Below are positions 1-64,000 of a DNA stretch of 64,000 nt, in pieces. Position 1 is the first letter of the stretch; each line of letters begins with the position of its first letter. Position numbers and translations under genes: made by a program. The stretch is taken from positions 16,914-80,913 of the forward strand of contig CAKOTZ010000006.1 in the NCBI GenBank assembly GCA_934120395.1, given 5' to 3'. This DNA is from an uncultured Clostridia bacterium (GTDB taxonomy: Bacteria; Bacillota; Clostridia; TANB77; CAG-508). The notes below the pieces were generated by a model. It saw only the letters and a program-made list of their open reading frames with translations, ran no database searches and was not told the origin of the DNA.

Positions 1-132
1 TTGTAACAGGGTCGATGCCAGTTACAGGAATGCCGTTGCCGTTCTTTAGTTACCGGAGGAACAGCGCTAATTATTTTGCTCTGTGGAGTGGGAATACTAT
101 TAAATATATCTCGTCAAAGTTCGAAAGTATAA
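1..132 (+). pseudogene. FtsW/SpoVE-family lipid II flippase/peptidoglycan polymerase, C-terminal end (partial at window edge). +1 frameshift at nt 54 (extra C before GGA GGA) splits the conserved FFSYGG motif
   Basis: With c54 removed, frame reads ...MPLPFFSYGGTALIILLCGVGILLNISRQSSKV* ending at 132. Lies directly upstream of murG as in the dcw cluster. Confidence 0.6.
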
Positions 133-145
133 AAGGAGGAAAAAA

Positions 146-1258
146 ATGCGTGTTATAATAGCAGCAGCTGGAACAGGTGGACATATAAACCCAGGAATAG
201 CTATTGCAAACAAAATAATGCAAGAGGACAATAATTCAAAAGTCATATTTATAGGGACAACTAGAGGTATTGAAAATGATTTAGTACCTAGAGCGGGTTA
301 TGAACTAAAAACAATAGAAGCCTATGGTTTAAGTAAAAAAATAAATTTAGATAGTATAAGAAAAAATATAAAAACAATACAAGCGATTAAAAGTGCAAAA
401 AAAATAATAGATGATTTTAAACCAGATCTTGTAATAGGAACAGGAGGATATATTTGTGGACCTGTTATAATGGCGGCAAAGAAAAGAAAAATTGCAACAA
501 TGCTACATGAAAGCAATGCGTTTCCAGGTCTTGCAGTAAAAATGTTATCAAAAAAAGTAGATACTGTACTGGTAGGGTTTAAAGAAGCAAAAAATTATTT
601 GCCAAAAGCAAAAAAAGTGGTGGTAACAGGAACACCTACAAAAATTAATAAAAAAAATTTGAGCGTAGAAGAAAAGAAATTACAAAAAGAAAGAATAGGA
701 TTAAAAGCAAATTTGCCTACGGTATTGATTTTTGGAGGCAGTCAAGGAGCAAAAAAAATAAATGATGAGGTATTACCAATCATAGAAAACGAAAAAAATG
801 AGAATTATCAAATATTATGGGCACCAGGACAAAAAAATTATGATGAAGTAAAACAAGAATTAGAAGACAAGGCTAAAAATATACAAAATATAAAAAATGC
901 AAAAGTAGTACCATATATTTATAATATGGAGGAAGCGATGAATGTTGCGGACTTACTTGTATGCAGAAGTGGGGCAATTACAATAACTGAAATTGCAAAG
1001 CTAGGAAAGCCAGCTATATTTATACCATTACCTAATGTGAGTCAAAATCATCAAGAAAAAAATGCAAAAGTATTGCAAAAAGTTGGTGCAGCGTATATAA
1101 TATTGAATTCAGATTTAACAGCAGATAAACTACATGAAACTATAGAAGAAGTTATTACAAAGCCAGACAAACTAAATATGATGGGAGAAAATGCACAAAA
1201 AATAGAAGTTACGCATGTTGAAGATAAAATTTATGAGGAAATAAAAAAATTGTTGTAA
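146..1258 (+). CDS. murG: UDP-N-acetylglucosamine--N-acetylmuramyl-(pentapeptide) pyrophosphoryl-undecaprenol N-acetylglucosamine transferase MurG
   Basis: 370 aa. N-terminal AAGTGGHINPGIAIA and C-terminal G-loop typical of MurG. RBS aaaggagg upstream. Confidence 0.93.
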   Translation: MRVIIAAAGTGGHINPGIAIANKIMQEDNNSKVIFIGTTRGIENDLVPRAGYELKTIEAYGLSKKINLDSIRKNIKTIQAIKSAKKIIDDFKPDLVIGTGGYICGPVIMAAKKRKIATMLHESNAFPGLAVKMLSKKVDTVLVGFKEAKNYLPKAKKVVVTGTPTKINKKNLSVEEKKLQKERIGLKANLPTVLIFGGSQGAKKINDEVLPIIENEKNENYQILWAPGQKNYDEVKQELEDKAKNIQNIKNAKVVPYIYNMEEAMNVADLLVCRSGAITITEIAKLGKPAIFIPLPNVSQNHQEKNAKVLQKVGAAYIILNSDLTADKLHETIEEVITKPDKLNMMGENAQKIEVTHVEDKIYEEIKKLL

Positions 1259-1487
1259 GCTATGTTTCTGTAAGTTTACAAAAAATACAAAATAATGACA
1301 TAGTTATTTCTTGAACTTTAAGTTTTTGTTACGTATACTATGAAATTTGTAAATATGGCAGAAAATAAAGTAAAAAATGGCGAAAGAATAAATAAATTGT
1401 TAAAACGTGCGACCAAAATTACTTGCAACCATGCAAAAATAAGGTATATAGTAAACTTAGTAAAAGCAAACAAAAGGGGGAAGTAAT

Positions 1488-1808
1488 TTGGGAGATACAA
1501 AATTTTTATATGGAGAGGTATTTTTAGAAGCAGAAGACTTAAAAGAAAGGAGTACCAAGAATCCAATAGAATTGATGTATTACAAAACACAACAAAGCAG
1601 AAATAGTTTAAACAATCAACCTTATAAAATATTTGGGATAGAAGTAATAAAAAAAGAACGTATAGGAGAGAAAATTCAAATAGAAAGTAGTAAAATAGAA
1701 TATATAAGCAAAAATGAAAAAACAGTAGATAAACTAATGGAACTTCTGAAAAATAATACAGTAACGCCGATTACATTAGAAGACGTAATAGGAGATATAT
1801 TACATTAA
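1488..1808 (+). CDS. small hypothetical protein (start uncertain; TTG at 1488 or ATG at 1578)
   Basis: ORF with internal RBS gaaaggag before ATG 1578; no recognisable domain. Confidence 0.3.
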   Translation: MGDTKFLYGEVFLEAEDLKERSTKNPIELMYYKTQQSRNSLNNQPYKIFGIEVIKKERIGEKIQIESSKIEYISKNEKTVDKLMELLKNNTVTPITLEDVIGDILH

Positions 1809-1928
1809 CAATAGAAGGGTGAAAAATTTCACTCTTCTATTGTTAACTATTTACAGTTAACAACAATTAGTATATAATTTTTCGTAGACTCTATATAAAG
1901 TGAGTATAATTATTGAAAGGAAGAAAAA

Positions 1929-3974
1929 ATGGTAGATAAATTAATAATAGTGGAATCACCCGCAAAGGCAAATACAATAAAAAAATTTCTCGGTGGAAAA
2001 ACAAAAGTTGTAGCTTCCATGGGACATATTAGAGATTTGCCAAAATCAAAAATGGGAATTGATATGGAAAATAATTTTGAGCCACAATACATTAATATAC
2101 GAGGTAAGGCAAGTTTAATAAAAGAATTAAAAAAAGATGCAAAAAATGCAAAACAAGTCTATCTTGCAACTGACCCCGACCGTGAAGGAGAAGCGATTGC
2201 ATGGCACTTAGCACATATATTAGAAATACCTGAAGATAAAACTTGTAGAGTTACTTTTAATGAAATAACAAAAGAAACTGTACAAAATGCCGTAAAAAAT
2301 CCAAGAAAATTGGATAAAGATTTAGTTAATGCACAGCAAGCTAGAAGAGTTCTAGACCGTATTGTAGGTTATAAAATGAGTCCAGTTTTATGGAAAAAGG
2401 TAAGAAAAGGATTATCAGCAGGAAGAGTACAGTCAGTGGCGGTAAAACTAATTGTTGATAGAGAAGAAGAAATAGAAAAATTTATACCAGAAGAATATTG
2501 GAATATTTATGCAAGACTGTCTAAATTAAATACAAAGAAAAAACAGGAATTTGATGCTCATTTTACAGGAAAAAATGGAAAAAAAATAGAATTAAATTCG
2601 CAAGAACAGGTAGAACAAATTGTAAAGGAAATTGAAAATGCACAATATCAAGTGCAAAAAATAAAAAAGAGTGAGAAAAAAAGAACACCTGCACCGCCTT
2701 TTACAACAAGTACAATGCAACAGGAAGCTTCAAGAAAGCTAGGATTTACGCTTAAGAAAACCATGGCAATAGCCCAAGGATTATATGAAGGTGTTAAGGT
2801 GCCATCAAGAGGCGTAGTAGGACTTATAACCTACATGAGAACTGATTCAACAAGAATATCAGAGGAAGCAAGAAAAGCTGCTAAAATGGAAATTGAGGAA
2901 AGTTATGGTAGCGAATATTATGAGAATAGATATTACAAAACAAAAGCAGATTCACAAGATGCACATGAGGCAATTAGACCAACATATATTGATTTAAAAC
3001 CAGAAAATATTAGAGATTCATTAACAAATGATCAATACAAATTATACAAGTTAGTGTACAATAGATTTTTAGCAAGTCAAATGGCTACTGCAATATTTGA
3101 CACAACGACTATTGATATAAGTGCTAATGAATATAATTTTAGAGCAAATGGACAAACATTAAAGTTTAAGGGCTTTATGGCACTATATGTAGAATCAGAA
3201 GATAATAAAAAAGAAGAAGAGTATTATTCTTTGCCAGAATTAGAAGAAGGAGAAATACTAAAAAAGGAAAACATAGAAAGCAAGCAAAGCTTTACAGAAC
3301 CACCACCACGATATACCGAGGCAAGTCTTGTAAAAGCGTTAGAAGAAAAAGGCATAGGCAGACCAAGTACGTATTCACCAACAATTACAACAATAATAGA
3401 AAGACATTATATTGAAAAAGATAAAAAGCAATTAGCTCCAACAGAGCTAGGAAAAGTGGTAAATAAGTTATTAACAGAAAACTTTAAAGACGTTGTAAAT
3501 GTTGAATTTACTGCTAAAATGGAAAGTCAATTTGATGAAATTGCAGAAGGAAAAGAAGATTGGAAAAAGGTAATTGAAGAATTTTATGGACCATTTGAAC
3601 TTGTTGTAGAAAAGGTTGATAAAGAATTAGAACATGTAAAACTAGAAGAAGAAGTAAGCGACATACCATGTGAAAAATGTGGAAGAATGATGGTAATTAA
3701 GTATGGTAGATATGGAAAATTTTTAGCATGTCCAGGATATCCAGAATGTAAAAATGCAAAACCATTAGTTGAAATAATTGATGTACCATGTCCGAAATGT
3801 GGAGCAAAAGTGCAAATAAGGAAAACTAGAAAAAAAAGAAATTATTACATATGTGAAAATAATCCAAAAAGTTGTGATTACATTTCTTGGAATAAGCCGA
3901 AGCCAGGGGAAAAATACGAAGAGGATAGCGAAAAGCCAAAATTAGAACAAAAAAACAAGAAAACAAAAAAATAA
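1929..3974 (+). CDS. topA: DNA topoisomerase I
   Basis: 681 aa. Toprim N-terminus IVESPAKANTIKKFLG, catalytic-Tyr region, C-terminal Cys4 zinc ribbons (CEKCG...CPGYPECK; CPKCG). Confidence 0.96.
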   Translation: MVDKLIIVESPAKANTIKKFLGGKTKVVASMGHIRDLPKSKMGIDMENNFEPQYINIRGKASLIKELKKDAKNAKQVYLATDPDREGEAIAWHLAHILEIPEDKTCRVTFNEITKETVQNAVKNPRKLDKDLVNAQQARRVLDRIVGYKMSPVLWKKVRKGLSAGRVQSVAVKLIVDREEEIEKFIPEEYWNIYARLSKLNTKKKQEFDAHFTGKNGKKIELNSQEQVEQIVKEIENAQYQVQKIKKSEKKRTPAPPFTTSTMQQEASRKLGFTLKKTMAIAQGLYEGVKVPSRGVVGLITYMRTDSTRISEEARKAAKMEIEESYGSEYYENRYYKTKADSQDAHEAIRPTYIDLKPENIRDSLTNDQYKLYKLVYNRFLASQMATAIFDTTTIDISANEYNFRANGQTLKFKGFMALYVESEDNKKEEEYYSLPELEEGEILKKENIESKQSFTEPPPRYTEASLVKALEEKGIGRPSTYSPTITTIIERHYIEKDKKQLAPTELGKVVNKLLTENFKDVVNVEFTAKMESQFDEIAEGKEDWKKVIEEFYGPFELVVEKVDKELEHVKLEEEVSDIPCEKCGRMMVIKYGRYGKFLACPGYPECKNAKPLVEIIDVPCPKCGAKVQIRKTRKKRNYYICENNPKSCDYISWNKPKPGEKYEEDSEKPKLEQKNKKTKK

Positions 3975-4083
3975 TCAAAAATATAATAAAAATGTGAATA
4001 TAGACTTTTCTTACTGAAATGGTAGAATGAAGACACTATAATAGTTATTCTATACTATGTAGTTACATGATATTATATTTTCC

Positions 4084-4113
4084 AAAAAACCACGTGTAAA
4101 CGTGGTTTTTTTG
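4084..4113 (+). terminator. rho-independent terminator after topA
   Basis: ccacg-tgtaaa-cgtgg hairpin followed by T7 run. Confidence 0.7.
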
Positions 4114-4171
4114 GAAAATATAATGCTACTGCATAAAAAATATGTTATACTAAAACAAAAAAGGAGGACTT

Positions 4172-5506
4172 ATGGAACAAGAAGTAACAATTATAGGCGG
4201 TGGTTTAGCTGGATGTGAAGCAGCATATCAAATTGCCAAAAGAGGAATAAAGGTAAAATTGTATGAAAGAAAACCAAAAAGTTTTTCACCAGCACATAGT
4301 AATCCAAATTTAGCAGAAATTGTATGTAGTAACTCTTTTAAATCCAATTTAATAACAAATGCATGTGGTTTATTAAAAGAGGAATTACGAAACTTGGATT
4401 CACTATTAATAAAAATAGCAGACAAAACAGCTGTACCAGCAGGGCAAGCGCTGGCTGTAGATAGGGAACAGTTTTCAAAAGAAGTAACAGATTATATAAA
4501 ACAACATTCAAATATAGAAGTAATTGAAAATGAAGTAGCAGATATTCCAGATAAAGGAATAGTAATAATTGCAACAGGTCCTTTAACATCGAATCATTTA
4601 GCAGAAGGAATATCAAAATTAACAGGAGAAGATAAATTATATTTTTATGATGCTGCAGCACCTATAGTACAAAAAGAGAGCTTAGATATGAATATAGCAT
4701 TTTGGGGAGATAGATATGGAAAAGGAGATAGTAGCTATATTAATTTGCCAATGAATAAAGAAGAATATGAAAAATTTTATGAAGAATTAGTTAATGCAGA
4801 AGTAGTAAATTTACATGAATTTGAAAAAAAAGAGATATTTGAAGGTTGTATGCCAATAGAAATAATGGCAAAAAGAGGAGTTGATACGTTGCGTTTTGGT
4901 CCATTAAAACCAGTTGGATTTACGGATCCAAGAACAGGGGAAAGACCATATGCAATAGTACAATTAAGACAAGATAATCAAGCAGGAAGTCTATTTAATA
5001 TGGTTGGATTTCAGACAAATTTAAAATATGGAGAACAAAAACGAGTGTTTTCACTTATACCGGGATTAGCAAATGCTGAATTTATAAAATATGGTGTAAT
5101 GCACCGTAATACATACATAAATTCAGGTAATTTATTAGATAGTAGTTATTGTTTAAAAAATGATAGACGAATATACTTTGCTGGTCAAATAAGTGGAGTA
5201 GAAGGTTACGTAGAATCAATATCATCTGGTTTAGTTGCAGGAATAAATATTGCAAGAAATATAGAAGGAAAAGAAACAATATATTTTCCAAAAAATACGA
5301 TGATAGGAAGTTTAGCAAACTACATTTCAACACCAAAAAACAATTTTCAACCAATGAATGCCAATTTTGGAATATTACCACAATTAAATGAAAAAATAAG
5401 GGATAAAAAAATAAAATACGAAAAATTAGCTCGGACGAGCCCTAGAAGAATTAAGAAGTATAAAAGAAATTTAATTGACAAGATGACTATAAGTGTTGTA
5501 CAATAG
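4172..5506 (+). CDS. trmFO: methylenetetrahydrofolate--tRNA-(uracil54-C5)-methyltransferase TrmFO (Gid)
   Basis: 444 aa. FAD-binding [11 protein letters not shown]-terminus; conserved topA-trmFO synteny of Firmicutes. Confidence 0.93.
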
Positions 5507-5566
5507 AAACAGAAAAATGTAGCATTGAAAGACTTCAAGAAAAAGGACAGCAAAGGAGTGAGAAAA

Positions 5567-5893
5567 ATGAAAAAGCGGATTATTGCATTAATGGTAATAT
5601 CGCTAACGTTAGTAGTATTGCCAAGCACAAGAACATTTGCAAAATCGGACAATTTGTATCTACCACAAAATAGTATACAAATAGTAGAACTTTCAAGGCA
5701 TGGGCGAGACCATGGAGACAGATGGAGAAATCCACCGCCTCCAAGACACAGAGGACCAGACAGGCATATTCGGTCGGGGCATAGACCACCACCGCCACCA
5801 CCTCCACCTCCAAGATATAGACATAGAGATAGAGATAACAGTGCAATTTGGTGGTGGATAATAAATTCGATTATAATTGCAAATACAAGATGA
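5567..5893 (+). CDS. small secreted proline/arginine/histidine-rich protein (hypothetical)
   Basis: RBS aaaggag + ATG 5567. Signal peptide MKKRIIALMVISLTLVVLPSTRTFA, then PPPP RHRGPDRH ... PPPPPPPPP RYRHRDRD; locally GC-rich codons. Confidence 0.45.
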   Translation: MKKRIIALMVISLTLVVLPSTRTFAKSDNLYLPQNSIQIVELSRHGRDHGDRWRNPPPPRHRGPDRHIRSGHRPPPPPPPPPRYRHRDRDNSAIWWWIINSIIIANTR

Positions 5894-5911
5894 AACAATT
5901 AATCTGCTTTT

Positions 5912-5936
5912 GGGCACCAATTGGTGCCCTTTTTCC
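5912..5936 (+). terminator. rho-independent terminator
   Basis: gggcacc-aatt-ggtgccc hairpin + T run. Confidence 0.75.
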
Positions 5937-5957
5937 TTAAATAAGTAAAAACAGGTA

Positions 5958-5988
5958 TTGACAAAACAAATAACAATGCGATATAATA
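5958..5988 (+). promoter_or_regulatory. sigma-A type promoter of rpsU operon
   Basis: TTGACA (5958-5963), 18-bp spacer, TATAAT (5982-5987). Confidence 0.6.
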
Positions 5989-6085
5989 AGGCATATTCAC
6001 GGGATAGATAAATACATAAAAAGTAATTCCCTAGAAAAATTTAGTCCCACAGTATGAGTTCAAACTTCGGAAGGAGGGAAAATAA

Positions 6086-6256
6086 TTGTCAGAGGTTAAA
6101 GTTAATAATGGAAATATAGAAGATGCTCTTAAGAGATTTAAAAGACAATGCGCAAGAAATGGAGTTCTACAAGAAGTAAGAAAAAGAGAGCATTATGAAA
6201 AACCAAGTGTAAAAAGAAAGAAAAAATCAGAGGCTGCAAGAAAAAGAAAATTCTAA
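6086..6256 (+). CDS. rpsU: 30S ribosomal protein S21
   Basis: 56 aa. [47 protein letters not shown]..., TTG start, RBS ggaaggaggg. Confidence 0.9.
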
Positions 6257-6313
6257 AAAAGAAGGAGGGGGTGTATATTTATACACCTCTATTTTTATAA
6301 TAAAAGAAAGGAA

Positions 6314-6763
6314 ATGATTAATATGTTAAAGGAAAAATTATTAGAAGATTTAAAAAATTCTATGAAGAATAAAAATATTATTAGAAAAAATGTAGTACAA
6401 ATGATTAGAGCAGCTATATTGCAGGTAGAAAAAGACAAGGGAATAGAAGTAACTGATGAACAAATAATAGAAATTATGGCAAAAGAAGCTAAAAAAAGAA
6501 AAGATTCAATAGAGGATTATAAAAAAGGTGGAAGAGAAGATTTAGTAAAACAAATAGAAGAGGAAATTGCAATAATAAGCGAATATTTACCAAAACAATT
6601 AAGTAAAGAAGAAGTAGCAGAAATTGTAAAGCAAGTTATAGCAGAGGTTGGAGCAACTAGCATAAAAGATATGGGAAAAGTAATGAAATCAGCAAAAGAA
6701 AAAATAGGAGCAGCATCAGATGGAAAAACAATTAATGAAGTGGTAAAAGAACAATTAAACTAG
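6314..6763 (+). CDS. yqeY: GatB/YqeY domain protein
   Basis: 149 aa. Typical rpsU-yqeY arrangement; YqeY-like sequence. Confidence 0.8.
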   Translation: MINMLKEKLLEDLKNSMKNKNIIRKNVVQMIRAAILQVEKDKGIEVTDEQIIEIMAKEAKKRKDSIEDYKKGGREDLVKQIEEEIAIISEYLPKQLSKEEVAEIVKQVIAEVGATSIKDMGKVMKSAKEKIGAASDGKTINEVVKEQLN

Positions 6764-6828
6764 GAAGTTTTAATTTGAATAAAAAAGTAAGCATAAGGAT
6801 ATAATAGAAAAAAACGTAGGAGGAAAAC

Positions 6829-8103
6829 ATGAAAGAACAAGTAAGCCAAGTAAAAGAAGGCATAAAATTGCATGTAATACCAACTGATAAATTCAAAACG
6901 AATTTATTAGCGGTGTTTATAACTCTTCCATTAAATAGAGAAAAAGTAACAAAGGATGCTTTAATACCAGCAGTTTTAAGGAGGGGGAGCAAAAAGCTCA
7001 CAACTCAAGAAGAAATAAGTAAGTGCTTAGAAAATATGTATGGAGCAAGTTTTGATTGTGGAGTAGAAAAAATAGGGGATAACCATGTATTAAAATTTTA
7101 TTTAGAAGCATTAAACGATACTTATATTCCTAAATGCGAAAATTTAATAAAAACAAGTATAGATACTATGCTTGAAATTATATTTAACCCATATCAAGAA
7201 AATGGGAAATTTAAGGAAGAATACGTAAAAAGTGAAAAGACAAATTTAAAGCAAATTATAGAAGCTAAAATTGATAATAAAGATTTTTATGCAAGTGTGC
7301 GTTGCACAGAAGAAATGTATAAAGGAAAGCCATATAGTTTATACAAATATGGATATGTAGAAGATTTAGAGAAAATTACTGCAGATAATTTATATAAGTA
7401 TTATCAAGAGCTAATAGAAACATCTAAAATTGATATATTTGTATCTGGAAATTTTGAAGTAGAAAATATAAAAAGAATTGTAAAAGAAAATGAAAATATA
7501 ATGAATATAGGTGCTAGGAAGGAAGAATATTGCATAAATAATGAAAAAGTAGAAGATTTAAAAGAAATCACAACACAAGTAGTAGAAGAAAAAATGGATA
7601 TAGCACAAGGAAAAATAGTAATGGGTATAGATGTATTAGCAACGGATTTAGAAAGTAGATTTACAGCAGTACTTTACAATACCATATTGGGTGATAGTGC
7701 AAATTCGAAGTTGTTTCAAAATGTTAGAGAAAAAGCACACTTAGCTTATAGTGCAAGGTCAAGCTATATAAAAAACAAAAATGCAATATTTATACGAGCT
7801 GGCATAGAAATAGAAAATTATGAAAAAGCAATAAGCATAATAAAAGAACAATTAGAAGATATGAAAAAAGGAAATTTTAGTCAAGAAGATATAGATAATG
7901 CAAAAAAATATATAATTTCAGCAGTTGATTCAATTCCTGAAGAACAAGACACTGAAATAACATATTATCTTGGACAGGAATTATCGGCATCTTCCTATAC
8001 ACCAGAAGAATATAAGCAAAAAATAGAAGCTGTAGATAAAGAAAAAATTGTGAAATTTGCACAAAAAATTTCTATTAATACTATATTTTTCTTAAGAAAT
8101 TAG
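6829..8103 (+). CDS. M16-family (pitrilysin-like) peptidase, non-catalytic subunit type (YmfF-like)
   Basis: 424 aa. M16 architecture but no HxxEH motif. Confidence 0.7.
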   Translation: MKEQVSQVKEGIKLHVIPTDKFKTNLLAVFITLPLNREKVTKDALIPAVLRRGSKKLTTQEEISKCLENMYGASFDCGVEKIGDNHVLKFYLEALNDTYIPKCENLIKTSIDTMLEIIFNPYQENGKFKEEYVKSEKTNLKQIIEAKIDNKDFYASVRCTEEMYKGKPYSLYKYGYVEDLEKITADNLYKYYQELIETSKIDIFVSGNFEVENIKRIVKENENIMNIGARKEEYCINNEKVEDLKEITTQVVEEKMDIAQGKIVMGIDVLATDLESRFTAVLYNTILGDSANSKLFQNVREKAHLAYSARSSYIKNKNAIFIRAGIEIENYEKAISIIKEQLEDMKKGNFSQEDIDNAKKYIISAVDSIPEEQDTEITYYLGQELSASSYTPEEYKQKIEAVDKEKIVKFAQKISINTIFFLRN

Positions 8104-8113
8104 GGAGGGAAAA

Positions 8114-9388
8114 ATGCAAATTATTGAAAATACTAAGGTAAAAGAAAAATTATATATTGAAAAGCTAGAAAATGGTTTAACGGTAATGATAATACCCAAA
8201 AAAGGGGTGCGAAAAAAATATGCAATTTGGGGAACCTATTATGGTTCAATTAATAACCGTTTTGTAATACCAGGAGAAACAGAAATTACAGAGGTACCAG
8301 ATGGAGTAGCTCATTTTTTAGAGCATAAAATGTTTGAACAAGAAAATGGAAAAAATAGTTTAGATGTTTTATCTGCATTAGGGGTGAGTGCAAATGCATA
8401 TACTACAAATGATCATACAGCATATTTATTTGAATGCACAGATAATTTCACTCCAGCATTTGAAGAATTAGCAAATTATATACAACATCCATACTTTACA
8501 GATGAGAATGTAGAAAAAGAAAAGGGAATTATAGGACAAGAAATTAGTATGTACGACGATTCTCCATATTGGAGTATGTATATAAATGCCTTAAAAGCAA
8601 TGTATAGCAACAATCCTGTGAAGATAGATATAGCAGGAACGCAAGAAACAATTAGCAAAATTGATAAAGATATTTTATACAAATGTTATAACACATTTTA
8701 TCATCCGAGCAATATGGCATTAGTTTTATGTGGTGATTTTGAACCAGAAAAGTGCATAAAGGAGATTGAAAAAAAACAAGTAGCAAAAAAATCACAGGGG
8801 AAAATAAAGAGAGTTTTTGATGAAGAACCAGCAGAAATTGTAAAAAAACAAGTACGAACACAGATGGAAGTAAGCTTGCCAATGTTTGTTATAGGATATA
8901 AAGATACTCCAAAATCTGATGGAATAGTAAAAAAACATATAGCAATAGAAATTTTATTTAATTTAATATTTGGAAAAAGTTCGAGATTATACAAAGAGCT
9001 ATATGAAAAAGGTTTATTAATGCAAGAAATGGATATGAGTTATGAATATTCAAAAAATTATGCATATATCTTAATAGATGGTCAGTCACAAGAACCAGAA
9101 AAGGTCCAAGAAAAGTTAAACAAGGAAATAGAAAAAATAAAACAAGAAGGTATAAATCAGGAAGATTTTGAAAGAATTAAAAGAATGATTTATGGAGAAT
9201 ATATTCAAGAATATAATGAAGTAGGAAGCATTGCAAGGATGTTTTTAGCAGATTACTTTAAGGGAATAAATAGTTTTGATTATTTAGAAGAAATTGAGCA
9301 AATAACAAGGGAATATGCTGAGCAAATACTAAAAGACGTATTTGTGGAAAGTAAGCAAGTAATTTCTATTGTAGAACCAAAGGGGTAA
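8114..9388 (+). CDS. M16-family zinc peptidase, catalytic type (YmfH-like)
   Basis: 424 aa. Inverted zinc motif HFLEH near N-terminus. Confidence 0.8.
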   Translation: MQIIENTKVKEKLYIEKLENGLTVMIIPKKGVRKKYAIWGTYYGSINNRFVIPGETEITEVPDGVAHFLEHKMFEQENGKNSLDVLSALGVSANAYTTNDHTAYLFECTDNFTPAFEELANYIQHPYFTDENVEKEKGIIGQEISMYDDSPYWSMYINALKAMYSNNPVKIDIAGTQETISKIDKDILYKCYNTFYHPSNMALVLCGDFEPEKCIKEIEKKQVAKKSQGKIKRVFDEEPAEIVKKQVRTQMEVSLPMFVIGYKDTPKSDGIVKKHIAIEILFNLIFGKSSRLYKELYEKGLLMQEMDMSYEYSKNYAYILIDGQSQEPEKVQEKLNKEIEKIKQEGINQEDFERIKRMIYGEYIQEYNEVGSIARMFLADYFKGINSFDYLEEIEQITREYAEQILKDVFVESKQVISIVEPKG

Positions 9389-9390
9389 AA

Positions 9391-10193
9391 ATGATAACAT
9401 TTCCTAGCTTAAACATAGAATTAAATATAAATTCTGTAGCCTTCACGATAGGAAATATCGAAGTATACTGGTATGCAATTATTATTGTAACAGCAATAGT
9501 AATTGCTATGCGGAATAATGAAAATAAATGATAATATATTTGGAATTAGATTTTGTACAATGATAGACTTAGCAATTTATCTAATTCCAATTTCATTTAT
9601 AGGAGCAAGAATTTATTATATATTATTTAACTTTAAAGCATTTGCAATGGATCCAATGCAAATATTTAATCTGAGAAATCGGAGGATTAGCAATATATGG
9701 TGCGATTATAGCTGGAACAATAACCTGTATAGTTTTTTGTAAAAAAAGAAAAATAAAAACATTAGATTTATTAGATTATTTGGCACCAAGTTTAGCTATA
9801 GGACAATCTATAGGAAGATGGGGTAATTTTATAAACCAAGAAGCATATGGAGCAGAAACAAGCAATTTCATGCGAATGGGGCTAATAGAAAACGGAAACT
9901 ATATTGAAGTACATCCGACATTTTTTTATGAATCAATGGCAACCTTAATAATATTTATATTTTTATTTGTGTTATCTAAAAAGAGAAAGTATGGTGGCGA
10001 GGTAACATATATGTATTTTATATTATATTCTTTGTCAAGATTTTTTATAGAAGGGATAAGAATCGACAGTTTAATGTTTTACCAATTTAGAATATCACAA
10101 TTAATTTCGATAGTGTTATTTATAATATTTACTAGTATTTTGCTATACAGTGAAAAGAAAAGTCAAAAAAGAGAAAATAATGTCGAAAAATAG
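9391..10193 (+). pseudogene. lgt: prolipoprotein diacylglyceryl transferase Lgt, interrupted by two +1 frameshifts (extra C at 9511 and at 9680, each before GGA)
   Basis: Three consecutive frames carry Lgt segments: MITFPSLNIELNINSVAFTIGNIEVYWYAIIIVTAIVIAM | GIMKINDNIFGIRFCTMIDLAIYLIPISFIGARIYYILF...MQIFNLRN | GGLAIYGAIIAG...LAPSLAIGQSIGRWGNFINQEAYG. Removing the two Cs restores one ORF. Confidence 0.75.
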
Positions 10194-10226
10194 CGAGCGA
10201 AAGATACAGGAAAAGTTGTATTTTTG

Positions 10227-10255
10227 TTGAAATCAATGTAAAAATATGGTATCAT
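10227..10255 (+). promoter_or_regulatory. sigma-A type promoter (extended -10) of Spo0E-like gene
   Basis: TTGAAA, 17-bp spacer, TGgTATCAT. Confidence 0.5.
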
Positions 10256-10287
10256 AGAAACATGAAAATAACTTTTAGAATAGGAGT

Positions 10288-10479
10288 GTGGTATATATGA
10301 TAAATGATAAAATTTGTGCATTAAGAGAAAAATTAAATAAGAGCATAATAGATGGAGAAGATTATGAAATTATATACAAAATAAGCACTGAATTGGATGA
10401 CCTAATCGCAAGTTATTATAGGCAAGAAAAGGATGAAAAAGACATGAATCAAAACCAAAGCAAGGTAATAATATATTAA
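10288..10479 (+). CDS. Spo0E-family sporulation regulatory protein (aspartyl-phosphate phosphatase-like)
   Basis: 63 aa. Motif STELDDLIASYY matches the Spo0E SQELDxLI signature. Confidence 0.6.
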   Translation: MVYMINDKICALREKLNKSIIDGEDYEIIYKISTELDDLIASYYRQEKDEKDMNQNQSKVIIY

Positions 10480-10494
10480 TTCCATTAAATTAAG

Positions 10495-10528
10495 GAAAAA
10501 AGCAACCCTATTTAGAGTTGCTTTTCTT
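10495..10528. terminator. bidirectional rho-independent terminator
   Basis: aaaaaagcaaccc-tatttaga-gttgcttttctt. Confidence 0.75.
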
Positions 10529-10551
10529 AAGGAGAATAGAGTTCTGATAAA

Positions 10552-30148: not shown

Positions 30149-31414
30149 ATGAACAACAAATCAGCAAAGGGTATAACCCTTGTTGCCCTAATTATTACTA
30201 TAATCATTCTACTTATTTTGGCTGGAGTAAGTTTGTCAATGATATTAGGAGACAATGGGCTAATAAAAAAAGCACAAGCTAGTGTTGATGCATACCAACA
30301 AGCGGCATTAAATGAACAAAATTTACTAGATAGCATAGAAAGCTATATGGGAAATTACGGTTTACCAGAAAACACACCAACCACACCTGCAGGAACACAC
30401 GTAAAACCACCAGCAAAATGGTTAGGAACAATTGTAGATGCAGTGGCAGATGGAAAAGGCAACACATTTCCAGTGCCAAAAAGTTTTTACTACGTGGGTG
30501 GAGATTACACAAACGGAGTAATCATATCAGACGACCCAGCAGATGCATACGATGGAACAACAGATAAAACAACATGGGAATATACAACAAGTTTAGTAGG
30601 AAACCAATTTGTATGGATACCATGTACACCAGCAGAATATATAAAAACAAGTTGGGGCATGGTATATGGAGGCTATGATGCAGAAAGCGGAGCAGGAGCT
30701 GAAATGATGCAAGTAGCCAAATATGGAGGATTCTATGTAGGAAGATATGAAGCCGGCTTAGCAGACACAATAGCAGAATATACAGGAAATCAAATATCTT
30801 CTAGTTCAATTTATAATCTAGCAGGAATACCAAAATCAAAGGCAGGAGAATTACCATGGATATTTATCAGCCAAACAAATAGTAAGAAAAGTGCAGAAAA
30901 CATGTACAATACAGACGAAAAACATTCAGACTATGTAACAAGTGGACTAATAACAGGAACACAATGGGATGTAATGTTAAACAGATTTATTGGAACAACA
31001 AATGCTAATGGAGTAACTTTTACAGAAGCAGACATGAAAAATTCAAGTAAATGGGGTAATTATGCAAGTAGTGCAACAACATATACAGGAAGATCTGCAA
31101 CTCTATTTCAAAGTGGAAGTAATTGGTATATAAGTCCATGGGGAGCAAAGCAAACAGATGCAAAAACAGCAACATATACCGAATATACAACAGGAGCAAG
31201 TAAAAAAACAGAAGCATATCACACTTATGACATAGCAGGAAATGTATGGGAGTGGACGGAAGAAGTCGGACAAGGCACTGCATATCGCGTCCTTCGTGGC
31301 GGTTCTTGCGATAATGCTTCAGGTTCTTACCCAGCCTGCTGCCGCCATGGTAACAACTCTGTTTCCTTTGTGTACTATCTCGTCGGGTTCCGTGCCGTAC
31401 TTTACATCAAGTAG
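30149..31414 (+). CDS. membrane-anchored FGE-sulfatase-fold protein, DGR variable (target) protein with C-terminal VR
   Basis: 421 aa. Same architecture; VR at 31287-31402 differs from TR only at TR adenines. Confidence 0.85.
   Translation: MNNKSAKGITLVALIITIIILLILAGVSLSMILGDNGLIKKAQASVDAYQQAALNEQNLLDSIESYMGNYGLPENTPTTPAGTHVKPPAKWLGTIVDAVADGKGNTFPVPKSFYYVGGDYTNGVIISDDPADAYDGTTDKTTWEYTTSLVGNQFVWIPCTPAEYIKTSWGMVYGGYDAESGAGAEMMQVAKYGGFYVGRYEAGLADTIAEYTGNQISSSSIYNLAGIPKSKAGELPWIFISQTNSKKSAENMYNTDEKHSDYVTSGLITGTQWDVMLNRFIGTTNANGVTFTEADMKNSSKWGNYASSATTYTGRSATLFQSGSNWYISPWGAKQTDAKTATYTEYTTGASKKTEAYHTYDIAGNVWEWTEEVGQGTAYRVLRGGSCDNASGSYPACCRHGNNSVSFVYYLVGFRAVLYIK
31287..31402 (+). repeat. DGR variable region (VR) at 3' end of target gene
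   Basis: 116 nt aligned to TR 32915-33030. 12 mismatches, all at TR-A positions (A->C,G,T), affecting AAY codons (N->D,Y,H,F,Y,L; Y->C; I->L,V). Identical GC-rich 3' block atcgggttccgtgccgtact (IMH-like). Confidence 0.85.
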
Positions 31415-31525
31415 ACCTGAACGCTTGTTAGCGATGCACATTGACCTTGTTTAATGATAGAATACGAGTAGATAGTTTGAAGAGGTGACATTATACATAC
31501 GATAAAATAGTAGAGGTTTATTAGT

Positions 31526-31891
31526 ATGGCGGATAATAAAAAAGAATTGATATTAATTCCAAAGTCAGAAAAATATATTCAATATATGATTGAAGTAATT
31601 ATGAAGTTGCCTCGTACAGAGAAATTTAGTATTGGAACCGAATATAAAACAGCAATGTATAAAATGCTTGAAAATATTATGCTTTTAAGCAAGGTGCGAG
31701 CAGAGGAAAAAATAAATTACATCAATTATATAGATGCTGAACTTAATGTTCAAAGAATTTTCTTGAGAATAATGTATAAAAATCAGTGGATAGACGAGAA
31801 ACGTTTTAAAGTAGCTTCAGATTTAATATATGAATTAGGAAAATTAGTAGGAGGTCTTTTAAAATTCTATGGCCAGAACATTAAGAAATAA
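31526..31891 (+). CDS. avd: DGR accessory variability determinant (Avd), four-helix-bundle protein
   Basis: 121 aa. Basic, immediately upstream of and overlapping the RT gene as in canonical DGRs. Confidence 0.65.
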   Translation: MADNKKELILIPKSEKYIQYMIEVIMKLPRTEKFSIGTEYKTAMYKMLENIMLLSKVRAEEKINYINYIDAELNVQRIFLRIMYKNQWIDEKRFKVASDLIYELGKLVGGLLKFYGQNIKK

Positions 31892-32885
31892 ATTTGATGA
31901 GTATTTAACTTACGATAATCTAATGCGAGCTCATTTAGAGAGTAGGAAAAATAAGCGTTATAAAAAAGATATCATTTTGTTTGAAATTAAACAAGAAGAT
32001 TATATTAGATATTTATTGGAAGAACTAAAAAATGGTACATATAAGCATGGAGGCTATTCAATCTTTTATGTAAGAGAGCCTAAATTGAGAAAAGTAGAAA
32101 AATCAAGATATATAGATAGGGTCGTGCATAGATGGTTAGTAGATAATTTTTTCATTGATCTATATGTACCAACTTTTATATCAACAAGTTATGCTTGTTT
32201 AAAAGACAGGGGAACGCACAAAGCAGTATGTGATGTGCAAAAAGCAATGCAGCATTGCCTAAGAATATGGAATGAATACTATATATTAAAAATGGATGTT
32301 GCTAAATACTTTCAAAGCATTGATAAAAATATTTTGTTTAATATAATAAAGAAAAAAATTAAAGATAAAAAGGTACTATGGTTGGTAGAACAAATTATTT
32401 ATTCAAATAAGGGAGAAACGGGTATAGCCATAGGAAACTATACTTCACAGATATTTGCAAATTTATATTTAAATGAAGTAGATCAATATATAAAAAAAGA
32501 ATTGAAGGTTAAATATTATTTTAGGTATATGGATGATTCGATAATTCTTGTAAAAACTAAAAATGAGGCAAAATTAATATTAGAAAAAATAAGACAATTC
32601 TTAAGGGAAAATTTAAAATTAGAGTTAAACTCTAAAACTCAAATATTTAAGAATAAACAAGGTGTTAATTTTTGTGGATACAAAATTAATGAATACAGAA
32701 TGAAGGTAAGAGACAGAGGAAAGAAGAAACTTAAAAAAAAGATAAAAATATTAAAAGAAAATGTGAAAAATGGTAAAATGAGTAGTAAAGAGGCTAAGTT
32801 ATACCTGTGTGGGCATGTTGGATATATTAAATATGCAGATGTTCACAATTTAACTAGCAAGCTGTTTTATTTGCCGGAAGAATAA
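31869..32885 (+). CDS. DGR-type reverse transcriptase
   Basis: 338 aa. RT motifs incl. IAIGNYTSQIFANLYL (DGR hallmark I/LGxxxSQ instead of QGxxxSP) and FRYMDDSIILV (YMDD). Confidence 0.88.
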   Translation: MARTLRNKFDEYLTYDNLMRAHLESRKNKRYKKDIILFEIKQEDYIRYLLEELKNGTYKHGGYSIFYVREPKLRKVEKSRYIDRVVHRWLVDNFFIDLYVPTFISTSYACLKDRGTHKAVCDVQKAMQHCLRIWNEYYILKMDVAKYFQSIDKNILFNIIKKKIKDKKVLWLVEQIIYSNKGETGIAIGNYTSQIFANLYLNEVDQYIKKELKVKYYFRYMDDSIILVKTKNEAKLILEKIRQFLRENLKLELNSKTQIFKNKQGVNFCGYKINEYRMKVRDRGKKKLKKKIKILKENVKNGKMSSKEAKLYLCGHVGYIKYADVHNLTSKLFYLPEE

Positions 32886-32914
32886 TAATAACATAGGGAT
32901 AAATCAGATGGCGG

Positions 32915-33030
32915 GCGTCATTCGTGGCGGTTCTTGCAATAATGCTTCAGGTTCTAACCCAGCATGCTACCGCAATGGTAACAACTCTGTTTCCAATGTG
33001 AACTATAACATCGGGTTCCGTGCCGTACTC
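32915..33030 (+). repeat. DGR template repeat (TR), 3' of RT
   Basis: Adenine-rich (26 A); in VR frame encodes VIRGGSCNNASGSNPACYRNGNNSVSNVNYNIGFRAVL with 8 AAY codons; near-identical to VR except at A. Confidence 0.85.
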
Positions 33031-33193
33031 TAATATTATTCGAGATTGTGTGTTTTACGGAATGCATACAGTGAAGTATTAGATATTAAAGAGGTTTATT
33101 CCTTCCTACTTTAGGTAAAAATGAATCAATAAAACATGTATTGGTAGTAAATTTACGAAGATACGTGTTTTATGCTATATATAAGGTGAAAAT

Positions 33194-33472
33194 ATGAATA
33201 AGTGTGTAATAAGTGGAAAAGTATTAGAAGAGATAAAGTTTGATTTCATATATAATAGTAAAAAACATGTATCTATAGCGAAATGTCCTATAAAATTAAA
33301 CAATGATTCAGTATTAAACGTTTTTGGACTAGACGATGAAGCTGATTATATGTATCGACATATAAAAGCGGGAGATATTATTGTTTGCTATGGAAAAATT
33401 AGAAGAATGGATGAAAAATTAGAAGTTGAAGTAATAGAAATAGAAAAAGTAAAGTTCAAAACGAGTCTATAA
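33194..33472 (+). CDS. small OB-fold-like (SSB/PriB-like) hypothetical protein adjacent to DGR
   Basis: 92 aa. VISGKVLEE..F.......H....I..P.....NDSVLNVFG.DD.AD...HIKAGDIIVCYGKIR......LEVEVIEIEKV pattern; fold call tentative. Confidence 0.4.
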   Translation: MNKCVISGKVLEEIKFDFIYNSKKHVSIAKCPIKLNNDSVLNVFGLDDEADYMYRHIKAGDIIVCYGKIRRMDEKLEVEVIEIEKVKFKTSL

Positions 33473-33484
33473 TTTATTTGCCAA

Positions 33485-33892
33485 TTAATTATAAATTTCT
33501 TGTAATTGTTTTTTAATCTGGTCTAGAAACTCAAAAGATTCTTTAAAACTAATATTATTCATGTCAATGGCCATTATAGACTGAATAATATTTTGTGTTT
33601 TCATGTTGTTTAAATAATCGGAGTAATTTTCAATTTTTGAATAGTTTAAATCAATAACTTCAAAAGGAATATTAAAGTTGCTTAGCTGTTTTGTATAGTA
33701 TTCTAATCTTTTTTGAGGAAATCCACATTTAGTAACGCTGTCGTTTAAATTTGTTATTTTAAAATCAAAAAGTTCTGAAATTTTTGTGGCATCTTCGTTT
33801 AGTGCAATATAAAAAATGCCACTTTTAAATAAATATATTGTTGTATTATCCTTATTCTTTAATTTTAAGTATTCTGTATATAATTTGCTCAT
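33485..33892 (-). CDS. stand-alone MutS domain I (mismatch-binding domain)-like protein
   Basis: ~135 aa. SKLYTEYLKLKNKDNTTIYLFKSGIFYIALNEDATKISELFDFKIT...CGFPQKRLEYYTKQLSNFNIPFEVIDL aligns with MutS N-terminus TPMMQQYL.LK...P..LLFyRMGDFYELF.dDA...S.LL...LT.R....MaGiP.h.LE.YL.KLv..G..V; Phe of FYE present, Glu replaced. Confidence 0.6.
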   Translation of the reverse strand: MSKLYTEYLKLKNKDNTTIYLFKSGIFYIALNEDATKISELFDFKITNLNDSVTKCGFPQKRLEYYTKQLSNFNIPFEVIDLNYSKIENYSDYLNNMKTQNIIQSIMAIDMNNISFKESFEFLDQIKKQLQEIYN

Positions 33893-34121
33893 ATATTTGC
33901 CCCCTATCATATATAAACTCATTTTGAATTCACCTGTTCATAATATAAGCATGCAAGAAAGCAAATACAATCGAAATTTGTCGAATAGTATAAAAATAAT
34001 GTAAATTGTTAGTAACCATTTGAATACTTAGGTAAAATTATATGTTTTAAATAGAATAAAAGGCTTGACAAGAGGTACAAATTTTGTATATACTAAGTAT
34101 ATACAAAAAGGGGGCTAAAAT

Positions 34122-34364
34122 ATGACGACTACAATTCAAAAATGGGGAAATAGTCAAGGAGTTAGAATACCAAAAGTAATATTAGATACTGTTAATTGGA
34201 AAGAAAATGAACAAATAACAATAGTTGTCGAGAATGGGAAGGTTATAATGGAAAAGGCTAAAGGAAAAAGAAGAAATATAAAAGAATTATTTGAAAACTA
34301 TAAAGACGAATATGAACCAATTGAAGTGGATTGGGGAGAAATGAAGGGAAGAGAAGTATGGTAA
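34122..34364 (+). CDS. mazE: MazE/PemI-type antitoxin (AbrB/SpoVT fold)
   Basis: 80 aa. IQKWGNSQGVRIPK motif. Confidence 0.8.
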   Translation: MTTTIQKWGNSQGVRIPKVILDTVNWKENEQITIVVENGKVIMEKAKGKRRNIKELFENYKDEYEPIEVDWGEMKGREVW

Positions 34365-34687
34365 AACAAGGTACAATTATAAAAATAAATTTTAATCCTC
34401 AATCAGGGCATGAACAGGCTGGATATAGACCTGCAATTGTAATAAGCAATGATATATTTAATGAAAAAACAAAATTATCAATAGTTTGTCCTATTACAAA
34501 TACTGATAATAATTTTCCATTGCATGTTTCATTAGATGAGAGAACAAAGACTACAGGCGTAATATTATGCGAACATATAAGGGCCTTAGACTTAGAAAGT
34601 AGAACATATCAAGAAGTGGAAAAAGTACCAAAGGATATTTTAAATCATGTAATAGATATTGTTTATGCAGAAATAGAAGAATTATAA
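34358..34687 (+). CDS. mazF: MazF/PemK-type endoribonuclease toxin
   Basis: 109 aa. Overlaps mazE stop (ATGGTAA); PemK-like sequence. Confidence 0.8.
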   Translation: MVKQGTIIKINFNPQSGHEQAGYRPAIVISNDIFNEKTKLSIVCPITNTDNNFPLHVSLDERTKTTGVILCEHIRALDLESRTYQEVEKVPKDILNHVIDIVYAEIEEL

Positions 34688-34744
34688 ATAAGTTATAATA
34701 AAACTCATTTTTATGAATAAAATTCATAAAGGTGAGTTTTATTT

Positions 34745-35996
34745 ATGAAAAAAAGTTTTTGCAAATTATTAGTTATTACATTAATAGTAATATTTTTAGT
34801 CCAGATAAGTGTGTATGCAAATGAAGAAGAACATGAAAATATAGAAATACAAGAAATATGGAACGAAATAAAAGAAACTGATGCAAATATTGTAAAAGAA
34901 CCTACAATAAATTCAAAGGCAGCAGTTGTATTGGATAGAAAATCAAAAACAGTAATTTTTGATAAAAATGCAAATCAAAAAAGAGCAATGGCGTCTACAA
35001 CAAAAATTATGACTGCCATTTTAGTGCTAGAAAAAGGTAATTTAAATGATTTGATTGAGGTATCACAAAAAGCTGCAAATACAGGTGGATCAAGATTAGG
35101 GTTAAAAAAAGGAGATAAAATAACATTAAATGATTTACTTTATGGATTAATGTTACGCTCTCGGAAATGATGCGGCAGTACAAATTGCTGAGCATATTGG
35201 AGGCAGTGTAGAGGAATTTGCACAAATGATGAATCAAAAAGCAAAAGAATTAAATTTGGTAAATACGCATTTTGTAACGCCACATGGATTAGATAATACT
35301 GACCACTATACAACTCCATACGAATTAGCCATATTAACAGATTATGCACTAGAAAATAGTAAATTTGCTAAAATTGTAAATACAAATACATGCACAATAA
35401 CCATTAATAATTCTCCAATAGTTTTGAATAATACAAATGAATTATTAGGTACTTTAAATGGTGTAAATGGTGTAAAAACAGGTTTTACCAATAATGCAGG
35501 AAGATGTCTTGTAACTTCTACAACGCGAAATGGATGGCAAATTGTTGTAGTTGTATTAGGTGCAGATACTAAAAGAAATAGAACAAAAGATAGCATTAGT
35601 TTGATAGAGTATACTTTTAAAAATTATGAAATTGTAAATATAAAGGATAAGTTAAAAAGAAGTTTTAATAATGAAAAGAAAAAACAGGAAGCTTTAATAG
35701 AAATTGAAAAAGGAAAAAATGATAAAATTATATTAGAATTAGGGGAGATATCTAATACAGAATATCCTATAAAAAATAGTGAATTAAAAAATTTAACTTG
35801 CAATATAGATGTAGTTCATTACATAAAAGCACCAATTAAGGAAGGCACTGTGGTAGGAAATTTGGAAGTGATGATTGGTGATAAAAATATTTGCAATGTA
35901 AATATTCTTTGTAAGTATACTGTTGATAAGAAGGGGGTGTGGGATTATTTTTCGGATTTAGTTTGTAATATAGGGAAGTATATATTGGAAATTTAA
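34745..35996 (+). pseudogene. D-alanyl-D-alanine carboxypeptidase (PBP5/DacB-like serine peptidase S11) with +1 frameshift at 35162 (extra C before GGA) inside the SGN motif
   Basis: Signal peptide, SxxK (ASTTKIMT), then ...GLMLRS | GNDAAVQIAEHIGGSVEEFAQMMNQKAKELNL... continues in +1 frame; C-terminal domain present. Confidence 0.75.
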
Positions 35997-36004
35997 TAAG
36001 ATTC

Positions 36005-36050
36005 AAAAATACACCACTAGCTCTGTTAAAGCGTATGTGGTGTATTTTTG
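36005..36050. terminator. bidirectional rho-independent terminator
   Basis: aaaaatacaccac-...-gtggtgtattttt. Confidence 0.75.
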
Positions 36051-36060
36051 AATGACTTAT

Positions 36061-36135
36061 TGGAGGCGCCAGTCGGAATCGAACCGACGAATCAGAGTTT
36101 TGCAGACTCGTGCCTTACCGCTTGGCTATGGCGCC
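36061..36135 (-). tRNA. tRNA-Cys (GCA)
   Basis: Cloverleaf GGCGCCA/TGGCGCC acceptor, anticodon loop CTGCAAA, T-arm GTCGG-TTCGATT-CCGAC, CCA encoded. Confidence 0.85.
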
Positions 36136-36164
36136 ATTAATATAATGTATGTTAAGAACTAATA

Positions 36165-36203
36165 AAAGATGAATAAAAAATAAAAAATTATTCATCTTTT
36201 TTG
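36165..36203. other. AT-rich 11-bp-stem hairpin between the two tRNA genes
   Basis: aagatgaataa ... ttattcatctt + T run. Confidence 0.4.
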
Positions 36204-36206
36204 TAG

Positions 36207-36282
36207 TGGAGCGGGAAACGGGGCTCAAACCCGCGACCTCTGCCTTGGCAAGGCAGCGCTCTATCAACTGAGCTATTCCCGC
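36207..36282 (-). tRNA. tRNA-Gly (GCC)
   Basis: GCGGGAA acceptor, D-arm TAGCTCAGTTGATAGAGCG, anticodon loop TTGCCAA, CCA encoded. Confidence 0.85.
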
Positions 36283-36495
36283 ATAAGTTATTTACAGCTA
36301 TTATAATAACAAATGTAAGCAAAAAAGTCAATGGATTTTAAAAAAATATTTACAAATCATGAGCAAAGCTTAGGGAATAAGAACTTTCAAGATAAAATTT
36401 ACATAACTTATTGAAAAATAATGTAAAATGTAATATAATTGTAATGTTAATGTAGAAAAACATCGGAATAATGCTTCCGTAATAGTACTTGTGTT

Positions 36496-36528
36496 AATTT
36501 GACAGTAACAGATAGAAACTGTCAAATT
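36496..36528. promoter_or_regulatory. perfect inverted repeat (candidate operator) upstream of adhesin gene
   Basis: aatttgacagt-aacagatagaaa-ctgtcaaatt. Confidence 0.4.
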
Positions 36529-36593
36529 ATGCTATTGACTTAAGATAAAAACATAGTAAAATAATAATAGTTTTGAATAAGGAAGGTAAGAAT

Positions 36594-39500
36594 ATGAAAC
36601 GAAGTAAAGTGTTATTAGGACTAGTTATGACATTAGTAATGTTTGCTATTCCGGCATCTGCTTTTGCAACAACTTCTCATGAACTTGGAATTGTACAAAA
36701 TAGAGAAGATGGATATGCTTACAGAATAGGAGTAGGTTCTGGAGGAGATGCAAGAAATTTAGATTTATGGAAAATTGTGGAATACTTAAATGGGGGAGTA
36801 ACGTGGAATAACGCAATTTATTGTATTAAGGGTGGACCTGGTTTTGGAGGAACAATTACAGAACCAACGGATAAACGTACTTATGATGTAACTTATGATA
36901 TGAAAAAAGTAGGAGATATTCCTTCTAATTATAAGAGTACGTTACCAAGTGATACTGCAAATACAGTAACTCTTAATATAGGTGGTGTAGAAACAGAAGT
37001 ATCTTATACAAATTATAATGCAGTTTTATGGATTTTAGATAATATGTATCTACCTAAACATCCAGATGAAACACAAAGACAAGAAATGAGAGATTCTTTG
37101 TTAAAAGCAGCATTTAAAGCTCAATTAGAAGATGCAGATTTAGTACCTCCATTTGAAATTAGTCAAATAAATTTAACAGATTCAGATATTGAGGTAATAC
37201 AACAACTTGCTATTTGGCATTTTACAAATCCAGATGATATATATAATGTAGGAAATACTTTGCCAGCAATTCAAATTAGCGAAAAAGATAGTACAACTAA
37301 TTATAACGCTTATAGTATGGAGTCTAAAAGACAAGAAGATGCACAAACTTTATATACATACTTAGTTAATAATGCTATGATAAATGCAAATAAATATGGT
37401 ACAGGTGAAAATAGACATTTAACAGCACCAGTACAATTACTAAATACAAATTTATCATCAACATATATTGATGATGATGTGGTTGTTGGACCATTTAAAA
37501 TAGAAAAAGAATCTGAATTAGCTTATACCTTAAGACCATCAGTATTAAATCAAAACAATGAAGCTATTACTAATTACACTTTATATAAAAAAGGAACTGA
37601 AGGAAAGCCTGTTAAAGCAGGTGAAACTGAAACAATAGAAAGCTTAGTTGGACAAGAGTTTTACATAGCAGTTCCAAAAACATCAAATGTAACAGAAGTA
37701 ACATTAAAATTAATGGTTGATTATTATGAATCAGAAGCAAACTTCTGGACTGTTAGTGGTACAAATAGTGAACAACCAGTTGTGATGGTAGAAAAGAAAT
37801 TACAAACAGCAGAACAAAAAGTAGGATTAAACTATAATTTTGATTTAGCATTAAGAAAATTTATTACAGCAGTTAATAAAACAGCTGTAACTGATCGTGT
37901 ACCACAGGTAAAAGTAAGTGAAAACGGAAAAATAACTTATGAACATAAAAAAACACCTCTTGTTGTAGAGTCTGGAGACCTTGTAACATATACAATTCGT
38001 ATTTATAACGAAGGATTAGTTTCTGGATTTGCACAAGAAGTAAAAGATGATATTCCAGCTGGTTTAAAATTCTTACCAAATAATGAAACAAATAAGAAAT
38101 ATGGATGGAAATTGACAGAAGATGGTAAGAGTATTGTAACTGATTATCTAAAGAAAGATGATAATAATACAAATTTATTAAAAGCATTTGATTCAAAAAA
38201 CATGACTGTACCAGATTATAAAGATGTAAATGTTGTGTTTGAAGTTACAGAACCAAATTCTTCAAAGAATACAATTATAAATACAGCAGAAATTAGTGAT
38301 GATGCAGATGAACATGGAAAACCAATAGATGATATAGATTCAACTCCAAATAATAATAAAGATGGAGAAGATGATATAGACAAAGAATATATCAAATTAA
38401 AAGAATTTGATTTAGCATTAAGAAAATTCATTACAGCAGTTAATGATAACAAAATAGAAGAAAGAGTACCACAAGTAAAAGTTGATGAAAATGGAAAAAT
38501 TACATATACACATCCAAAAACACCAGTAGCTGTTGCAAATGGGGATATCGTAGTTTATACAATTAGAATATATAATGAAGGACAGACAGATGGCTATGCA
38601 AAAGAAATTACAGATGATATACCTGAAGGAACAGAATTTATAATTGATAATGAAATAAACGTACAATATCGTTGGAAATTATCAGCAGATACAAAATCTG
38701 TTACAACAGATTACTTATCAATGGAAAGAGACGAAGATAACTTATTAAAAGCTTTCAATAAAGACAAAATGACCACACCAGAATATAAAGATGTAAAGAT
38801 TGCTTTAAAAGTTACAGAATCAAATGCATCAAAGAATACAATTATAAATACAGCAGAAATTAGTGATGATGCAGATAAAAATGGAAAACCAGTAGAGGAT
38901 ATAGATTCGACTCCAGGAAATAATAAAGATGGAGAAGATGATATAGACAAAGAATATATCAAATTAAAAGAATTTGATTTAGCATTAAGAAAATTTATTA
39001 CATCAGTTAATGACAAGGAAGTAACAACAAGAATACCACAAGTAAAAGTGGACGAGAATGGAAAAATTACTTATGAACACACAAAAGAGCCAGTTTTAGT
39101 TGCAAATTCAGATATTGTAACATATACAATTAGAATATATAATGAAGGTACAATTAACGGATATGCAGAAAGTGTAAGAGATGATGTACCAGATGGATTA
39201 GAGTTCTTGCCAGATAATGAAACAAATAAGAAATATGGATGGAAATTATCAGAAGATGGAAAATCAATTACAACAGATTATCTATCAAAAGATAACAGCA
39301 AAGATAATTTACTTAAAGCATTTGACAATGTTGCTATGAAAACACCAGATTACAAAGATGTAAAAGTTGCATTCAAAGTAACAGATAAAATATTGCCAAA
39401 AGATAGAGTTTTGATAAATACAGCAGAAATTAATGATGATACAGACGAAAATGGAAAACCAGTAGATGATATAGATTCAACACCAGGAAACAATAAAGAT

Positions 39501-40721
39501 GGTGAAGATGACATTGATAAGGAATATGTAAAAGTACAATATTTTGATTTGGCATTAAGAAAATTCATTACAGCAGTTAATGATACTGAAGTAACAACAA
39601 GAATACCACAAGTAAGTGTAGATGAGAATGGAAAAGTTACTTATACACATACAAAAGAACCAGTATTAGTTGCAAATTCAAATATTGTAACATATACAAT
39701 TAGAGTATTTAATGAAGGTACAATGGACGGCTATGCAGAAAGCGTAAGAGACGATGTACCAGATGGATTAGAGTTCTTAGCAGATAATGAAATTAACAAA
39801 CAATATGGATGGAAATTATCAGAAGATGGAAAAACAATTACAACAGATTATCTATCAAAAGATAAGGCTGAGGATAATATAATCAAAGCATTTGATAGAG
39901 AAAAAATGGATACACCAGCATACAAAGATGTAAAGGTTGCATTTAAAGTAACAGAGGAAATGTTACCAGGAGACAGAATTTTAATAAATACAGCAGAAAT
40001 CAATAAAGATAGAAATGAAACAGATACACCAGATATAGATTCAACACCAGGAAACAATAAAGATGGTGAAGATGATATTGATAAAGAGTATGTAAAAGTA
40101 CAATATTTTGATTTATCTTTATTAAAATGGGTTAACAAAGTAATTGTTACTGAAGATGGTGAAACAACTGAAAGAGATACAGGACATACTGGTTTAGAAA
40201 ATCCAGAACCAATTGTAAAAGTTGAATTAGATAGAAAGAAATTAAAAAACACAACAGTTAAATTTGAATATACAATTAAAATTACAAATGAAGGTGAAAT
40301 CGCTGGATATGCTAAGGAAATTAGCGATTATATTCCAGATGGTTTAGAGTTTATCCAAGCTGACAATCCAAACTGGACAGAAGCAGATGGAAAGGTAACA
40401 ACTAGAGGATTAGAGGGAACTTTATTACAACCAGGTGAAAGTGCAGATGTTAAAATTATATTAACATGGATTAATAATTCAGAAAACATGGGAGTTAAGA
40501 CAAACGTTGCCGAAATTAGCGAAGATTATAATGAATTTGGAGCAAAGGATATAGATTCAACACCAAACAATAAGGTTGAAGGCGAAGATGATATTGACGA
40601 TGCACCAGTAATGCTTTCAATTAAAACTGGTGGAGCAACAGTAGTTTACTTTGGATTAATTGGAATTGTATTAGCAACAATTGCAGGTGGAATTATATTG
40701 ATTAAACGTTATGTATTGTAA
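36594..40721 (+). CDS. cell-wall-anchored thioester-domain (TED) adhesin with five tandem ~187-aa repeats and atypical sorting signal SIKTG
   Basis: Signal peptide; N-terminal domain with NAIYCIKGGPGF (Cys) and IQQLAIWHFTNPDD (TQxAIWxFT-like Gln) = Cys-Gln thioester domain signature; repeats FDLALRKFIT...DIDSTPGNNKDGEDDIDKEY; C-terminal SIKTGG + hydrophobic + KRYVL. Confidence 0.7.
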   Translation: MKRSKVLLGLVMTLVMFAIPASAFATTSHELGIVQNREDGYAYRIGVGSGGDARNLDLWKIVEYLNGGVTWNNAIYCIKGGPGFGGTITEPTDKRTYDVTYDMKKVGDIPSNYKSTLPSDTANTVTLNIGGVETEVSYTNYNAVLWILDNMYLPKHPDETQRQEMRDSLLKAAFKAQLEDADLVPPFEISQINLTDSDIEVIQQLAIWHFTNPDDIYNVGNTLPAIQISEKDSTTNYNAYSMESKRQEDAQTLYTYLVNNAMINANKYGTGENRHLTAPVQLLNTNLSSTYIDDDVVVGPFKIEKESELAYTLRPSVLNQNNEAITNYTLYKKGTEGKPVKAGETETIESLVGQEFYIAVPKTSNVTEVTLKLMVDYYESEANFWTVSGTNSEQPVVMVEKKLQTAEQKVGLNYNFDLALRKFITAVNKTAVTDRVPQVKVSENGKITYEHKKTPLVVESGDLVTYTIRIYNEGLVSGFAQEVKDDIPAGLKFLPNNETNKKYGWKLTEDGKSIVTDYLKKDDNNTNLLKAFDSKNMTVPDYKDVNVVFEVTEPNSSKNTIINTAEISDDADEHGKPIDDIDSTPNNNKDGEDDIDKEYIKLKEFDLALRKFITAVNDNKIEERVPQVKVDENGKITYTHPKTPVAVANGDIVVYTIRIYNEGQTDGYAKEITDDIPEGTEFIIDNEINVQYRWKLSADTKSVTTDYLSMERDEDNLLKAFNKDKMTTPEYKDVKIALKVTESNASKNTIINTAEISDDADKNGKPVEDIDSTPGNNKDGEDDIDKEYIKLKEFDLALRKFITSVNDKEVTTRIPQVKVDENGKITYEHTKEPVLVANSDIVTYTIRIYNEGTINGYAESVRDDVPDGLEFLPDNETNKKYGWKLSEDGKSITTDYLSKDNSKDNLLKAFDNVAMKTPDYKDVKVAFKVTDKILPKDRVLINTAEINDDTDENGKPVDDIDSTPGNNKDGEDDIDKEYVKVQYFDLALRKFITAVNDTEVTTRIPQVSVDENGKVTYTHTKEPVLVANSNIVTYTIRVFNEGTMDGYAESVRDDVPDGLEFLADNEINKQYGWKLSEDGKTITTDYLSKDKAEDNIIKAFDREKMDTPAYKDVKVAFKVTEEMLPGDRILINTAEINKDRNETDTPDIDSTPGNNKDGEDDIDKEYVKVQYFDLSLLKWVNKVIVTEDGETTERDTGHTGLENPEPIVKVELDRKKLKNTTVKFEYTIKITNEGEIAGYAKEISDYIPDGLEFIQADNPNWTEADGKVTTRGLEGTLLQPGESADVKIILTWINNSENMGVKTNVAEISEDYNEFGAKDIDSTPNNKVEGEDDIDDAPVMLSIKTGGATVVYFGLIGIVLATIAGGIILIKRYVL
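37840..40600 (+). repeat. five tandem ~560-nt coding repeats inside adhesin gene
   Basis: Repeated blocks beginning tttgatttagcattaagaaaatt... and ending gatggagaagatgatatagacaaagaatat. Confidence 0.8.
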
Positions 40722-40832
40722 TAAATAAATGAAAAAATGAATTCAAGCTAATTAAAGCTTTGAGTTCATTTTTTCTTTACAATAAAAAACAGTTATGATA
40801 TAATTTCAAAATAGTAACGAGAGGTGGAATGA

Positions 40833-41774
40833 ATGAATCAAATTCTATATGTGGAAAAAAAGAAAAAGAATAAAAAACAAACAACATTAGAAATCGATAA
40901 AATATTAATGTTTTTTGCAATAGCAATACTTGTTTTTGGTGTGGTTTTGGTTGGAGAGGGTACTTATGCAACAATAAAAAAATCAGAGTATACAAGCCAA
41001 GTAGCAAATGCAGCACCTGTTGCTAGTATTGAAAGAGAAGGACAATATCTTGTTATTAAAGCAACACATATTAAGCCAATTGAAGCTATCACATATAATT
41101 GGAATGGAGAAAAAGATACAGAAGTAATTATAAATGGGGAAAATCGTACAAGCATTACAGAAAAAATAGATTTACCTGCTGGAAACAATACATTTAATAT
41201 TGAAGTTACAGATGTAACAGGAAAATCAACAACATACAATAAAGAATTTTCAATTGAAACAGGGAGAGATATTGCAAAACCCAAAATAGACATGAATATT
41301 GTTGGAAATTACATTAAGTTAACAATTACAGATGAAACTGAATTATCTTATGTAACATATAGATGGAATGATGATAATGAAACAGAGGTAAAACCAACAG
41401 GAGCTGATAATAAAACAATAGAAGTTAATGTTGATATATTAAAAGGAAAAAATACATTTACCGTAATTGCTGTAGATTCAAGCAATAATACAACGAAAAG
41501 AGAAGAAACATTTGAGGGAAGAACAAAACCAACAATAGAGGTATATGCCGATGGAGATAGCTTCTTAATAATTGCAAAACATGATACGGCTATAGATCAT
41601 ATAGAGTATAATCTAAATGGACAGGACTATACTGTAAACAATACACCAGGACCTGAAATGCAACATCGTCAAAAAATGGCTGATGGATACAATAAAATTG
41701 TTATAAAAGCTTACAGCACGGAGGATACAGTTGAAACTTATGAAGGAGAATATACATACACATCAGGACAATAA
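40833..41774 (+). CDS. membrane-anchored protein with three Ig-like ~75-aa repeats (hypothetical)
   Basis: 313 aa. N-terminal TM; repeated KxTxxxxNGxxxTxxxxxxDLxxGxNTFxIxxTDxxGxSTT pattern. Confidence 0.5.
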   Translation: MNQILYVEKKKKNKKQTTLEIDKILMFFAIAILVFGVVLVGEGTYATIKKSEYTSQVANAAPVASIEREGQYLVIKATHIKPIEAITYNWNGEKDTEVIINGENRTSITEKIDLPAGNNTFNIEVTDVTGKSTTYNKEFSIETGRDIAKPKIDMNIVGNYIKLTITDETELSYVTYRWNDDNETEVKPTGADNKTIEVNVDILKGKNTFTVIAVDSSNNTTKREETFEGRTKPTIEVYADGDSFLIIAKHDTAIDHIEYNLNGQDYTVNNTPGPEMQHRQKMADGYNKIVIKAYSTEDTVETYEGEYTYTSGQ

Positions 41775-41792
41775 GTTGGTTAGGAGATAAAT

Positions 41793-42719
41793 ATGATACA
41801 AGAAATTTTTATAATTGATAATCAAACAGAAATGATAAAGCAAATACAAAAAATTTTCAAAGCTGAAAGAGATTTTAAATTTAAAAGTGTAAAAACTGAA
41901 GAAATCGAAATTGCATTAAAAAATATTCCTGCATTAATCATTATCAATGAAGACAATATAGATAGGGATGTTGTAGATGTTTGTAAACAAATTAGAGCAG
42001 ATGATGATAATAGTATTACTCCAATTATTGTATGTTCTTCAAAACGAGAATTAGAACACTCTTTAAGCGTTCTAAAAAATGCGGTAGAATATTATTTAAT
42101 TCAACCAATAGATAACGAATATTTGTATTATACAATAAAAAATATAGTACGATTTATGTATATAAATCGTAGAGTAAGCCCTTTAACAGGTTTACCTGGG
42201 AATGTACAGATACATGCCGAATTAAAGAAACGTTTATTGAATAAAGAGAATTTTGCTGTATTATATTTTGATTTAGATAATTTTAAAGCATATAACGATA
42301 TATATGGTTTTATCAAGGGAGACGAAATTATCAAATTTACTGCTAGAACTATTTTAGAGTATATTCATACAGCTGATTCGGGAAGCAGTTTTGTTGGACA
42401 TATTGGTGGAGATGATTTTGTAGCAATTGTAGATTCGAGCAATGATTACGAAAAAATATGTCAAAATATAATAGTGAATTTTGATTCTAAAGTATTACAA
42501 TACTTTAATGAAGAAGATAGAAAAAGAGGCTATGTAGAGGTTGCCAATAGACGTAATATTATTGAACAATTTCCACTAACATCTATTTCAATTGGAGTTG
42601 TAGATACTTGTAACCGCAAATTCCACAACATACTAGAAATTGGAGAAGTTGGAGCACAAGTAAAGCATTTGGCAAAAATAACTCCGGGAAGTACATATAT
42701 TATAGATAAAAGAAAGTAG
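41793..42719 (+). CDS. response-regulator receiver domain + GGDEF-type diguanylate cyclase domain (motif GGDDF)
   Basis: 308 aa. REC-like N-terminus; RVSPLTGLPGN...FDLDNFKAYND...HIGGDDFVAIV. Confidence 0.65.
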   Translation: MIQEIFIIDNQTEMIKQIQKIFKAERDFKFKSVKTEEIEIALKNIPALIIINEDNIDRDVVDVCKQIRADDDNSITPIIVCSSKRELEHSLSVLKNAVEYYLIQPIDNEYLYYTIKNIVRFMYINRRVSPLTGLPGNVQIHAELKKRLLNKENFAVLYFDLDNFKAYNDIYGFIKGDEIIKFTARTILEYIHTADSGSSFVGHIGGDDFVAIVDSSNDYEKICQNIIVNFDSKVLQYFNEEDRKRGYVEVANRRNIIEQFPLTSISIGVVDTCNRKFHNILEIGEVGAQVKHLAKITPGSTYIIDKRK

Positions 42720-42878
42720 AGAAAAATATATATGAAAAGTGATAAAAAAGATGTATGAAAACTTTTTTATCACTTTTTTTATTTTATGAAACTTTTGGTA
42801 AAGAAAAGTTATCTAATATATTAAGAAATTTCTAACTAAATTTATGTAAGAAGAAAGAGAGGGGATGAATAAAAGCCA

Positions 42879-43424
42879 ATGAAAAAGCTAATATGTAGAA
42901 CCAATAAAAGTATAGATGATGAATTTGTTGAATTAGTAATGGAAGCTAAAGAAAGCATGTACAAGATTGCCAGGTGCAGATTAAATAATTATGAAGATGT
43001 TTTAGATGTTACTCAAAATACAATATTATCTGCGTATAAAAATGTTACACAACTAAGGAATAAAAAACATTTTAAAACATGGATAATTAAAATTTTGATA
43101 AATGAATGCAATTTATTTTATAAAAAGCAATATAAAAATGAGAGAGTAATGGAAAATGTAAAGCTGTCAGAGCAAAAGCTTGATAAAGAATTGGAACCGT
43201 TCACTAATGTTGTAAATTCATCTATAGACTTTAAGTTACTAATGAAAGTACTAAATGATACAGAACAACTTGTTATAAGTTTATTTTATAGTAATGAGTT
43301 TAGCTGTAAAGAGATAGCTAAGATATTAGATATGAATGAAAATACGGTTAAAACTAATTTAAGGAGAGCAAAAGATAAAATTAAATTATATTACGATAAA
43401 AGGGGTGAATATAGTGAAAAATGA
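42879..43424 (+). CDS. sigma-70 family (ECF/TcdR-like) RNA polymerase sigma factor
   Basis: 181 aa. Region 2/4-like segments; followed by overlapping anti-sigma-like gene. Confidence 0.55.
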   Translation: MKKLICRTNKSIDDEFVELVMEAKESMYKIARCRLNNYEDVLDVTQNTILSAYKNVTQLRNKKHFKTWIIKILINECNLFYKKQYKNERVMENVKLSEQKLDKELEPFTNVVNSSIDFKLLMKVLNDTEQLVISLFYSNEFSCKEIAKILDMNENTVKTNLRRAKDKIKLYYDKRGEYSEK

Positions 43425-44763
43425 AAGTTATGATAAACTTGATAATATATTGTTTAATGAATTTGAAAGAAACTTGAAAATGCCAAAAGATTATGAAGAA
43501 AAAGTAAAAAGTATGCTTGATAAAACAACAGGTTATAATTCCAAAAAAAGAGCAACGGAAATGTTAAAGCATAGTTTTTTAAGAAAAGTGGCAAGTGTTG
43601 TTGTTATATTGGGAGTAGCTGGTGGTGCTGTTTATGCAGGATGTAATTTTGAAAATATAAAAAAATTTATATTTGATGGTGGAATTGGTACAGCTGTTGA
43701 AAATGGGTATGTAGCTAATATAGAACAAAATATTCAAGAGAAACAAATGCAAGTTATAGAAAATAACGAAATTATAGTTGATAACATAGAGGTAGGACCA
43801 AATATTGATAGTTTTGTTATGGATGATAGTAATTTGTGCATAAATTTTAGTTTTAATTTTGAAAATGAAATTAAAAAATATTTGAATTTGAAGGATTTGC
43901 ATTTGTTTGAATTAGAGAATTTGGTGATAACAGATGGAGAAAGCAAAATATTGTTTGAAAATTTAAACAAAGAAGACTTTGAGTCATATTGCCAAAAATG
44001 TAATTTGCAATATGAAAAAGGAGAATTTAATGAAAATTATATTAATAGTGGAGTGAATATTGTAAGTTATGATAAAACAGATAATACCATAAAGATAATG
44101 TACAATGTTTATGGTAGTAAATATCCAAAGGTTAAAAAAATAAAAATAGAGTTTAATGGGATAAGATTAGCAGAACATATAATGGATAATGAGATAGAAG
44201 ATTCTATAGTTCTGAAAGGCGAATGGAGCATAGAACTAAGCGTTCCTGAGCAAATGTATAATAGGACAAGTGAAAGTTATAAGGTTGTTAATACTAATAA
44301 TGAAAATTTTGAAGTATATAGTGCTAAAGTAAGCGATACAGGTTTTGAATTTGGAACAATTATAAAAAACTGTAAAGACACAATGAATGATGCAGATTAC
44401 ATAAACAAAATAAATGACTTACACCAAGTATTAAGTAATCCTAATATTACAGAAGAGGAAAATTTAAGAATTTCAAAAGAAATTAAAAAAATATCAGATG
44501 ACAAATTAAAAGTAATATTAACAGAAGAAATAGATGAAAATAATAAGCATGTTAAATCAACTTATGTTACAAATTCAAATGGAAAAAGATTTGAATTGGA
44601 TTTAACAGTTGGAAGAAAGCAAACTGCTAATCGTATAGATGATGATACATTTGATTATTACAATACATTTGAAATGACAAAGAAGGATTCAACAGATAAA
44701 ATTGAGGTAATATTGGATTATAGAGGAGAAAAGGTTAATATTGAACTTGAAAAAGTGAAGTAA
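43405..44763 (+). CDS. anti-sigma-factor-like single-pass membrane protein with large extracytoplasmic domain
   Basis: 452 aa. Overlaps sigma gene; cytoplasmic N-terminus, TM VASVVVILGVAGGAVYAG. Confidence 0.45.
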   Translation: MNIVKNESYDKLDNILFNEFERNLKMPKDYEEKVKSMLDKTTGYNSKKRATEMLKHSFLRKVASVVVILGVAGGAVYAGCNFENIKKFIFDGGIGTAVENGYVANIEQNIQEKQMQVIENNEIIVDNIEVGPNIDSFVMDDSNLCINFSFNFENEIKKYLNLKDLHLFELENLVITDGESKILFENLNKEDFESYCQKCNLQYEKGEFNENYINSGVNIVSYDKTDNTIKIMYNVYGSKYPKVKKIKIEFNGIRLAEHIMDNEIEDSIVLKGEWSIELSVPEQMYNRTSESYKVVNTNNENFEVYSAKVSDTGFEFGTIIKNCKDTMNDADYINKINDLHQVLSNPNITEEENLRISKEIKKISDDKLKVILTEEIDENNKHVKSTYVTNSNGKRFELDLTVGRKQTANRIDDDTFDYYNTFEMTKKDSTDKIEVILDYRGEKVNIELEKVK

Positions 44764-44940
44764 GAGTGTATAAATTAAACTTTTTAAACTTTTCAGAAAA
44801 AATGATAAATAATATGTTAACATTAATATGTTATTTCTTTTGAATCATTATTAATAGTATCTAAATCTATTTATAAATATAAATAGATTATAGATATAAA
44901 AAGAAAAAGTACTGAGGATTGTTGACAGGAGGAAAAGACA

Positions 44941-45381
44941 ATGAAACGGTTATTTAGCATAGTGGTAACTTGTTTGATATTGGTAGGAATGACTTCGATA
45001 GTGTTTGCTGCCGATAAAAATAATTGGGATTATGGTGTTCATGCAGTTGGGGATATGAATTTAACTGATTGCACGTATACACCAGTTAAGACCATGTTGA
45101 ATTCTGGAAATGTAACAGTTTCAGGTAATTTTCATACCACAGATGGTGGTTCGAAAGGGGCATTGACTGTTAAGGTGTATAACGCTACAACAGGAGCATT
45201 AATTACTGAAAGTTGTACCGAAGAAGGCGTAACAGGAGTAACATCTAGTTTTAGTGTGCCAACATTTTATGTGGGGCAAGGCCAAAAAATAAGACTTTGG
45301 TTTGATATTAGTAGTGCTTCTAGTGTTTCATCAGGACCATATCGTCGTGCATATATAGATTATCAATATGTTATGAATTGA
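44941..45381 (+). CDS. small secreted beta-rich protein (hypothetical)
   Basis: 146 aa. Signal peptide ...SIVFA|ADK; no known domain. Confidence 0.45.
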   Translation: MKRLFSIVVTCLILVGMTSIVFAADKNNWDYGVHAVGDMNLTDCTYTPVKTMLNSGNVTVSGNFHTTDGGSKGALTVKVYNATTGALITESCTEEGVTGVTSSFSVPTFYVGQGQKIRLWFDISSASSVSSGPYRRAYIDYQYVMN

Positions 45382-45424
45382 TATGGTAAATTAATTATAT
45401 ACTGTACTTTTTCTTTTTTCTCCA

Positions 45425-46144
45425 TCACAATTGATGGAGATTTTTCTTATATATATTAAATAGTATGGCATAGATTATGTCTTTAGGTTTTAATTTAACA
45501 TTATTGTAGATTTTAAAGTAACTAGAAAAAGTTAATATGTCACATTCATAAAACATTTCATCAATGGAATTAGAAATAGAAGATTTTATTGAACTAATTG
45601 TTCTTTTATATTTTGCTGATAACACAGGATACACATATGTATTAAAGTTAATGTAATCGTATATATTGTTTTTATAAAGAAATTGAATTATATCAATTAT
45701 ATAGGTAGTGCCAATGCGATTTAAATCAAATTTTAAATGTATTAATTCGTTTTGAATAATAATATATAAGTCATTTCTACTAAGAGACCAGTTAAATAAA
45801 ATATTACGAAGACCAAAGCTAAAGTCTTTGGGAGATATACAGTCAAATATAGAATTACTATTATTTTTTTCGGTATTTAAATAGTGATTGGATGTTATTA
45901 AAACAATATTTTGATTCATAGTTAAATTTTTCTCTATTTCCCTAATTAGTGATAATTCTTGAAATTTTTTAAAATGTGAATCTATAATTATCAAATCAGT
46001 TTGTAATTCAATTAAATCAGAAATAATGTTTTGTGAAATAAAGATAACCTTATTTAATCTGGCATCAGTGCAAAATGGAAAAATACTATTTGCTATTGCA
46101 ATAATATTTTGAGAATCATAGCCTACTATAGAAATATTAATCAT
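45425..46144 (-). CDS. orphan receiver-domain-like protein (hypothetical regulator)
   Basis: 239 aa. N-terminal MINISIVGYD...LIIIDSHF...NIVLITS resembles CheY-like REC. Confidence 0.4.
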   Translation of the reverse strand: MINISIVGYDSQNIIAIANSIFPFCTDARLNKVIFISQNIISDLIELQTDLIIIDSHFKKFQELSLIREIEKNLTMNQNIVLITSNHYLNTEKNNSNSIFDCISPKDFSFGLRNILFNWSLSRNDLYIIIQNELIHLKFDLNRIGTTYIIDIIQFLYKNNIYDYINFNTYVYPVLSAKYKRTISSIKSSISNSIDEMFYECDILTFSSYFKIYNNVKLKPKDIIYAILFNIYKKNLHQL

Positions 46145-46364
46145 AAATATAATCTCCTTACTATAACATAATTATTTAATATTTTTAATGACAAAAACAT
46201 TAAATAAATACAAGTTTGTATTCTATATTAAATAGACAGTTAGAAAATAAAACTTAGTCTCATGATATAAAAAATATTAACAAAAATGTAATTAAATAAA
46301 TCTAACTATATGCAATTTAAATATAAAAAATTATATAAAATATTGAAAGGATTAGATTATAGTA

Positions 46365-46916
46365 GTGAACGAATTAGTAAAAAGAGCAAAAAATGGGGAT
46401 AAAAAGGCATTTACTAAATTGATTAAAATAATATCAGAAGATTTATATAGAATGGCAAGAATACGTTTAAAAAATGAAATAGATATTAATGAAGTGGTTC
46501 AAGAAACAATAATAAAAATATATAAATCAATAAAAACGGTAAGAAGGGAAGAGGCGTTTAAAAAATGGGCAATTAAAATATTAGTTAATTGTTGCAATGA
46601 TGTATATAACAAATCGTATAATAAATATGAATTCCTAGAAGAAAATATAGAGAAAGTTTACGTAAACAAAAACTGTTTTGATTGTGATATTGAGAAAAAA
46701 ATTGATGACATGGACTTTGAAATATTAATAAGAAAATTAAGTTATAAGGAAAGAATAGTACTTACACTATATTATTCAGATGGATTAACTTCGAGACAGA
46801 TAGGAAAAATATTAGAAGAACCTGAAAGTACAATAAAAAATAGAATAAATAGAGCGGTTAAGAAATTAAGATTTTCGTATGAAGTTGAGAGTTATAAAGA
46901 AACAATTGAAAATTAA
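46365..46916 (+). CDS. sigma-70 family ECF-type sigma factor
   Basis: 183 aa. GTG start; AFTKLIKIISEDLYRMARIRL...region 4 HTH LTSRQIGKILEEPESTIKNRINRAVKKL. Confidence 0.65.
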   Translation: MNELVKRAKNGDKKAFTKLIKIISEDLYRMARIRLKNEIDINEVVQETIIKIYKSIKTVRREEAFKKWAIKILVNCCNDVYNKSYNKYEFLEENIEKVYVNKNCFDCDIEKKIDDMDFEILIRKLSYKERIVLTLYYSDGLTSRQIGKILEEPESTIKNRINRAVKKLRFSYEVESYKETIEN

Positions 46917-46975
46917 GTAAAAAAATTAAATGTCATTAAATTAAAAGACAAATAAAGAGCAAATTTATGCTCTTT

Positions 46976-48025
46976 TTATATATTCAAATTAAAAAGATTT
47001 GTATTAGCTAAAATTATGTATGTATAAAACAGTGCAAAGTTTGCATGTAATAGTTTGCCTAAAATATATGGCTTTATAGAAATTCCATTCTTAGATGTGA
47101 TGCTTAACACTTGCAATGCAACTGAAATTCCACCAAAGCCTAATAAAAATGAACAAAGTAAAATACTTAAAGAAATATTTTTAGTAGGTAAGTTACAAAT
47201 TTGTTGAACACCATTTGTAAGTTCAATAACTCCAGTATATAAACCTTCTAAAAAATGACTATCTATACCCAAATTAGCTAACAAAGGTGAAGTGAAAAAT
47301 ATAATTATATCAAAGAAATGACTATTATGTAACATAGATGTTATAACAGAAAATAAGACTACAAAACCACCTATCATAACGACAGTGTTGGTTGCATTTT
47401 TTATGCTTGAGCCTAGAACGTCACCTAAATTGCCAAAACTAACAGAGTTCATTGAAGAATCAGCATAATCACGATAATATGTATGTTTTTTTCTTTTCCA
47501 AAAACGAAAAATAAATCCAACTGTAATACAAGCAAGAATGTGTGTGAAAAGTAGCAAAAATCCTGTTTTACTATCACCAAATAAGCTTATACCAACTGTA
47601 CCTACAATAAAAAGTGGACCAGAGTTATTAGTGAAAGCAAGAAGCCTTTCACATTCTTCCATGGTGCAAATGTTTTTTTCTTTAAAATTAGAAACAATTT
47701 TAGCTCCAGTTGGATAACCACTAATAATTCCCATAATAAAAGCAAATGCACCTTCTCCAGGAACATTAAACAAAGGGCGCATAATGCCATTTAAAAGATT
47801 GCCTAAGTGATAAATAATATTTGTATGGCATAGTAGTTCTGTTGCAATAAAAAATGGAAACAATGAGGGTACGACAGAGTTTGCCCACAAGTTTAAACCC
47901 TGTTTAGCTGCTAATAAATTATCTTTAGAAAAGGTAATTAAACAAATAGTAAACAAACAAAAACAAGTAGGAATAATACTTCTTTTAATGGATAAAATTA
48001 AAAAATTTATTTTTGGAACATGCAC
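46976..48025 (-). CDS. sporulation integral membrane protein YlbJ-like (nucleoside-recognition-domain membrane protein)
   Basis: 349 aa polytopic membrane protein, YlbJ-family resemblance. Confidence 0.55.
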   Translation of the reverse strand: MHVPKINFLILSIKRSIIPTCFCLFTICLITFSKDNLLAAKQGLNLWANSVVPSLFPFFIATELLCHTNIIYHLGNLLNGIMRPLFNVPGEGAFAFIMGIISGYPTGAKIVSNFKEKNICTMEECERLLAFTNNSGPLFIVGTVGISLFGDSKTGFLLLFTHILACITVGFIFRFWKRKKHTYYRDYADSSMNSVSFGNLGDVLGSSIKNATNTVVMIGGFVVLFSVITSMLHNSHFFDIIIFFTSPLLANLGIDSHFLEGLYTGVIELTNGVQQICNLPTKNISLSILLCSFLLGFGGISVALQVLSITSKNGISIKPYILGKLLHANFALFYTYIILANTNLFNLNI

Positions 48026-48200
48026 AAAATATCACCTGTTACAATATATAGCCATGAATATATAAATATTCACAAAATTTATGTAAAACACTTGAAAAGT
48101 TGGCACAAATATGATAAAATTTCAACGTTGGAATAGTGAAAACTATAATCCTTACCTATATTAAATATATAGGTTATAAGCCAAGAGGAGGTGTAAAATA

Positions 48201-48485
48201 ATGAACAAATACGAAAGTGTTATCATTATTAATCCAAACGTAGAAGAGCAAACAATTAAAACATTAATTGCTAAATTTACAGATTTGATTAATAATGACG
48301 GAAAGCTAGAAAAAGTTGATGAATTAGGCAAGAAAAGATTAGCATACGAAATTAAAAAGCAAAAAGAAGGATACTATATTGTATTCTATTTTGAAGCAAA
48401 TCCAACTTTAATAGCTGAACTTGAAAGAGTATATAGAATTGCAGATGAAGTAATGAAGTTTATAGTTGTAAGACAAGAAGATTAA
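48201..48485 (+). CDS. rpsF: 30S ribosomal protein S6
   Basis: 94 aa. MNKYESVIIINP... Confidence 0.92.
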   Translation: MNKYESVIIINPNVEEQTIKTLIAKFTDLINNDGKLEKVDELGKKRLAYEIKKQKEGYYIVFYFEANPTLIAELERVYRIADEVMKFIVVRQED

Positions 48486-48529
48486 TAAATTTCATGGGGG
48501 CCTTTATAATAGAAAGGGTGTAAAAGCTA

Positions 48530-48949
48530 ATGAATAAAGTGATTTTAATGGGTCGTTTAACAAGAGATCCTGAGGTAAGATATACACAAACAAATAATAC
48601 ATTAGTAGCTTCTTTTAGTTTAGCAGTTAATAGAAGATTTGTTAGACAAGGAGAAGAAAGACAAGCAGATTTTATTAATATTGTTGCTTGGAGCAAACTT
48701 GGAGAATTTTGTAGTAAATATTTCAAAAAGGGACAACAGGTAGGAATTATTGGTAGAATCCAAACAAGAACATGGGATGACGAAAATGGTGTAAAACATT
48801 ACATTACAGAAGTAGTTGCAGAAGAGGCATATTTTGCTGATAGTAAAAGAGACGGAGAATCATCAAGCTTCGAAAATACTTTTGGAAGTACAGTAGCTTC
48901 CGCAAACTCAGAGTTTACGGTATCTTCTGACGATGATTTACCATTCTAA
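48530..48949 (+). CDS. ssb: single-stranded DNA-binding protein
   Basis: 139 aa. OB fold, C-terminal DDDLPF tail. Confidence 0.93.
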
Positions 48950-48969
48950 GAGAAATGGGGGTAAGAAAG

Positions 48970-49251
48970 ATGGCTGATAAAAAGCAAAACAATAGAAGAA
49001 ATAGAAATAATGGCGATGATGATTTCAATCCTAGATTTAGAAAAGTAAGAAAAAAGGTTTGTCCTTTATGTAGCGATAAAAATCTAGTATTGGATTACAA
49101 AAATGCAGATCAATTAAAAAAATTTATTAATGATAAGGGTAAAATATTACCAAGAAGAGCAACAGGAGCTTGTGCAAAACATCAAAGAACAATTACTTTA
49201 GCTGTAAAAAGAGCTAGACATATTGCTGTTCTTCCATTTACACAAAACTAA
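48970..49251 (+). CDS. rpsR: 30S ribosomal protein S18
   Basis: rpsF-ssb-rpsR operon; KKVCPLC...[14 protein letters not shown]. Confidence 0.92.
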
Positions 49252-49261
49252 GAGATTTTAA

Positions 49262-49305
49262 AAGGTCATAAACTTGATATATATCAGTTTATGACCTTTT
49301 TTAAA
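49262..49305 (+). terminator. rho-independent terminator after rpsR
   Basis: aaaaggtcataaact-...-agtttatgaccttttttaaaa. Confidence 0.8.
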
Positions 49306-49355
49306 ATAAAAAAGCAAAGAAAATCTCCTAGAGAATATCTCTAAGAGATTAGAGC

Positions 49356-49589
49356 CTAGAAATTGGCTTTAAGATAGTCAGCCAAATCTGAGCAGTTTTC
49401 CTGAAAACTCTGATCATTTCCTTCAGAGAAAATTGTGTGCTGAAAAAGTAAATATTCAGCATCTTTAGAAATTTTTTCTAATCTATACCGAGAGCCAATA
49501 AACTCAAAATATAAAATTTCTAAAGAAGTGTAATTGGTTTTGGTGATACGCTGAAGTTCTTTAATCAGTTTTTTTTCCATAATGCTCAC
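49356..49589 (-). CDS. hypothetical small protein
   Basis: 77 aa ORF, 3-gene minus-strand block. Confidence 0.4.
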   Translation of the reverse strand: MSIMEKKLIKELQRITKTNYTSLEILYFEFIGSRYRLEKISKDAEYLLFQHTIFSEGNDQSFQENCSDLADYLKANF

Positions 49590-49640
49590 TCCTTATATAA
49601 AAACACATAATGCTAAATATATTATAACAAAGAAACAAAA

Positions 49641-49940
49641 TTATGTCAACTCTGTTAAAATTTGTTCATATCCATCTAAAAGTGTATTGATTTTATTAAA
49701 GCTAGATAAATCTTCAGAAAAGAAAGCTGTGGACATCAAGTTTGCAAACCCTTTATATTGTGGAAAAAAGGCTTCTAATTTTAAAATTAAATCTAGCATA
49801 GTATCAGTGTTAGAAAAGGATATATTATTTTTCTTAAAAAAAGTATGAAGAATAGAACGATATTCATCCATTAATATATTTAAAATATCATCATATTTTT
49901 TTTGACTCAATAGAGACTTTATTTTATTTTTATCTAACAT
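49641..49940 (-). CDS. hypothetical protein
   Basis: RBS aaaggagg before ATG (MLDKNKIKS...), start overlaps upstream stop (ATGTTAGATAA). Confidence 0.45.
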   Translation of the reverse strand: MLDKNKIKSLLSQKKYDDILNILMDEYRSILHTFFKKNNISFSNTDTMLDLILKLEAFFPQYKGFANLMSTAFFSEDLSSFNKINTLLDGYEQILTELT

Positions 49941-51174
49941 CTTCTTCCTTACCTCCTTTAACAATTTGCTTTTCGGTATTAAAGCGATTTATTTCATAAT
50001 CTAAAATAGCTTGTTGTGTAGGAGTATGGCGTATGTTGCTTTTAGCCAAGGTTTCAATTTGAGATCTTTGTAATTGACTAAAACGGTATACCATATATGG
50101 TTTAAATGGTGTAGCTATTTTAGTTTCCTCTAAAGTAATATTATATTTTTTTTCAAGATCATCTAAAAAGCGGGAGTCTGAGTGAACCTTGAAATCTGTA
50201 TTATATTTAGAAATATTAACTGTAAAATCAGAATTATATTTTTCCTTTGATTTTAGAGGGTCAATACTTCTAGAAAGTCTAATATTTTTAGCTTTATCAG
50301 CTTTTGTTAAATTAGCGTATTGTTGGACAATTAAATCAATATTTTTTTCTTTAATTTGATATAAATAAGTTGTACTTTGCATGCAAGATATATATTTGAA
50401 TAAGCTATCTGGTGTAATATTGTATTTTTTAGATGATTTAGTGTCCATAATTATTTTATTTATTTGTTTATAAGTAGCTGTGCGCTTTAAAACTTTTTTG
50501 CTTTCAATATCACCATATATGTAACTTGAATAATCCTGAAGAAATGCTTCAGAAAGTGCTTCGCCATCCTTTGTTATAGTAGTTAATAGTTTATTTTTAA
50601 GTCTATCATAGGCATTTGTACATTCAAAAATTTCTTTCGAATTTTCAGGATTAGGGCAACTGGTCTTTACTATATTTTTTCTAACAGCTTCTGCTTGTTT
50701 AGCTAATCTACTAGACCATAACATATTTTTTGCATATAATTCAATATTGCTATTTCTATTATTATCAAACTCATTAGCCACTTGTTTAGTGGAAACTAAC
50801 AAAGGATTTTCAAAATCTATTGCGCTAGTATTTAAATTTTTAAAATTAGAATTATGCAATGAAATAAAAGATGTAAGTGTACCAGTAGGTCTTAATAATT
50901 GTTTATACATTGATGTTAAAATTTGTGAAGAAATTTTTCGGATGTTTGTAGTATCTGGTTCTTTTATCATTTGCAACATATATAAATTTAATTGTGTTGT
51001 ATTTTCCAAAAATAAATAACTTAAGTATAAATCTATGTCTTGTTTTGGAATATTAAATTCTTTTATATTATCTTTAAATTTTTGACTATTTAACACTGCT
51101 TTACATAGGTCTTTGTATTGTTTAATTTGCTTATCAGAGCTAATGTAGTGTTTAGAAAATTTCATAACCATCAC
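49930..51174 (-). CDS. hypothetical 414-aa protein, no recognised domain
   Basis: Long ORF, translationally coupled to downstream gene. Confidence 0.5.
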   Translation of the reverse strand: MMVMKFSKHYISSDKQIKQYKDLCKAVLNSQKFKDNIKEFNIPKQDIDLYLSYLFLENTTQLNLYMLQMIKEPDTTNIRKISSQILTSMYKQLLRPTGTLTSFISLHNSNFKNLNTSAIDFENPLLVSTKQVANEFDNNRNSNIELYAKNMLWSSRLAKQAEAVRKNIVKTSCPNPENSKEIFECTNAYDRLKNKLLTTITKDGEALSEAFLQDYSSYIYGDIESKKVLKRTATYKQINKIIMDTKSSKKYNITPDSLFKYISCMQSTTYLYQIKEKNIDLIVQQYANLTKADKAKNIRLSRSIDPLKSKEKYNSDFTVNISKYNTDFKVHSDSRFLDDLEKKYNITLEETKIATPFKPYMVYRFSQLQRSQIETLAKSNIRHTPTQQAILDYEINRFNTEKQIVKGGKEEDVR

Positions 51175-51315
51175 TTCCTCTAAAGAATAAATAAAACCTA
51201 ATATAATTATAGCATAAAGGTAATAGGCTTGGCAAATTTATGTTTTTTCAGGAAAACTACTGATTTTTATAGCGTTTTGTGGTATAATATTAATATATGG
51301 GATAAAAGGAGGTTG

Positions 51316-51494
51316 ATGTGGTGAACGAGAAATTTAATATAGATATTGAAAATATAAAAAGAGATTTAGCTATAGAGGGAATGTGCTTATCGGAGGAAGA
51401 TGTAAGTTTATTACAAAAATATTCTAGTAGAGAAATTAATATGGAACAATTAATTAACACCATTCAAAAAACAACAATGGAGGGCATACAATAG
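51316..51494 (+). CDS. small ORF upstream of fic (possible partner/antitoxin-like)
   Basis: 59 codons from GTG; immediately precedes fic start. Confidence 0.3.
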
Positions 51495-51495
51495 A

Positions 51496-52090
51496 ATGAA
51501 AGACCTTTATGAAGCAAGAAATTCAATTTATTGTTATAAGGATAGTAATGTATTAAAAAATAAACTGGAAATTAAAAATAATGAAGATTTATTTTTATAT
51601 GAAACTAAAATAACAGCTGCAAAATTACTTATTTTAAGAGAAAAAGGAATTACAGGCAAATTTGATAGCGCACATTTTATTTCTATACATCGTTTTTTAT
51701 TTGAAGATATCTATCCATTTGCGGGACTTTTTCGCTCAGAAAATATAGCCAAGGATAATTTTAGATTTGCTCAATGGGAATATATTGAGGAACAGTTAAA
51801 ATACACATTGAATCAATTGAAAAGCGAAAATTATTTAGCTGGTTATGACAAAGAGAAATTGGCGGAAAGGCTCGCATATTATATGGCTGAATTAAACGTA
51901 TTGCATCCTTTTAGAGAGCGGAAATGGACGAACAACTAGAGAATTTATTAGACAATTGGCGTTAAAAAATGGTTATGAGCTCAATATAAAAAATATTGTA
52001 GCAGAGGATATGTTAAAAGCCTGTATTGAATCTGTAGTTGATACAACATTTTTACAACAATTGTTAAAACAATGTTTAGAAAAAAAGTAG
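51496..52090 (+). pseudogene. fic: Fic/Doc-family protein with +1 frameshift at 51919 (extra C) inside the catalytic HPFx(D/E)GNGR motif
   Basis: ...ELNVLHPFRE | GNGRTTREFIRQLALKNGYELNIKNIVAEDMLKACIESV... restored by removing c51919. Confidence 0.75.
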
Positions 52091-52151
52091 GGTATGGTCT
52101 TGTGTCTACCCTACTTTTATGCTACTGTTATTATAGAAATAGGGGGTAAAA

Positions 52152-52988
52152 ATGAAACTAGGATTAGCTTTGTCTGGTGGTGGCGTTAAGGGTGCTGCTC
52201 ATATTGGAGTTATACAGGCATTAGAAGAGGAAAATATTTCTATAGATGTGATTAGCGGAACTTCGTCAGGAAGTATTGTATTGGCTTTATATGCTATGGG
52301 TTATACAACAAGAGAAATGAGAGATTTATTTGATGAATTTGCAAAAGTTTTAATTGAAACAAGTCCAAAATATTTTATAACACATGTAAAACAGAATAAG
52401 ACTTTTTTACCTGAAGGTACAAGGTCTGGAGAAAATATAGAATTAGCTGTAAATGAAGTGGCAAGATATAAGAGAATGTTTAATATTAAAGATATAAGAA
52501 TGCCAATTGCTATACCGGCAGTAGATATCGTACAGGGTAAAGAATTTGTATTTACAAACAATGAACATGAAGAGGAATATTATTTAAAAAATGTAAGTAT
52601 AAGCAAGGCGGTAAGAGCTAGTTGTTCTTTTCCAGGAATTTATGCCCCATGCACATATAAAGGTCATTCATTTTTAGATGGGGGAATTCTAAACAATGTA
52701 CCCGTTAAAGAAGCAAAAAAATTAGGTGCAGATAAGGTAATTGCAATTAAATTTGAAGAAGAAAAAATGAGTAAAAAAAGTAATATATATAGTATTTTGC
52801 TAAGAACATTAGATATTATGACTGGGAGAATTGCTGAAGAAAATCTAAAAGAAAGTGATTATATTATTGAATTACCTATAGAAAAAGTAGGACTTTTGGA
52901 TATTAGTAAGTTAGAAGAATGTTATCAAATTGGATATAAGAAGGCAAAGGAATTAATGCCGGAGATAAAAGAAATGATTGGTAAATAA
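52152..52988 (+). CDS. patatin-like phospholipase
   Basis: 278 aa. GGGVKG oxyanion motif, GTSSG nucleophile elbow. Confidence 0.85.
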   Translation: MKLGLALSGGGVKGAAHIGVIQALEEENISIDVISGTSSGSIVLALYAMGYTTREMRDLFDEFAKVLIETSPKYFITHVKQNKTFLPEGTRSGENIELAVNEVARYKRMFNIKDIRMPIAIPAVDIVQGKEFVFTNNEHEEEYYLKNVSISKAVRASCSFPGIYAPCTYKGHSFLDGGILNNVPVKEAKKLGADKVIAIKFEEEKMSKKSNIYSILLRTLDIMTGRIAEENLKESDYIIELPIEKVGLLDISKLEECYQIGYKKAKELMPEIKEMIGK

Positions 52989-53078
52989 TTGTTTAGCACT
53001 AAGTTTAGGGAGAATTCACATAATAGACATAAATAAAAAATATAATAAGCGAAAACAGTGAATAAAGGAGACAAAAGT

Positions 53079-53750
53079 ATGAATGAATACACAATATTAG
53101 TTGTTGATGATGAATCGAGAATGAGAAAATTAATTAAAGACTTTTTAATTAAAAAAGATTTTAAGATTATTGAGGCAGAAGACGGAGAAAAAGCAATAGA
53201 AGTATTTGAGCAAGAAAATGATAATATTGACTTGATACTATTGGATGTAATGATGCCTAAATTAGATGGATGGTCAGTTTTAAGACAAATTCGACAAGAA
53301 TCTAGTGTGCCAATTATTATGCTAACGGCAAGAGGAGAAGAACAAGATGAATTATTTGGATTTGAACTAGGAGTTGATGAGTATATTGCAAAGCCATTTA
53401 GTCCTAAAATATTAGTAGCAAGAGTAGAAGCTATATTAAAAAGAGCATATGGAAATACTAGAAAAGAAGAAAAGGATTATGGTGGAATAAAAATTGATTC
53501 AGAAGGTAGAACTGTAACTGTTGATGACAAAAATGTGGAAATGAGTTTGCGAGAATATGAACTGTTGAAATATTTAGTTGATAATGAAAATATTGCATTA
53601 TCAAGAGATAAAATTTTAAATAATGTATGGAATTATGATTATTATGGAGATTCTAGAACTATAGATAGCCATATAAAGAAAATTAGACACAAATTAGGCA
53701 AAAAGGGTAAATATATTAAAACTATAAGACGGAATAGGATACAAATTTGA
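53079..53750 (+). CDS. OmpR-family two-component response regulator
   Basis: REC (ILVVDDE...LLDVMMP) + winged-helix C-terminus. Confidence 0.88.
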   Translation: MNEYTILVVDDESRMRKLIKDFLIKKDFKIIEAEDGEKAIEVFEQENDNIDLILLDVMMPKLDGWSVLRQIRQESSVPIIMLTARGEEQDELFGFELGVDEYIAKPFSPKILVARVEAILKRAYGNTRKEEKDYGGIKIDSEGRTVTVDDKNVEMSLREYELLKYLVDNENIALSRDKILNNVWNYDYYGDSRTIDSHIKKIRHKLGKKGKYIKTIRRNRIQI

Positions 53751-53770
53751 AGTGAAATAGGGAGGAAAAA

Positions 53771-55309
53771 GTGAAAACACCGAAGACTTTAAAATCTGTA
53801 CGAATGAAGCTATTTCTAACTTTGTCTATAGTTGTTATTATAATAATTGTATTTCTTATCTTACTAAATAATGTGGTTTTAGAAACATATTATTTACATT
53901 CTAAAAGAAATTCTTTACTAAGTGTATATAAAAATATAAATAATTATTATAATAATATTGACGAAAATCAAAATATAGATTTGGAATTGGAGTTAGATAA
54001 GGTAGCATTAAATAACAATTTTGATATGATAATAAAAACAGATGAGGGATTTAATATATTTTCATCTAATAAAAATTTTTTAGATACAATTGGACAAATT
54101 AGTGAAACGGAAGAAGCGGGAACCTACGCTTCTAAAAGAGACACTTTATATGAGGATAATAATTTATATATAAAAAAGGTGAAGGATAAAAAAACAAATC
54201 TAAATGTAATTTTACTTTCTGCAACCTTGGATAATGGATATAAATTATATATAAGATTACCAATAGCCTCTATACAAGAGAGCGTTAAAATTTCTAATAA
54301 TTTCTTATTGCTGATAGGAAGTTTCACAATTTTTATTGGTGGCATTGTTGTATCTGTTATATCTAGTAAATTTACTAAACCAATTTATGAATTAAATAAT
54401 ATCGCTAAAAGAATGGCTAATTTAGATTTCAGTAGAAAATATGAAGAAAAAAATTCAGATGATGAAATTAATGACCTAGGAAAAAGCATTAATATCTTGT
54501 CAGACAAATTAGAAAAGACTATTAATCAATTAAAAGAAGCAAATATAGAACTTGAAAAGGATATAGAACATAAATCGAGAATTGATGAAATGAGAAAACA
54601 GTTTATTTCTGATGTTTCGCATGAATTAAAGACACCAATTGCTTTGATACAAGGATATGCAGAAGGACTACAGGAAAACGTAATCACCGATGAGGAAAGT
54701 CGAAAATTTTATGTTGAAGTAATTTTAGATGAAGCAAATAAAATGGATAAGTTAGTAAAACAATTATTGGAGCTAATGAAATTGGAATATGGCAAGAGAG
54801 AATTTAATAACATTAAATTTGATATGACAGAATTAATTAGAGAAGTTATAAGAAAAACATCGGTAATGTTAGAGGGACAAAATATTAAAGTTAAATTTGA
54901 AGCAAAAGAACCTGTGTATGTATATGCTGATGAGTTTTATATAGAGCAAGTTATCACAAATTATGTAACGAATGCAATTAAGCATGTTGAAGAAAGAAAT
55001 AAAGATATTCTAATTGAAATTCGAATTGAAAAAAGAGAAAATGGAAAAGCAAGAATATATGTTTATAATACAGGTACACCAATTTCAGAAGAAAATCAAA
55101 ATCGTATATGGAATCGTTTTTATAAGATAGATACTTCAAGGAATAGAGAGAAAGGCGGAACTGGAATAGGGCTTTCTTTAGTAAAAGCTATTATGAACAA
55201 CTATAAAAATGCATATGGTGTATACAATAGAGATAATGGTGTAGAATTTTACTTCGATTTAGACTATATTGAAAAAAGTAAGGGTGAAGATGATGAAAAT
55301 ATTAATTAA
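53771..55309 (+). CDS. sensor histidine kinase (two TM, HAMP, HisKA, HATPase)
   Basis: 512 aa. H-box SHELKTPI, G-boxes. Confidence 0.88.
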   Translation: MKTPKTLKSVRMKLFLTLSIVVIIIIVFLILLNNVVLETYYLHSKRNSLLSVYKNINNYYNNIDENQNIDLELELDKVALNNNFDMIIKTDEGFNIFSSNKNFLDTIGQISETEEAGTYASKRDTLYEDNNLYIKKVKDKKTNLNVILLSATLDNGYKLYIRLPIASIQESVKISNNFLLLIGSFTIFIGGIVVSVISSKFTKPIYELNNIAKRMANLDFSRKYEEKNSDDEINDLGKSINILSDKLEKTINQLKEANIELEKDIEHKSRIDEMRKQFISDVSHELKTPIALIQGYAEGLQENVITDEESRKFYVEVILDEANKMDKLVKQLLELMKLEYGKREFNNIKFDMTELIREVIRKTSVMLEGQNIKVKFEAKEPVYVYADEFYIEQVITNYVTNAIKHVEERNKDILIEIRIEKRENGKARIYVYNTGTPISEENQNRIWNRFYKIDTSRNREKGGTGIGLSLVKAIMNNYKNAYGVYNRDNGVEFYFDLDYIEKSKGEDDENIN

Positions 55310-56498
55310 AAATGCAACTTTAATATCAATGGATAAGAATAGAGCTCAAAAGGAAAACAACTGTGATGTTATGGTAGAAAATGATAAAATAATAAAAATT
55401 GGACAGCAGTTGGATGAAAACGTCGATAAAATAATTGAAGCAAAAGAAAGGGTATTGCTTCCAGGATATATAAATACTCATGCTCATGTTCCAATGAGCA
55501 TATTTCGTGAGATAGTAGATGGTTTGCCTTTGCAGGAATGGTTAGAAAAGAAAATTTGGCCAATTGAGTCAAAGTTGACCGCTAATGATATTTATAATGC
55601 TTCAAAATTAAGTTTCGAAGAAATGATAGCTTCAGGAACAACAACCATAAATGATCATTATTTTATGACAGAAGATATTATCAAAGCAGCAGTAGAGAAG
55701 GGGATTAGAATTGAACTTACAAGAGTTCTAATGGATACTGATGGACAAGGAGCTCAAAGAATAAATGAACTAGAAGAACTATTAGAGAAATATCAAAATA
55801 AATATGAGAATATAACATTTAGTATAGGTATACATGGTTTGTATACTTGTAGTCCAGAGTATGTAGAAAAAGCGACTAATTTAGCTAGAAAATATAATTT
55901 AAATGTTCATATGCATTTCTGTGAAAACCAAGAAGAAGTAGAAACAATTAAAAAGGTATATAAAGTGACCTATCCATCAGAAGTATTAGAAAAATATTTC
56001 CAAGGGTTAAATGTAATTTTAGCTCATTGTGTTGAACTAACAAAGTACGATATGAATATTTTAAAAAAGATGAATATAAATGTTTCACATTGTCCAGTAA
56101 GTAACCTAAGATTAGGTTGTGGTATTGCACATATAGAAGAATTAAGAAATATGGGTGTAAATGTTACTTTGGGAACGGATGGACAGGGAAGTGGTAGTAA
56201 TTTAGATATGTTTGAAACAATGAAATTTGCTACATTACTGCAAAAGGGATATTTTAAAAATCCACGTTTTATGCCAGCATATGAAGTGCTAAAAATGGCA
56301 ACTATTAATGGTGCAAAAGCATTAAATAAAGCAAATGAGATTGGAAGTATAACTGTTGGAAAAAAAGCTGATATTATTTTGATAGATTTAGATACAGATT
56401 TAACTAGACCCGTAAATGATATTTTTGCAGATATTGTATATAATGCAAAAGCTGTAAATGTTGTTATGACTATGGTAAATGGAAATATATTAAAATAA
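55287..56498 (+). CDS. amidohydrolase-family metal-dependent deaminase (MtaD/SsnA-like chlorohydrolase family)
   Basis: HAHVPMS metal-binding motif, TIM-barrel hydrolase pattern. Confidence 0.7.
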   Translation, partial: KMMKILIKNATLISMDKNRAQKENNCDVMVENDKIIKIGQQLDENVDKIIEAKERVLLPGYINTHAHVPMSIFREIVDGLPLQEWLEKKIWPIESKLTANDIYNASKLSFEEMIASGTTTINDHYFMTEDIIKAAVEKGIRIELTRVLMDTDGQGAQRINELEELLEKYQNKYENITFSIGIHGLYTCSPEYVEKATNLARKYNLNVHMHFCENQEEVETIKKVYKVTYPSEVLEKYFQGLNVILAHCVELTKYDMNILKKMNINVSHCPVSNLRLGCGIAHIEELRNMGVNVTLGTDGQGSGSNLDMFETMKFATLLQKGYFKNPRFMPAYEVLKMATINGAKALNKANEIGSITVGKKADIILIDLDTDLTRPVNDIFADIVYNAKAVNVVMTMVNGNILK

Positions 56499-56565
56499 AA
56501 ATTAACGACATAAAAAATACTTTATGAGAATAAGTTGTAATAGCTTAGCTCAAGGAGGATTTTTT

Positions 56566-56787
56566 ATGTTGTTTTTATTTAATAGAGCAAAAATTGTATC
56601 ATATTTGGTTATTGTTTTTACTATAGTGGCTTTATTTACAGTATCATATAATTGGCAAATGAGTAAAACAACGTTGCAAGTAACAGCTAATGAAAAGAAA
56701 TTACAGTCATCATATTCTCTAGATACAAATGAGAATAAATCATTGGAAACGTTGCATATCTTTTCTAAATTTGTTAATAATACATAA
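56566..56787 (+). CDS. small membrane protein (hypothetical)
   Basis: RBS aaggagg + ATG; one TM. Confidence 0.4.
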   Translation: MLFLFNRAKIVSYLVIVFTIVALFTVSYNWQMSKTTLQVTANEKKLQSSYSLDTNENKSLETLHIFSKFVNNT

Positions 56788-57004
56788 ATAGGGTGAAATA
56801 AAATCACATAATTACTTAAAAAACAGACGAACTCCTAGAAACACTTTGAAAATATTACACATTAAAATAAAAAAATAAACTTTTTATGTAGACAAAACTA
56901 GAAAAAGATGGTATAATAATAACATAAATTGGAATTCGGGAATTCTAAAGCTAAAACGAAATGAATAAACTACAATAGATAAATAATATAAGGGAGGAAA
57001 AATT

Positions 57005-57709
57005 GTGAATATGGATACAAATTATTCAGAAAATAACTACTTAGTTTTAGTAGGAAAAGTTGCAAATGAAAAAAAATTTAGTCATGAAGTTTATGGAGAA
57101 AGTTTTTACTTGTTTAATTTAGAGGTTCCACGTTTAAGTGGTACATCAGATGTTATACCAATTACAGTTTCAGACAGACTATTAACTGGAACAAATTTAG
57201 AAGTTGGTAGTAATATTATTGTAAAAGGTCAATTTCGTTCATATAATACTTATGACAATACAAAAAATAGATTGGTACTTACAGTATTTGCAAAGGATAT
57301 TTTACCAGTTGAAGAAGCGGCAGAAGAGCAAGATGAAACAATAAAAGAAGAGGTTTCAAATGAGGTTATTTTAAATGGTTATATTTGCAAACCACCTATT
57401 TATCGCCAAACACCATTTAAGAGAGAAATTGCAGATATTTTACTTGCAGTAAATAGAGCATATAATAAATCAGATTATATACCTTGTATAGCGTGGGGAA
57501 GAAATGCAAGATTTTGTCAAAACATAGAAGTTGGAACCTGTGTAAGAATTTTTGGTAGAGTTCAATCAAGAATGTATGAAAAAAAGCTTGAAGATGGAAC
57601 AGTAGAACAAAGAGTTGCTTATGAGGTGTCTATAGGAAGTATGGAAGTCATCAATGAAGAAGATGGGAGTAAAATGGAAGACATAGATACAAATAAACAA
57701 GCAATGTAA
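57005..57709 (+). CDS. tandem OB-fold SSB-like hypothetical protein
   Basis: 234 aa. Two repeated ~100-aa segments with ...G.V.......E..YGESFY.F.LEV.R.SG..D.I and ...ILNGYICKPPIYRQTPFKREIADILLAV.R....SDYIPCIAWGRNA patterns. Confidence 0.4.
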   Translation: MNMDTNYSENNYLVLVGKVANEKKFSHEVYGESFYLFNLEVPRLSGTSDVIPITVSDRLLTGTNLEVGSNIIVKGQFRSYNTYDNTKNRLVLTVFAKDILPVEEAAEEQDETIKEEVSNEVILNGYICKPPIYRQTPFKREIADILLAVNRAYNKSDYIPCIAWGRNARFCQNIEVGTCVRIFGRVQSRMYEKKLEDGTVEQRVAYEVSIGSMEVINEEDGSKMEDIDTNKQAM

Positions 57710-57839
57710 ATTAGATATAACTTAATAAATAAATATAACCCAAGAATAGATAGGATTTTCCTATCTATTTTTGGGTCTAAAAGTATTGTAAGTATTTATA
57801 AGTTATGATAAGATATACACAAAAAAGAGGAGCAGTTAG

Positions 57840-59487
57840 ATGGAAAAAAAGAAGAATTTAATATTTTTTATTTTGACTAGTATATTGGTTGTAATATTTT
57901 GTATATCTCTTTGTCCAGTAGGATTGCAAAATGATACTTTTTATACTATTAAAATAGGTGAATATATCATGCAAAATGGAATTTCTGTGTTACATGGTGG
58001 AATGGATCCATTTTCTTGGCATAGTGATTTGCCATATACTTTTCCACATTGGGCGTATGATGTATTTATTTATTGGACATATAATTTAGGCGGATTTTTA
58101 GGAATATTTATTTCAACTGTGGTATTAGCTTGTATTTTGGGTTTATCAATTTATTTTGTAAATTATAAATTAACAAAAAATAAATTAGTATCATTTTTAA
58201 TTACACTTCGGAGCAATGTATTTACTTAAAGGATATGTTGCCGCAAGAGCACAGTTGCTTACATTTATTTTGTTTATATGGACAATTTATTTTATAGAGC
58301 AATATTTAAAAACAAAGAAAAAACGTTATGGAATTGCATTAATAATTATTCCAATAATTATTGCAAATGTCCACTTAGCTGTATGGCCATTTTTCTTTGT
58401 GTTATTCTTACCATATATTGGAGAATATGTAATAGCAGTTTTAACAAGCAAAAATTACTTTAGAAAATTGAGTATAAAAAGATACAGTAGAAAAATTGCT
58501 AAAGGAAAAATTAGCAAAGAAAAGGCATTAAAATATGAAGAAAAAATAAATAAGTTAGAAGAAAAAGAGAGCATTGCGGAGGAAAAAACAAATAAACGCA
58601 GAGAGCATCCATATAAGATTAGTATTGAGAAAAATGATAATGTAAAGGGACTTATAATAATTGCAATTATTTGTGCTTTTACGGGCTTATTAACACCACT
58701 TGGAGATACACCATATACATATTTAATTAATACTCTAAGAGGTAATACAATGGATAGTATAAGCGAACATTTACCTATGGTTCTTATTAATGCAAAAGAT
58801 TTCATGTGCGTGTTAGTTATTTTTCTTGCAATACTATTATTGACAGATACAAAAATCAAGTTGCGTGATTTTTTCATGGTTGGAGGTCTTCTTTTAATGG
58901 CATTAAGCACAAGAAGACAAATGTCTATGTTTATACTAATTTGTTCGGTAATTTTAAATCGTTTAGTATGTAACTTTACATCAAAATATGACCCAGAAGG
59001 TTGCAGAAAAATGGAAGCAAATATGGTAAAAATACCAGGAATAATTATAACTATAGCTGTTGTATTAATTGTTAGTTTATACATGGCAAAACCTAAATTC
59101 AATGACAAATTTATATCAACTAAAAATTATCCTGTTGAAGCATGTGATTTTATACTAAATAATGTTGATATTCAAAGTATGCGTTTATATAATGAATACA
59201 ATTTTGGAAGTTATGTGCTATATAGAGGAATTCCAGTATTTATAGATTCAAGAGCGGATTTATATGCACCAGAATTTAATGGCGGAAGAAACATTTTTAC
59301 AGATTATATTAATACATCTAATTTAAATCTTTATTATGAAACTAAATTTAAGGAATATAAGATAACACATGTTCTAATATATAAAAATTCTAAATTGAAT
59401 ATGTTAATATCTAAAGATATTCATTATAATTTATTGTATTCAGATGATGCCTTTTGTTTTTACGAAAGACTATCTAGCAATGAGTAA
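57840..59487 (+). pseudogene. polytopic membrane protein (YfhO-like / glycosyltransferase-like), split by +1 frameshift at 58209 (extra C before GGA)
   Basis: ...LVSFLITL | GAMYLLKGYVAARAQLLTFILF... restored by removing c58209; >12 TM segments + C-terminal extracytoplasmic domain. Confidence 0.6.
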
Positions 59488-59501
59488 GAAAAGGAGTTAT
59501 A

Positions 59502-60005
59502 ATGCAAATTGAAGACGAGAAAAAAAGAAAACTAACAAAAGCTTTTGGAACCACAGCTGTAATAATATTAATTGCTCAAGCAATTAATATATATGTTGTA
59601 GCTAATGTAAAAGATGCAAGCAAAGTGCTTTTGAATGGTTTTTTACAGTTGACTTACGTGGAAAATACAGGAGGAGCTTTTGGAATTGGAGCGAATGATA
59701 CAATAGGTTTTATATTGATTAATATACTTGTTTTAGGGATTATAATTCACTTTATGATATCACAAGTAGATAGAATTGATAGAAAGACTATGATGTCATT
59801 AAATTTAATGCTTTCTGGAGGAATAAGTAATCTTATAGATAGAATTGTAAGGGGATTTGTTGTTGATTATATTGATGTTTCTCAAATTTTTAAATTTCCG
59901 GTATTCAATTTAGCTGATATATGTATTTTTTTAGGCTGGATAATTTTAATTATTTCAATTTTAATTTATTGGAGAAAAGAAGTAAAAGCTAAAAAGAAAT
60001 CTTAA
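59502..60005 (+). CDS. lspA: lipoprotein signal peptidase (signal peptidase II)
   Basis: 167 aa. NTGGAFG and FNLADICI motifs. Confidence 0.9.
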   Translation: MQIEDEKKRKLTKAFGTTAVIILIAQAINIYVVANVKDASKVLLNGFLQLTYVENTGGAFGIGANDTIGFILINILVLGIIIHFMISQVDRIDRKTMMSLNLMLSGGISNLIDRIVRGFVVDYIDVSQIFKFPVFNLADICIFLGWIILIISILIYWRKEVKAKKKS

Positions 60006-60011
60006 AAATTG

Positions 60012-60040
60012 AAGGCACGGCTTAATTGCTGTGCTTTTTA
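60012..60040 (+). terminator. possible weak terminator/attenuator
   Basis: gcacggc-ttaatt-gctgtgc + T5. Confidence 0.35.
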
Positions 60041-60061
60041 TATTAGAAGGAGAAGTTTTAA

Positions 60062-64000: not shown

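What the first reader, a model, noticed from the sequence alone, without database searches (positions are those of the whole stretch)
33194..33922. Stand-alone MutS domain I-like protein and small OB-fold protein immediately flanking the DGR template repeat
Convergent to the TR, a ~135-aa protein aligns convincingly with the mismatch-recognition domain I of MutS (LF..GDFYE region, CGFP.., LE.Y..KL), but the Glu of the Phe-X-Glu motif is replaced. No other MutS domains are present. Between it and the TR sits a 92-aa OB-fold-like protein. DGR homing passes through an A-mismatched cDNA/DNA intermediate. A mismatch-binding or ssDNA-binding accessory factor could shield or process that intermediate. 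I recall a MutS-like accessory gene being noted in DGR surveys but cannot verify that here. If that recollection is wrong, this would be an undescribed accessory pair.
Basis: partly seen in the sequence, partly recalled or inferred. Interest (0 to 1): 0.7.

Follow-up and report, generated by a model that had tools for sequence, protein, structure and literature searches.

The report
DGR accessory pair: MutS-like plus mini-SSB
Next to the template of an active diversity-generating retroelement sit two small genes: a MutS-like mismatch-binding domain that is already a recognised accessory (MSL), and a stripped-down single-strand-binding-type protein that I could not find described and that may bear on the unsolved cDNA integration step.

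Summary
The 135-aa ORF at 33485-33892 (-) is a stand-alone MutS domain I (Pfam 45 bits; AF2 model matches MutS at 1.7 A). The wedge Phe is kept and the Phe-X-Glu glutamate is Ile. In 131 relatives Phe is invariant and Glu never occurs.

The 92-aa ORF at 33194-33472 (+) is an SSB-type OB fold (pLDDT 90, TM about 0.8 to SSB domains). It lacks the L23 loop, has a shorter beta4-beta5 hairpin and has no C-terminal tail. It belongs to a family of about 80-95-aa proteins (268 cluster representatives at E<=1e-10). The gene lies directly 3' of the DGR's RT-14 RNA. It occurs in 14 of 15 MSL loci of this RT clade and in 0 of 49 others, and wherever the flank is long enough an MSL gene or remnant is present. 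No paper searched links an SSB or OB protein to DGRs.

The DGR is active: its VR differs at TR adenines between near-identical strains. The proposed mechanism is inferred: mini-SSB coats the cDNA and MSL masks heteroduplex mismatches from host MutS.

The parts
30149..31414 (+). DGR target gene. It has a pilin-like N-terminal methylation motif and a C-terminal FGE-sulfatase/C-type-lectin-type domain. The VR is at 31287-31404.
   Evidence: Pfam FGE-sulfatase and N_methyl. The VR differs from the TR at 12 TR adenines, plus one C-to-T near the 3' end. The VR differs at TR-adenine positions between the window and the near-identical strains L001/L002.
28761..30023 (+). Paralogous target-like gene. 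Its degenerate VR-like end (29893-30010) is 65% identical to the reference repeat copy (VR1), with many differences from the TR that are not at adenines.
31526..31891 (+). avd (accessory variability determinant)
   Evidence: Pfam bAvd 63 bits; pI 9.5.
31869..32885 (+). DGR reverse transcriptase. It carries an IGNYTSQ motif (read from the translation; that this is the DGR RT signature is from my own knowledge).
   Evidence: Pfam RVT_1 62.7 bits. Sequence.
32915..33032 (+). Template repeat (TR)
   Evidence: Repeat family D2. Alignment with the VR shows adenine-specific differences.
33028..33173 (+). RT-14 RNA (Rfam RF02921): three stem-loops directly 3' of the TR, ending 20 nt before the mini-SSB start codon.
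   Evidence: cmscan 122.9 bits against a gathering score of 48.1, full length. The same RNA adjoins the mini-SSB gene in 12 of 12 related loci tested and in 8 of 9 loci that lack an RT.
33194..33472 (+). mini-SSB: 92-aa SSB-type OB-fold protein with no C-terminal tail. The ribosome-binding site AAGGTGA lies 6 nt upstream.
   Evidence: dN/dS is 0.13 against L003.
33485..33892 (-). MSL: 135-aa stand-alone MutS domain I (aa 1-85) plus two C-terminal helices (aa 90-107 and 116-134). The mechanical ORF extends to 33922.
   Evidence: dN/dS is 0.04 against L003.

Best explanation
The interval encodes two accessory proteins of an active chromosomal DGR. Related loci come from uncultured gut Clostridia.

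(1) MSL is a stand-alone MutS domain I. It keeps the mismatch-wedging Phe. It has lost the Glu that full MutS uses to discriminate mismatches and authorise repair, and it has no clamp, ATPase or MutL-coupling domains.

(2) The mini-SSB is an SSB-derived OB domain of 80-95 aa. It lacks the L23 loop, has a shorter beta4-beta5 hairpin, and has no disordered C-terminal tail. Its gene lies directly 3' of the DGR RNA (TR plus RT-14).

Shown here: both are conserved, selected, DGR-linked genes.

Inferred mechanism: during mutagenic retrohoming the mini-SSB coats the single-stranded cDNA, or the exposed VR strand it must pair with. Having no tail, it would not recruit host SSB-client proteins such as ExoI. 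MSL binds the dense A-derived mismatches of the cDNA:VR heteroduplex (or of the RNA:cDNA hybrid) but cannot signal repair. That would mask the mismatches from host MutS, so that the mutagenised copy survives.
For: Identity
- MutS_I at 45 bits. AF2 pLDDT 94 and Foldseek to MutS domain I over 83 aa at rmsd 1.7 A.
- SSB fold for the 92-aa protein.

DGR linkage
- 64 of 68 assessable MSL loci from different species have a DGR RT within 3.5 kb, although the outer flanks are unrelated. Many carry A-biased TR/VR pairs.
- The mini-SSB is present in 14 of 15 MSL loci whose RT is at least 55% identical to this one, and in 0 of 49 others.
- 51 of 61 assessable mini-SSB-seeded loci have an RT upstream by tblastn. 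37 carry RT, Avd and MSL together.
- Gene order and strand vary while the set stays together. One form is an MSL-miniSSB operon with a 3-nt gap or a 4-nt overlap (L098, L032). Another is MSL-avd-RT-TR-miniSSB on one strand (L092).

Selection and activity
- dN/dS is 0.04 for MSL and 0.13 for the mini-SSB.
- The VR differs at TR adenines between strains whose RT is 100% identical.

Mechanistic pointers
- Phe is present in 131 of 131 MSL ORFs and Glu in none.
- E. coli MutS E38A/T/Q mutants still crystallise on a G.T mismatch (PDB 1wbb, 1wb9, 1wbd, listed).
- Deleting host mutS raises Bacteroides DGR mutagenesis 5-10-fold in an all-or-nothing manner.
- ExoI restricts a reconstituted DGR, and the cDNA appears to pair with the lagging-strand template.
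- Some DGR RTs carry a fused MutS_I motif.
- Hosts of this clade encode a canonical MutS with an intact GDFYE motif.
Against: - No biochemical data exist for either protein.
- An isolated domain I lacks the clamp domains that give MutS most of its DNA affinity, so mismatch binding by MSL alone is unproven.
- Of the canonical SSB aromatic stacking residues (E. coli W40, W54, F60, W88; from my own knowledge), only the F60 equivalent is present in the window protein, and it is not conserved in the family.
- The mini-SSB family is near neutral (median pI 6.2), so ssDNA binding is not assured.
- The mini-SSB is frameshifted in one lineage that keeps MSL, avd and RT (L006-8 and L018). MSL is reduced to 68 aa in another lineage that keeps the mini-SSB (L096). 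Neither gene is therefore strictly required for the other to persist.
- In E. coli, ExoI inhibits the DGR independently of its nuclease activity. A simple model of protection from degradation may be wrong.
- In the BPP-1 system, mutS was reported as not required for retrohoming.
Confidence: 0.55

Rival explanations
1. MSL acts with the RT during cDNA synthesis rather than against mismatch repair. It would bind A:N mispairs in the nascent RNA:cDNA hybrid and help the RT-Avd complex extend past them, or it would travel with the cDNA as part of the RNP.
For: Three DGR RTs carry a C-terminal MutS_I motif, a fusion that suggests the two act together. In other architectures the MSL ORF overlaps the start of avd or of the RT, which suggests translational coupling (L021, L047, L054). 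MSL always co-occurs with avd.
Against: By my own recollection of the BPP-1 work, adenine mutagenesis is intrinsic to RT-Avd, and Wu et al. found MSL in only 16 of 372 DGRs. In this window MSL is on the opposite strand from avd-RT. The MutS wedge is known for DNA duplexes, not for RNA:DNA hybrids.
Confidence: 0.25
2. The mini-SSB is an RNA-directed or replication-directed factor rather than a cDNA coat. It might bind or chaperone the RT-14 RNA, or act like PriB at the cDNA:target joint to load replication and fix the cDNA.
For: The gene adjoins the RT-14 RNA in 20 of the 21 mini-SSB loci tested. These include loci where it is on the opposite strand, and 'orphan' modules that keep the TR, RT-14 and the mini-SSB but have no RT. 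PriB structures are among the fold matches at TM 0.72-0.77. Most canonical ssDNA-stacking aromatics are absent.
Against: The closest sequence and structure relatives are true SSBs. By my own knowledge PriB is a proteobacterial protein and is not known in Firmicutes. Adjacency to RT-14 may only reflect co-transcription with the DGR RNA.
Confidence: 0.2
3. One or both ORFs are passengers: remnants of host mutS and ssb genes, or part of a neighbouring element such as the adjacent mazEF pair, with no role in the DGR.
For: The mini-SSB is frameshifted in one lineage. A few MSL genes (L015, L035, L037, L069) and mini-SSB genes (L145, L172) lie without an RT in at least 3.5 kb of flank.
Against: Both genes stay with avd-RT-TR across dozens of species with unrelated outer flanks and rearranged order. 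mazEF is absent from most related loci. Both show purifying selection and family-specific invariant motifs. The 'orphan' mini-SSB loci still carry the TR and RT-14, so they derive from DGRs.
Confidence: 0.04

Closest known systems
MSL / Msl (MutS-like) DGR accessory proteins (Wu et al. 2018, PMC5758913; Macadangdang et al. 2024, bioRxiv 10.1101/2024.11.15.621889)
   Same: A small stand-alone protein (135 aa, within the published 112-283 aa range) that is homologous to the MutS mismatch-recognition domain. It is encoded in a DGR cassette that also has avd and has no HRDC gene. Its charge is near neutral.
   Different: No difference in kind. This is a gut-Clostridia subfamily. New details here: Phe is invariant and Glu is universally absent; there is a C-terminal two-helix extension; some related DGRs carry two MSL paralogues; and MSL is coupled to a mini-SSB. 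Direct alignment with the published Legionella and Bacteroides MSL sequences was not possible.
Canonical MutS, domain I (E. coli and Taq MutS; PDB 1e3m, 1ewq; E38 mutants 1wb9, 1wbb, 1wbd)
   Same: The fold matches over about 83 residues (rmsd 1.6-1.8 A, 22-26% identity). The G-x-F-Y motif and the G-[FI]-P motif are conserved.
   Different: The Glu of Phe-X-Glu is replaced by Ile. The last part of domain I is replaced by two helices. Domains II-V (connector, core, clamp, ATPase) are absent, so it cannot form a sliding clamp or signal to MutL.
Bacterial SSB family (PF00436), including SsbB-type small paralogues and PriB
   Same: An SSB-type OB barrel with the inserted helix. The N-terminal MN-x-[VC]-x-L-x-G strand and the helix Tyr are conserved. 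TM is 0.76-0.82 to SsbA, SsbB and a cyanobacterial SSB domain.
   Different: It is only 80-95 aa. A 10-residue L23 loop is deleted and the beta4-beta5 hairpin is shorter. There is no disordered linker and no acidic C-terminal tip. Most ssDNA-stacking aromatics are missing. Its genomic context is a DGR, next to RT-14 RNA, rather than the rpsF-ssb-rpsR operon or competence operons.
HRDC-type DGR accessory proteins (Treponema-type DGRs)
   Same: Another small nucleic-acid-binding domain borrowed from DNA-repair or replication proteins and added to some DGR clades alongside avd.
   Different: The fold is unrelated. HRDC and MSL were reported never to co-occur.
RT-14 RNA (Rfam RF02921)
   Same: Full-length match at 122.9 bits directly 3' of the TR.
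   Different: Rfam classes it as 'Gene; sRNA'. Here and in related loci it lies between a DGR TR and the mini-SSB gene, which suggests it is the DGR's 3' structured RNA.

Membership tests
MSL (MutS-like DGR accessory, Wu et al. 2018) | Small stand-alone protein (112-283 aa reported) | tested here: met
   135 aa. Homologues are 133-157 aa and start MSKLY.
MSL (MutS-like DGR accessory, Wu et al. 2018) | Detectable homology to MutS (mismatch-recognition domain I) | tested here: met
   Pfam MutS_I 45 bits against a gathering score of 20.6. PDB profile hits are MutS only. Foldseek to MutS domain I gives rmsd 1.7 A.
MSL (MutS-like DGR accessory, Wu et al. 2018) | Encoded within or adjacent to a DGR cassette that also has avd, with no HRDC gene | tested here: met
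   The window has avd-RT-TR 450 nt away, and no HRDC domain was found in the eight ORFs scanned. 64 of 68 assessable homologue loci have an RT within 3.5 kb, and nearly all of those have avd.
MSL (MutS-like DGR accessory, Wu et al. 2018) | Sequence relatedness to the published MSL set (Legionella, Bacteroides Msl) | not tested
   Those sequences and the paper's supplements are not held, and afdb50 was unavailable.
Canonical MutS mismatch-repair protein | Phe-X-Glu mismatch-recognition motif | tested here: not met
   The motif is F27-Y28-I29. Glu is absent in all 131 relatives.
Canonical MutS mismatch-repair protein | Connector, core, clamp and ABC ATPase domains (II-V) | tested here: not met
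   Only MutS_I matches. The protein ends at residue 135.
Bacterial SSB (PF00436) | SSB-type OB fold | tested here: met
   AF2 pLDDT 89.9. Foldseek probability 1.0 and TM 0.76-0.82 to SSB domains. hhalign gives 89% probability to a canonical SSB.
Bacterial SSB (PF00436) | Match to the Pfam SSB model | tested here: inconclusive
   The window protein gives no SSB hit at E<=1. 37 of 68 family members match at E<=0.01, the best at 5.5e-7.
Bacterial SSB (PF00436) | Disordered linker and acidic C-terminal tip that recruits partner proteins | tested here: not met
   The protein ends a few residues after the last strand. Family members are 62-120 aa. Canonical SSBs in the same loci end in DDLPF.
Bacterial SSB (PF00436) | Binding of single-stranded DNA | not testable with these tools
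   Needs EMSA or fluorescence titration. Conservation of the stacking aromatics is poor.
Diversity-generating retroelement | RT plus a TR/VR pair that differs only at TR adenines | tested here: met
   There are 12 A-to-N differences plus one C-to-T at the 3' edge. The VR differs at TR adenines between near-identical strains. The RT carries IGNYTSQ.
RT-14 RNA (RF02921) | Covariance-model score above Rfam's gathering score | tested here: met
   122.9 bits against 48.1, model positions 1-144 of 144.

The most novel reading that the evidence does not exclude
MSL and the mini-SSB would form a retroelement-encoded module that protects the cDNA and helps it integrate. The tail-less SSB would take over the cDNA, or the lagging-strand VR template, from host SSB and its client proteins such as ExoI. 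The Glu-less MutS wedge would blind host mismatch repair to the heteroduplex. The pair would then be a natural counterpart of the tricks used in oligo recombineering, and a direct handle on the unsolved integration step of DGRs. The recurrent TR-RT-14-miniSSB modules that lack an RT could be template cassettes served in trans.
Probability: 0.3. Interest if true: 0.8.

Novelty: new variant of a known kind. Interest (0 to 1): 0.58.

Why it matters
[quoted passage not shown] Recent work shows that host MutS and ExoI restrict diversification and that replication direction matters.

A DGR clade that encodes its own mismatch binder and its own SSB-like protein points to the intermediates where the element needs help: a single-stranded cDNA and a heavily mismatched heteroduplex. 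It also supplies two small proteins that can be deleted, purified and added to reconstituted systems. They might also raise the efficiency of DGR-based directed-evolution tools.

The MSL half only confirms published knowledge. The family-wide rule of Phe kept and Glu lost is a useful mechanistic constraint.

Tried and rejected
- The word-indexed homologue search with the single 92-aa sequence found only 3 relatives. This wrongly suggested an orphan gene. jackhmmer on locus ORFs and a profile search then recovered the family.
- The full mini-SSB alignment was too diverse for the pattern-based locus scan. A subfamily alignment worked.
- tblastn against phage and plasmid records, and a scan of IMG/VR, gave nothing for MSL. 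The phage search also gave nothing for the mini-SSB.
- PADLOC has no model for either protein.
- afdb50 was not available. BFVD showed only that small stand-alone MutS_I proteins also exist in uncultured phages.
- The supplements of Wu et al. are not held, so I could not check whether the mini-SSB equals one of their 'PAG1-4' candidates.
- The profile search against PDB sequences was weak for the mini-SSB (E about 0.09 to SSBs, with a spurious BAG4 hit on top).
- dN/dS is saturated for all but the closest pair.
- The promoter and terminator scan was no better than shuffles and found no terminator in the 12-nt gap between the convergent genes.
- Considered and rejected: that the 'orphan' mini-SSB loci are assembly chimeras made at the VR/TR repeat. 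No target gene lies upstream of them, and independent assemblies agree.
Full report
WHAT IS THERE

The interval lies at the 3' end of a complete DGR. The parts, in order, are:
- a target gene at 30149-31414, with a pilin-like N-terminus, a C-terminal FGE-sulfatase/C-type-lectin-type domain, and the VR at 31287-31404;
- avd at 31526-31891;
- the RT at 31869-32885;
- the TR at 32915-33032.

The TR and VR differ at 12 positions that are all adenines in the TR, plus one C-to-T at the 3' edge. A second, paralogous target-like gene (28761-30023) has a degenerate VR. The 92-aa ORF follows at 33194-33472 (+). Twelve nucleotides later comes the stop of a convergent ORF, 33485-33922 (-). Beyond that are a mazEF pair, a split DD-carboxypeptidase gene, two tRNAs and a large surface protein. 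The setting is chromosomal. Neither protein matched phage records, MSL also had no match in plasmid records or IMG/VR contigs, and related loci all come from uncultured gut Clostridia MAGs.

THE MutS-LIKE PROTEIN

Homologues are 135-136 aa and begin MSKLY, and a GGGGG ribosome-binding site precedes the ATG at 33892. The gene is therefore 33485-33892, 135 aa.

Pfam MutS_I matches aa 16-85 at 45 bits. NCBIfam MutS equivalogs match only their first 75 positions. A profile of 40 homologues hits only MutS chains in the PDB. In that alignment 'lfksGifyial' lies on Taq 'LFQVGDFYECF', so the wedge Phe is kept and the Glu becomes Ile.

The AF2 model (pLDDT 94.3) superposes on MutS domain I over about 83 residues at rmsd 1.6-1.8 A. 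Two further helices (aa 90-107 and 116-134) carry a conserved NYSDYLNN motif and have no counterpart in the match.

In 131 non-redundant relatives from all loci, Gly and Phe of G-x-F are invariant. The Glu position is Ile (91), Thr (20), Tyr (7) or another residue, and never Glu.

MSL IS ALREADY KNOWN

Wu et al. 2018 (PMC5758913) defined MSL (MutS-like) accessory genes. They found them in 16 of 372 DGRs, at 112-283 aa and neutral pI, always with avd and never with HRDC. They also noted three RTs with a fused MutS_I motif. Macadangdang et al. describe Msl in Bacteroides DGRs. They also show that deleting host mutS raises VR mutagenesis 5-10-fold without changing its pattern. Two reviews list Avd, HRDC and MSL as known DGR accessories, one of them also CH1. 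The window protein meets every MSL criterion I could test.

THE 92-aa PROTEIN

Alone it gives only a sub-threshold OB hit, and the word-indexed search found three close relatives.

Searching the ORFs of related loci iteratively found a homologue in every locus with the window-type architecture. The resulting profile then pulled in canonical SSBs that end in DDLPF. A profile search of the large collection gave 70 clusters of 61-130 aa, many already tagged PF00436. An exhaustive HMMER search of 1.84 billion cluster representatives gave 563 hits at E<=1e-3 and 268 at E<=1e-10, nearly all 60-120 aa. The family is therefore distinct from the bulk of canonical SSBs. 37 of 68 members hit Pfam SSB. 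hhalign to a canonical SSB gives 89% probability, with the L23 loop deleted.

The AF2 model (pLDDT 89.9) is a five-stranded barrel with the SSB helix. It matches SsbA, SsbB and a cyanobacterial SSB domain at TM 0.76-0.82, and PriB a little lower. There is no linker and no acidic tail.

Caveats: most of the aromatic residues that stack on ssDNA in E. coli SSB (from my own knowledge) are missing or not conserved, and the family is near neutral.

ARE THEY DGR COMPONENTS?

Loci seeded on MSL. Among 80 loci seeded on MSL, one per species, 64 of the 68 with enough flank have a DGR-type RT within 3.5 kb, nearly always with avd. Many have a TR/VR pair whose mismatches are 80-100% at adenines. The outer flanks are unrelated. 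Examples are mazEF and a PBP gene here, SMC-like genes in L004 and an SNF2 helicase in L006.

Distribution of the mini-SSB. It is present in 14 of the 15 MSL loci whose RT is at least 55% identical to this one, and the exception (L014) has a deletion there. It is present in none of the 49 loci with more distant RTs.

Loci seeded on the mini-SSB. Among 80 metagenome loci seeded on the mini-SSB, 51 of 61 assessable have the RT upstream by tblastn. 37 show RT, avd and MSL together, and most of the rest are cut off before the MSL position.

Arrangement. Order and strand vary while the set stays together. The window form is target-avd-RT-TR-RT14-miniSSB with MSL convergent. L092 has MSL-avd-RT-TR-RT14-miniSSB on one strand. 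L098 and L032 have an MSL-miniSSB operon, with a 3-nt gap or a 4-nt overlap, that is convergent to the rest.

Link to RT-14. RT-14 RNA abuts the mini-SSB gene in all 12 mini-SSB loci tested.

Selection and activity. The closest informative pair gives dN/dS of 0.04 for MSL and 0.13 for the mini-SSB. The element is active. L001 and L002 have RT and avd 100% identical to the window, yet their VRs carry different bases at TR-adenine positions.

EXCEPTIONS

- The mini-SSB is frameshifted in one lineage, where the target gene is also split (L006-8 and L018).
- MSL is reduced to a 68-aa ORF in L096/L097, which keep the mini-SSB.
- Four MSL genes have no RT in at least 3.5 kb of flank on both sides. 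In L009-11, MSL sits next to two target-type genes without an RT.
- Ten mini-SSB loci lack an RT. Eight of the nine tested still have RT-14 directly upstream of the mini-SSB. Six share 87-94% nucleotide identity with L119 from just upstream of its TR (about position 5558; TR 5575-5711), or slightly earlier, through RT-14 and the mini-SSB. They are TR-RT14-miniSSB modules without target, MSL, avd or RT. They derive from DGRs. Whether they are remnants or are served in trans is open.

HOW IT PROBABLY WORKS (INFERENCE)

Current models hold that mutagenised cDNA pairs with the VR, preferentially on the lagging-strand template, and forms a heteroduplex dense in mismatches. Two host factors restrict the outcome: MutS in Bacteroides and ExoI in a reconstituted E. 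coli system, the latter in a nuclease-independent way.

MSL keeps the intercalating Phe. It lacks the Glu, the ATPase, the clamp and any means of reaching MutL. E. coli MutS E38 mutants still sit on a G.T mismatch in crystals (PDB entries listed). The simplest reading is a mismatch binder that cannot authorise repair and so masks the heteroduplex. Hosts of this clade do encode a canonical MutS with GDFYE.

The mini-SSB, by fold, would coat the cDNA or the exposed target strand. Having no tail, it would not bring in SSB-client proteins (from my own knowledge of SSB biology).

Rivals. MSL might act within the RT-Avd RNP on the RNA:cDNA hybrid. RT-MutS_I fusions and overlapping MSL-avd and MSL-RT reading frames favour this. 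The mini-SSB might bind RT-14 RNA or act like PriB. A passenger explanation is strongly disfavoured.

Confidence. I put about 0.9 on both genes being DGR accessories, about 0.9 on the first being an MSL, about 0.45 on ssDNA coating and about 0.4 on MMR masking.

NOVELTY

The MSL half is already known. For the mini-SSB, six of the seven full-text searches bore on the question (DGR or retrohoming terms with SSB, OB-fold, single-stranded DNA-binding protein, or Msl) and found no description. Neither did a guilt-by-association survey of Pfams around DGRs. I could not check the unnamed 'PAG1-4' candidates of Wu et al., because the supplements are not held. I therefore rate the finding as a new variant of a known kind: an MSL-type DGR with an additional, conserved SSB-derived accessory gene tied to the RT-14 RNA.

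Noticed in passing
window 33028-33173 (+): Rfam RT-14 RNA (RF02921), 122.9 bits, lies directly 3' of the TR and 20 nt before the mini-SSB start. The same RNA adjoins the mini-SSB in every related locus checked. It also occurs, at a lower score (59 bits), in a DGR without a mini-SSB (L021). It is probably the 3' structured part of the DGR RNA.
   Followed up: partly
L145 5558-6249; likewise L172, L131, L127, L169, L179: Recurrent human-gut contigs carry only the TR, RT-14 RNA and an intact mini-SSB. They are 87-94% identical to the 3' end of the complete DGR in L119. No target, MSL, avd or RT lies within the 1.3-6 kb of flank held (up to 6 kb in L145 and L172). In L145 the module sits between minC and an Rpn/transposase_31-like gene. 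These may be deletion remnants or template modules used in trans.
   Followed up: partly
L047, L048, L054, L017, L045, L050, L070, L076, L077: A more distant DGR architecture carries two MSL paralogues. One has the LFKSGIF[YF]I motif and abuts or overlaps the RT gene or lies a few hundred nt from it. The second is divergent (e.g. VGDFYH, GKFYY); where mapped (L047, L054) it lies next to a convergent avd. This recalls the asymmetric MutS dimer.
   Followed up: no
L009-L011 (MSL at 3373-3792 in L009): An abundant MSL (162 member sequences, 125 contigs) sits next to two FGE-sulfatase-type target genes. No RT or avd is detectable in the flanks held: about 8 kb on the target-gene side and 2-3 kb on the other.
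   Followed up: no
window 28761-30023 (+): A second pilin-like target paralogue lies upstream. Its VR-like end is 65% identical to the reference repeat copy (VR1) and differs from the TR at many non-adenine positions. It is probably no longer, or not currently, diversified.
   Followed up: partly
window 34745-35170 and 35226-35996 (+): A DD-carboxypeptidase (Peptidase_S11/PBP5) gene is split into 141-aa and 256-aa ORFs. The same split is seen in the related contigs L001 and L003, so it is not a sequencing error in this window.
   Followed up: no
L148 2707-5322, L149 7013-9385, L173 3023-5638: In one species group a canonical full-length mutS gene (GDFYE intact) lies about 2.2 kb downstream of the DGR's mini-SSB. 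It shows that these hosts have mismatch repair. The proximity may be coincidental.
   Followed up: no
L006-L008, L018 (8405-8684 in L006): The mini-SSB is split by a frameshift in several independent assemblies of one species. The target gene is also in two pieces there, while MSL, avd and RT remain intact.
   Followed up: partly
window 34122-34687 (+): A mazE/mazF toxin-antitoxin pair lies immediately beyond MSL. It is absent from most related DGR loci, so it is not part of the cassette.
   Followed up: yes
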